Positions 1 through 57,223 of a DNA stretch of 57,223 bases are shown here, piece after piece. Location of the stretch: NCBI GenBank assembly GCA_900088475.1, contig FLMG01004416.1, positions 1-57,223 on the forward strand, in the 5' to 3' direction. The notes below the pieces were generated by a model. The model made no database searches, was not told the DNA's origin, and worked only from the letters and a program-made list of their open reading frames with translations. Both the position numbers and the translations under genes were made by a program. Positions within the stretch are counted from its first letter, which is position 1. Each line of letters opens with the position of its first letter. The DNA is from Hyphochytrium catenoides (lineage: Eukaryota; Protista; Hyphochytriomycota).

Positions 1-3000
1 AGGCCTGAGCAGCTGCCATGCTACTCTCCGCATCGTCCTCACCAGCCGCTACAAACTGTCTGAAGGCTTCACAGAGCTTCTCGATAAGCTGAATCGCAAA
101 CGGTGCTATGTTCTCTCCGAAGTGATCGATGATAGTATCCAACGCCAGGACGACTTCCTCGTTGCCAATCTACAGGTAGGGCATTGCCGATGTGAGGAAA
201 AGAGGTTAGGTGCCCCATAACGCTTGCAATTTTCAGATGTCCTAAAGTCCTATTACTGACGCAAGTGAACGGAACCATGTGGAAGAGTAACAACCGGCCT
301 TTCTGACAGAAAGTCGAGGTCAATAAGAGTGAGTGACTGGACAAGAACGGTCCCAGTAGTGCATTGTTAGTAAGAAGAAGCCTTATTCATTCCTGTCTAT
401 CAGAATATCGCCGAGTAGATCAATCGAGCACAAAATGATGGGAAGCATTCAGCTGTATAGTGAGAACAAACCCAATTTACCTCGTCCATTAGCCGGAAGT
501 AGTGCTCCAAGACCTGCGGGAGGACTGGACCGATAACCTAAACAGAAAACAATGTAAACACTCTTCAGGTTTTGACGTGATGGGAGCCCCCTCCGCACTA
601 CCATCTCCTCTCTCCTTAGCCTCTATTCTAAGCCCTTACCTCCAATACAGGCTCTGGATCCTCTCTGCCTACAAGGAACCGCACTGTCTTTGCTGCCTGT
701 ATTTGTACTGGTAGGTCTGGGTCGCCCAGGCACTGAAAGAGCGCAAGTTAGGTTCAACCGAAGGCGATAATCGTCAGGAGGAAAGAGGAGGAGCTGTGAG
801 CAATCGAACGATAGAAAGTCGCAACCTTTAGGTGCCATGAGGAGGGAGAGGGGCAGAAAAGAAGCAAGCAAAAGTCAGCTGCTGAGCAGCTTTCTTTGGT
901 TGTCAGGCTGCCGGTAAAGGAAATTGAAGACAGTATGGAGAGAACCCGAAGTCAACCAAAAGAAGAGCCCATCTGGATCACGAGATAAGATAGGACCCCT
1001 CTTCACCCCTCTTCTCACCTGCAAGACCTTCCGTGTAATGACCCTCAGATGCTCCGGGTTAGAGTAGTTGACTGTGGAGAAGTGACGGAACATCCACATT
1101 GCTCTGGAACGCATAAATCCATGAGGGTTGTCAAACTCTGGCACCACGTTTTGCATGATCATCGGCTCGATGCTAGGCCGGTAGATCTTGCTTTTCTGGA
1201 GGATGTCAGCGAGATATCCAATACCGCAGAGTGCAGCATCTTTGTCGATAAAGTCCCTCTTCTCCACGGGAAGGGAGTTATATGTCTGCATGATGCCGTT
1301 GTAAAAGCTGCACAGAGAGAAGAGGCTCAGTTGCGGATAAACTAAGCATTGACGAGTGGAACCTTCCGGTCAGGATAGTGAGAAAAGAGGGAGAAAACGG
1401 ACTGAGGAGAGACAGAGAGAGGGTGGACGGTATAGTTGGTTAGATAAGGGCAGAAGTAGAGGCAGAAGGAGTATAAAAGTTCTCGCCCCACTATCGTCCG
1501 CTGCGTAATATAGCCACGTACGTCAGCAGCTTTGGGACTACGGTCTTCTTCCTGATCCTGGCAAGATGCTCAACGAGCGCGATGGCAGCGTTGGTGGGGT
1601 CAAAGAAATCTTCGATAAAGTCGTTCGCCTTCCTTAAAAATTCGTGTGGGTCGTCCTGCCATAGCTGTAGGTCCTCCTCTTTCATACGAATAACACCATG
1701 AATGACCTGGACAGGAAAGGAGCAGTTAGTGTACATAGCCAAAGAGCCAAAAAGGGACAAAAAAGCTGGACATGGGCGGGGACACGCCAAAGAACAAACA
1801 TCCAGAGAGAGGAAGCACAGTGGAACTACGAATACGTGTTGAAGAAGGAGTGAAAGATGGCCCTTGGTGCCCTACATTAAAGAGCAGGAAGTCCATATGG
1901 GGCTTGATGAGCTTGTAGGTGGCGCCTAGCTCTACCGCAGGTCCCATAAAGTTGAGAGAGAGCTGGACAACTCTGTCAGTGCAGAATTGCCCTCTAGGCC
2001 TAAGAGCGAGCAGCTCCATCACGGTCTGAAGTACAGGGATCACCAGAGAGTCACACCACACTTTACGAATAGGGTCTAGTCCTGCGACTAAAAGGTCAAG
2101 AAAGAGTAAAGCAAAGCAGACGTTAGTACTGGCTGGATAAGGAGCGATCGGCCTGATGATTAACTGTAGAGTGAAGCTTCAGAAAGTGGATCCAGCCGCT
2201 ATATGTGATTATCTGACGTCCTCGGATCACTTGAGTGTCAACCAGAATGACGACGGAAGGTAATTTCACGAGCTAGAAGCCGCAGAAAAAAGTGTGCAGT
2301 GCTAATGATAGTGGGAAGATGTCATTTTGGACTTCCCCTTAAGAGAGTTAAGAGAGCAAGTGCACGAGGTAGAAGGAAGTCCACAATCTTCCGCCATTTA
2401 GAGGCCGCAGAGCTTACCGTCGTCGTCTACTACTGTAAGATGACTTTGTCCCCACTGCTGGAAAAAGCGTACAAAGACCTGAAGAATCCATTTCTTCGCT
2501 TTCCACCAGGGCCATCGGTTTCTCTCATCCTTGTCTACAGGCTGCCCTAGGGGCTCGACACCCTCAGATGCCTCAGGTAGTCTCTTGGCTAGAAGACGAC
2601 GAAACATCTCCATCCAGGCTACGAACACTGGGGGAGAGCGGAGGTACTGGGGCACAACCAACTGGAAAGAAGACCAGAAGATCTTGAGGATGAAGCGCAT
2701 CATCTGCGCTGCTTCTAGAGAGTTCATTTCCAAGCAAGAGGCGAAGAGTTGTTGAAGCATTGGAAAAGTGCTCTCTACGATGATGTTGATATCATTCCTC
2801 GCCTAATGAGTTGTTAGGATGAAGGCGTTAGGACAAGCAAGAGATAAAGTTTAAGAATAATATAATCATCCTTAGCTCTTTACCCCTTTACGATTGATTG
2901 CATTGCCCTGACCGCTAAGAGCTCTCCCGTATCCTTTCACGTTATGGGCAGCAGAGTGCAAGACGTACCTCTCCTCGAGTGAACTCATATTTTCTTACCA

Positions 3001-4573
3001 ACTTCCGCAAGATCAAGAGGTTCTGAGGAAGTGCGAGATCATTAAGGGCAAGAGAAATTTGGCGGTTGGCGTTATCGCAAGGTAGAGCTCCCCGATAAGA
3101 GTGCCAGAGATAGCAGCCACAGAATGAAGCTAAGAGTATAAGAGGGCAGAGGGGAAGTCAAGTGATATACCGTTTCAAAAGCAAGCAGCATATCATAAGG
3201 ATAACCATGGGACAGGGTGGGACAGGAAGGATGGAGGGCGTGTGATATAGCTACTGACGTTGATCATGCGTACGGAGTCTCCAGACTGAATGTTCTGCAC
3301 AGCAGTAGGAAGCAGCTGCGGCCAAAGCGCCTAAAAGATGAAGAAGCTCTGACTTAGAATCGCCCTCTGTACAATAAGAAAGAAGGGCGGCAGCGACTGG
3401 TAGGAAAGAGAAAGACAAAGATAGTGAACAAAAAAGACAAAGGCAACTTGGAAACCCGACGCCGGAGAGAGCAAGGTTCTAAACAGAGCCTGAGAACCAA
3501 GGCGTCAAAGGGACGACAGTAGAAGACGTGGCATCAACAAGAAAGCGCTGTGGAAACTTAGGCGCCAACAAGCACTTACGGGGTATTCCAACCGTACGAG
3601 AATTGACACGGACTCTGCAATTAGGTCACGAACTGGCTTGTTCTTCTCCTTAGAGAGGGTCTGAAAAAAGAGCAACGTAATGGGCTTAAGTAGTGGACCA
3701 GAATGGCCAGAAGGCGGAGCACTGGCCCAGCACGGATAGGGTCAGACGAGGAGGAGAAAGACATTGAAGGTCAATAAGCTTGCAAAAAGAAAGAAAGGAC
3801 CGCCACAAGCCACAGCGAAAGGATGAAAAAACTGTTTGATAAGTATAAAGACTTTGAGAGCTAGACACAGCAGCCAACGCTGTCAAGAGTGGTCAAAGCT
3901 TTAAGGTGTGCGGACATCATGATGTCAAAGAGGAAGAGACAGATACCTCGATGACATTGTCCTTGAACACAGCCTTATCTGCATCAGATAGTTGCGCTGG
4001 CTTCTCTCCTTCCTTCTCCTCTGAAACGTCCCAGTATTTGGCTACCATATTCTTCATGGAGATCGCAGCTGCCTGCCGCACCTCAAGGAAGACGCTTTCA
4101 GTGTTTACGATCTGTAGAAGAGACACGATTGCTCCTGGCACAGTATGGAGCTGGACAGTGGGTAAGGGTAGAGAAGGTTAGGGGGAGATAGGGTCGCCAA
4201 TGATGGGAGCCAAGAGAGGGTAAAGCTGGACAGTGACAGGCAAGAAAGAAGCAGGAAGGAGGAGGTCCAGAAGGGTGGAATGATTGACTGATCTAATGCA
4301 GGACGATGGACAGTAGTCGCAGAACTTATAGCCACAGACGGAATGACCGGCTAGCAGGCAACGCAGCGCGCCCAGATATCTAAGGAGCCATATAAGGTGG
4401 CAGTGACGACAAAGAAGGCAAGACATAGTCAGGGAGATCAAGTGACCATCGCCAACGAAATGAGCTCAAGAGCCCGCTTTTACCTGGCCAATTGCCGTCT
4501 CAGCCTGCTTTCTAAGGTTCTGATCATTGCTAAAGGTGTGCAGCAGCACGTCGTGCAGCACTTGCGTATCCAT
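1..4573 (-). CDS. IPO7: Importin-7/8-like karyopherin beta (SAD2/Nmd5 family), multi-exon, runs off the window at the 3' end
   Basis: ATG at 4573 gives MDTQVLHDVLLHTFSNDQNLRKQAETAIGQ. Spliced exons give the IBN_N motif VRQAAAISMKN, WPQLLP, LILRKLVRKYEF, RFILKIFWSS, WPWWKAKKW, LWQDDPHEFLRK, GFMRSRAMWM, DPDLPVQIQAA and LMDEIGNEEVV. The introns are GT-AG and the reading frame is preserved. Confidence 0.93.
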
Positions 4574-4811
4574 CTCCCCTTCTCACTCCCTGTCTCCTCC
4601 CTACGCGCTGCCTCAGTGGTACAGATAGAGCAGGCAATATGCGCTGCTATGGCCCAGGATGATGGCAAATTGCCGATAAACTGTGCTCTTGAGAGCTCCA
4701 CTAAGACGCCGCAGTGGAGGGAAAGCATGCCAGAGACCGATAGAGTGCTGAGCGCCAGAGCGAGGGAGCCTCTACTCTTAATTAGAATAGGAGACAGAGC
4801 CAGCTTAATTA

Positions 4812-5027
4812 AGGGAGAAAGGGAGAGACAAGAGAGACGACACATAGGAGGGAGCAAGGGGTGAGAACGAGATATGAGAGAGGCAGAGTGAGAGACAGAG
4901 AGAGAGGCAGAGTGAGAGACAGAGACAGAGAGAGAGAAACACAGACAGACAGAGGGCGAGAGAAAGGGAGAGAGACAGAAACAGAGAGAGAGAGAAAGAG
5001 AAACTGAGATAGAGCCAGACAGAGCGA

Positions 5028-5079
<52 letters not shown>

Positions 5080-5092
5080 AAGAGAGAGAGAG
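4812..5092. repeat. Compound (GA)n/(GACA) microsatellite
   Basis: Visible GA-rich tract with a pure (GA)n core at about 5031-5074. Confidence 0.95.
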
Positions 5093-6446
5093 TGCGAACG
5101 AGCAGCGTTACTGGGAGGCTGGGTTGCTTGACACTCTGGCTCCTCCTCCACTCAACCCCTCCCACCCCAGAATCGGACCATCACCACCGCGAGGAAACAA
5201 ACGCTCGAAGAGACTGAAACCTTCCGCCTATCAGCCGTCTGTACACAGTGATGGGAAGAAAAATAACCTTCACTGCAAAGTATATTTCAGTTACTTTCGG
5301 ATGCTGTATCCCTTCAAAGACAGAAAAGTGCAGCCGCAGCAGCACCAGGACTGCGATTGAAGAAGCTCCTCTATTTATTAGTTTTAGGTGAAGATCCACG
5401 ATCCTCAATAGCTTCTAGAGCTCTAGAGTTAGTAAGCATGTCCCCAGCTTGAGATCAGAGGAAGCCTCAACCGGCCGGGGCTTGTTAATCTGCAGCTAAG
5501 GCTGTCTTGCTGCCGCCGTGGGCCTCCGGTGATCTTCTCTCTTCATGAAGTCTTTAGGCAAAGCCCTTTCGCTGTCCAGGCCAGTTCTCGATGCTTATTA
5601 GCAACAAGGAACTTTTGATGCCATGGGAAGTCAAAGCTCATGCTCCGGCGAGCATCTCTTCACCACGCAATAGGATTTGTGGGCGTAAACTAATCTCTTT
5701 ATATCATTCTTCTGTCTCACCGCTAACGCTCCCTTGACTTTACCTTGCTGCGCTTTCAACCGACGTTCTGTTTCTCTCCTCCTCTCTTGCCACTGTTTGG
5801 CTCCTTCACCAAAGACTGCTCAAGCTGAGTACATCCTTGAAGAAGCGTTTATCCTTGTTTGGAGAGAGCGACCTTTCAGGCAAAGGCACTTGCCCGGAGG
5901 AGATCCTCAGAATCATGATTTACCACCCTAGAGCACCAGGTTGAAGCAAGTAAGGAAACCCAGAAAGAAAGAGAGGAAGGGCAAAGAAGAAAGTAGGTAG
6001 CTGCTGGTGGCAAGCTGTGGATTGTGGGGCATACGGCTGGCTCTACTGGGTGGAAAGCGGTGACAGCATCAGGTCCTCGCTCCTAGAGCCTTAAGAATAG
6101 CGTGCCTTGGGTAAGGGCTTACTCGCACCCTATGTCGTGGCTCAGTCATCCTTCACTACCATCCCACCACAACGGTAAAAAATTGGCTTGGAGGGTGTCT
6201 TCGTTAGCCTTGCCCTCCCTACCTTCCCTCCCTTGCTTGATACTTCTAACAGCACAAGCAGCAGGCAGCTTCCTAGATCCTTCTCACTGACTGCCGCCTC
6301 CGTTGCGCCGCTGCTTGCTGCTGCGGTTCGCCGACTTTTCTCCACGACTGCAGAACTCTTGTCGTTCCTAATTGGAGGTTATTCATGATAACGCTAATCC
6401 AATAGGCGTTATTTAGGGACGCAGTTACTTAATATTCATAACACGT

Positions 6447-6470
6447 GGGTTTTGGGTTTTGGGGTTTTGG
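6447..6470 (+). repeat. Short G3-4T4 telomere-like / G-run motif (GGGTTTTGGGTTTTGGGGTTTTGG)
   Basis: Seen directly about 230 bp upstream of the RING gene ATG, adjacent to a CACGTG hexamer. Confidence 0.6.
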
Positions 6471-6701
6471 CATGTTAATCATCTTCAACCTGAGGTTCTG
6501 AAGCTTCAATCTTCATCCGCAGTCTCAGCTCTTCTGGTCAACTTCTGGGCGGACGTGCCGCCCATCGCTCTCTCCCTCGTAGACGTCAGTGAGAGGTGAG
6601 ATCCAGAGAGTTCTTTCTGGGTGGAGGCGCAGGAAGCTCTCTATCTTCATTTTCCCGTGGCGTTCGGTGGCCAAAGGTAGAAGCGATTGTATAATAAAGA
6701 A

Positions 6702-8320
6702 GATGGGGCAAAGACATTCGTCGATCCCCGAAGAGTCAAGCAGCAGAGTGTTGCAGGCGATGAAGACCTTTCCAGAGTTTGTAGAGCACGTTAAGGAAGC
6801 GAATCGAATGTAATATGCCAATGAGCTACTGACATCTGCAGGCCATGAACTAAGCCGATTTTCACCTATGTATAGCTCGAAGAAACTCCCGGTGCCAAAG
6901 CGGACATACCTACGGTTCACGGTGAATGTTAGACCTGGCGTGCAGGAACTCACAAATGTCTTCTCTTTCTCATGGAAGCTGAACAATAACGTGCGTCTCA
7001 CTCTGATTGGAGATCTTTTTTTGCATGATAGACTCAAGATGCTGGCGATGTGCGTGAACAGGTACTCGTGACCGTCGCTAGAGTTCGGCGGCGGTCGGAC
7101 GGAGAGGGCACTGACAGCTCGCAAGATAGAGGATCGACACCACCTTCTAATCTACCTGAGGAAGTACAGAGCTCAGCGAGTTCTGGGCTAGAGGAGCTGT
7201 CCAATGCTGAGAGACAACTGACCTCTCCGAACAATGCAGATGCGGAGTGGCCCTTTCGCGAGCCTCCAGCTGAGGAAGATGGCAGAGTGATGGGGAATCT
7301 AAAGCTCCTGACTGTAAAGCAGTTCTATTACATTTACTGCTTACTCCGAGGTGAAATGCAAGAGCAGTCAACAGCAACAGCGCTGGCAGTGTGGAGTTCT
7401 TTGGCCTGCTAGTCCCTCATCCTTTTGCCTCCTTTCTGGCTTGTCTTATATTGCCTCTCTCTTTCACTCTTCTCGCTTTGTCTCTCTCTGTCTCTCTCTT
7501 CTTCCCTTTCTCTGTGTCTAGACCTCTCTCGCCTTACTTGTTGCCTCGCTTCTCTCTCTGCTTGATAGTCCAGGTCTACTCTTCAGTCTCCCCTCTCTTA
7601 ATATTTCTACTCTATCACTTTTGTCAGGTTATACTTTCCCTCTGTCTTACCTAACTTTACGGCTCTCGCAGATATCCAGGAATGTGTTGATTACACGGAG
7701 CGTGCCGCTCTTCGATGCTTGCCTCAAGACCCCAAGTACGTAGACACTTCAGACTCAGCGGATTCTTAGCCTTGTGTTGGCGGTCAGGCTCACCTTGTTT
7801 ACCCATCTGGGTATTCTTTATACGTAGAAGCGCCTATCTAAAGGCCGCAGCAAGAAGTGGCGGTGATGCCTCCCGGTCCAACTCGCAAGGAGAGGAAAGT
7901 GGAACCGACAATGAGTGCTATATCTGTATGGATGCGGTCATTGAGGTTGCTCTGCCATGTGCCCATAGCTTTTGCTCCGACTGCTATAGGAGATGGTGAG
8001 TTGAGTTTCTCACCCTTCTAGCTTTTCCCTTCTACACGCTTCTTCTTCGTCTTACTCTCTTTCACGTACACAAGATTGGCCCTGGCTCCTTACGATCTCC
8101 TTGAAGGTTCAGCAGCAGCGACACCTGTCCTGTCTGCAGAGCAACCGTTCGCTCCGAAGGACCTGATGAGACGTGGGAGCTTTCCTTTGAGGAGCTGCGT
8201 GAGATGTACGTCACGGCACGGGATCTCTCAGCCAGAGTTTATGAGTTCGTTGACCGCTCGCATCGGGTCAACAGGAGCCTCACCGTTAAGATCGCCCCTG
8301 ATGGAGGATCGCAGACCTAA
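6702..8320 (+). CDS. RNF141: RNF141-like RING-HC E3 ubiquitin ligase, multi-exon
   Basis: MGQRHS N-terminus (possible myristoylation). KTFPEFVEHVKEANRIS and QFYYIYCLLRDIQ resemble RNF141 N-domain motifs. RING domain CYICMDAVIEVALPCAHSFCSDC...TCPVCR is split by an intron. GT-AG introns keep frame to TAA at 8318-8320. Confidence 0.82.
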
Positions 8321-10587
8321 AGTATACAGTTCGGACAGCGCCTTTCGCTGGCCCAACCGCGCTCGTTCCCTAGGGCACAGAAGTTGTTCTGCGGCTATCA
8401 GCGGACTCCAAGGGCTTCACAAAGTCTGCACACCCTTCACTACGGTGAATTATCCGCCCATTATCCTCGCTTGCCTCGGAGCGCGCTATATCAAACGTCG
8501 TGCGCAAAGCAACCTATTCCAGCACCCTTGGAGGGGAATGAACGCGCTGTTGCTGTTCAAGTCGGGCTTCTGATGCTCCTTTTGCAATGTGATAAAGGAG
8601 CCTGGCCTTCTCTTTTCTTCTACTGGCACTAGCCACAACCTTTTATTACATTTCTTCCAAGACTCCATTGTCACGTGGGTCCAGCCCTTCCCGCAAGTAC
8701 TCCATAATCTGCATCGCTCGTGCGGTGTAAGTGTTCGCCCACCTTCAACCTTTAGTTCTCTGGCAGTGTCAATCAACTCTAGCCGTACGGAAGTTGGCAA
8801 CTCATATATTTATAGTTAGGGGTCTCGTTAACCTTGCAGACATCAGTAGTGTCTTGTCATCAAGCAGTGACCCCACGAAATCCTCTCTTAGTAGAGTTCT
8901 TGTTAATAAACGACCAGTAAACGACAACAATGTCTGCGTGGCAAGGTTCCCAAGGACGGTGAGTATCCTGGGCCGGGCCGGACATAGAGCCATTTCCCTC
9001 GTCCAAAGCACCCAAGCCGCTGTGAGTTTTAATATTAGAGAGCTTGAGCATGGCTGTGAAGGTACTTCCTGCTTCAGAAGATCTCTATAAATCGAGACAC
9101 ACGCGCACAGCTGGTCCATCGCTAGGGTCCTAGCGAGCAGGAACGGAGCTCTTACAATAAGTTACAACTTGCCAGAACTTCTAGTTCTGCCCGAGCCCGA
9201 AACCACGGCTTGATGAATCTTCTCAGCGGGAAGATAGAGATCGATCTATATCTAAAGAAGCACGGGCTTGGCTTCATCTCAACCTCCTCCAGTTCCGTCA
9301 CCTTCTCATAGTCAAGCGGCCATCCAAGGATCACCTGAGGATATTTCGTCTTAGACTCCATCTTCTTTCTCCATCTCCATCCACATCTTCCATCATCCCT
9401 ATGAAAAACTGTCTAACAGATGCCGTCTCCGTACTAAGAAACTTCCTACTGCCCACTCTCTTCCTCATTCACACTCTCCTTGCTCTGCTCCTGGGGAAGA
9501 TCTGTATCGGCCTCTCACAATCAAAGAAGAGGACCGAAGACAGACCCAGGGCACACTGTGACGTACTTCAAGGAGAAAAGCACTGGGCAAGGTTCAAAAT
9601 CGGCGAACAGTCAGATCCTCGCCCTTCTTCCTTGATCGCTGGTCACTCTCCTTTCAACCACATTCACTCGGCAGCAGGCGTTCAATGGGCCCTCGCTGCT
9701 GAAGGAGAGGAAGGGAAAGAGAGGAAGTGCAGAAAGGGAGAGTGAGCAAGCAGGAGGAGCAAGACGACGAAGGGGATTGTCTTTCCCTTGTACAGGTGTC
9801 CTCAAGGGGCTCTTGCTGTGTTCTCTCCCCTCCTACCTTGATGTTCTCTCTTCATCCTGCTCTTTCTCCTCTTCGGACCGCAACTTCATCTGTTCCAGCG
9901 CTTTCTTACGTATGTGCGCCTGCTGCAGAGTGATGGTCAGATGTCTTCTCTGCTGTGCGTTAAGTGCAAAACCTTGATGACACTGTACGTACCTCCTTGT
10001 TGTCGCTGCTCCTTCCCGCATCGCCTGTTCATAGCGTTCTGGTTGATCCTTTCCTGCTCGTCGAAAGAGCGCTCTGGATCGTTGCTCCTCTTCCAGGATC
10101 CCAACCAAGAATGGGAACCCTACTCCTACCTCAAGCCCTCCTTCGCTGTAGCCCTAAATGTGAATAGCACTTTCGCTGACAATGCGGTGCCAGGTAACAG
10201 GGCCGGAGCAGCACCGTAGAGGCACATTGGGCTGATTAGTTTATGTATATAATTGACCAGGCAAGGCCTTGCCGACAAGTCTATTTGTGCAGAGCTGCCA
10301 ACAAGATTTGGCATCATTCTTGAATTAGCTGCGTGCTACTCAGGCTCATCTCCAATCTTATCTGCTTTTCATCGTTGCACCAGCCGGGGATCAGCAGTGA
10401 TACTCCGTCAGCGACTTTCAGCGCTCATCCTTAGGGTCTTTCTCCTGCGGCGCTTCTCCCTCAGCTCATCGGTGTCTGTCCTTGCCGTTGTGACCTTGTC
10501 GGACGTCAAGGCAATCACACTTGTTTCGGTCCCGTGATCCTGGCTTCGTTCGGACACCAAGACTAAGTCTCCTTTCTCTACATCAGT

Positions 10588-11592
10588 ATGATACTAGACG
10601 AAGGCCACCGCTCCACAGACGCACTTACCTTGCGGTCAACGTTGAGATCCAATAAAAGGAGGATCGTGGGTGACGACAGCGGTCTCTCGACCAGCCCTTC
10701 CGGCGTGAAACTCTCTCCGTCGCTGAAACGACCCCGTCAAGAACAGCCTGCTAACAGTGCTGTTAGTTCAATCTCTTCTCCTTCATCTGCGATCTCCCCA
10801 CCAGCAGCCCCTTCCTCACCTGCCAAGTCATCTTCATCAGCTGAGACCTATTTGCTCCCTGCGTCAGAGAGCAAGATCGACATCGCTTGCGGCATAAACC
10901 TCACCGACAAATCAGTGATCAAGAAAAATCCAGGGCTTGACCTGGTCTACTTCCGACGGTTCATCAAAGCTCCAATTTCCACTCAGCTCTATACTTGGTG
11001 TCTTCACAATCTGCCCTGGTATCACGTCCAGTACACGGCCCGTGGGATCAAGATCTCAACTCCAAGATATACAACGGTCTTTGGCTCTGTGCCTGGTGCC
11101 GTGACTCGAAGATCGACACGACCTATTCCTCCTCTCTTGCAAGTGCTTCGCGAGCAGGTTGAGCTTGCCACAGGAAAGACGTACAACTTCATTCTCCTAA
11201 ACTTTTACCAGGATGGCAAGAATAGCATTAGCTATCATAGCGACGACGAATCTTTCCTCGGGCCGAACCCGACCATTGCCTCTCTAACCCTTGGAGGCAC
11301 TCGCGACTTCTTGATGAGAAATAAGGCTGATCACTCTAAGAGAGAAAAGTTCTTGCTGCAGAACGGCGATCTCATTGTAATGCAAGGCACGACGCAGGCA
11401 CAATGGCATCACGCCATTCCTAAGCGCGCTCAGGCGCCACCACGTATCAACATTACCTTCAGGAAGGCCATCAACGCCGCAGGCTCTGACAACTATTATA
11501 GATACAATGTTGAAGGTGATGACAAGTCTGGGAAGCCGAAGGTCTATCATTATGTTAACGGCAAGATGCAACCAAAAGGGGATAAAGACTAA
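10588..11592 (+). CDS. AlkB-family 2OG-Fe(II) dioxygenase (ALKBH2/3-like, fungal-type), single exon
   Basis: 334-aa ORF with LLNFYQDGKNSISYHSDDE (HxD), IASLTLGGTRDF, GDLIVMQGTTQ..WHHAIPKR (distal His) and RINITFR (2OG-binding Arg). The N-terminus is Ser/Pro-rich and carries KRR/KRPR NLS-like motifs. Confidence 0.93.
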   Translation: MILDEGHRSTDALTLRSTLRSNKRRIVGDDSGLSTSPSGVKLSPSLKRPRQEQPANSAVSSISSPSSAISPPAAPSSPAKSSSSAETYLLPASESKIDIACGINLTDKSVIKKNPGLDLVYFRRFIKAPISTQLYTWCLHNLPWYHVQYTARGIKISTPRYTTVFGSVPGAVTRRSTRPIPPLLQVLREQVELATGKTYNFILLNFYQDGKNSISYHSDDESFLGPNPTIASLTLGGTRDFLMRNKADHSKREKFLLQNGDLIVMQGTTQAQWHHAIPKRAQAPPRINITFRKAINAAGSDNYYRYNVEGDDKSGKPKVYHYVNGKMQPKGDKD

Positions 11593-11727
11593 AGAACAAG
11601 AGAGTATGAGAGGAGATCTTGCGGAATGCGCTTCTTCTCCTATTCCGTCGAGCAGGGGATACCATCGACTGGGATATCTCTGATGTGCCTCTATTTCTTC
11701 CTTAATTGTTAATATAATATTACACCG

Positions 11728-14700
11728 CTACTGAGAAGATGAACTCTTGCCGTTGTCACTTCCAAGAGATTTTGTCTCTTCCTCATCATCTCCGCTCGCT
11801 CCTTGAAGTTGTCTCTTCACCATGTTCGCGTACACTCCTCGCTTCTCAACCAACTCCCTATGCTTCCCTTCCTCAACTATCTTCCCACCTGACACAACAA
11901 CAATCCTATCCGCACTCTTCACAGTTGAGAGCCGGTGGGCGATGACAAGGACCGTGCAATCGTGCATCAAGCGGTCGATAGCTTCCTGCACTAAGTGCTC
12001 TGACTCTGCGTCCAGTGCCGATGTAGCTGAGAGAAGAGGTTCAGTGCCCGAGCATGAGGGTCACGAGATGGAGAATGCTAGTGAGGTTATCGACGGCAAA
12101 TATCTCTCGCCGCGAGCATCAAATAGAAGCGTAACGCAAACCAGACTGCGGATAATATGCGAACGCAGATGAGCCCAATAGAAGGAAATGATAGCGTTCC
12201 CAAGAAGGATAGGGCTAGCTAGAACTTGCAACCCCAAATGAACGGTGACAGAAGGTGGACGAGAGGAAAAAATGACAGAGCGCAAGAGCAACATTAGCCT
12301 ACCTTCGTCGAGCAATAAGATGTTAGGTTTCCGAACCAGAGCTCGAGCGATCGCTATTCTCTGCTTCTGTCCTCCCGAAAGCTGCACTCCTTTCTCTCCA
12401 ACGTCCGTATCATATCCATCCGGCATGGCCGTGATAAAGGCGTGAGCATTGGCTAACTTTGCTGCAGCTATGACTTCCTCCATCGTGGGCTCGTCTGGAT
12501 CTCCCTGTTTGGGTTGGAGAAGATTATCAATAAGCTTATACAGAGGATAGGACAGGCTAGCCATGACCCCAAGGAGGACAGTGGCAGAGCTCATAATCCA
12601 CTCCGTCTTCGTTCTCCCCAACTCTTATCCTCGACCGGTCGCTATGGTCCGTGTCTTACCTCTAGTCCATAGATAATATTTCGTCTAATTGATCTGCCAT
12701 AGAGCACCGGCTCCTGTCCCACGATACCGAGCCGTCTATGTAGCTGCTTGGGATCATACTCGTGCACCTGCCGACCGTCCACCATCACTCTTCCTGCCTC
12801 TGGCTCGTAAAGGTTCTCAATGAGTTTGACACAGCTAGACTTGCCGCCACCGGATGGCCCCACCAACGCAACAACCTCGCCTGGTGTTCCGGCCCAGCCA
12901 GGTAGAGCCATACCAGAGAAAGAACAATGTGGAGATAGTCAGACCGCCTGCCCATCGATAAGCATGAAGAAGCAGACAACTGATCCCTGTAGAAAGCTAA
13001 ACAGGAAGAGGGACTCTCTGCGCAGGACGAGACAGCAGGAAAAGGAAGACAAAAAATACGCGGCAATGGGCCATCCTACCCGGATTGATATGCAGCGAGA
13101 ACTCCTTGAGAATGACGACTCCCGGCCTGCTGGGATAGCGGAAGGTCACATCCTCAATATCAATGCGGGAGCCTGTGGCTTTAGGAATCATGGTGCCTGT
13201 AGGGGTCATCTTAGGCTCCCGGTTGATCAGTTCAAACACCTGAAGTGAGAGTGAGAGATGTTAGGTCTCTCCTAAGGTTCGCCCCTATTTGATGGCAACC
13301 CCTCCTCTAATCGCGGAAGGACCTCTTGCTTATCCTCTTATGTCACGATGTAGTGCTTGAAGCTTTTGCTCTTCCGAGAATGTCTATGCCTCGTTCTATG
13401 GAATATTGCGCATCCATGTCCCTTCTACACGCATGGCAGGTCTTTTCCTATCTCTTCCGAGAATATTATGCTATTGATTACCTTGTCGGCAGCTCCAAGT
13501 GCTCCACTAAGTGACGAGTAGATATCTCCAATGGAGTTAAGAGCCGAGGAGAGATTGCTCATGTACAGCAGAAAAGTGACTAGGGACCCGCCAGAAATGG
13601 TATCAGCTAGCACTAGCCGTCCGCCATAAAAGAGAACAACAGCGATTACGAGGTTGGGCAGGAGCGTCGTGACTAGCCACATCAAGGGAAGAAAGGTATG
13701 GTGTGAGTCGCAAAGATAGGTGTGAGATCCAGCTTCTTCTCAAGCAGCCAAATAGTAAAGAAACAGACCCAAAAGAAATCGTCTAGCAACTTCCCGTCAG
13801 TCATTCGGAAAAGTGTCAGGAAAAAGGGCGAGGTGTGAGTTTGGGAAGAAAGAAACCAGATGCTCTCCGTACTTGAGGCATAGAAGGTATACGCAAGGGC
13901 CTCCTGCATTTGCAAAGCATAGTATTCCTTGAGCTTCTGTCCATAGTTCTTCTGCTCTTGGTCTTCACTTGCATAGAATCGTACGGTGTGCATCGACCCC
14001 AGCGTCTCCTCCGCCACTGCGTTTGCGGAAGCCAGCTTCTCTTGCACCTTCATATAAAGGTCCCGGAGAAAGTTGCCATAGTACTATGCAGTAGAGTGGA
14101 GAGAGCTAGTTAGCGAGAAATATGCCACAAGTGTAGCAGAGAACGTTCGAGGAAGGCTAGATTGAGAAATAAAGAGCAAAAGGAACAAATATATCGTCGA
14201 GACTTGTTCAAACAAAGGCTATAGCGGACGAGAACGATTGGAGCAGAGGTTATTAACATGTTGAGTGGTAAATGAAAGGAGGGAAGAGAAAGAGCTGTCA
14301 ATTGATGAGGTTCCCTTCATTCCTTACTTTGCTGATAAGCATGACGATTGGTAGTGAGATAAACGTGAGAAGTGTGAGCTGCCACGAGAGAGCAAACATA
14401 AAGATCAAGGTGCCCACAGCCTGCACAAGGCTTCTAAGGAAGACGTTTATGTTGAGACCAACTTGTGTGCTCATTCGGCTCGTGTCTGCGTTCAGACGGC
14501 TAGTAATGTCACCTGAGTGGACAGTAGTTGAGTGAGACACAGCTTTACCAAGGGCCAAAAGGCGGGACACACCATCGAAATCTAGAAGGGGAAGTGCTAC
14601 TAAAAGAGCGATGGACGGTGCAAAGAACTTGTTGGTCAAAAGTCCCTACTCTAGAGAGCGCATCTCTTGGGAGTGTTTACTCTCTTCTATGGTGGTGCAG

Positions 14701-17006
14701 GCTCTCCTACCAATCTTAGTGGTGTCAAAGAAGCCAATCTCTTGGGTAAGGAGCGCTTCAAACAGCTTCTTTGACACTCGGACTTTTAAGCGTGCGATGG
14801 TTACGGAGAAGATCCCTCCTCTCACCCCTGTAAAGAGAGCACAAGCCGCCGCAGAGAGAACTAGGTAGCCAGTGTTCTTCCTTAACTCGTCCTCATCCAT
14901 CACTGGCCGCTTGATTACTGCGTCAATGATGAGCCTGGTGTAAGCAGATCGCACGGAACAAGCACATGTAAGCCAACAGATAAGGCACTGGAAAGAGCCC
15001 TACAAAAATTGACACATTGCCAATCAGGTGGCGCTGTCAGCTGTAAGCTGCGAAGACATTAGCCGATATCAGAAGAGAAAGGCTAGGAGTGACACGGGTG
15101 CAGGTGATACAAGCCACAACCAGCTGGACATAGTGTCTTACCCGGTGAACTTCGGCACGAAGATCTGCGCGACGGCGGCGAGGATCAGAAAAACGAAGGC
15201 AATCGCAAGGAGATGCTTGTCCGGGTAGCAATACCCCAATAGCTGACGGAAGCTATGGCACACGCAACGGAAGACGCACGACAATGGAATAGGATATGAG
15301 GGGTGCTGTTCTTTTGGTCAGGATAATGTGGCCAACAAGGTGGAGATGATGGAAGCTGGCCAGAAGGTAACGAAGTAACAACGATGGAGACAGAGGAGAC
15401 ACTAAGGTGGCTAGCTCATCGTCCATAGTCGTTTAACGCATCTAACGATTACTTCCTCCCATCTAAAGATCCTTAGCCCTTTGGGGTATACCTGACGCGC
15501 TTGCGAGCAGCCTCCTCTGCCTTCTTTCTCTCTTCTTCCTCCTCATCAAAATCTTCCGCTTCTTGGCGCTTAGGACCATTGCCGTTCATCTCTGACCTTT
15601 GCTTGGCCTTCCATTCTGCGTGGCGCTTTTCCATTTTAATCTAAATGAGGAGTTACAGAGAGATCAGGTGAGACTAGCGTGGAGACTACCATATATCGTT
15701 CGGAGGAACGAAGGTAGAGGCAGAAAGAGGGGAAGTGAGAGATAACTAGGAGGTCGAGCATATTGTGACGTTACCTGCAGCAGCTTTGCCCTTCTCACTC
15801 TACTGACGAGGGATAGCTCTGCCCATCCGAACAGCACCGTAGCAGCCATAGCGGCCCAGAAGAGTCGAGTCTGCATAGCCGTTGGCTGGATGGAGAAGTC
15901 AATCAATCTGGGGATTGTCATAACGAGAAGAGACGTTCAGTGAGGGTGGCGTTGATTGAGTGGTAAGAAAGGAAACAAGACAGAGTCTGGAAGGGAGTCA
16001 AAGACAAGAGAAGGAAAAGCAATTCAAGCGCGACAAGAAAGAGAGATCAATAGATATCAAGCCTATAAACCACTTCTGACTGGTCATAAGTCATAAGAAT
16101 CCGTTGACCCCGTAAACGAGGCCACAGAGTGCTTTGGCACAAAGGCGGGAGAAACAATAGGAGCGTGACTGAACTTTGAGTGCGCATCAAAGAGCATGCA
16201 GACGTTGGCAGGCTAAAGCGACATGACCGGTATGAGTGCAACACAGAGCAGAGGGCAGGGGAAGAGATAGACAACGTCGAAATGAAGACTGAGCCTTCAG
16301 ACCTGGCAATAGCCTTGACAGTGGCCAGCAGCAGGGACAGCACTTGTAGGAAGATGGGAAGACTAAGGTGGGAAGCTTCTTTTCCCTCATCAGAGAGAGA
16401 AGAGGCACATAACAAGCGCACAGCGAAGAGAGAGAGGAAGACTAAGCGGATATAGCTCGCAATCGCAAGGTCCAAGACAGAGTTCCCTATGACGTAGCGA
16501 TAGCTCTGTAGCTCTGGCATCTCTTCCCGCATCTCCCGTAGCCCTGTGAACACATTCTCTCTAGTCTCTCCTCTCTGAAACTCTTGGGACCCCTTTCTTC
16601 CTCTCAGGACACTAAGTCCGGCTTGCCAGACTCCTCTCTCCCATACTCCCTGTGGCTCTTTCGTAAGAGGAGCCACAGCAGGAAGTTGCAGAGAATGCTG
16701 GTCGTCAGGAACAAGGGCTGGAAGAGAAGGCAGTGAAGATGGGCTTTCATCTCTCTCCCCTTGCCCGGTGCCCTCGGCTTCGGAGGTCAAGTAAGGCGGT
16801 GGCTTCCCCCAATCATAGCTGAAGGGCGGCATGGGCCAGAGAGTAGGAGCGCAAGTGGTAACCCAGTGCGTGGCAAAGAGAGAGTATGAGTTGACGGCGG
16901 CATCAGCCGCCAGCGTCAGCAATGTACATGTAAAATATCGATGAACGGACCGCCGCCGCCGTGCTTTCCGCTGCTCCACCGTAGTGGAGAGTGAGTTGTC
17001 AGCCAT
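11728..17006 (-). CDS. ABCB-family half transporter, TAP/ABCB9(TAPL)-like, multi-exon
   Basis: Walker [11 protein letters not shown]-loop VGQEPVLY, signature [15 protein letters not shown], Walker B/D-loop [14 protein letters not shown] and H-loop [11 protein letters not shown] motifs [18 protein letters not shown]. The N-terminal extra TM region contains SVLDL, as I recall for the ABCB9 TMD0. All traced introns are GT-AG and in frame. Confidence 0.93.
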
Positions 17007-17258
17007 TCAGAACCAACTCCGACCACAGGGGTTGACAGCCACGAAGAGCAAGAGACAAGTTATCGAGAAGAACCACGGAAAAGAGGAGCTGATGGTGCCT
17101 GGCTGCAGGAGGAGGTCAGATCTGCTGCTAGACCGTGATCAAGCACCCAGGTGCTGGGCTGAGATACTGATCAGTAGGAAGTGGAGGAGTGACTGATCAG
17201 GTCCAACAGCGGAAGGAAATGGAAGCTCTGGGCCGTAACCCATCAAGGCGTCCATCTG

Positions 17259-17554
17259 GAGAGGAGGGAGAGAGAGAGAGACAGAGAGAGAGGAGAGAGA
17301 GGAAAGGTAAAGGAAGAAGAGAGATGTGATCAAGAGACAGAGGACCGAGAGCATTGCGTTAATAAGGGCAGAAAGGAAAGAGAGAAGCGACGAGAGGTAG
17401 AGGGTAGAGGATGAACAGGTGGAAGAGGGAATGGAGAGTGTGAAAGAAGGGAGTTGATAAGGAGAGCGAGAGAGAGAGAGAGAAGAGAGAGTGAGAGACA
17501 GAGAGAGACAGAGAGACAGAGAGAGACGGGGAGAGAGAGAGTGGGGGGGAGAGA

Positions 17555-17585
<31 letters not shown>

Positions 17586-17588
17586 GGA
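17259..17588. repeat. Compound (GA)n/(GAGACA)n purine tract
   Basis: Visible GA-rich low-complexity tract upstream of the ABC transporter start. Confidence 0.92.
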
Positions 17589-17949
17589 GTTTCTATCTCA
17601 CCGCTCGATGGACATTGGCATGAAGAGACAGACAGAAATCCCGAGAGATATGACACCATACAACAGAGACACCAGTAAACCCCTTGAGGTGCTATTATCC
17701 TTTGAGAAAGAGAGCGGGAACAGCGAGACAGAAGAGTGATACAGACATCAAAATCTTTTGGTCATGTCATCACCCGCTAACGGCTACGATCGCAACGAAG
17801 AAATGACCGTCACTCATCGCCTTCTATCTCCGCCTGTCTCGAAGAGCCGTGCTGAACATGAGCAGCTGCAGCGCGAACAGGTTGTAGAAGTTCATATTGT
17901 TCATAGCAAGCGTAGGACAAGGCTCCATTACGCAGACATTACACGCGTA

Positions 17950-19620
17950 TACGGGATAGCAGGATGGATGGGGATCGAGCATTCTATGATGACAGCGATG
18001 ATCGATGGCTATGTGTACTTCTCAACTCGGAGAAATCTAAGGCGAAGAGTTTTGAGAATGCTGTGTGGGTGGCAGCGTCCTACTGCACAGCGGAGTCGTC
18101 TTACTTCTACAGATCACCATCCTGTCGGGGAAGTGTGACTTCCCTTGGCCATCATTGTACTATTTTGACCACCACCTGACACTAGTCTCTCTAGAAAACA
18201 GGAGAGACTTCCCTATTGTTCAGACCGTGGCGTGCATCGCGAAAGGCATCATCCTCTAGGAGAACTAGAAGCGTCGCTTCAGTATTAGCAGCGGCGTAAA
18301 GACCATTTGCCACATCTCCTAGAAGCTAATGTGTTACTTTCCTGGTCAAGGCCATATCCATGACTTGCCTTCATGTCCACAGTCCGAAATGTCAATCGTT
18401 ATCGATGCAGAGTTTGAGATGAGCAGATCGCATGGTAACAGTCCCTTCTCATCTCCGCAATGAGTGATTGCTGTAAGTAGCCAAGAAGGACACCGCAACG
18501 TTGGGGGTATCAGAGGAAGAGGTACAAATGAGAACATGGACGAGGGATAGACCATTGCCGGACTCACATTTCTTAACACGTTTCTTGAACCTAATCGTGG
18601 CAAACTGATGGACTGGCGAGCAAAGTTACCTATTGCGTTCCCCTGGTTTGAGAGCAATCTGCACCACGACCTCCCAAAAGACGAGAATCTGGAAAGTCTC
18701 CGCCTGTGGCAAGGAGCTGAGGCTCCATCCGCTCAAGTTATTGCCGTTATGCCGTAAGCCCAGAAGAAGAACTTTTTCGGATCCAAAGTCAAGGGTGAGA
18801 CAGAAGGATCGTCCTGTCATAGGCATAAGGATACTATCTAGAACTTTTCCGCACGCACAGAGGAGGTGGTGGTGACAGAAGGATGGTCTGTTAATAAGCA
18901 TAGGCAGCTATCAGAGACAGGAGATGATAGAATTATGCTCTCCTTGCATGCCAGGCTTTGCAGCATGGGATTAGGATACTGCTGAGGTAGGGCTAGGAGA
19001 AATGGTCTGCAACTGACTCATGGAAATAAAGCATGCTGCGTCCTGGTGATGCCTGTACTCGAACCCATGTGATCATATTCTTTGCAATGCGATCACCCTC
19101 GTAAGATGGGATCTGCTTGTGAGTGGTGACGGTGCGAGAGGAGTTCCTAAACGGCTTTGTTCCCTCCGTACTGCGCCCGCACTCCGCGTTGCAGCTGATA
19201 GAGCTGCGCCACCTCATTGGAGGCATGGCAGCCGAGCAGAAGGTAGTTGCGGGGCTTCACCATCCATGCGAACCTCATAAAGAGCATGCTGTATACGCAT
19301 AGTACTAGACACGGGCAGTAGGTTAGTTAACCAAGGCAAGGAGACATAGTACATTGTGAAGCAATGAACTCACCTCCAGTCATTTTCACGGAAATGATCT
19401 CAGGGGGCTTGTTCATGTCATTTATGGCCTAAGCTATCACTATCAGTATGGCGATCACACTCTTGGAGACGAGATTAACACCGAGTCTGCATCTTACCGC
19501 TACGACAAAGCCCCAGTTTGCGACGGGACCCCAGAAGTGTGTTGTCTTAGGTCCCGTTGGAGAGTTCAGGAATGCGCGGAATGCCGACGCCATGGTCGTT
19601 GTACCTATGAAACTGACAGC
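17950..19620 (+). mobile_element. Highly decayed Mutator-like (MULE) transposase relic
   Basis: Colinear degenerate motifs across stops and frameshifts: SIVIDAEF (first catalytic D region), VIAVSSQEG, PWFESNL (WxWF), VSACGKEL (SDxxKGL), a SWIM-like W*CLYSNPCDHIL near 19045-19085, and a Zn-knuckle-like CAECRRHG near 19573-19596. Confidence 0.45.
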
Positions 19621-20589
19621 TTCGGGAGAGATCCTTCCAGCAGTTGCTTTCTCTAACTTTCAGACCAGAAACCCCACAGTGCTTCCAGCTGCTGGAAGGA
19701 GTTATATAGGAGGGACGGGTCCGTGATGATCCGAGATCCAAGCAGGGTGTACAGGCAAGGTACCGCAGTATCTCCGCCTCAAGCTCACACGTGACACTGG
19801 ACCTGGCACTTTCCAGTCGAGTGCTTGAGTGAGTTCCTCAGCAGACGAAACGAGGCTTTTGAAGCTTTCTGACAACAGCAGCTACGGAGTTCCAATAACA
19901 AAGGCCCTGTAAGGACATGTCAGTTCTCAACAAGAGGGCTCACCTGTCATAACATGATCTCAACAAGAAGAACTGGTTATCAAACCCTACCGTTTACAGT
20001 AATCTAACAGCACCGATTAATCACAGAGTACACGTACTAACAAAAGTCTTTCTTCAAGTAACAAGAGCGGCGATTGGAAGATAGGCGGAAGCGGAAGAGT
20101 ACAGGAAGTAGTTGTTGACCTCAACAGTCTTGCAGTCTTGGCATTAGTGAGCCACAGCAGGGCTGATCAGGCGCCCGTGGGCTCGTGGGCCTGCTCATTT
20201 CTTTGCCGTCACATCGGCGGGCCGACGACTGCAGACGTTTGCTCCAGACGACTAGTGATTGAAATAATGATGATTGAGACGACGGCAGCAGTTAGTCGGT
20301 GGTAGTAGTAGCAACGAGAAGACAAGGTTACTGGTGGGTGCAGCAGTACGACCACAGTGTATAATGGAATAGGATAAGTAAAAACAACTCCTCATCCGTC
20401 AAGGGAAAGCGACAGCATCGCTCCTCGTCCACAAATTCAGACACACCTACTTCTTCACCTTTTCCTTCTCCGCCTTTCTTGGCAGCCTTCATGAAATGCT
20501 GGCTAACCTGTCCTCCCATCTCACCCGGCCGTAGGTTGACTCTGTCATAGGCATCGCCTTTGAGGAAGTCTACTTATGCTTCCTCCTCA

Positions 20590-21060
20590 AGCGCCATCCA
20601 TCCTCTCTCACCGTTAGCCAGAGAGGCTGTTGTCTAAGTCTGAAAAGACGTCTCAACTCATTATCCTTTTCCTTGCTTCGACGAGGTCCGTTCGGTTGTG
20701 AATGGGTATAAACGCCTGCTTTGCTTCAGTGTACTTACGCGCAGCCTTAATCCTCCATTCAATAGCCGTGGTAGCTAAATTTCCTCTTTCGACATCATTT
20801 CCCCGAGTTCGGAGTATCTTCCCTATGTCTCGGTCATCATCTTCATCATATTCTTGAGTTTGGAAGAGGATTCGGCCATTCTAGGATCCCTTGACTTCTT
20901 CCATCGTGGCCCTGACATTGTCTCTAACGACCGTCTTAAGAGCTTCATTCACCCCAGAAAGAGGCTAATGATTAGCTCCCTCTTTCAGCGTCCTCGCGTA
21001 CCTTCCATAAAGCCCCCATACTGGGCAAACGTATGGTACCAAGGGATCAAAGTCCTATAA
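20590..21060 (-). pseudogene. Unidentified decayed protein-coding frame
   Basis: One frame reads as protein-like (ALKTVVRDNVRATMEEVKGS*NGRILFQTQEYDEDDDRDIGKILRTRGNDVERGNLATTAIEWRIKAARKYTEAKQAF), interrupted by three in-frame TAGs. Confidence 0.3.
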
Positions 21061-21315
21061 CAGTTGAGGTCGGTTGATTGCATGTTTAGCAAAAAGGCTT
21101 AGTATAAAAGGAAAGAGTTGACAGGAGACGCCTAATCACATTCTGGTATGCGACCCTGTTGCTGATATGTCTTCAAAAGTTCACGTGCTCTCGTTCCAAG
21201 CCCTGGCAGATCTTGCTTTGCACGGGTTAACAATCGTTGTCAGAGGATGAAGAAAAATAGTTGAATTCCTCAGCACTTATCGAGAGAAGAGGAATAAGGA
21301 GGAAGGGGAGATGAA

Positions 21316-22140
21316 GTGCCAATATATCCAGATCACGTTGAGGAAGGCAAGCAAGCGAAGGGTCCATTCGATTTTATAACAGCTAGCCATTACTTAGCAG
21401 AAGACAAAAAGGATGACGCAGGAGAAGAAGAAGTGGGCAAGAAGAGCGACAAGTCTTCTTTCGGGTCGTTGACTTTCGCCACCATAAATAAATCAGGAAA
21501 GAAGAGCAGAAAGATTCATAAATCGCTTAATGAGAGAGGGAAAGTAAACTCTTTGAAGATCACAAAGCAGGAAAAGGTCATGATGAAAGCAACAAACAAG
21601 AGTGGCAGGCAAGGGAACGAGATAAGAAGAGCAAGGCAACAAGAAGAGCGGCGGATATCATTGTTGAATGAAGGAGAAGAGGTCGAAGGAAGCGGCAGCA
21701 GGGGCACCGAGACAGCACGGACTTCTTCCCCAATGGTAGAGGAGGAAAAAGAAGTTGTTCTTTCGGTCTTTGCAGAGAGAAGAGGTAGTGAAGAACTCAA
21801 CCTATTAGATGTGATCATCATTGATTATGTGGGCCGCCTCTTCACGCAGTCCCACGTACACTTGTCTGATTATAAAGAGTGAAAAGTCAGCACGTTGTGC
21901 AGAAGTGAGGTCGAACCCCAGGTCATCGTCTTTATTGAGACCAAACGAAACGTTTCAGTCTCATGGTTCCTCAGTCTCAATCTGGCATAGCGTTACTTCA
22001 TCCTTCTCAGAGGATGAGGAGTAGCTGTTATTCAGGCAACAAGAGCCGCCCGCTTCTTCCGAAATGACTAGGTCCTCGCTCTAAGCAAGGCTGATTGTAC
22101 CGAGCAGGCACGTATGGGAAACATTACATTAGTTCCATGC
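21316..22140 (+). pseudogene. K/E-rich ORF followed by a decayed helicase-C-like segment (possible DEAD-box pseudogene)
   Basis: 188-aa K/E-rich ORF. The same frame past the stops reads PQVIVFIETKR (motif IV-like), then QATRAARFFRND*VLAL and ARMG. Confidence 0.25.
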
Positions 22141-24015
22141 CAACAGGGCAGCATCCCTACGCAGCTTCGGTCTGCCAAAAGTCCTCTATCTTGCAGAGTT
22201 ATAAAGCAGCAGGTTAGAGCCCCGACACAGTACTGCGTCTTTTCTGTCAGGTGGATTGGCTGTGAGGGCAGGCGAGAACTGAAGCTTCACCTGCTCTATC
22301 AGGGACATACTGGGCACATGGTCGGCCACACCTTCTGTCTTATCTTGCCTTACTCTTTCTCTCCTCCTTGTAACCTCTCTGTCTCTCATCACCTTCTCCC
22401 CTTTGCTCCCTGTTATTATTACCGCACTACCGTTTTGCCGGACAGTCTTAGTCTTTCAGTTCACTTCCCACTGTCCCATGATCCGTAATCCCATCCCTCT
22501 GTCTTCTCACACTGTTTAGTAGTTCTCATCTGAGAAGCACCAACCGACCAGGGCATTGCCTTTTATAGATCACAGCTGTCGTACGACGGACAGCAGAGGA
22601 TTACATACAGACAAGCTGTCGGGGTTCTAAAGGTCTGAATGTTTGTCAACACATAGAGCGTGTCTTAGGTAGTGTAGGCACAGAGACTGGCAGCCTGCGA
22701 ACTTACACGTTTGCATACAGATAGTTCTACACAGATATGTTTAGACCATAGGGAAAGGGCGAGTGGTCGTCTCATATCTTTACTGCTATTAAGCACCAGA
22801 AGTGCTTGGAAGAGGGAGAGAGATTCAGAGGTATGATGATGGTATAGAGTTTCTTTGTCTGTTTGTCTGCTCATTTCTCCCTGCGGCACGCCGTCAATCA
22901 CTCTAAACTCCCGGAGTCTCCCTTCTTCATCGTGTTAGGAAGTAGGACTTCTACTCTGTGCATCTAGAACTACACTGCGCTATATTGCCCATCTCCGTCC
23001 TCGTAGGAGTGTAAAACGGTAGAACGACTATGAAAGTGAGAGAGATGAAGAGAAAGGTGTTCGTAGTCAGGGCACATGCTGACCGGCTGTCCGCCTTTTC
23101 CTTCCGGAACATATTTCTGTCTCATTTCCTTGTTTTGCAGGCCATCCTCTCTCTCTCCTTGTCTCTGTTTCGTCTCTTTTCTTAGTTCTCGCTCACTATC
23201 TGTGTCTCTCTCTCGTCTCTTTCTCCATTTCGTCCTCTCCGTATCTCTCTTCTTTGGTCAACTCTACTTTCCATCTTGTTAAGTAGATTCCCCCGACTAA
23301 CCAGGTAAGTCCGGACTGGTGATGTCTCTTTCTAGCTACTTTCTTCTCCTCTTCGACGCTGTGTCTAAGACTATCAGCTTAAGGTACCACCAGCTACCTC
23401 CGGAGCCCGTATACCACGCTTGATTGGTTAGACCTCTGAAGTATGAGGAACACCCTTATCCTGTCTTACCCTGACAGCTCTCTCTATGATGCCCTTAGTC
23501 TTCCATGTTGAAGACCTTGGCTCTCTTTACTTCTAACCAGCTTCTGTTTTCCTTGCTTTTCGTGTGCCTTGTCCTTCCTTGAATGCCTTGTCCTTCCCTG
23601 AAGCCAAAGGTTCCCATAGGAAGCACCGCTGAAGGAAGAAGATACAGACAGGTACGGGCTTCTTATAAGACCGCTAGCGATCCCTTCTCTTCCTGAAGTG
23701 ACAGCTCTCCCTTGCACAGTAGGATGGTAGCGAACTGTGCTTAGAAAGAAGTGTCAACAACCCTGTGCCCGGAAACATCAAGACGGATCGAGCGTACGAT
23801 AACAAGGAAGAGGCGAGAAACGGACCCACTGCTTGCAAGCGCAGCCTTCCTATCTTGCTCTGTCTTCTGCCCAGCTTGTCATTTCCAATTCTCCTTCTGC
23901 GCAAGACGACCCTCTTTTAGTTCAGCGGGACAAGGGACACGTTTGTCGCATCTGAGAAGCTCATATTGAGGCTTCTCCTAACCTATCCAACTCTGATATA
24001 AAACTTTCAAGCATC

Positions 24016-25869
24016 ATGGGAGCCTTTTCTCCTTTCTCCCGCTCACCTTCTCTTTTGATTGCCGCCGTAGCCTCCCTTCTCCTTCTTGGCCCAGAGCAGT
24101 ATGTCAGCGCTCACTCCTACTTAGAGTGTACTGACCTGCGGGCAGATGGCTGCTATGGGTTCCCCCGTAACTACCAGTTCACCAACAAGGAAGGAGAAGG
24201 CTACGCCTACGTCCAAGCTCCTGATGCCCCTGCCTGCAGCCCTAAGACACAGCCTCTTCTATCTCCAATCCAAGGCTCCTACAAAGACTTTCCTATGGCT
24301 AAGGCAAAGGCTGGAAGCCCCCTCACACTTCAATGGCAGGCTAACAACCATGAGCCAGCCAACCTCCCAGGCCGCAGTGTTATGATAAACTACATCCCCA
24401 AGCCAACTCAGACAGAGGATCCTCCTCAGTCAGAGTTTAACAAGCATAAGGTAGCGACCCTACCTTTTGGTGCGACGAAAGAGGGATCGGAAGTTGTCAC
24501 CGTGTGCAATAGTGATCCAGAGCCGAACAAGGTGTGCAAGGGAACTTTCCAGCTCCCTTCCAATATGCAGCCTGGTGTCTATACCTTTCAATGGTGGTGG
24601 GAGTTTAACTCTAACTATGAGAAAAAGGGTTATCCCGAGGTCTATACTTCCTGTTTCGAAGTGGAGATCCTAGGGGCCGATGGCAAGCCTTATGCGGCGC
24701 CGCCCAAGGTTCCTCCTCATGGTCCAAAGCACCAGCAGGCTATGTGGCAGCAAGGGCAGGCGGGCCAGCAAATAGCTAACCAAGATAAGCAGTCGGACGC
24801 AGACGGCTATCAGGTACAGGAGGGTGTCAAAGATGACCTTAGCTATGCACCGCCAAAGCAGAACATTGCTGACGGCACTGAAGACGGCTATGGGACGACA
24901 AGCGATAACGCTGTGGAGCAGCTTGCGCAGCAGCAATCGGCCCAACAGGTAGCCACTCAACAAGCAGCAGGGCAAGGAGAGGGCCAGCAATACAAGCAGC
25001 AGCACCCGTCCGCAGGGCAAACAGCTGTCCAGCAGCAGGAACAGCAGCAGGCGGCCCAGCAACAGGCAGCTCAACAGGCTAGCCAACTGAACCACTCGGC
25101 TGAAGTAAGAGAAGAAGACGGAGATTGCGATGACGAGAAGACCGAAGAAGAGGCCATACCCATCCTTGGACAGACCTCTTCTGAGAGCCAGGATCCTTTG
25201 GCCACCCCCAAGCGCGACGCAGTCACTCCTGATGACTACGTCCATGAGAAAGCTGACAGCACAATGCCGGCGGCTCCTGAGGAAATCACGAGTCAGTACG
25301 CTGCAGGAGAATCATCAGAGCTACCCATCAATGAGGCAGAGGGCGCAGATTACGAAAAAGATGACCAGGAAGATTACGACAATCTTGATAGCAAGAGTGA
25401 GTTCGAGGATGAACTAGAAAGAGTAGAGCAAAAGGAGCACGCAGCGGCAGTAGCGCCAGCACAGGCAGTAGAGCAAGCACAACCTGCTTCCCCAGCAGGA
25501 GTTGGTATCATGCCAGAGCAATCAGCAGCACTCGACACGATGCCAAGTGAATCTGAAGGAGAGGCACAACAGGAATCTATGGCAGCTGGGTCCGACTCGT
25601 CGGCACAGGCAGGCTTGACAGGTGGACCGGTCGCAGCAGACGGGTATCTGGAACCAACCGATGCTGTCCAGGATCCTGTTGTTGGGGCTCCAGCAGCTCC
25701 TCAGCCAGGTAATCTAAGGGGAAGCTCTGAGCCTTGCAAGGCGAACCTAGAGGGAAGAAGCAATGACCAGGAAATGGAGAAGCTGAAGCAGACTTTTACT
25801 GCCTTCATGGCAGACCTGGCGAAGCTCTATAAATCTTACTTCCCTGATGGTCAGATGCCAACTTTCTGA
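24016..25869 (+). CDS. Secreted His-brace LPMO-like (DUF7492-like) protein with a long Gln/Ala/acidic tail, single exon
   Basis: 617-aa ORF. The hydrophobic signal peptide ends at VSA|H, exposing His33. Other motifs: GFPRN, PMAKAKAGSPLTLQWQANNH (second His), PGVYTFQWWW and EVYTSCFEVEI, followed by about 400 aa of low-complexity tail. Confidence 0.85.
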   Translation: MGAFSPFSRSPSLLIAAVASLLLLGPEQYVSAHSYLECTDLRADGCYGFPRNYQFTNKEGEGYAYVQAPDAPACSPKTQPLLSPIQGSYKDFPMAKAKAGSPLTLQWQANNHEPANLPGRSVMINYIPKPTQTEDPPQSEFNKHKVATLPFGATKEGSEVVTVCNSDPEPNKVCKGTFQLPSNMQPGVYTFQWWWEFNSNYEKKGYPEVYTSCFEVEILGADGKPYAAPPKVPPHGPKHQQAMWQQGQAGQQIANQDKQSDADGYQVQEGVKDDLSYAPPKQNIADGTEDGYGTTSDNAVEQLAQQQSAQQVATQQAAGQGEGQQYKQQHPSAGQTAVQQQEQQQAAQQQAAQQASQLNHSAEVREEDGDCDDEKTEEEAIPILGQTSSESQDPLATPKRDAVTPDDYVHEKADSTMPAAPEEITSQYAAGESSELPINEAEGADYEKDDQEDYDNLDSKSEFEDELERVEQKEHAAAVAPAQAVEQAQPASPAGVGIMPEQSAALDTMPSESEGEAQQESMAAGSDSSAQAGLTGGPVAADGYLEPTDAVQDPVVGAPAAPQPGNLRGSSEPCKANLEGRSNDQEMEKLKQTFTAFMADLAKLYKSYFPDGQMPTF

Positions 25870-26309
25870 GTGAGCCACTGGCAGGGAAGAAAACGGGAGC
25901 ATGAGATGATGAACCTGTTTCGCTAATATAATGAAAACAAAGTGATTTATTGAGCTGACGGCCAGCCTTCGTCTCGTCTCTCTCTCTCTCTCTTCAATAC
26001 ACCTTTCGCGGCTTGCGTCTGTGGCTCGGTGCCATCTCTTGCTCTTTGCCTTCGTTCTGCCCGTTACTTCTCGTCGCGGTCGCGTGCTACGTTGCGCCTC
26101 TCGCCTTTACTGGGTGAATGAATGGTCCTGTCCCTCTTTCAGAGCAGATTCGTTTGTCTCTTCGGGAGTATGTTAGGCTTTGTCCTCTAGTTATTCTTCC
26201 TTTGCCTATCTTTTCTCTCTCTCGTTGTCTCTGTACGACGTTTGGTGTTAGAAAATGGTCCGCCAGTTCCGCAGCTGAGCTAATGAGATTGTTCTTAGAC
26301 GTTTAAGCT

Positions 26310-26900
26310 AACGCACCGCCATTCAGGCTCAGGAAAGTAGGATTGACTTTCGCCACGTCCCCTGTGGAAGGCTGTCAAGCGTATCTCGAACTAGTTGAAG
26401 GCCACGGGTGACTTATTGCTATTTTAGAGGGAGGCTCCCGTTCAGCTCTCTGTATAGACTGAAGCAGATTGGGCAATGATCCGAGTGGCCGCAAGTCAAT
26501 CCCAGACTATTTTCTGAGCCTGGACGGCCGTGCTTTGCTGTTATGTCTAAGAAACATCCCCTCCGCGCTTCGTCGACTACGGAAGCGGAGTATGTCTCTC
26601 TTTCGTCTGCGAGTCGGATCACAGAGCGTTTTTGCGAGTTCCTGAGCGAGTTGGGCTTCTCGCGCAGCAGCCCCTCTCTATCTACCAAGACAAGTAGAAG
26701 AGTGCCATTGCTGTCTGGTGTCTGCTCAAGTCCAAAGTCGAACACGCTAGATGTCGAGCACTGTGTCGTGGAAGAGAAGGTGACAAGTGGAAGACTCAAG
26801 CTTATCTACACTCCCTCCATCTGCTGCCATTGTAGCGGATTGGTTCACCTAAGCCATGAGCTACCCCTCTCTATCTCACACTACGTCCTCATCTTGAGGT
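26310..26900 (+). mobile_element. Ty1/copia LTR-retrotransposon relic (RT C-terminus/RNase H)
   Basis: Frameshifted translation WKAVKRISN*LKAT..L*..V*TEADW / NDPSGRKS..DYFLSLDG / SKKH...SSTTEAEYVSLS...FLSELGF...IVADWFT* matches the copia consensus WKAVKRILRYLKGT, YSDADW, SKKQ, STTEAEY, ADxFTK. Confidence 0.88.
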
Positions 26901-27044
26901 GCTTCCACCTGCTACCAATAGTCTTGCTACTACCCACCTCCTAGCTTCGTCTGCTGCCGCGGAAAGAGTCGAATGTAACTATATTGATATACACCTAGCT
27001 CTCTCTGACGTATATGTCACATGTATCTGTCTTCGATCATCTTG

Positions 27045-27123
27045 NNNNNNNNNNNNNNNNNNNNNNNNNNNNNNNNNNNNNNNNNNNNNNNNNNNNNNNN
27101 NNNNNNNNNNNNNNNNNNNNNNN
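27045..27123. other. Assembly gap (79 N)
   Basis: Run of N. Confidence 1.
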
Positions 27124-27570
27124 CGCTGGCAATACATCTGCATTTGGGTCATCGTAGACTCGGGAGTTGCAGCTGCTTACATGGCGTCGCCCAAACGTCA
27201 AAAGGTGCCCTAACCTAAGCATCTGCCTAGGCAGCGAGGAGAGTTTGGTCAGCTCCAGTCTCCTTTTCATCGACTTCAAGGCCGCAGACAGAGGCAGCTC
27301 TAAGGCTGATGGCAGTCGGGTTAGTCGATGATCAATGACAGAAGTAGAGAGTGCTTCTGAAGCTTCGTCTGGCCTGAGTCTTCGCCCCCAGCAACTCTTC
27401 ATCGGTCATCGTTGTACAGTACATTTTTTGCGACAATATTAAGAGAAGGCGACAGCTGTATACAGTCCTGAAATAGAGGGATAACAAAAATATAGGAGGT
27501 ATTTATGTCACATTATAGAGGCAGACCTCACGGTACGACTAAAGTGGGAAGCAGGACACAAGCAAGTTCC

Positions 27571-27603
27571 AGAAGAGAGACAGAGGAGGAGAGAGAGAGA
27601 GAT

Positions 27604-27650
<47 letters not shown>

Positions 27651-27797
27651 AAGAGAGAGAGAGAGGGAGAGAAAGAAAGGAAGAGAGAGAGAGAGAGAGA
27701 GAGAAAGAAAGAGAGAGACAGAGAGAGACAGAGAGAGACAGAGAGAGACAGAGAGACAGAGAGAGACAGAGAGAAAGTAAAAAAGAGAGAAAGAGAA
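27571..27797. repeat. Compound (GA)n/(GAGAGACA)n microsatellite
   Basis: Visible GA tract about 300 bp upstream of the phosphatase-kinase gene. Confidence 0.95.
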
Positions 27798-28099
27798 GTT
27801 GGGCTGTCTTATTGTCTGTTTCCTTGTCAATACTCTGCTTCGCAAGGCAGAAAGGCTGTGATTCTCTTGCTGTCCTGGATCTTCATAGGAGTCACAGGAA
27901 GGCAGCGAGGCAACGTCTCGTCAGGTTCATCTTCAATATCAAAATCGGCGCGCCTGCTGCTCGTCGCCTGGGGCTTTCCTTTCCCACCCTTCCATTCTCT
28001 GCGTACCTGTCGAATGAAGCTTATTAAGCTCTGAGTCCCACGGCAGAGGCCACTGCTTGCTGACAGAGTCGGCTGCAGGCTGACCTGACAAGGAGGAGG

Positions 28100-31000
28100 A
28101 TGTACCTCCATCGCCTAGGAAAGGCAAACGTACAGCCTTTCATTGGAATAAGAAGGCGCTGGCACATTTGTTCGTCATTCTCTTCATCCTCTAGCTCTTC
28201 CTCATCGTCGTCGTCATCTTCTTCTTCATCTTCATGGAATCGTCACAGTGGCAGCAGCGAAGAGGAATCCTCGTCTTCGGTTCAAGTCCATGAGTTCGAC
28301 GCCCCGCGGATGGTAGATCTGGTGCTTGTGAGGTAACCTTAAGCAATCACCGAAGGGCCGGAATGACATGGGGAAGGCAGCAAGAGTGAGAGAAGAGAGA
28401 GCGAGAGCGAGAGAACATGGAAGAGAGCAGAGCTTAAGGGATAAGAGAGGACGCAGGGAGACAGATAGGAAAAGAAAGAGAGAGACAGAGGGAGAGGAAG
28501 ATGGAATACCTGCACTGCAATCTCTGCGATCCTTATGGTTATTGTCTTCCTCCAACCCCCAGACATGGTGAGAGTGAGGGCAATGTGGCGCGCAAGAGGT
28601 CTGTTTGTTATTGGCAGCTTGCGAATCATTTTCTCTTCTCTCTCCGATGTCTCTCTATGAAGCGACCTTAGTCTTACACACAGACTCGTTTGATGCCTCT
28701 CCTTATCGCCATTTCTTCCCTTCTCAATGGTCTCCACTCCTTCCTCTCTCTCGCTGTCCTCTCTCTCTTGCTATCTCGTCCTCTGTCTATGTCAGTCTTG
28801 CTCTCTCACTTTGTCTCAACTAATATGAAGAATTGTGCTATCAGGTCGATGCTTGGCGATCATAGTCTTTACACCGGAGAGTTCATGCATCGTCACAGCT
28901 CTAAGTGGAGACTGACAGACCGCGGCCGAGAGCAAGCAAAGGCCGCAGGCCAAGTAAGCTGCAGACGCTTTCGTTAGCCTGCTTCATCTTCTCTTCTACT
29001 CTTTCTCCTTCCTTTTTATTCTGAAGACGCTTTCATTAGCCTGGTCATGGTCACCGGGTCCTCCCTGTAGCTGTCTAGCTTTTGACTTCATTAACATTTG
29101 CTCGGTCTGGGCGCCTATCAATCAATTGCTAGAAGTTTCTCTCTCTTATAGTCTTCTCTCTATGCCCTCCCTTCTCTCCCAGTGGATCAAGCAGCAGATA
29201 TCCCCAACCTTCGACCGCTATTACGTTTCCGAGTTCCTCCGCGCTTGGGAGACGGCTGCGTACATGCATCTCCCCGGAGCGCAGTGGTTCAGTGACTTCT
29301 ATATCAGAGAAAGGTAGGGAGCGAGAGAGTGGGAACTTAGAGAGACACCTGACAAATAAAACCATAAGACACACAGACACGCACACACAGAAAGAGAGAG
29401 AGAGAGTATAACGGTGACATTATTAACGTTTTGTGCCTAGTAGAGGCTAACCTCTTTCTTGCTCTTTTATTCGTTCGCTCGTGCTTCCCTTTCCTTCTCT
29501 TCTCTTATTTGCCACTACCACACTGCACGGTTTCTTTGTGTTCCCGCTCATATGTATCACAGGGATTGGGGGCAGATGGACTTGATGTCTCAGAATGAGC
29601 GGATAGAAAAGATGGGAGATGAGCTCAGAGTAAGTTAAGAGACCAAACAAGCAGGAGCATAATCGGCCATACGAACCCTACCATGTCCACGATTTAGCTG
29701 TGATATTACCCAGTAATTTACCCTATCTTGGTAACTTCTTTGGCTGTCTAGTTGTTTTCTTATCTGCATGAGCGCTGGTCTTCTGTATCCATTCATCTTT
29801 CTCTCACCTGAACAACGGTGAAGGTCTCGGCTATGCCTAACAGTGACTTTTCCTTGTTTCCCCAACATGCGTGGATTGGTCTTGCAGAGAAGAGATCTGG
29901 ATCGCTTTTATTATGCGCCTCCTGGTGGCGAATCGTTGGCTGACGTTGCTCAAAGAGCAGATAGACTAGTTGGTAAGTGCTATGACTGTCCTCATCCTGG
30001 GCCTGCATGCCCGTAGGAGTTCTCCTACCTGTTAATGCCCTGTTCCTTCGTAAGTTCTCCACCGAGCTCCTTTACATGTACTAGACTTTCCTTGGGAGGC
30101 ATATGCAGCTACTCAAGTGTCACTATGGCTCATTGCTCTGTTCTTACCAAATAGAGATCTTGCATCGAGAATGCGCTGGGAAGAAAGTCATTGTCGTCTG
30201 TCATGGAGAGGTAATGTGGGCGCTACGTACCCGCATCGAGCGGATGAGTCAAGTGAAATTTAAGGACCTTCAGGTACGAAGGGGAGGAAAAGAAAGAAGA
30301 TGTGGGGAGGGTTGAGTTAGGGAAATCGGCGGATCAGTTGAGAAGTACGTTTCTAGGGAAACACCATGTACGGGGATGGTAAGAACTAGCAAGGGGCACT
30401 ACCTGCGCACGTAGAGATAAGAGAGGGAATAGAGGACTGGACTGGGTGCTTCTTACGTGTAGCCTAACCTGCGGGTGTAGGAGGCTGGAAGGATGGTGGA
30501 TCAAATCCACAATGGCCATATCTTGCACTACACGCGTCGACACCCTGAGACGGGAGAGATACTACCCTTTTTCTCCTATCTGCGCTCAGTATGTCCCTGG
30601 AACATGAAGCTCTCCCCTGCGGTAAGTAGCACTTGCTCCTCCGGTCCATTAATCTCGTTCTCTTAGTTGCGATTCTCGTCTACTTGGTCCGGATCTCCAC
30701 TTCTTCGTAGACTTGGGAGAAGATAGAGCGTCCAGTGTACGATAATAAGATGCTGCTGGCAGAAGCAGAAAGAGTGCCAAGAATGATTATCTCTGAATCC
30801 GAATTTTTCCGAGGTGGGTTTGCACTTTCCCCACCTTGAAAGCAGACCGTAGCGTACTTTGTTCCATGAAATGTTATTAGGGGTTCTATGCAGAGAGCCC
30901 GCCCACCGCCATCTGAATTTCTTTTGCTGTGTAGTCACTCTCTCTCCCTACAACACATACCTTCCTCCAACCCCTCAACACCAACCCCTCAACTGAAGTT

Positions 31001-34000
31001 TCACGACCAATATGTTTCTTGTTCCCGTCACGCTATGGTGGTAAAATATAGATCCTGAAGACAAACAGGCAAGAGCAAAGACACGGTCAACTCCTCCCCA
31101 GCCTGCTCCAACGAGTACCTCTCACTCTTGGAGCGACCCTGGCACCACATACCCTCTCATAGCTGAGAGCCTTCCAAAGGGAGAGCCGCTAGAGATGTCC
31201 AAAGTGCGTACAAATAAGTGGTATATGCGTATAAGTGGTTAGAGGGAGGGTTGGCCGCAGGTTCCTTCCCAAAAGCTACCGCTCACGTTCTCGCTTTCTA
31301 TCTTGCTCTATTACTCCTAGCTTTGTCTTCTATCGACGGAATAACCACGTTGTTCATCGTCCATGTGTGGGTTACTTTTTATCCTTGACCCACACTACAT
31401 CCCACCTAACTTTCTTCGGTACATTCGGCTATTTTCTGCCCTTCTAGGTCCTTCTTGTGGCAAAAACAACGCGTTACGAGCATGAAGTGGAGCGGCTAGG
31501 AGACTCGTGAGTCGCTTCCTTGCTTGTGACATCTTCCTTGTTCGTCTCACGCTTTCCTCTGCTTCCCTCTGATTATCCTGTTATTGGTTTTCTCCTTAAC
31601 GGCCCTCAGCGTCAGTGAGGAAAGGCTAAGAAAGGAAGTGTCGATGCGGGGATTCGTTTACGAGCGCCTTCGTCGCATCCATGAACAGCATAAGCTTGCC
31701 ATGGACGATATAATGGAGACGTAGGTTAAGGGGCCGAGGAAAGCGTGGCCTCTTCTAGCGAGAAGGCAGCTAGAGTCCGAGAGTTTGTATGGACAGGATC
31801 TTTCAAGAGAACTAATAGTTACTGGCGGGAGGTGCAGAAGGAGGAAGATGAGGTTAAAGACACACTTGAGTCGAGCACATACAATCAACGGACAAGGAGC
31901 GAAGTCCTCATCCGCGGCTCGGCGCGAGCCAATGTTCTCATTTCTTCTCTCACTGTCGGTTAGGTTTGCCAGAAGGAATGTGGAGGTGCACTACGTCCCC
32001 AGTCCTCATCTGAAGGATGATGATGTTGGAGACTACGACGTCGTCTTTGCTGCTGGAGGAGACGGGACCTTCCTCAAGGTACGAGGAGATTAGCTGACTG
32101 ATGCCCATCTAGGACAGAAAAGAGGAGAGGGATGGTAGAGCTGAGGGATTAGAGAGAGAAAAGAAGCATGAGAAAATATTACTCTCAGGCAAAAGGCTTT
32201 CAAGAGTTCCTTGTATGCATAGTAGTCAAAAGGAAGAATATAGCTACTTAAGGCAGAAGGAGATCACTTCTGAGATCCTTTCATTTCTCGATAGGCTGCA
32301 AGTTTTGTTCGCTCTCCTATCCCAGTCATTGGCATAAATACGGATGTCAAAAGCAGCGAGGGTCGGCTCTGCAGCTGCTGGATAGACCCCAGCCAGAACT
32401 CCTTTGAAGACGTATTCAATAAACTTGTGAACGGTGAGTGCATTGTGCTTGGGCATACAGCGTCTTACTGGGATATACCCTAAATGAGCTGGGATTTGTA
32501 CCCTCCGGGCTAGACATCAGCCCAGGACCTTGTGACTGTACTTCTGTGTTAGCGTTGTCGCGCGATAGCTCTCTCGGCCCGTAGTCTATCTTATGGGTAG
32601 CTTGTGCTTAGACTATTATCTGGTCCTACCAGCATATCTAAGGACAACGGCATCTCCTTACAGGCGACTTCTGGTGGCTGATGCGACAGCGCATCAAGGT
32701 GATCCTTGTGCATCCAGACGGGACCAAGGTCTACATTCCCTATTTTGCACTTAATGAGGTAGCCGCAGGTTCCGCAGTGATGCAAGTTCACGTGTGTCAA
32801 GTAATTCTATTTTGGCACAGGTCTTTATTGCTGAGAGTGATCCAGCGCGGCCTGTGGTTCACGACGTAGGAATCGACCACAAGCAGCGAGAGATAGAAAG
32901 AAGCAGCGGTATTATTGCTTGCACAGGCACAGGGTCGACGGCCTGGTATTACAGTGCTGTACGTAGTCTCCCAAATCCCTAGCAAGCTGATATTGCGCTT
33001 CCCATGTGTTCTCCATTGACGACGACAATGTATTTCTCTACGTCGCTACCCCACCCCTCTAGTCGTGCATGCATAGGGAGCAGGTGCTAGCCGTACTGGA
33101 TGCTGCTGGACACAATCACCCGCCAGATGTGGTGACGGAAATCACCGAAATGTACGTGTTCCCTGCTTTGCTGCGTGGTCTTTCTTGAACATGGAGTCTG
33201 CCGTAGCCAGAATTGCTATCCTCTTGTCCTTGACCTTGTGATTTCCACCTTTCCCATATCCTCTCGCTACCGACGTTCTGTTCCTTATTCTTGTTGTCTG
33301 CGCCTTACTGTCTTCTCTACATATCGATATATCATTGTTTCACTCTATTATGCACACTCTGTCTAGGTTGAACGAGAGGAATGTATTCCCAGAAAACAGT
33401 CCTGAAATGGGTTATATCGTCCGCGAGCCCATCGTCAACTCCACCTTTGGCGATATCAGGAACCGCAGGTAGGCAGCTAGAATTTATACGATACGATGTT
33501 GACGTTGGTGAAGCGGGGCCGTTATGGAGTACCAGGATCTAGCGGCAGTTGAAGGAAAGTAGAGGACAAGTAAGATGCATTAGAGGACGTGTCAGGTAAA
33601 AGTTGAGGGCATGTAAGATAGACAGTTTTGGGGTCTTAGAAGGAGGAAGTAGCAAAGATAGATGGGTCTGCTGCATGTCTATGAGACACAGTACCATTTA
33701 AGAGTCGAACGGCGTCTTCTCCAAACAGTGGCCGAGCTCGACGGATCTCCGTCAAGTCTTTGGGCTGGGATACAATCCTGACGATGGATGGGATCAAAAC
33801 TATTCCTTTAGGATACGGCGTACAGGTAGTGCCATTGGAAGATTGCGGTTTCTGGGTAGATTAGTACACGCTATTGGCCCTATATCCTTTCTGCTCGCCG
33901 GTCTCATTGTCTCCTTCTTCCGAGGACTGGGTGTCACTTAGACCGCTGTCCTTTAGTTCTTCAGCGTTTCTTAGTATTCCCGGTATCTCTTGATAGGCAC

Positions 34001-34174
34001 CCTGCTGTCTCTTCAGTGTTTCAACTTTGATGTGTTTGCTATCTAAACGTACCTTCCGTTCTGCAGGCAGTCTTGAAGACCACTCAAGATCCTGAGTGCA
34101 TTTTGAAGACTGTTTCTTTTGAGGAGCCTACGATGGCATCCAGAAGGAAACGAATGTTTCATTCTGTCCGCTAA
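28100..34174 (+). CDS. Fusion protein: histidine phosphatase (PGM/FBPase-2 superfamily, branch 1) + NADK2-type NAD kinase, with a putative mitochondrial presequence; about 19 exons
   Basis: Spliced in frame through GT-AG introns. Phosphatase motifs: LVLVR|HGESEGN, LTDRGREQA, VSEFLRAWETA, IRERDWG, PPGGESLADV, VVCHGEVM. After a linker, kinase motifs: VAKTTRYE, AAGGDGTFL, PVIGINTD..SEGRLC, ALNE|VFIAE, SSGIIACTGTGSTAW, VREP. Stop TAA at 34172-34174. Confidence 0.9.
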
Positions 34175-35739
34175 AAACAGAGACTCACCGCGCAGAGCAG
34201 CAGAGCCAACAAACAGATGATTCTCTGTAAAAGAGTGGACCACCATTAGCGAGAAGTAGAGTGCGTTGTTAGCAGATTATTTATTGTTTAGGATAGAACT
34301 TTGAGAGGCAAGGTATAGTGGATCGTGACCAGCCTAACAGTGGAAAGCCTGGCCTGACAGGAATCACAAGGCTTGAGAAAAGACGTCATAATTCCAGCAG
34401 CCATGCAAGGCATTTTAAGCATGGGCTCGTGGAGGCTTTAAGAGGCTTCAGTCCCGTAACCTTGTATTCATCTTGGTCTTTCTTCCAGTCAACCTCTCTC
34501 TCTTTCTCTCTCCTCGTGTCCTCCCTAAGATTCCTGTCTGATTCACGACAAATGTCTGTCATGCTAGTTTCCGACCTTTACATATGAGAGGAGCCGTGGC
34601 TTCAACGGTACAGGGAGGAAAGGAAGAATGGCCGGCAGGCTGAAGGGGATGAGGAGCAGTCCCGCAGCTGAGGTGGAGAGCAGAGATGGGGCTAAGGCCG
34701 ATGGTAACCACCAAGCGTTGCTATTGAAGACAGTCAGACAAACCGCTGCCAATGGTGTCAACAAGACCCTGCCGTCGCTGAGGACAAGTACAAGCCTAGT
34801 GTGCAAAAATTAGAATGCGACCTCAATGTGCAAGATCTAACAAGCGATAGACTCGTTCTCGTTGGCTGCGGCACTCTTAGGCGGGTGTTCAAGTGTCTTA
34901 CGTTCAATTACATGAGAAGCTGCGCATAGACTATAAAACGCCTTAGCCTGAGTAGCCACTGACGAGACGCGGCTTTGACTATTATCTTGACCTCGGTATT
35001 GCCACCATAAGTAAGGACTTGCAGGCAGGACTTCAAGCTTCAGTCGGGCGTACTTCTCTGCCAACCTCATTATGCAGCAGATCAAGGCAGAGGAACTCAA
35101 CTCAGGAGGCACTCGATTGAGTGTGTCACAGGCGATTCTTCTCATGCAAATCAATGCTCGAGCAGCATCAGAAAGACTGCCTAGGAAAGGTACAAAGCAC
35201 CGACACACGCTGTCTAGCGGCTGCTCCCGCGCCGAACATCTAGAAGATAAGATGAAGCGTCTTTGCAAAATTATGTCGCTCAAGTGTAAGCACCCTAATG
35301 TCTCCAAGCCTCACTGAAAGTCTGCGTTCTTCTTTGTTTTTCAGCCTCTATAACGCTACTACTGCGCACCGAGAGAACAGCTGAAGAGCAGTACGGGACA
35401 ATGGGCTGGAGTTTAAACTAGGAATATAGACAGACAGAGAACAGAGATACACCGAGAATGCTAAGGAAATGCCAGAAGCCACACAGCTTTGCGAAGTGAA
35501 GTCACAAGTGGAAGGGGGATAATAGTAGTAGACAGTGGTGCCAACTCTCCCACAAAGCGTCATGGACCAGGATAGTTAGGATCGGCAAACCAAAGCAACC
35601 TGCAGAGTCAATACTACTGACGCCTAGGCTTCGGCTCTCCCCTTTTCCACGTTCCGATCTCCTTCTTCTCTTTGACGCCTCTGCTATGGGAATGGTTGAT
35701 ATAGAGTCTACAAAAGCTTGACTAACACATACAGTACGG

Positions 35740-35816
35740 GAGAGCGAGTGCAAGCCGGAGGTGTCGATGCGATGCTTCGAAGAGAGCGAGTGCAAGCTGG
35801 AGGTGTCGATGCGATG
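35740..35816. repeat. 35-bp direct repeat x2 (period 42 bp)
   Basis: GAGAGCGAGTGCAAGCYGGAGGTGTCGATGCGATG at 35740-35774 and 35782-35816, with one mismatch. Confidence 0.9.
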
Positions 35817-36789
35817 GTTCATCTATTCATAAGAAAGAAGCTGAACAGGAAGATCGAGCTGGAGCGATCTGGAAATCTGAAGAGACACACAGGCTGCCAA
35901 TCTATCTTATTTACAGAGGATCTTCGAAAATAGTGCTTTCCACCTAATCATAAGGCCCACCTTTACTTACGGTACCCCAATTTAATACCCTATATTTCTC
36001 CTTTGTATGCTGGCACAAGCAACTTTTACTTTCGGGCTGAACATGGAAGGGCAGATGGATGGTGGATGGTGGATGGTGGGCGATGAGATCTTTGCGGCTC
36101 CGAACAGTGGGCAGTGGGCAGTCCGATGACTGGTGAAACGCCGCACACTCGTCAAAGCTGGTCACAGCTTTCTCAAGAGCTCAAGAGAGAGCACAAGGCG
36201 TTGATTTTTATTAGAGACAGTAAGCTGCTTGCACGGGCCAAGAAAGGCACGGCGAGATGGAAACAATGAAGCTCGGACTCTGTGAGCCACCAGTGGAGCC
36301 CAACTTTATGCTCACTTACCTACAGCAACCAGGCTGCGAGTGCAAGCCAGCTTTAATGAATGAAATGAAATGTCTTTTCAAGACTAGATAGGAAGATGGG
36401 AACGGGCCGTGCAGCCTGAGTGTACTGGGAGCTTTGTTCGGGACATCACTTCGCATGCCCCTGACGTAATCGCAGGGCTGGTAGTTCTAAGAGTGAGTAA
36501 ATATCCGTAGGTGGAGATGACTACGAGTGTGGGTCGGAGGATCTAGTCATCGGGAAGACAGCTTGAAACCATGAGAGTGACACTGTAAGGACGCCGATGC
36601 TCCGCGTCTGGAAGTCCTGAGGTCAGATGAAATAAAGGTAAGATGTGGAGACAACCTTCCACAACCATGTCTAGGTAATTTTTGACTGTCGTTTGGCTGC
36701 CAAGGACAATGATTAACCATTTGGTCTCGTTCGCATGATTTTCAATGATTCCAAACTCAAACGGAAACTCTATGAGTCTAGCAGCTTAC

Positions 36790-37130
36790 CTGTGTCTCAT
36801 CTCATTTTGCCGATTCAACCAGCTCGCAAGATAATATGCCCTAACCTTGCTCTCCTTATATCCATAATTAGGAGGGCCGTCAATGCGAAGCTGCCATATC
36901 CTCCCGTTAACTCAGTAGGTGGGATAGTTGATCTCGGCCGAGGTAGAGGCGGCGCCAGGCTAGGAAGCGTGGACAGCGGACGCATAAGTGCCGAAGGACT
37001 TGACTGCATCCCTGACATAGCTGGGGCATGACCACTCTTTGTGGTTTCCGTACAGATCAGGTGTTCATGATGATCTCCTATGGGCAATTAGCTTTATCCT
37101 ACTGCTTCCGACGTACGGCAAAACTCAACG
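36790..37130 (-). mobile_element. Non-LTR retrotransposon (LINE) ORF2 C-terminal relic
   Basis: Minus-strand translation CQGCSQVLRHLCVRCPRFLAWRRLYLG..LSHLL matches the CCHC HxxxxCPRFxxxR motif of LINE ORF2 C-termini. Upstream SEAVG*S*LPIGDH resembles EAxxLxQLRTGH. Confidence 0.5.
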
Positions 37131-37385
37131 TAGTCTTGAGCATAAAGCGTAGAACTGCCCATCTCTCTTATCAATGAGCCCCACGTAGATAGTGAGCATC
37201 AGTTATACAAGCCCTTAAGCTAAGCCAAACATGATACGTCATGAAACTCTTAATTGGACAAAGGATTCGGCTCTGTCCCTTCCGTCCTCAACTGCCACCA
37301 TTTGTGTAGAGGACTACAGACATCCAAGGGTGAGGCCATCGAAGATAATTTGATAGTGTTTGATAGATATATGAAGCGCGCGTCG

Positions 37386-38439
37386 CTAGTCTTCAGCCAG
37401 CTGAGCTGCGTCTTTCAGCACATTTCTATAAGATTGTCGCCATGCCATAGCTTTCTCTCGGTCTCCCTTCGTCACGGCGCTGAAGTCTAACTTTTCTAAG
37501 GATGGAAGCGTACTTATGACAAACTTGCGATAATGCTTCTTCTCCTCAATAGGGTTTCCATGCAGTGTTAGATTCCGCAACTTCGCTAACTTCGCCAAGC
37601 TCTCAATGTCTCTCAATTTAGTGATATCATTGCCGTGAAGGTTGAGAGTCACCAGTTCAGGGAAAGAGTTGAATGACTGTGCGGGCGTGGGGTTTGAGGC
37701 GCGGGAGTTAGAGCACAGCCTTGTTTTGAGATGAGAAGCAAATGATAATGAAGAAGGGCAGAGAAGGACGCACGGCCGCGAGCACCTTGTGAGATGGGAG
37801 ACAGAGAGAGAGAGACCAAAAACAAGGGCTATCAAGCGAACAACGAATGGGGGCGGCCAGCGAAAAAGAGAGCGAGTGCCGTTGTAGTTCTTGACGACAA
37901 GTAGTGGAAGCGATCGTCTGATGCAAGAGGCTACCTTGCCAATGGTGGAGATTTCGTTGCAAGAGAGATCCACCCAGTGCAGTAAGGAAGCCTCGCCCAA
38001 CACTGCGGTCACTCCTTCAGCCAGGGAGTCCAGTTTCTGAATGCGATTGTTATCAAGCTTGATGGCCTTCGTTTTCTTATGACCGCTATCATGGCCCTGC
38101 GCTTTGGCGGGAGACTGCATACGTCGCAGATGTTAGCTGGTATGTGATGGCGAGCCAATATGTGGCTAACCTGGGTTCCTGTGGAGTTTGTTTGAGCAGA
38201 TGCCGAGTCAACATTCCGGGTGCCAATCTTGGGCTCTAACCGTGCTATGACTGTGAAAGCGCGGTGATGCGAGTCAGCGCTGCATTCGTTCTAAAGCTTA
38301 TCCCCAGAGTACACATACCAGCAGGATCTGTAATTTCCATGAACGAGTAATCTAGCGGGGGCGCATGGTCACTGATCATCGCTTGAGAAATCCTGACGCC
38401 TCGAGCGGCACCGGCATCGCCCTTCTTGGGACTTTGCAT
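37386..38439 (-). CDS. LRRC51: LRRC51-like small leucine-rich repeat protein (4 exons)
   Basis: APPLDYSFM N-terminal motif, IKLDNNRI, WVDLSCNEI, LNLHGNDI, LTLHGNPIEEKKHYRKFV and LDFSAVTKGDR. Three GT-AG introns keep frame. Confidence 0.85.
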
Positions 38440-39383
38440 CCTGCTTTTGCGGGACTAGAGGTGCTTGTAATGAATGCCTTATTCAATGCCGTCCCAGCTT
38501 GTCCTCTCCTGCGACTCAGACCTGTCTCGCTAGTCTCTCATGCTGTAAAGAAGCAAAGCAGGATGAGACCACCAGAAGCCACCATGCTTAACTAGCTGTA
38601 GAGTGGCGTCCAATGGAAGAAAGGAGCTCAGACCAGTGCTGCCTTGACATCTTAGTTAGACATAGCGATGGGATCCAATCATACTGCTTAGGCCCCATGA
38701 GGAATTGGGTCAGCAACGATGATGAAGGAGGACGGAGAAAGCATGGACAGCAGCAGCAGCTGAAGCGATGCCGCCACATCACCACGATGCCTGGTGTAAC
38801 GCCCAATTCCTCATACAAACGCGCCAGACTACTCTATTCTGGAATAAACGCTACGTGTCCCTGATAGAAGTTGTCTGTAAGAGGAATAATGAGTTTGCGC
38901 ACATGACCCGGGTCAGCACAGACAAATGCTTGACCCGGTTAGCGACTCGAGTGCTGCACTATCACATTTTGTTGAGGCTTTCTACTCGTCGTACTGCTGA
39001 TCATCAAGCGCGATGACATCATCATCAGAGAAGACATTTTATTGACACTTCGTACTACTGAAGAGAGTTGGAACGCTGTCTGACCTTACTCATGCCTCAG
39101 GCGCTCAAGCTCTCACGCTCTCACGCAGGCTTGCGCTCCTCGTTGAAGTCCATCTTGCACGTTCCCCATCGTCCACACAGCGCGGCAAGGTAGTCTCGGA
39201 AGAGTGATTGTAAAAACGCCAAGCGGACATGGCTATCGCTGGCACACAAGGTTGCTTGGCTTGATAAGAACACTAGCGAGAGAGCCAACATGTCGCTCTG
39301 GTAAATAACTTGTAATCAAGCGGTAGACCCAACACCGCTGCCATCTCTCCGAGCTAGCCGCGGCTAGTAAAGCTCCCTCCAGA

Positions 39384-40947
39384 ATGGACGCCCAGCGGCC
39401 TGCCCACCACCATCGGGATGAGGATGAAGAGGCCTTGCGCTTGGGCATAGAAGCTTCGCTTGAGTAAGTCCACTTTTGTCATTGACTGCCGCATTTATTA
39501 CTGACAGCACTGTTCACAGGAGGGACTTCTTGTCTGAGATGATTCAAGCGGAAGAGAGGTTAAGAGTTGACCAGATTACGATGCAGACAGTGACACAACC
39601 TTCGTCTGCCTCCGTAGACCGAGGATCAGGTAGCAAAAAGAGTGAAGAACGAATCCTCCTCCGCTCTTCACTGAAACACATGCACGGAATTCCCTTTTCA
39701 CAGAGTTTAGTGAGCTGGACGTTGCAAATCAACTGGAGCAGCTATCCTTGTACCCCAACTCAACTTTTCTTGAGGACGATGGTGGTATGGCAACTATTAG
39801 TGTATTGGGCTGTGTTGAGGTTGGGCTAAGACGCGTTGTTATCTCCAGAAGAACAGGCTTCTTTTGGCAGTGTTTCAAAAGAGGGAGGAGGTCAGGAACA
39901 CAAGGCAGAAGAAGAAGATGAAGAAGAAGAGAAAGGTGATTTTCACTGTTCGAGCCGAGCCTGTCGGTAGAATTTGACACGAAGAGCCATAGATTATCCG
40001 GATATCGTTTTGGACAATCTCCCCTTGGACGTGCTGATTCCCCTGCTCTTACTTCTGGACCCGGACTCGATCGCACATTGCAGCATGGTCTCAACCAAAT
40101 GGCACAAGGTAGCTACAAATGACAGGATCTACGAACATCTGTGCCGAGCGACCTACACGGTTCAGGCCAGACAAGCGACACGCATTCTAGCACTACGAAA
40201 GGTCGGTGATCCTGACGCTTTTAGCAAATGTCATCCATAGATAGTTGACGGTGCTTCCAAAACGCTTTTTGACAGTGGAAGACCTGGCGGGCAATGTTCA
40301 TTGAAAGGCCTCGTTTACGACATAATGGCTTCTACTACTTAAAGGTCAGCTACATCAAGAAAGCCGAACACAGTCTATTCTCAGAGATCCCTAAGGGTAC
40401 AATATTAGAGGTGAGTTTATGTCTCTGTATATCTTCAGAGAAGCTATGAAGGCTGAGCGGTTCTGCATATCCCAGACCATTTACTATAGATACCTGGTCT
40501 TCAGCCGTGACGGCTCTGTGAGGTACCTGATGACCTACAAGCACCCCAGAGAAGCGGCAGCGATGTTTCTATCGCACCATGAGGAGGTAGCTAAGGTGAG
40601 GGCATGGAACTCAGTTTGAGCTTTATGGCATTTCGCAAAAAACCTAAGGGCTTATGTTAGGGCATGTACTCGGTCCAGAAGACCAACGTTCACGTGTCAG
40701 TTTTCCTCCCTCATGCCCTGGTAGAGTTCCAGTTCAGATTGTATAGCGGTGACAGAGGTAAGAGAAAGGCAAGCGTTAACTGCACCGATGGAATTGGACG
40801 GTGTTTTGATGGAATCTGCTGCCTTTAGGGAAGCACAATCGTCTGGAGCTGATGGAGCACACCAGCGCGTCCTATCAGCATAATGTTCCTGTTGCGCATA
40901 AGGTCAACTATGAAGAGTTCAAGTTTTATCGAGTTTGGCAGCTGTAG
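39384..40947 (+). CDS. FBXO9: F-box protein, FBXO9/Hrt3-like, with an N-terminal UIM-like motif; multi-exon
   Basis: F-box LDNLPLDVLIPLL..CSMVSTKW, then WRAMFIERPRLRHNGFYYLKVSY and YYRYLVFSRDGSV. Ends EEFKFYRVWQL* at 40945-40947. The start at 39384 (DEDEEALRLGIEASL) is inferred. Confidence 0.85.
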
Positions 40948-41750
40948 GTCACACAAAGACAGGGGTATAGAGTGGCCCTGCTCTCAGTGCTGGTCGTCAA
41001 CGTCTGAGCGATTTGTGGAGACTGCGTGTTGCGCTTAACTGGGAGCCATAGCTTCTATAGCACTTGCACTTCCTCCTCCCTGTAAGATGATGAATTGCCT
41101 TGGACTTATGCTCTATTTATTCTTACTCGATGAGAGTTTTTGCTCGAAAGATAGAGGTCAACAAGACAGCAGCTGAATGCCTGTTTATGTTGGACATTGA
41201 TCGATACATCGAGAACTCACTATGATGGCAATCAACAAAGGCAAGGTCCAACTACAAAGCGGCTTTGGCGCTGTCCATTGAACAATAAACCAAAAGAATC
41301 AGACTGGCCGATCTCAAAAGCTGCTTCTGAAGATTTGTGCTCATATTCGTAATCAGTACTGCACTACACGGAATAATACTATTCTGATTCCGAAGAGTTC
41401 AAAATGAGGATATGGTCAGGCTTCTTGAGTGTTTTTTGATGGAGGGAGCAGCAGAGATGCTGATGATCTCTGGCGGACTTGGAACCTGCAGGTTAGCGGC
41501 AACGCCTCCGTCCTGCTCGACCAGCATTCATAGTCTCTTGGCGGTCTCTCCTGGGCTTGAACCAAGTTTTGCCACCTTCAATCGTAACTCTAATGCGGTA
41601 AAGGTGATCCGCTTGCTCCATGTCAGCTCTATAGGCTCGAAAGCTGAAGCATGTGCACAATGCCCAAGTAGCGTCATCAATAGCTGTTGCGTCGGGGGCT
41701 ACTCTCAACAAGGCTCAAACTGGACTTGGAAACCTTCTTCTCTCGGCAGG

Positions 41751-44700
41751 ATGACTCTCCACAGAGAAGTTCCATTTCTTACCTCTGACCATGTCCGGTC
41801 GTGGGTGACGAAAGAGCTGGGTCGGCCATCCTACATGGAAGATGAGAGAGCAGGAGGTAGGTAACGGAGCTAGTGGCAGAAAGATTTTGAGCTCGCAGGT
41901 TTGAAACTATTCTGATTTACATCACTGTTGTTTCTTTGTAGATCTGCAGAATGCCATTCATGGCAAGATTGGCTCGGGCATATTTGTGATGGGAAGTAGC
42001 CATAGGTTCATAAGGTATGAACTAGGCGCTGTTGTCTCGTTCGCTTGTCTTAAGCCTATCTCTCAACCAACTACGGTCACATCTCTACGCTCCGCATCCT
42101 CGTTCGCGCTAAGTCACCTTTGGAGTCGTGGACTATTTGCTTTAAGCTGATAGCACCTTTGACATGGTCATTTTACAGCTGGAAGGCCCATGGAGACATA
42201 GTAGAGCTTATTGACGCCTCCACCAAAGGAGCGAACCATGCCGCGGGCCACCGCATCCGCTTTCCTGGTAGGACATCATGAGTAATTGCCATAAGCTAGA
42301 GAGTGAGCGCAACTGCAAATGAGAGGAGAATGAATAGTGTGGAGACTTGGCAGAGTGGAGATGGGTAATGGATGAAAGGTAACTGATTGCTTAACTCCTC
42401 TTCATCTCCAGACCCTATCCTGCACCAAGGTGTTGCACTATTTGACGATGAGGAGCAACGACAAATTTGTTTGTGCGCAGTCACCATCTCAGATGTTGTG
42501 CATCGGTAAGGAAACATTGTAAACCTTCTTGCCTCACCTTTCGTCTTTCGTCCTCACTGACTGAGACGCTCACCTGCATTAAGATTTGTCTAACTCTACG
42601 TCATGCTCTTCTCCTGTTCAACTTCGGTTCTCTCATCAGGCTCTTCTTCCCATACGACTCCTTGATGGACTCGAAACATAGTCAGACTTCGATCTTCTCA
42701 GGTAAACACCGAACCTCCATCCAGCTACCTGTTCTGCGTATACGCCGTCGCCTTTCTAACGCGTAGCACCAAGACTTGCCTGCCTTTTCTACCTAATAAG
42801 AGCTTCATTGTATCCCAGTTATCAGGGCACCCACTCACCACGTCTTTCTTGCTGCTGGATACCATGTTTGTTTGTTAGATGAAGTTATCTCTTCCGTCAG
42901 CACCTTCTCCTACAATGTGAAGGATGTCTCCTCCGATGCCTTCTTGACCGTCGCCTCGTGGGTGAGCCCCTATCACTGCTGTCTGGGAATCTCCAAAGGA
43001 GGAATCATAGATATCAGATTTGGGATAGCGACAGGAAACGAAGCGCGGGCAGACCAGGTCTGAAAATCTGGCCTGTAAAGCGATTTCTTTCTCTTAGTTT
43101 CCATTCTTCCCTACTCCGCTCTTTCTGTGCTCAATTATTGAAAAGTCGTCAGACCATGCTCACTGGAGGATCGACGAGCAATCACTTTAAACGCCGAGCA
43201 GTGCTTCTTTTGTCGAAACAGAACCTACCAGCTGTTACTTGACCTCTCCCCTAATAGTCCCATTGTCTCCACAGATAACTATTCAGGAGAAGTCTACTGT
43301 GCTACGTCTATGGTCAGGGTTCGGGCGGCAGCAGAGNNNNNNNNNNNNNNNNNNNNNNNNNNNNNNNNNNNNNNNNNNNNNNCTGCATTCTATCTAAGAG
43401 CTATGCCGCGGATGTCTCTGGATTATTGGGGTTTGAAGGGAAGACCAGACACCGTGTGGCTCTCAGAGCGCAAAGAATAGAAACCCAAGAGGGAGACGTG
43501 GAAGAGTATTTTCTGCTTCTCTCTGTGACGCATAGACCAGAGGTTTTACTTTATAGAGGTATCCGTACCATTCTCGCGTGACCTGACATCTCATTACGTC
43601 CTAGCGCATATGGCGTTCTTCTCAATTGAGTCACTCACACATGCAGCGACCCTTGGCATAAGTAACTTCCTCGACAATGTTCTCAGTGGGAAGCCCGCTT
43701 GTTAATCTTGCTTCACTTCTCTTTCCTGTCCTTCCCACCTTCCATGTACTCATTCGCTGCTTCTTATCCCTTTCTCCATCGCTTCTCTGGCCCATGTCTA
43801 GGGATTGCGGAAGGAGAGGAAGAGCATAGTCTCTCTCTTGTTAGGAAATTTCAGTTTGGACGAGAGCTCCTCAAAGAGCCTACAGGGGGCGGAAGAGGAA
43901 AGACTGAGCCAGTCCTTATCGATTTTTCACTTCAGGAAGGTCATCTTCACACTCTTTGGTCAGGCGAACCGCTTCCCGAAAGTGATTTCTACCAAGGTCG
44001 TGAAGCAGAGCTCCTTCCTCCCTCTTTCACTGTCACGTTCTGGAACGCGTTGTCTCCAGACTCCAACAGTGAGGAACCGCCCAGAGAGTCACATCACCTG
44101 TGCCTCTATACGGAGTATAACCAGAAGTACTTGGAGGATGACTCCATGTCTTACTTCCTCTTCTCGCCAGAAGATGAACGAGAAGAGAGCCAGCATTACA
44201 CAGCGGAGAGCATAAACGCTTGGTATCTCTCCCGCCTTCTCCTCCCGAATAGGTTCCCGGTGTCCGTCATCCTGCGCGCACTTCGAGCGTTTTCGGCTGA
44301 TCCTGAGCTTATATCGGAGGACGAGGTTTCCTCTCCAGAGCGGTTTGAGCTTGCTATCGCGGAATGTGTAAGGCAGAAACTAGGGGATGATTGGACGCTC
44401 TCAGATCTGAGAGCAGAGTGGCGAGAGCTACTTTCTCTCTGTTCGTCGTTGTTGAGGAAAGAACTTCTTCCTGTCGGCCTACTGAATACCGCAAGCTCTT
44501 CGCTGTTTCCTCTCCCATTGGTTGTCAGAGCGAAGTCTATCTCTGCTCTGTGGCCCGTTGGTGAAGGTGAATGGGAACATGCCCCTAAAGCAGTGCTGGA
44601 GGAAGAGAGAGCGGCTGGAAGTATACGTGAAGAAAGCGAGGCGCTTCTGTCTCTCGCTAAACAGCATGCCCAGATGTTTGGCCCGCTGGTGATGGACACG

Positions 44701-47700
44701 GCCAATGCCGTCTGCATAAAGCTATGGAATTATGAGTTAGGTAAGGCTAAAGAGGAGGAGGAAGTGTGCAACCAACATAATCAACTGCAGCTTTCCGTCT
44801 TCTGTCGAGGAGCTTTCAAATTGTCAGCTATTGGGTGGGTTCAAGAGACGTTCTTCCTCGCTGCTGAGGGTTCCTTTAATGTAGCTCGTCGTTTCCCGTT
44901 TAGCACTTCAGACTGAGCAGTCCCTCTTCTACCTTTTACATGCGATGAAACAGACATTCCGAGTGCCATTAGAGAGCTCCTAGGTCTCTTGGAGGAGCGA
45001 CCGCTGTCGTTATCGCCAATGCTCTTAGTCAGCTTTTTGCAAAAGCTCTCAAGTATATTTGGGGGACAAAGTGCGGAAAAGCAATGGAAAGTCCTGTGGA
45101 GAGTGCTGCGTGACCTAGAACTGGACCCTGAAGGAGAGATTGGGATGCCTTCTCTAGGAAGGATTGGGGAGCAAAGATCAGGTAGCGTTGCTTTCCGATG
45201 AACTTGCCCACCTCTCCTCCTCAAATTCCCGTAAAAATAGACAGCTTACACTGGCTCCAGGCTCTTCTTACCTTGGTTATGATGCAGTCTTTCTCACACG
45301 ACAACTATTCTAACGATGAACTGTATTCCCCTTTTCCTTTCTGTGTCCATTTTATTGCGTCTGGTTCTCCTGGACACCATCAGACGTGCCGTGGAGCGCT
45401 TCTTCTCTTTCTTGCTTTTCTGCAGCAGTGTATGGGGCGGTCCGGTCCCGTTATCGTCTTTGTTTGGAGGTGTCTCTTTTATTTTGTCATCTTTCTCAGT
45501 GTTCAACTGGTCGAGTGCTGCAACCGGACATAGAGAAAGAGATTAGGACATCTCTCCTACCTGCGGCACTAAAGATCCTCAGATCCCATGGACTGGTGCT
45601 ATGGGCCCTCTCCATAAGGACAAAATCCTTTCAGCAGCTGCACTCAGAAACAGGTGAATCTCTTTGGCTGTATGCTGACTGCCGGATGTTCTATCGTCTC
45701 ATGATGCTCTTTCACCAATAGAGTTACCTTCGGTCTCGGTCTCATTCATCTTTACGTCAACCGTCTATCTGAACCCTTCCTCGATCCACCTCACCTCTCA
45801 TCTTATTCTTTTTCAATCGAGTTCTTTGATGGTTGTTTGTTGTCCCGTGGGTGCCCTACAGGTCTGAAACTTACTGCCTCTTCTCCTCCTTCCTGGTATT
45901 CTTTCAACATCCAGCGACTCTAAATCTGCAAAGGCTCTCTCTCGTGGATGTTGGGCCTGCTGGTCCCGGGAGCTCTATCAGAACTGTTGAAGTCAAAGTT
46001 GGAGAAGGGGTGGCCAACTCTTTTTTTGCCTCCTTTGCGGAGGTCGGCAAAGCCTGCACTTAGCCTATTCTATATGTCCTCCCTATTTTCCCTGTTTCTT
46101 CTGACGTCTATTGTGCAATACATCATTTCCTTTCCTCCATGCAACAGACGTCTCTTATAACCATTGCTGGCTTTATTCCTATTGGTTACCCTCAGCTTAC
46201 GCTGCTGGTTCCTTGTCTAGGAGGTGAACCATCTCCTTGGAGAGAAAAGGGATAAAGCTCAAAAGCTGGGCCGTCTGACAGACTTCTTGGCCTCTGCAGT
46301 CTGGAGGACCAGAGAAGGCCATGCGCTTCTAGGTAGACCGTTGTCTTATTGAATTCTGGGGAGAAGGCCACGCTTGTAGTCACTCCCGTCAGCTTTGTCG
46401 TCTTTTAGTCTGTTTGCGCTCCTCCCCACAGTAAGAGCCTCCTCCTATTCTCACCCCTTTGCCTGCCATTGGAATGGCCTTTACACGCATTTAGTGTCTG
46501 CCTCCGACCACATCTACCTAATTAAACCTGGTCATTGCAGCTGTTGTCGAGCACCTCCGCGCTTTGCATCAACAGGAGCATCTTCAATCACTGCTTTCCA
46601 TTCTATTGATGGATGGAGTGGATCCTACCATCACTTCGTCGTCGCCTTTGTCAACATTCTCACCGTCCTCAGACGTGAGAAAACGACAGAATCTGGTCAG
46701 AGTGCTAGCAGAGACACTGCTGAATCGTGCCCGCAGCCAAGGCGCCTCCATGGAAGCCCGAGAAGCTTGCCTACAGGCTATAGACTTCTTTACAAAGGCT
46801 GCACCTGATGGAGGAAGGAATGGAGACCAGGACGCTAGGGATACTGTCCTGAAGAAAGCGGACTACTTTCTTCTCGTCCTCGATATCCTGAGAGAGTACC
46901 AGCGTATATGCGGCCCTGACAGCATCTTGAAGTTAGCGAAGGTGACACAGGGTTACATCGGCCAGGTAAATTCTCATCCTCGTTTCTATATCCCCTCTGT
47001 GGCCACCTAAACAGTTGGAAGCGAGCTTCGTTTTAACTCTCACTCTGAAATGGGTTTTACACATCTCTGTGTTCCTAATGCTAACAAACGCTTGTGACAC
47101 CCTGTAGGCCCTGAGATTGCTAAGGTCAAGCAGTGTTCAGAATCAACCGGAGGATCTCTTCTTCAAGTATCAGCAGCAGGCAGCGAAGGTTTGGGTAACA
47201 ATCTTCAAAAGCGCTCTAGAGGCAGAGGACTACGAGCAGGCATACAACGCGATGCTTAGCAATAGTGACGCGGAGAAGAGACAGGTGCGACAAAGAACAG
47301 AGGGCAACATGTGAACCTTGTCTGTGACGCTTTCCCCAAGCAGTGGTGTCTCTATTGGCTGGGTCGAAAGTGGTTGAAGCTTTCTATCAGTTAGATCTAC
47401 TGTCCCAAACCTTCGGCCACGGTTGCTCGCCTTCTTTGTGAATCAGCTTTGGACAAAGTCTAGCAGTCATACTAGCCGATGGACACAGCAGCCTCCTGAG
47501 CGCCTTCTTCTCTTTTTCAATCAATAGGATTGCTTAGACTGCTTGGTTTTGGTCCTATGTGACAAAGGCAGAGAAGATCTCCTCTGTCAATATTCATGGA
47601 CGAACCTCCACAAGGTGCACCGTCTTGTATTTTACCCTCATGATCTCACTGACTACGTTGTGCGTCAATTTCACTTGTGAGACATAGTGTTTGGCGACTG

Positions 47701-50360
47701 CATTGTTTCATGCTTGTCATCTGCCCCAAGGCACCGCTTGAAGCACTTTGCGGCCCTAAGTATGCGGCCTCACTTTTTAATCTTGCTCGCCCTATTTGCT
47801 TTCTAGGATGTGGAGGCTGTTTTAGAATGGCAGGCCGCGAACACCGACGTCTCCTACGTCGTCAGAGATGGCTCTCTGGCCTTTTCTTACTATCACATTC
47901 TGTATACCTTTCACATGGCCAGGTTCAGCTTCCTCTCTGCAGCAAAGGTACAGTTAGACTGAGGGCTTCCATACCTCTCGGCGTTTTCTCTTTTCGTCCT
48001 CTCGTTTGATCACCTGTGCTCCGCTGGCGAATGTGTTGAGCTTTCTCTCTTTTGTTTTATGTTTGAAGCTCCTTACACGTATGATGCCAGCATTGAGCCT
48101 AGCAATGAACTCTTTCTTCTTTCTTGCCGCTACGATGCATCCTTCAGGCAATGGAGAGTCTATACGAGCGACTCCAGACTGAAATCACTCCAATGACGGT
48201 GAGAGCCATCCAGATGCAGGTTCGTTGCCTGCTGACCGCCAGAGCAGCCCTTCAGCTTGTCAAGCCTCAGGATCAGTGGCTTGTGCGCCAGGCGACAGTC
48301 ACTGCCGGGCAGAAGGGCAGGAGGAGACCTAGAGGAGAAGAAGGTAATGAAATCTTCGGCACATATGTTGGCATTACTAAGAGCTATAGATTCCAAAGTT
48401 TCACTGCCCCACCGACTCGATATCACCTTCGTACTTCGTAGTGCTACCTCCATATTCCTCTGTCCTGGCTCCTGCCGAACTATGGCCTTAGAATCTCTTC
48501 TCTGCATCGTAGCCTGCTATTGACACTTTTTGGAACCTTGCTGCTCGGTGTGCAGGACCTTTAAAGGCCCACAATCATCGTCGCCTGGAGATTATCACCC
48601 TTGAGACGATAGAACAGAAGCTAGCGCTCTCAAGAGCGAAACTTAAGCTTGCTGAACATCAGCATCGACTGCAAACCGAAGAAAACAGGATGCTCCATAT
48701 TCCTTTCTCCTCCTTGTCCCCACCGGATGCCCTTTCTCTCCTCGTGCAGTTTGGGTTCATGGAGCCTGCAGTAGAGCTTGCTCTGGCGTTCAAACTGGAC
48801 ACGGACCCTATTATTGGCGCATTGGCACAAAGGAGCGTTCTGCTACAGAACCCTCATGGGCTGACCTTGGACGTGGAGCTGCATTTTGATGAAGAAATCG
48901 GTGGGCGGTGGTCATCCCCATTCCTCCTGTTGGATCCTCCTGCCTCATTTTTGGTTAACATTTCCTAGTCCGCCGAAGCTTAAGAGAAGTCTGCTGGACC
49001 ACTATCTGATTGACTATCATCATCTTGTCTTCCTCCTACGCTTAAGCCATGGCTTCGTGATTGGGCTCTAGGTCTTGCCTCTAATATACTCCCCTTATCT
49101 TCCAGAGGGAATATCGCGCCCGGACAAGGCACAGCGTGGGTTTGATCTCCTTCGTGAGCTACTACAACGCCTGGACTCTATTCGTACCAACTTCCAGGCC
49201 CACGTGGCTGCGGCCGAGGCCATTCTATCAGTCGATAAAAGAGTTGCACTACCCCGATGGTCAGATCCTTCTCAAGCAATCTCAATTGTCCCATAGTTCC
49301 GTCGTACATAACCTTCTGGCTTTAGGTTTCTTACCGTTTAACCCTGGCTTTCTTTATCTGTGATTGCTCTATCTTACTGGCATGTCATTGACAAGCGTTG
49401 CTAAATGACTCTTGTCGATCGTTAGGCTGGTTGACTCTTTTCTGGGCTATACGCCTCGCGGCCCTGTTCACTGCAGCGATGAGGGCACTCTCACCATTAG
49501 AAAGCAGAGCCGGGTTCCGGAGTTCGCAGGTGAGACTTGGCAACCTGTTGGTTTTGAATGCCACAGTTTCTTGTTAAGCACTTTCTCTGGTGTCATTGGA
49601 AAGTCTTTGCGGTGCTGCTATTCTTGATTGGTGTCCTCTTCGCGAAAGCTTTGCCCTTCCCTATTTACTCGCGCCGCACTAGGCAGGTCTCCTCATCGTT
49701 TGGCCTTGTTCTTCAGTCTACGTTTCTGTGCTACCCTGTTACTCACCTCTCTAACAACCTATCTTTTGTGGACAGGTTCTGGAGCGAATCCTGCGGCTTT
49801 GGTTCGCATTTACCTGAAGCACGGGCTCCTGACAGAGGCATGTCGCCTTTGTTCAGGTCTCCTGGCCTTTCCCGATAGTGAAGAAAGGAAAGACCAGCTA
49901 CTTCATAGATTTGTCACAGAAAAGAGGTAAGGAGATGGTACCAAATATGCAAGAATCGATAAAGGAATGCCAGGATGAAGGATGGCGTAGATGTTTGGCA
50001 GACAACAATCTCAAAGTGGAATATTGCACGACGAGAGTCACACTCATGACAGGCCTCTGGGACATAAGAGACAGATGAGAGGCGGGGACCCCTGTGCCTG
50101 TTCATGTGCACTAAGAAAGATCCATATGCAGGCCGGAATATGTGCCAAGTACTCTGTTGGACCAATTGCTTGCCACCTGCCATAGCTCCTTAGCAGCAGG
50201 CTCTTTGACAGGTATTGGCAGCGAGGGAGAAGGAGAGAAGTCTCCCATTCTGGAGCTACAGGCCGAAGTCGCAGTGCTAGAGGAGAAGCTCCGGCATCAC
50301 TATAAATTCCTCCAAGTGGTGGATCATGCTAGGACGATAGAAGAGAGACGACGGCTATAA
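41751..50360 (+). CDS. NUP160: Nuclear pore complex protein Nup160, many exons (contains an assembly gap)
   Basis: N-terminal HREVP, RFISWK and VHRLFFP. C-terminal IFKSALEAEDYEQAYNAM, CLVLVLCDKG, FYYHILYTFH, ITLETIE, LLVQFGF...AVELALAF, NPAALVRIYLKHGLLTEA and VPSTLLDQLL. Stop TAA at 50358-50360. Not every internal junction was traced. Confidence 0.88.
43337..43382. other. Assembly gap (46 N) inside Nup160
   Basis: Run of N. Confidence 1.
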
Positions 50361-50596
50361 AGACATGGGAAGGAACGCTAAAAGCAAAAACCCACTGGAC
50401 TGATGGAAAGGGGAAGAAGTCTTCCTGCGTCCACGGCTGCTAAGGACGGTCCCTTTCTCGTCCTATACGCTCCTTTATAGATATTATCTGAGTACAGCGG
50501 GATTAGTACTCCTTTTCTGCCGTGCCAAGCATGTGTCTTCTACCTCCTCTCAAAGCTATAACAAGCACGGGAAGAAGGATACTTTATTACTTGCTT

Positions 50597-53508
50597 TTAC
50601 ATTCTGAAGACTCCAAACTTTGTCTTTTCCTGGGGCGCATTAAGGCAAGCGCCGAGACTTAACCCGAGCACTTTCCTTGTGTCTTTGGGATCAATGATGC
50701 CGTCATCCCACAGCCTGGCTGAGGAGTAGTAACAGCTTCCCTCTCGCTCATACTTCTCGAGGATAGGACGTTTGAACTCCGCATCTTCCTTCTCTGTCCA
50801 CTCCTTGCCTGCGCCAATAGTTAGACTGTAGCAATCGACTCACGACAGAGGGAAAGGCGAAGGACAGAACTCCAGGGAAACGAAATCGCACTTTAACAAA
50901 GTTCCCGTGGTCCATGAATCAAGAGACAGCCCACGTCTTCTTACCTTGAGCTTCGGCATTATCCTTCTGGATCTGAGCCAGCACATTCGCTGCCTGCTCG
51001 CCTCCCATCACACTGATACGGGCATTAGGCCACATGTAGAGGAACCGAGGAGAGAAGGCCCTGTGCCAATAAGAGAGGACGTTGCAGTCAAGAAAGGAAA
51101 GACGGGAGTGTCAGAAGTCGAGACATAGAGCTAGCCGAGGTAGCGCGATCAAAAGAGGCCAGGACATAGGGTGCTATCATAGAGACCTTATTCATCTACA
51201 GAGTATTTGGGACGTCGCAGCTCGACGACGAAGGGAAGGTAGCTCAAGTTTAGCCCGTGGCTTTCGGTTCGCGCTGATGTCACTATAGTCCTCCACACAA
51301 CTACACCTGGTACTTCCCTCTCTTTCCTCTTTTACCATTAACGTTACCTGCCGCACATTCCATAGTTCCCTGCGCCATAGGATCCACCAATAATCATCGT
51401 GATCTTCGGGACCTTGGCATTGCTCACTGCCATCACAAGCTTGGCTCCATCCTTTGCGATGCCTCCGTTCTCGCTCTTCTTCCCAACCATGAAACCCGTG
51501 ATATTCTGCAGAAAGAGAAGGGGAATGTTTCTCTGCGTACATAACTCTATAAAGTGAGCACCCTTCTCTGCTGACTCAGAAAAGAGAATGCCGTTGTTTG
51601 CTATAATCCCGACAGGCATGCCATAAATCTTGGCAAAGCCGCACACTAAGGTGGTTCCATACATGGCTTTGAACTCATCAAATCTGTCATTGACCACGAG
51701 AAGGGGGTCACCATTAGAACAGAGAACGGCAGATGACTGTGAATGCGCTGAGTGTGGAGGACAAAAGGAGTCGGCGCAGGTCAACGAAGAGGGTAACAAA
51801 GAGTCGGATCATCAGAGACAACATAGCTTACCGGCTGCCGTCGACAATCCTAGCAATAACTTTGCGGATGTCAAAGGGCTTTCTCGTGTCTACTGGGATG
51901 ATCCCTCCAAGCTCTTCTGCGCTGTAAATGGGCTCATCCCACTCCTGGGTGAAAGTCGGGCGCGCTTGTCCAGTCCCAAGGTTTGAAACGATTCGCCTTG
52001 TAATTGAAAGGGCATGGACATCGTCATCCGCAAAGTGGTCTGTTACTCCTGAGGTGCGGCAGTGTACGTCTGCGCCTCCAAGCTCCTCTGCCGTCAAATG
52101 TTAGGTCTGGTTATAGAAAACCATGGTCTTTTGAAGACTAAGTGCGAATGTGAAGGTACGGAGGGGTATGGAGGCTCGAAGAGAATGTGGATGTTGAAAA
52201 GAGCTAAGCACGGTAAACCACCGCGACGTTTAGTGGCAGTAAGCTAAGGACCGTGAATTTCAAGCGAAGGGCCAACGACACTTAAATAGCAGACTATGAA
52301 GCGCACCTGCAGTTACTATCTCGCCTGTGGCGGCCTTTACCAAGGGTGGTCCTCCAAGAAAAATGGTCCCATTTCCCTTAACGATAACACTTTCGTCGCT
52401 CATTGCTGGGACGTAGGCACCGCCAGCTGTACAAGAGCCCATAACAACGGCGATCTGAGGGATGCCAGCGGCAGACATATTGGCCTGGTTGAAGAAAATA
52501 CGGCCAAAATGGTCGCGGTCCGGAAAGACTTCGTCTTGACGGGGTAGAAAAGCGCCGCCTAGAAACGAGAAGAACGTGCAAAGCTATGGGTTAGAGGCTA
52601 AACGCAGCGAGTGTGCGGAGCAATAAATGAACGGTTGTTAGGCTCCTTTCACCATCGTGTTCTTTCACGGCCTCTTTCACCCTAGCACTACTGTTTTGCT
52701 AGTGCCTCTCCTGGCAGAGTCACTCCTGTCTACCGCCCATTCGCGTCCCAGACAACCTTCTTCCTAGCATTGCCAGATGGAACCCTTAAGAGCTTCTGCG
52801 ACTCTAAACAGCGCCAATCCCTCACTGCTTGCTTTCCGCAGTTTCGTCCAATCCTTCCATTGTCTCTTCACCGGGAACTGGCAGTAGAACTCTCCCATTT
52901 GCCCACGTCCTTCTGTCCTATTTGAGGATGGCCAAGGCGAACGTACCTGAGTCAACAAGATAGATACACGGCAAGTGGTTCTCCCTTGCAATCTCTTGAG
53001 CTCTGAGATGCTTCTTCACGGTGATAGGATAGTACGTGCCGCCCTTCACAGTTGCGTCATTGGCGACAATCATTACCTCCCGTCCTTGAACTCGCCCAAT
53101 TCCCGTCACAATACCGCCAGCTGGGACCTTGTCCTTGCCATAAAGCTCCCAGCCTGCCATAGGCGAGAGCTCAAGGAAGGGAGAGCCAGGATCTAGGAGA
53201 GCATTAATACGATCCCGGGCCACTAGCTTTCCTCTCTCAGTGTGCTTGTGGCGGGCTTTCTCTCCTCCTCCTTGCTGAACCTGATGAATTCTGCTGTAGA
53301 GCTCTTCTACCAATGCATCCATTGCCGTTTTGTTCTCATGGAAGTCACTGGAGGCCGTGTTGACTTCTCCATTTAGCACGTTGACCTTATCGAACAGGTG
53401 TGCAGCGGTGGGAGTCCGTTTGGCAATCTTAGGCGCCTTGCTCAAGAATGCTCTTTGAGCCCCAATGGCGCCAGTTAGTAGTCGCTGAGTGGCTCTAAGA
53501 CTCAGCAT
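50597..53508 (-). CDS. MCCC2: 3-methylcrotonyl-CoA carboxylase beta subunit, mitochondrial (6 exons)
   Basis: Presequence [11 protein letters not shown], then [76 protein letters not shown] and [12 protein letters not shown], ending FGVFRM*. Confidence 0.97.
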
Positions 53509-54177
53509 TGTTCCGTGGCAGAGGCTTCGACTGCTATGACTGGAATACGGCAGTTTAAAGCAAGACTGATCCTCAGTCCTAGCAGCAACACCGGGGATCC
53601 GTCCTCACCTTCAAGGTCCTGGATGCTCACTTCTTTAGGTGCCGTTGACCAGGTGGCGTTGCCCTGCAACTAGCAGCCAGTGGAGATGGTGAGGCTTAAT
53701 AAGGTAGCGATGCAGGACGCGGGAGGAGGTCAGACAAGATGAAGCCCCAAACAGGCCCACTGATGTGAGAAGACACGGGCATGTATGGAGTCAGTCCTGG
53801 CAGCACGTGCCGCGGTTGAGCTTGAAGCGTGGTGATGAGGTGCGTGAGGTACAAGCACTAAGTAGAGCTTGAGGGAAGTGCCTGATGGGATCCAACATCA
53901 GAAGCTCTGCACAGAAAGATGAGGGGATCGTGTCCACCTGCACTTGTTTAAAGGGTCCGAGTATAATGGCAAGGGTTATCGGCTTTGCCCGGTTCCATTA
54001 TGCAGATGACAAGTTGCCTATTCTGGGGTTTTCGGGGTTGAAGAACGCTATTGATAATCGAAACGGAGAAATGAGATCATCACAGTGTTGGTTTTTCTGG
54101 TTGTGGTATTTTAACCTCAACTTGCACTTGTTACGAACATACTGAACTTCAGCGTCTTGTCAGAGCACCTCATCATC

Positions 54178-54227
54178 AGCTCTTGTCAGCGTGTCTGAGC
54201 TCTTGTCAGCGCGTCTGAGCTCTTGTC
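54178..54227. repeat. 20-bp tandem repeat x2.5 (AGCTCTTGTCAGCGYGTCTG)
   Basis: Seen directly, with GCACCTCA copies at 54165-54172 and 54228-54235. Confidence 0.85.
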
Positions 54228-55050
54228 GCACCTCAATGAAGATCTTCCAGCTTCTACACCTCAAGCGGGTTTACGAACTTTATGATTATTTTGTTGTACT
54301 AGCTTCCTCCTGTACCATCAAGAAGAGCATACCATTGGAGAGAAGTAGATGGTGGGCTAGCCACCAGTCAGCTCGTTCAGGGTGCAGCGCTCAGCGTGTT
54401 CAATATTCTTGGCTACTGTCGGCGGCTGGATTACTTCATTGAACATCTGGTTCATAACGAAGGGACATTCTTCGTTGCCAGCGTTTGCACGAACCCATGA
54501 AGCCGACTCTGTTGCCTGACATCTCCGTCGTCCAAGTTACTGACTGCTGCTTCCCTCGGTTTGCCAATATGTTCAACGTTGTGTGGTGTCGGTGTTATTA
54601 ACTAACTAATGAGGAGCGTAGGTAGCTTTTGTACTAGTCAATACCTTAGCCAGTCGTGGAAGAGAGCCCTCGGCCGCCTTGCCATCAGTATTGCCCAACA
54701 TTATAGTGCATGGTCACAGCGATCCACTCCTAGTTGTGGTGTAACACAGCACTCCACTCCCATTTTATGAAACATATATAGTACTACCACAAAGCAATGT
54801 GAGAACTGCATCTCCCTTTAATTTATTACGGCTAACAGTTGCTCTATTCAACTCCTCGCGTAGGAGGGAGCCTCATCATCATTGTCACCAAGCGCCATTT
54901 GCAACTGCGGAAGGGCGGGCGAGGTGGAAATAATGAAGCCTCTATGACCAAGAGGCATGAAGCGAAAAGAGCAATGATGGCGGTGCGCTACTCTGCGATG
55001 CAAACTCTGAAGAGTACTCCTTGGCGATAGCACCACTTTTAAAGAGCCGT

Positions 55051-56339
55051 CTATACCATTGCTGCGCTCATCTCCGTTGTTTCAATGTCCTTATGAGAAA
55101 GTTTGAACCAAGGGACGAGAATGCTTGTGGTTGACTTGTAGCGTATGTACTCAGGGTTGGTGCCCCACCTCTCCTCCGACGCTTTTTCCAGCATTGGGAT
55201 GCCCGACACGCATGTCAACAGAAAAAGAACGAAAAGAGGGCTAAGGATGGCTAGCCACTGGATGCCCATAAATACAGTGGCGCACGTGCAGAACATCCCA
55301 ATCCAGAGAGTAATCTCCCCAAAGTAATTGGGGTGCCGACTGTACCTCCAAAGTCCGGTGGTAATGAAGTTGTCTTTGTTTTCTGGCAGCGACTTGAAAG
55401 CACTCTTTTGATAATCAGCTATTACCTCCACCGAGAAACCAATCAGCCACAGAGACCAACCAAGATAATCGGACCACTGGATTGGTTTGTCCTGGTCCTG
55501 TACACAAAGGACATAAATAGGGAGCGCTGTCAGCAGGACCCAGAGGCCCTGGACAGACCAGAAGTTAAAGAAGCGGAGTGGTCGCCTCTTCACTTCAGTA
55601 AAGCGGGAATCAGATCCATCTCTGTGAGCCAGATAGAAGAAGAATAAAAGAAGGATGCCATTAGTTGCTTATTGCACGTACGGACGGTCTTTGGCATGTC
55701 GCAAGCTTACCTCAAAATCCGCCGAAAGAGAAATAGCCCTAGTCTCAGTGCCCACACTATGCCGAGTATGGAGTTGACCACCTGTCGGACGTGGTGGTGT
55801 TGCGCAACAACGGTGATAGATGTGGTAAGGCAGACAATATATGTTACAGAGCCTGTAAGGTCGTAGAGCTTCTCGGTTTGATAGTATGCCGATGGCAAGA
55901 AGACCAGCCACTGCAGACAAAAGGCTAGCATCAGGACTATCCGAAGCTCAAGAAAATTCCCAATCAAAGCGCCTATCACTATCGCCGTGAGGGACACCAA
56001 GAGTGTCATAACGTCCGAGCACGAGAACTCCACCGAATCGTTCACTCCTTGTCCGCCCATCTGGAGAACATCCTCTTCGACTGCTATTGAAACATTCACC
56101 GGAGCTCTGCAGTCAGCCGTGGCAAAAATTTCTGTCGAAAGGTTCCTCAGACCCAACGACAACGATCTCTTGTTAGCGACGGAGAGTGCGGTTTCAGATT
56201 TCGCTGTACTCCCTCCTCCTGCCGTCAAAGAGGAATATGACTCCTCTGTTTGTTGAGACCCATCGGCATCACTGGCAGGGATTAGCGCCTGAAGCTTCTC
56301 TTTACCACCATTGGCTCCTCCGACGGGAGTGAAGAGCAT
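55051..56339 (-). CDS. DUF1295 / steroid 5-alpha-reductase-like membrane protein (start may extend to 56639)
   Basis: TEKLYDLTGS, WALRLGLFLFRRILR|DGSDSRF, FWSVQGLWV, EVIADYQKSAFK, FITTGLWRYSRHPNYFGEITLW and SGIPMLEK. One clear GT-AG intron at about 55622-55710. Confidence 0.92.
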
Positions 56340-57223
56340 CGTCCGTTCTGGTAGCCTCTGTGGACACCAACTGGTGGAGAGCTATCCACAGACGAAGCTA
56401 CCTCCCCGCTCTTCTCCTCCTCATTCAGAGCCGAAAGGCGGCAGACGCGAAGCTTTCCTCACTTTGCCTGGATGGCGAGCTTTGACTGTTAGGACCGTAG
56501 TAATCCTGGAAGAATGTGAAATGAAGACTGCACTTTCTGCTCGCGGTCGGCGACCTTCACTTCTTACGGCCAACCTTGGCGCGCCGTAGGCCCGCCCCAC
56601 CATCAACAGCAACAAAAGTGTCGTTTCTGTTGCCTTCATTCCTGTAGGCCAGCTTATTTAGAACACAATTATCATATATATATAATCTTAAGAATATTAA
56701 AGGTGATATCCCTGATAAAGACACTCATATGGCAGTTTGGAGTGTGGCTTTCAAGCAAATAACGTACTGACTCTTTTCCTATTGTTCGCTTTCCCTGAAA
56801 GCTTTCAGTCAGGCTAATAGCAATGGTCCTTTGGTATGAAAGTTATACAAAAGACCCCTCCATATATTTCACGTGTACAGTCTTGTGGCTGATGGGGTTT
56901 GCGTTTGTTATTCTGTGTACGAATAGGAGCCGCCTAAACAGTTTTACATGATAAGGACATTAGGACAGGACTGTTTAGGACGTGCAGCGATAGGGGGCAC
57001 GGAGGCATTGCTCTTTTTTTCTATAGGGAAAGCCATTGAAGTCTAGACTGGAAGAAACGGACAGTTCTAAATAACTGCCATGATGACATGATGACCCCAG
57101 CAGAAGTACAGAAGAGTACGAAATAAAAGGAAAGATACACCTTTGCTTCCTACAGTTCTTTTAGGACCTTGTTCTCCCTGATGTTCTATATCTTAGCCCA
57201 ATCCCTTTCCTTCAGCACTCATC

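What the first reader, a model, noticed from the sequence alone, without database searches (positions are those of the whole stretch)
28100..34174. Histidine-phosphatase / NAD-kinase fusion: candidate bifunctional mitochondrial NAD<->NADP(H) switch
Seen: one reading frame, spliced through canonical GT-AG introns, joins a histidine phosphatase domain to a NAD kinase domain via a Pro/Ser/Thr linker exon (~31052-31203). The phosphatase keeps its catalytic set (RHGESEGN, the RA..TA Arg, the RE..DWG Glu, and CHG). The kinase has GGDGT, NE, the TGTGSTAW motif and NADK2-type KTTRYE and INTD..SEGRLC segments. The N-terminus (MYLHRLGKANVQPFIGIRRRW + poly-Ser) is basic and free of acidic residues, like a presequence. 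Known: PFK-2/FBPase-2 pairs a kinase with this same phosphatase superfamily to run opposing reactions; archaeal MJ0917 is a bifunctional NAD kinase/NADP phosphatase but uses an inositol-monophosphatase-type domain; animal NADK2 has no phosphatase domain. Inference: this could be an independently evolved, organelle-targeted enzyme that both makes and removes the 2'-phosphate of NADP(H). I do not know of a characterised protein with this architecture.
Basis: partly seen in the sequence, partly recalled or inferred. Interest (0 to 1): 0.8.

Follow-up and report, generated by a model that had tools for sequence, protein, structure and literature searches.

The report
Phosphatase fused to mitochondrial-type NAD kinase
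One intron-rich gene really does join an intact histidine phosphatase to an NADK2-type NAD kinase; the same fusion is conserved in water moulds, haptophyte algae and other protists and has never been studied, and bacterial gene neighbourhoods independently tie this phosphatase to NAD kinase, so it is a good candidate for a missing NADP(H) phosphatase.

Summary
Twenty exons (28100-34174, + strand, all GT-AG) give an uninterrupted 742-aa protein. It has a basic N-terminal extension, a catalytically complete His_Phos_1 domain, a disordered Pro/Ser/Thr linker (exon 10) and an NADK2-type NAD kinase.

The model aligns end to end, at 55-60% identity and without gaps at domain exon junctions, with annotated oomycete proteins. 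The fusion also occurs in haptophytes, 'Rmarinus', a euglenid transcript and MMETSP transcripts. In Saprolegnia a single ORF spans phosphatase, linker and the first kinase strand. The architecture is therefore not unique to this genome. It sits in databases under automatic names, but I found no paper describing it.

New evidence: the phosphatase half belongs to a distinct subfamily of ~268 aa. Its standalone bacterial members (mostly Patescibacteria, 52-61% identical) lie, in 5 of about 35 loci, inside NAD-salvage operons. Two of them are directly beside a classical NAD kinase. This supports a pyridine-nucleotide substrate, most likely NADP(H), independently of the fusion.

Still untested: the transcript in this organism (no RNA run was listed), mitochondrial targeting and both activities. 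The scan had not noted this fusion before.

The parts
28100..34174 (+). Whole coding region: 20 exons, 742 aa, fusion of histidine phosphatase and NADK2-type NAD kinase
   Evidence: all introns GT-AG, open frame; 55-60% identity over the full length to oomycete orthologues.
28100..28332 (+). Exon 1: start codon, basic N-terminal extension (aa 1-25), poly-Ser run (aa 26-45), and the start of the phosphatase core (LVLV, first two bases of R78)
   Evidence: An in-frame stop lies just upstream, at about 28061-28063. The N-termini of orthologues are presequence-like.
28563..28598 (+). Exon 2: RHGESEGN nucleophile motif (H79)
   Evidence: The motif is conserved in 25 of 27 fused relatives.
28845..28953 (+). 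Exon 3: subfamily-specific RHSSxWRLTDRG segment
   Evidence: invariant in the bacterial standalone homologues too.
29183..29313 (+). Exon 4: EFLRAWETA (R146) and RER (E169, the acid/base residue)
29563..29629 (+). Exon 5: DWGQMD... segment
29888..29972 (+). Exon 6: RFYYAPPGGES segment
   Evidence: His_Phos_1 profile positions 107-129, E 0.019, on this exon alone.
30155..30273 (+). Exon 7: VVCHGE motif (second catalytic His, H237)
   Evidence: His_Phos_1 profile positions 134-169, E 0.0037. Also.
30481..30621 (+). Exon 8: subfamily-specific C-terminal extension (IHNGHILHYTRR...RSVCPW)
   Evidence: conserved in both fused and standalone members.
30711..30813 (+). Exon 9: end of the phosphatase module (W..IERPVYDN..LLA..ERVPRMI)
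31052..31203 (+). Exon 10: Pro/Ser/Thr-rich linker. Its length and sequence vary among orthologues.
   Evidence: The equivalent stretch in the P0043 model has pLDDT below 50.
31448..31506 (+). Exon 11: first NADK2 strand, VLLVAKTTRYEHE
   Evidence: aligns to RVVVVAKTTRYEFE of human NADK2.
31610..31720 (+). Exon 12: NADK2-specific helical segment. A tandem acceptor allows a start at 31610 or 31616.
31964..32078 (+). Exon 13: GGDGT motif (32055-32069)
   Evidence: NAD_kinase N profile positions 71-86. Also.
32295..32433 (+). Exon 14: PVIGINTD..SEGRLC, an NADK2-type segment
32664..32758 (+). Exon 15: ALNE motif
32821..32958 (+). Exon 16: TGTGSTAW glycine-rich motif (32923-32946)
   Evidence: NAD_kinase_C, E 0.0031. 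This exon was the query for the phmmer job.
33063..33151 (+). Exon 17: kinase C-terminal domain
33367..33468 (+). Exon 18: GYIVREPIVN segment
33729..33825 (+). Exon 19: RRISVKSLGWD..DG segment
34067..34174 (+). Exon 20: C-terminus and TAA stop codon

Best explanation
SHOWN. A single 20-exon gene encodes a 742-aa protein with four parts. The first is a basic N-terminal extension free of acidic residues. The second is a histidine-phosphatase (branch 1) domain of about 270 aa with all catalytic residues (R78, H79, R146, E169, H237). The third is a disordered linker of about 50 aa. The fourth is an NADK2-type NAD kinase with GGDGT, NE and TGTGSTAW. It is the local orthologue of a conserved eukaryotic fusion family and branches just outside the sampled oomycetes. 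The phosphatase half belongs to a distinct subfamily. Standalone bacterial members of that subfamily recur inside NAD-salvage operons, next to classical NAD kinase genes.

INFERRED. The protein is imported into mitochondria. There the kinase half makes NADP(H) from NAD(H) plus ATP. The phosphatase half removes the 2'-phosphate of NADP(H), or of a very close NADP-derived molecule, through a phospho-histidine intermediate. One polypeptide would then set the organellar NAD(H)/NADP(H) ratio, in the way PFK-2/FBPase-2 sets fructose-2,6-bisphosphate. How the two activities are kept from idling against each other is unknown.
For: - Gene model. It aligns colinearly over its full length with oomycete proteins at 55-60% identity, with no gaps at exon junctions inside the domains.
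- Domains: P0014, P0019 and P0029 carry His_Phos_1 (84-94 bits) plus NAD_kinase. More than 30 fused proteins have both Pfam domains precomputed.
- One polypeptide in relatives: the Saprolegnia ORF L001:2929-4125 spans phosphatase, linker and the first kinase strand. Four MMETSP 'type:complete' transcripts encode the 692-aa fusion.
- Catalytic motifs of both halves are conserved across stramenopile, haptophyte and other members.
- The phosphatase half is more conserved than the kinase half (49-55% against 30-40% identity between distant members).
- Kinase type: human NADK2 7r4j at E 3e-50, against 2.6e-9 for classical NADKs.
- Independent link to NAD kinase: standalone homologues (52-61% identity) sit in operon-like clusters with ADP-ribosylglycohydrolase, NUDIX, NAPRTase, NadD, PRPP synthetase and NadE. 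They are directly adjacent to an NAD kinase in L002 and L005, and share a cluster with NadD-NADK fusions in L010 and L019 and with a separate NADK in L013.
- NAD genes are the only recurrent pathway theme among neighbours; a translational GTPase (LepA/BipA type) also recurs in 5 loci.
- None of 49 control loci with generic histidine phosphatases has an NADK.
- About 0.6 such loci are expected by chance, against 5 observed.
- Presequence-like N-termini occur in most fused orthologues and are absent from the bacterial forms.
Against: - There is no transcript evidence for this organism; no RNA run was listed.
- No enzyme assay exists for any member.
- Only 5 of about 35 bacterial loci show the NAD cluster, and those five are not phylogenetically independent.
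- The nearest solved relatives of the phosphatase act on sugar or acid phosphates (FBPase-2, dPGM, PspA, CobC), and none is close (at most 24% identity, TM about 0.5).
- No histidine phosphatase is known to act as an NADP phosphatase.
- AlphaFold gives no fixed pose between the two domains (pTM 0.53).
- One lineage (P0014, P0041) has replaced the nucleophilic His (RPG, RAG) yet keeps the domain, so catalysis is not always required.
- Targeting was judged by eye and by composition only.
Confidence: 0.5

Rival explanations
1. The fusion is real, but the phosphatase acts on a different NAD-related phosphoester. Candidates are 2'-phospho-ADP-ribose (from NADP breakdown), ADP-ribose-1''-phosphate, or NaMN/NMN. 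Its role would then be salvage or clean-up rather than a direct NADP(H)-to-NAD(H) switch.
For: The bacterial operons are salvage and recycling clusters: ARH, NUDIX, PRPP synthetase, NAPRTase, NadD and NadE. In such clusters several phosphorylated intermediates could need a phosphatase. In L010 the gene overlaps a nucleoside-2-deoxyribosyltransferase-like gene by 4 nt.
Against: The only partner that recurs in both eukaryotes (as a fusion) and bacteria (as a neighbour) is NAD kinase, and the kinase classes differ (NADK2-type against classical). That points at the kinase's own substrate and product pair.
Confidence: 0.25
2. The phosphatase domain is mainly a regulatory or ligand-sensing module for the kinase, for example binding NADP(H) or a sugar phosphate, or dephosphorylating the kinase itself. 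It would not be a metabolic NADP(H) phosphatase.
For: P0014 and P0041 have lost the nucleophilic His (RPG, RAG) and changed the CHG motif, yet keep the domain at 58% mutual identity. Some members of the histidine-phosphatase superfamily are protein phosphatases (PGAM5, Sts-1; my own knowledge).
Against: 25 of 27 fused proteins, and all 20 bacterial proteins aligned, keep every catalytic residue. The standalone bacterial proteins have no kinase attached to regulate.
Confidence: 0.12
3. The phosphatase is a generic sugar-phosphate or acid phosphatase, and its fusion to NADK2 has no pathway meaning.
For: The best solved-structure matches are FBPase-2, dPGM, phosphoserine phosphatase and glucosyl-3-phosphoglycerate phosphatase. 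Most bacterial loci (about 30 of 35) show no NAD genes nearby.
Against: The fusion has been retained across very distant eukaryotes, with the phosphatase half the more conserved one. NADK adjacency is far above chance (about 0.6 loci expected, 5 observed) and is absent from 49 control loci.
Confidence: 0.08
4. In this organism the two halves are separate genes or transcripts, and the joined model is an artefact of reading through introns 9 and 10.
For: There are no RNA data for this genome. The linker exon is poorly conserved. Retaining intron 9 would end the frame soon after the phosphatase (ORF 30735-30839). An ATG (M390) lies 3 codons before the kinase core.
Against: Exons 9, 10 and 11 join in frame with canonical splice sites. 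All close orthologues are fused. Saprolegnia encodes the junction in one ORF, and MMETSP transcripts cover both halves. M390 is not conserved.
Confidence: 0.03

Closest known systems
Human mitochondrial NAD kinase NADK2 (C5orf33; PDB 7r4j, 7n29)
   Same: The kinase half is of this type. The orthologue P0043 matches 7r4j at E 3e-50 over the whole kinase, including the VVVAKTTRYE strand, GGDGT, NTDP.RSEG.LC, ALNE, TGTGS.AW and VREPI.N. The N-terminus is presequence-like.
   Different: Animal NADK2 and other holozoan relatives (Caenorhabditis, Phallusia, fishes, Syssomonas, Pigoraptor) have no phosphatase domain. Here about 340 extra N-terminal residues carry a histidine phosphatase.
6-Phosphofructo-2-kinase/fructose-2,6-bisphosphatase (PFK-2/FBPase-2)
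   Same: It is one chain carrying a kinase and a histidine-phosphatase-fold phosphatase that could run opposing reactions. The FBPase-2 domain is the best solved sequence match to the phosphatase half (1c7z, E 1.5e-10).
   Different: The kinase domain is unrelated (NADK fold here, not the 6PF2K P-loop fold). The domain order is reversed (phosphatase first). Identity to the bisphosphatase domain is only about 22-24%. The substrate is presumably a dinucleotide rather than a sugar bisphosphate.
Archaeal MJ0917-type bifunctional NADP phosphatase/NAD kinase (NCBIfam NF010678)
   Same: The proposed pair of activities is the same, and the phosphatase is also N-terminal to the kinase.
   Different: The NF010678 profile matches only through its kinase part (profile positions 338-480 of 570). 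The phosphatase here is His_Phos_1, not inositol-monophosphatase fold, and the kinase is NADK2-type rather than the classical archaeal type.
Known NADP(H) phosphatases: Nocturnin and Arabidopsis CCR4C (EEP fold), MESH1 (HD fold)
   Same: The proposed reaction is the same: NADP(H) to NAD(H) plus phosphate. Organellar location (mitochondria for Nocturnin, chloroplast for CCR4C; papers listed) parallels the inferred targeting here.
   Different: The fold and chemistry are unrelated: here a phospho-histidine intermediate with no metal. None of those enzymes is fused to a kinase.
Uncharacterised standalone histidine phosphatases of about 268 aa from Patescibacteria and other bacteria (e.g. P0130, P0117, P0195)
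   Same: They are 52-61% identical over the whole module. This includes the RHSS.WRLT insert and the C-terminal SVCPW...RP.Y.N..LL extension. The eukaryotic domains nest among them in the tree.
   Different: They are not fused and have no presequence. Some are encoded beside a classical NAD kinase in NAD-salvage operons. JGI labels many of them 'NAD+ kinase' although they lack a kinase domain.

Membership tests
Histidine phosphatase superfamily, branch 1 (Pfam His_Phos_1, PF00300) | RHG motif carrying the nucleophilic histidine | tested here: met
   RHGESEGN at aa 78-85. It is aligned with the motif in 25 of 27 fused relatives and all bacterial homologues.
Histidine phosphatase superfamily, branch 1 (Pfam His_Phos_1, PF00300) | The rest of the phosphate pocket and the acid/base residue: a second Arg, a Glu, and a second His | tested here: met
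   R146 (LRAWETA), E169 (RERDWG) and H237 (CHGE) are present in the model and invariant or nearly so in A1 and A2.
Histidine phosphatase superfamily, branch 1 (Pfam His_Phos_1, PF00300) | Profile match above the Pfam gathering score | tested here: inconclusive
   The spliced window protein has no reference, so only single exons could be scanned. Exons 6 and 7 gave colinear hits below threshold (15.1 and 17.4 bits; cutoff 21.7). Relatives at 35-55% identity score 84-94 bits, and orthologues at 55-60% identity carry precomputed PF00300.
Histidine phosphatase superfamily, branch 1 (Pfam His_Phos_1, PF00300) | Phosphatase activity through a phospho-histidine intermediate | not testable with these tools
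   This needs an enzyme assay.
NADK2-type (mitochondrial clade) NAD kinase | NAD kinase catalytic motifs: GGDG, NE, and a glycine-rich T/SGTGS motif | tested here: met
   GGDGT at aa 480-484, ALNE at aa 562-565 and TGTGSTAW at aa 600-607. They are conserved in the family.
NADK2-type (mitochondrial clade) NAD kinase | Closer to NADK2 than to classical or cytosolic NAD kinases | tested here: met
   The orthologue P0043 (60% identical to the window protein) matches 7r4j at E 3e-50. The best classical NADK scores 2.6e-9 and human cytosolic NADK 2e-4. The window model also hits NADK2 of holozoans.
NADK2-type (mitochondrial clade) NAD kinase | Mitochondrial location | not testable with these tools
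   Only composition could be examined. There is no acidic residue in the first 53 aa and there are 6 K/R. Orthologues have similar Arg/Ser/Thr-rich extensions. No targeting predictor is available here.
MJ0917-type bifunctional NADP phosphatase/NAD kinase | Inositol-monophosphatase-fold phosphatase domain fused to the NAD kinase | tested here: not met
   NF010678 aligns only over its kinase part. The N-terminal domain here is His_Phos_1.
PFK-2/FBPase-2 | N-terminal 6-phosphofructo-2-kinase (P-loop) domain | tested here: not met
   No 6PF2K hit was found. The PDB matches to PFKFB chains cover only their bisphosphatase part (chain residues about 250-395). The kinase here has the NADK fold and is C-terminal.
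Nocturnin/CCR4C or MESH1 NADP(H) phosphatases | EEP (exonuclease-endonuclease-phosphatase) or HD catalytic domain | tested here: not met
   The three complete fused relatives scanned against Pfam (P0014, P0019, P0029) show only His_Phos_1 and NAD_kinase families. The precomputed Pfam domains of the fused orthologues are essentially the same two families.

The most novel reading that the evidence does not exclude
NADK2-type kinases can prefer NADH (plant NADK3; my own knowledge). If this kinase half does, and the phosphatase half prefers oxidised NADP+, the fusion is not a futile cycle. It would be an ATP-driven transhydrogenase on one chain: NADH + ATP gives NADPH, and NADP+ gives NAD+ plus phosphate. 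The net result moves reducing power from NADH to the NADPH pool in mitochondria. The histidine-phosphatase subfamily, bacterial standalone members included, would then be a previously unrecognised, widespread class of NADP phosphatase.
Probability: 0.15. Interest if true: 0.85.

Novelty: new variant of a known kind. Interest (0 to 1): 0.65.

Why it matters
Enzymes that turn NADP(H) back into NAD(H) were long missing. They were identified only recently, and only in a few lineages (Nocturnin, MESH1, plant CCR4C), and none belongs to the histidine-phosphatase fold. Two independent genomic associations link this phosphatase subfamily to NAD kinase: fusion to NADK2 in many protists, and operon adjacency to classical NADK in Patescibacteria. 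That makes it a concrete, cheaply testable candidate for a new class of NADP(H) phosphatase. It may also be a single-chain regulator of the mitochondrial NAD/NADP balance, or an ATP-driven transhydrogenase. The family occurs in all sampled oomycetes, which include major crop and fish pathogens, and in bloom-forming haptophytes, but not in the animal NADK2 sequences recovered here. It also exposes an annotation error: standalone phosphatases labelled 'NAD+ kinase'.

Tried and rejected

2. Whole-protein searches with the window's own spliced protein. It has no reference and I did not type it in, so I worked exon by exon, with exon 16 in the large phmmer search, and then with database orthologues. 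The spliced model was compared locally in scripts.

3. Literature. Five term combinations were tried: NAD kinase + histidine phosphatase + fusion; NAD kinase + NADP phosphatase + phosphoglycerate mutase; NADK + His_Phos_1; oomycete + NAD kinase + phosphoglycerate mutase; and NADP phosphatase + histidine phosphatase. None found a description. Two NADK phylogeny papers do not mention a phosphatase domain.

4. Pfam on single exons gave only sub-threshold, colinear hits.

5. ESM Atlas feature search with P0043 gave no usable hit.

6. The fold search of the phosphatase model found the generic His_Phos_1 fold only, with no close solved relative.

7. The AlphaFold model of full-length P0043 gave no defined inter-domain interface (pTM 0.53), so I dropped the idea of arguing for substrate channelling from structure.

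8. An iterated NADK profile search over all 90 fetched bacterial loci found no further NADK neighbours beyond the five clusters.

9. My first guess, from memory, that the phosphatase belongs to the plant AT74 / yeast Det1 group was not tested and is not claimed.

Full report
**1. What is in the window**

Reading 27800-34500 and translating all three forward frames let me chain 20 exons. The script checked them. Every intron begins with GT and ends with AG. Introns are 62-260 nt long. The phases are consistent, and the joined 2229-nt CDS has no internal stop. It ends at TAA 34172-34174.

An in-frame stop lies just upstream of the first ATG at 28100, so that ATG is the earliest start unless an unseen upstream exon exists. 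The product is 742 aa.

There are two small corrections. Exon 9 ends at 30813. Intron 11 has two in-frame acceptors 6 nt apart, so exon 12 starts at 31610 or 31616. The orthologue alignment fits the downstream acceptor slightly better.

**2. Is the model real?**

The spliced protein has no reference, so single exons were scanned against Pfam. Exons 6 and 7 hit His_Phos_1 at consecutive profile positions. Exon 13 hit the NAD_kinase N domain, and exon 16 hit NAD_kinase_C. Each hit is below threshold, as expected for pieces of 28-46 aa.

Among 40 hits, three long proteins (P0014, P0019, P0029) carry both His_Phos_1 (84-94 bits) and NAD_kinase.

A word search with P0014 returned more than 30 proteins with both Pfam domains. 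They come from:
- oomycetes: Aphanomyces, Saprolegnia, Pythium, Lagenidium, Globisporangium, Phytophthora, Peronospora, Hyaloperonospora, Peronosclerospora;
- haptophytes: Diacronema and Prymnesium;
- 'Rmarinus' (EukProt);
- MMETSP transcripts and metagenomes.

Local BLAST of the window model against these gives 55-60% identity over residues ~63-738 to the oomycete proteins (bit scores up to 805). A multiple alignment shows no gap at any exon junction inside either domain. The model is therefore correct in all essentials.

A tree of the phosphatase domains places the window protein as sister to the sampled oomycetes (SH-aLRT 99 and 100). That agrees with earlier notes of this scan that the genome is a water-mould-like stramenopile.

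**3. One polypeptide?**

No RNA run was listed for this stretch, so the transcript in this organism is unverified and read laying could not be used. Relatives settle the point for the family:
- In Saprolegnia diclina a single uninterrupted ORF (L001:2929-4125) encodes the whole phosphatase, the linker and the first kinase strand, VVVVNKMTRYQHE.
- Four MMETSP transcripts marked 'type:complete' encode the 692-aa fusion.
- An Entosiphon (euglenid) transcript starts inside the phosphatase and runs through the kinase.

**4. The two halves**

The kinase half is NADK2-type. The orthologue P0043 matches human NADK2 (7r4j) at E 3e-50 over the whole domain. The best classical NADK scores 2.6e-9. GGDGT, ALNE and TGTGS(T/S)AW are conserved across the family.

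The phosphatase half keeps R78, H79, R146, E169 and H237, as do 25 of 27 fused relatives.

Between distant members the phosphatase half is more conserved than the kinase half (49-55% against 30-40% identity). One lineage (P0014, P0041) has RPG or RAG in place of RHG but retains the domain.

The nearest solved sequences are the FBPase-2 domain (E 1.5e-10), dPGM, TIGAR, PspA and CobC. An AlphaFold model of a standalone member (pLDDT 86.7) finds only the generic fold in the PDB, with TM about 0.5 and at most 24% identity. No characterised close relative exists.

An AlphaFold model of full-length P0043 shows two confident domains. Residues 1-58 and the linker 338-366 are disordered, and pTM is 0.53. 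No fixed pose between the domains is predicted.

**5. New evidence on function**

Searching with the phosphatase half alone found more than 1000 proteins of about 268 aa that are 52-61% identical over the whole module. The match includes the subfamily-specific RHSS.WRLT insert and the C-terminal SVCPW...RP.Y.N..LL extension.

Named members are from Patescibacteria (Buchananbacteria, Uhrbacteria and others). A genome scan added Saccharibacteria, Doudnabacteria, Collierbacteria, Planctomycetota, Armatimonadota and more.

In five independent loci out of about 35 (L002; L005, which is the same as L006 and L007; L010; L013; L019) the gene lies in a same-strand, tightly packed cluster. The cluster holds ADP-ribosylglycohydrolase, NUDIX, NAPRTase, a NadD-like adenylyltransferase, PRPP synthetase and NAD synthetase. 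L005 also has a nicotinamidase-like gene.

The kinase partners in these clusters are as follows:
- The unannotated neighbour directly upstream in L002 (5092-5904) and directly downstream in L005 (6941-7762) is a classical NAD kinase. It has a GGDG motif, NCBIfam NAD-kinase matches at E 2.5e-20 and 5.6e-23, and only NADKs among its PDB hits.
- L010 and L019 carry NadD-NADK fusions in the same cluster.
- L013 has a separate NADK.

All-against-all clustering of neighbours shows that NAD genes are the only recurrent pathway theme. A translational GTPase of the LepA/BipA type also recurs in 5 loci. None of 49 control loci with generic histidine phosphatases has an NADK within 8 kb. About 0.6 such loci would be expected by chance, against 5 seen. 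The five are not fully independent, but gene order differs among them.

This phosphatase subfamily is thus tied to NAD kinase twice, and to two different kinase classes. That points to the kinase's own substrate and product pair.

**6. Origin**

In the quick tree the 25 fused eukaryotic domains form one group (SH-aLRT 81). A standalone Nematostelium (Amoebozoa) transcript is their sister (96). Both nest inside the bacterial radiation when the tree is rooted on generic phosphatases. The simplest reading is one transfer from bacteria, followed by fusion to NADK2 and addition of a presequence. The backbone support is weak, so this is provisional.

**7. Targeting**

The first 53 residues have no Asp or Glu and six Lys/Arg, followed by a poly-Ser run. 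Most fused orthologues have Arg/Ser/Thr/Ala-rich extensions of 30-80 aa. The bacterial proteins start 6-7 residues before the RHG motif. Mitochondrial import is a reasonable inference, but no predictor was available.

**8. Comparison with what is known**

The design resembles PFK-2/FBPase-2, a kinase plus a histidine-phosphatase fold. However, the kinase here is unrelated and the domain order is reversed.

It resembles MJ0917 in its proposed pair of activities. However, the MJ0917-type profile matches only through its kinase part, and the phosphatase fold differs.

The known NADP(H) phosphatases (Nocturnin, CCR4C, MESH1) have other folds.

No paper in the searchable library describes this fusion or a histidine-phosphatase NADP phosphatase. 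Databases carry it only under automatic names.

**9. Verdict**

The architecture is real, conserved and widespread, so this gene is one more member of an uncharacterised family rather than a unique invention. I rate the NADP(H)-phosphatase reading at about 0.5, with a different NAD-related substrate as the main rival. Interest is 0.65. Earlier notes of this scan held nothing on this fusion.

Noticed in passing
proteins P0077, P0081, P0082, P0099-P0198: JGI names dozens of standalone bacterial His_Phos_1 proteins of about 268 aa 'NAD+ kinase', although they have no kinase domain. The label was probably carried over from the eukaryotic phosphatase-NADK fusion.
   Followed up: partly
window 31608-31616: Intron 11 has a tandem (NAGNAG-like) acceptor. 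The AG pairs at 31608-31609 and 31614-31615 are both in frame. The downstream one removes two residues and fits the orthologue alignment better.
   Followed up: partly
P0014 and P0041 (MMETSP and metagenome relatives): The nucleophilic His of the phosphatase is replaced (RPG, RAG) and the CHG motif is altered, yet the domain is retained at 58% mutual identity. This looks like a pseudo-phosphatase lineage within the fusion family.
   Followed up: partly
L010:1-1104 and L019:2947-4350: Patescibacterial NAD operons encode a single protein that joins a NadD-like nicotinate-nucleotide adenylyltransferase to an NAD kinase. This is another fusion in NAD metabolism.
   Followed up: partly
L002:6822-7766, L010:6947-7900: A radical-SAM protein of about 315 aa sits immediately downstream of the standalone phosphatase in two of the bacterial NAD clusters. 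Its role is unknown.
   Followed up: no
P0196/P0229 (Nematostelium gracile transcripts) and P0026 (Entosiphon sulcatum): An amoebozoan has an unfused copy of the phosphatase that is sister to the fused clade. A euglenid transcript carries the fusion. The patchy spread across eukaryotic supergroups suggests either an old origin or transfers.
   Followed up: partly
window 27045-27123 and 43337-43382; 27587-27703: Two assembly gaps (runs of N) are present. Long GA-type microsatellites lie just upstream of the gene; they translate as ERERER... and produce spurious ORFs on both strands.
   Followed up: no
window 24016-25869: The upstream neighbour is a 617-aa single-exon ORF with a signal-peptide-like start and a Gln/Ala-rich tail. 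Another first-stage note (s1-354462) flags it as LPMO-like. I did not examine it.
   Followed up: no
window 37386-38120 (- strand): A 244-aa ORF has leucine-rich-repeat-like segments (LDLSCNEI..., LNLHGNDI..., LTLHGNPI...). It is probably part of a downstream gene on the opposite strand.
   Followed up: no
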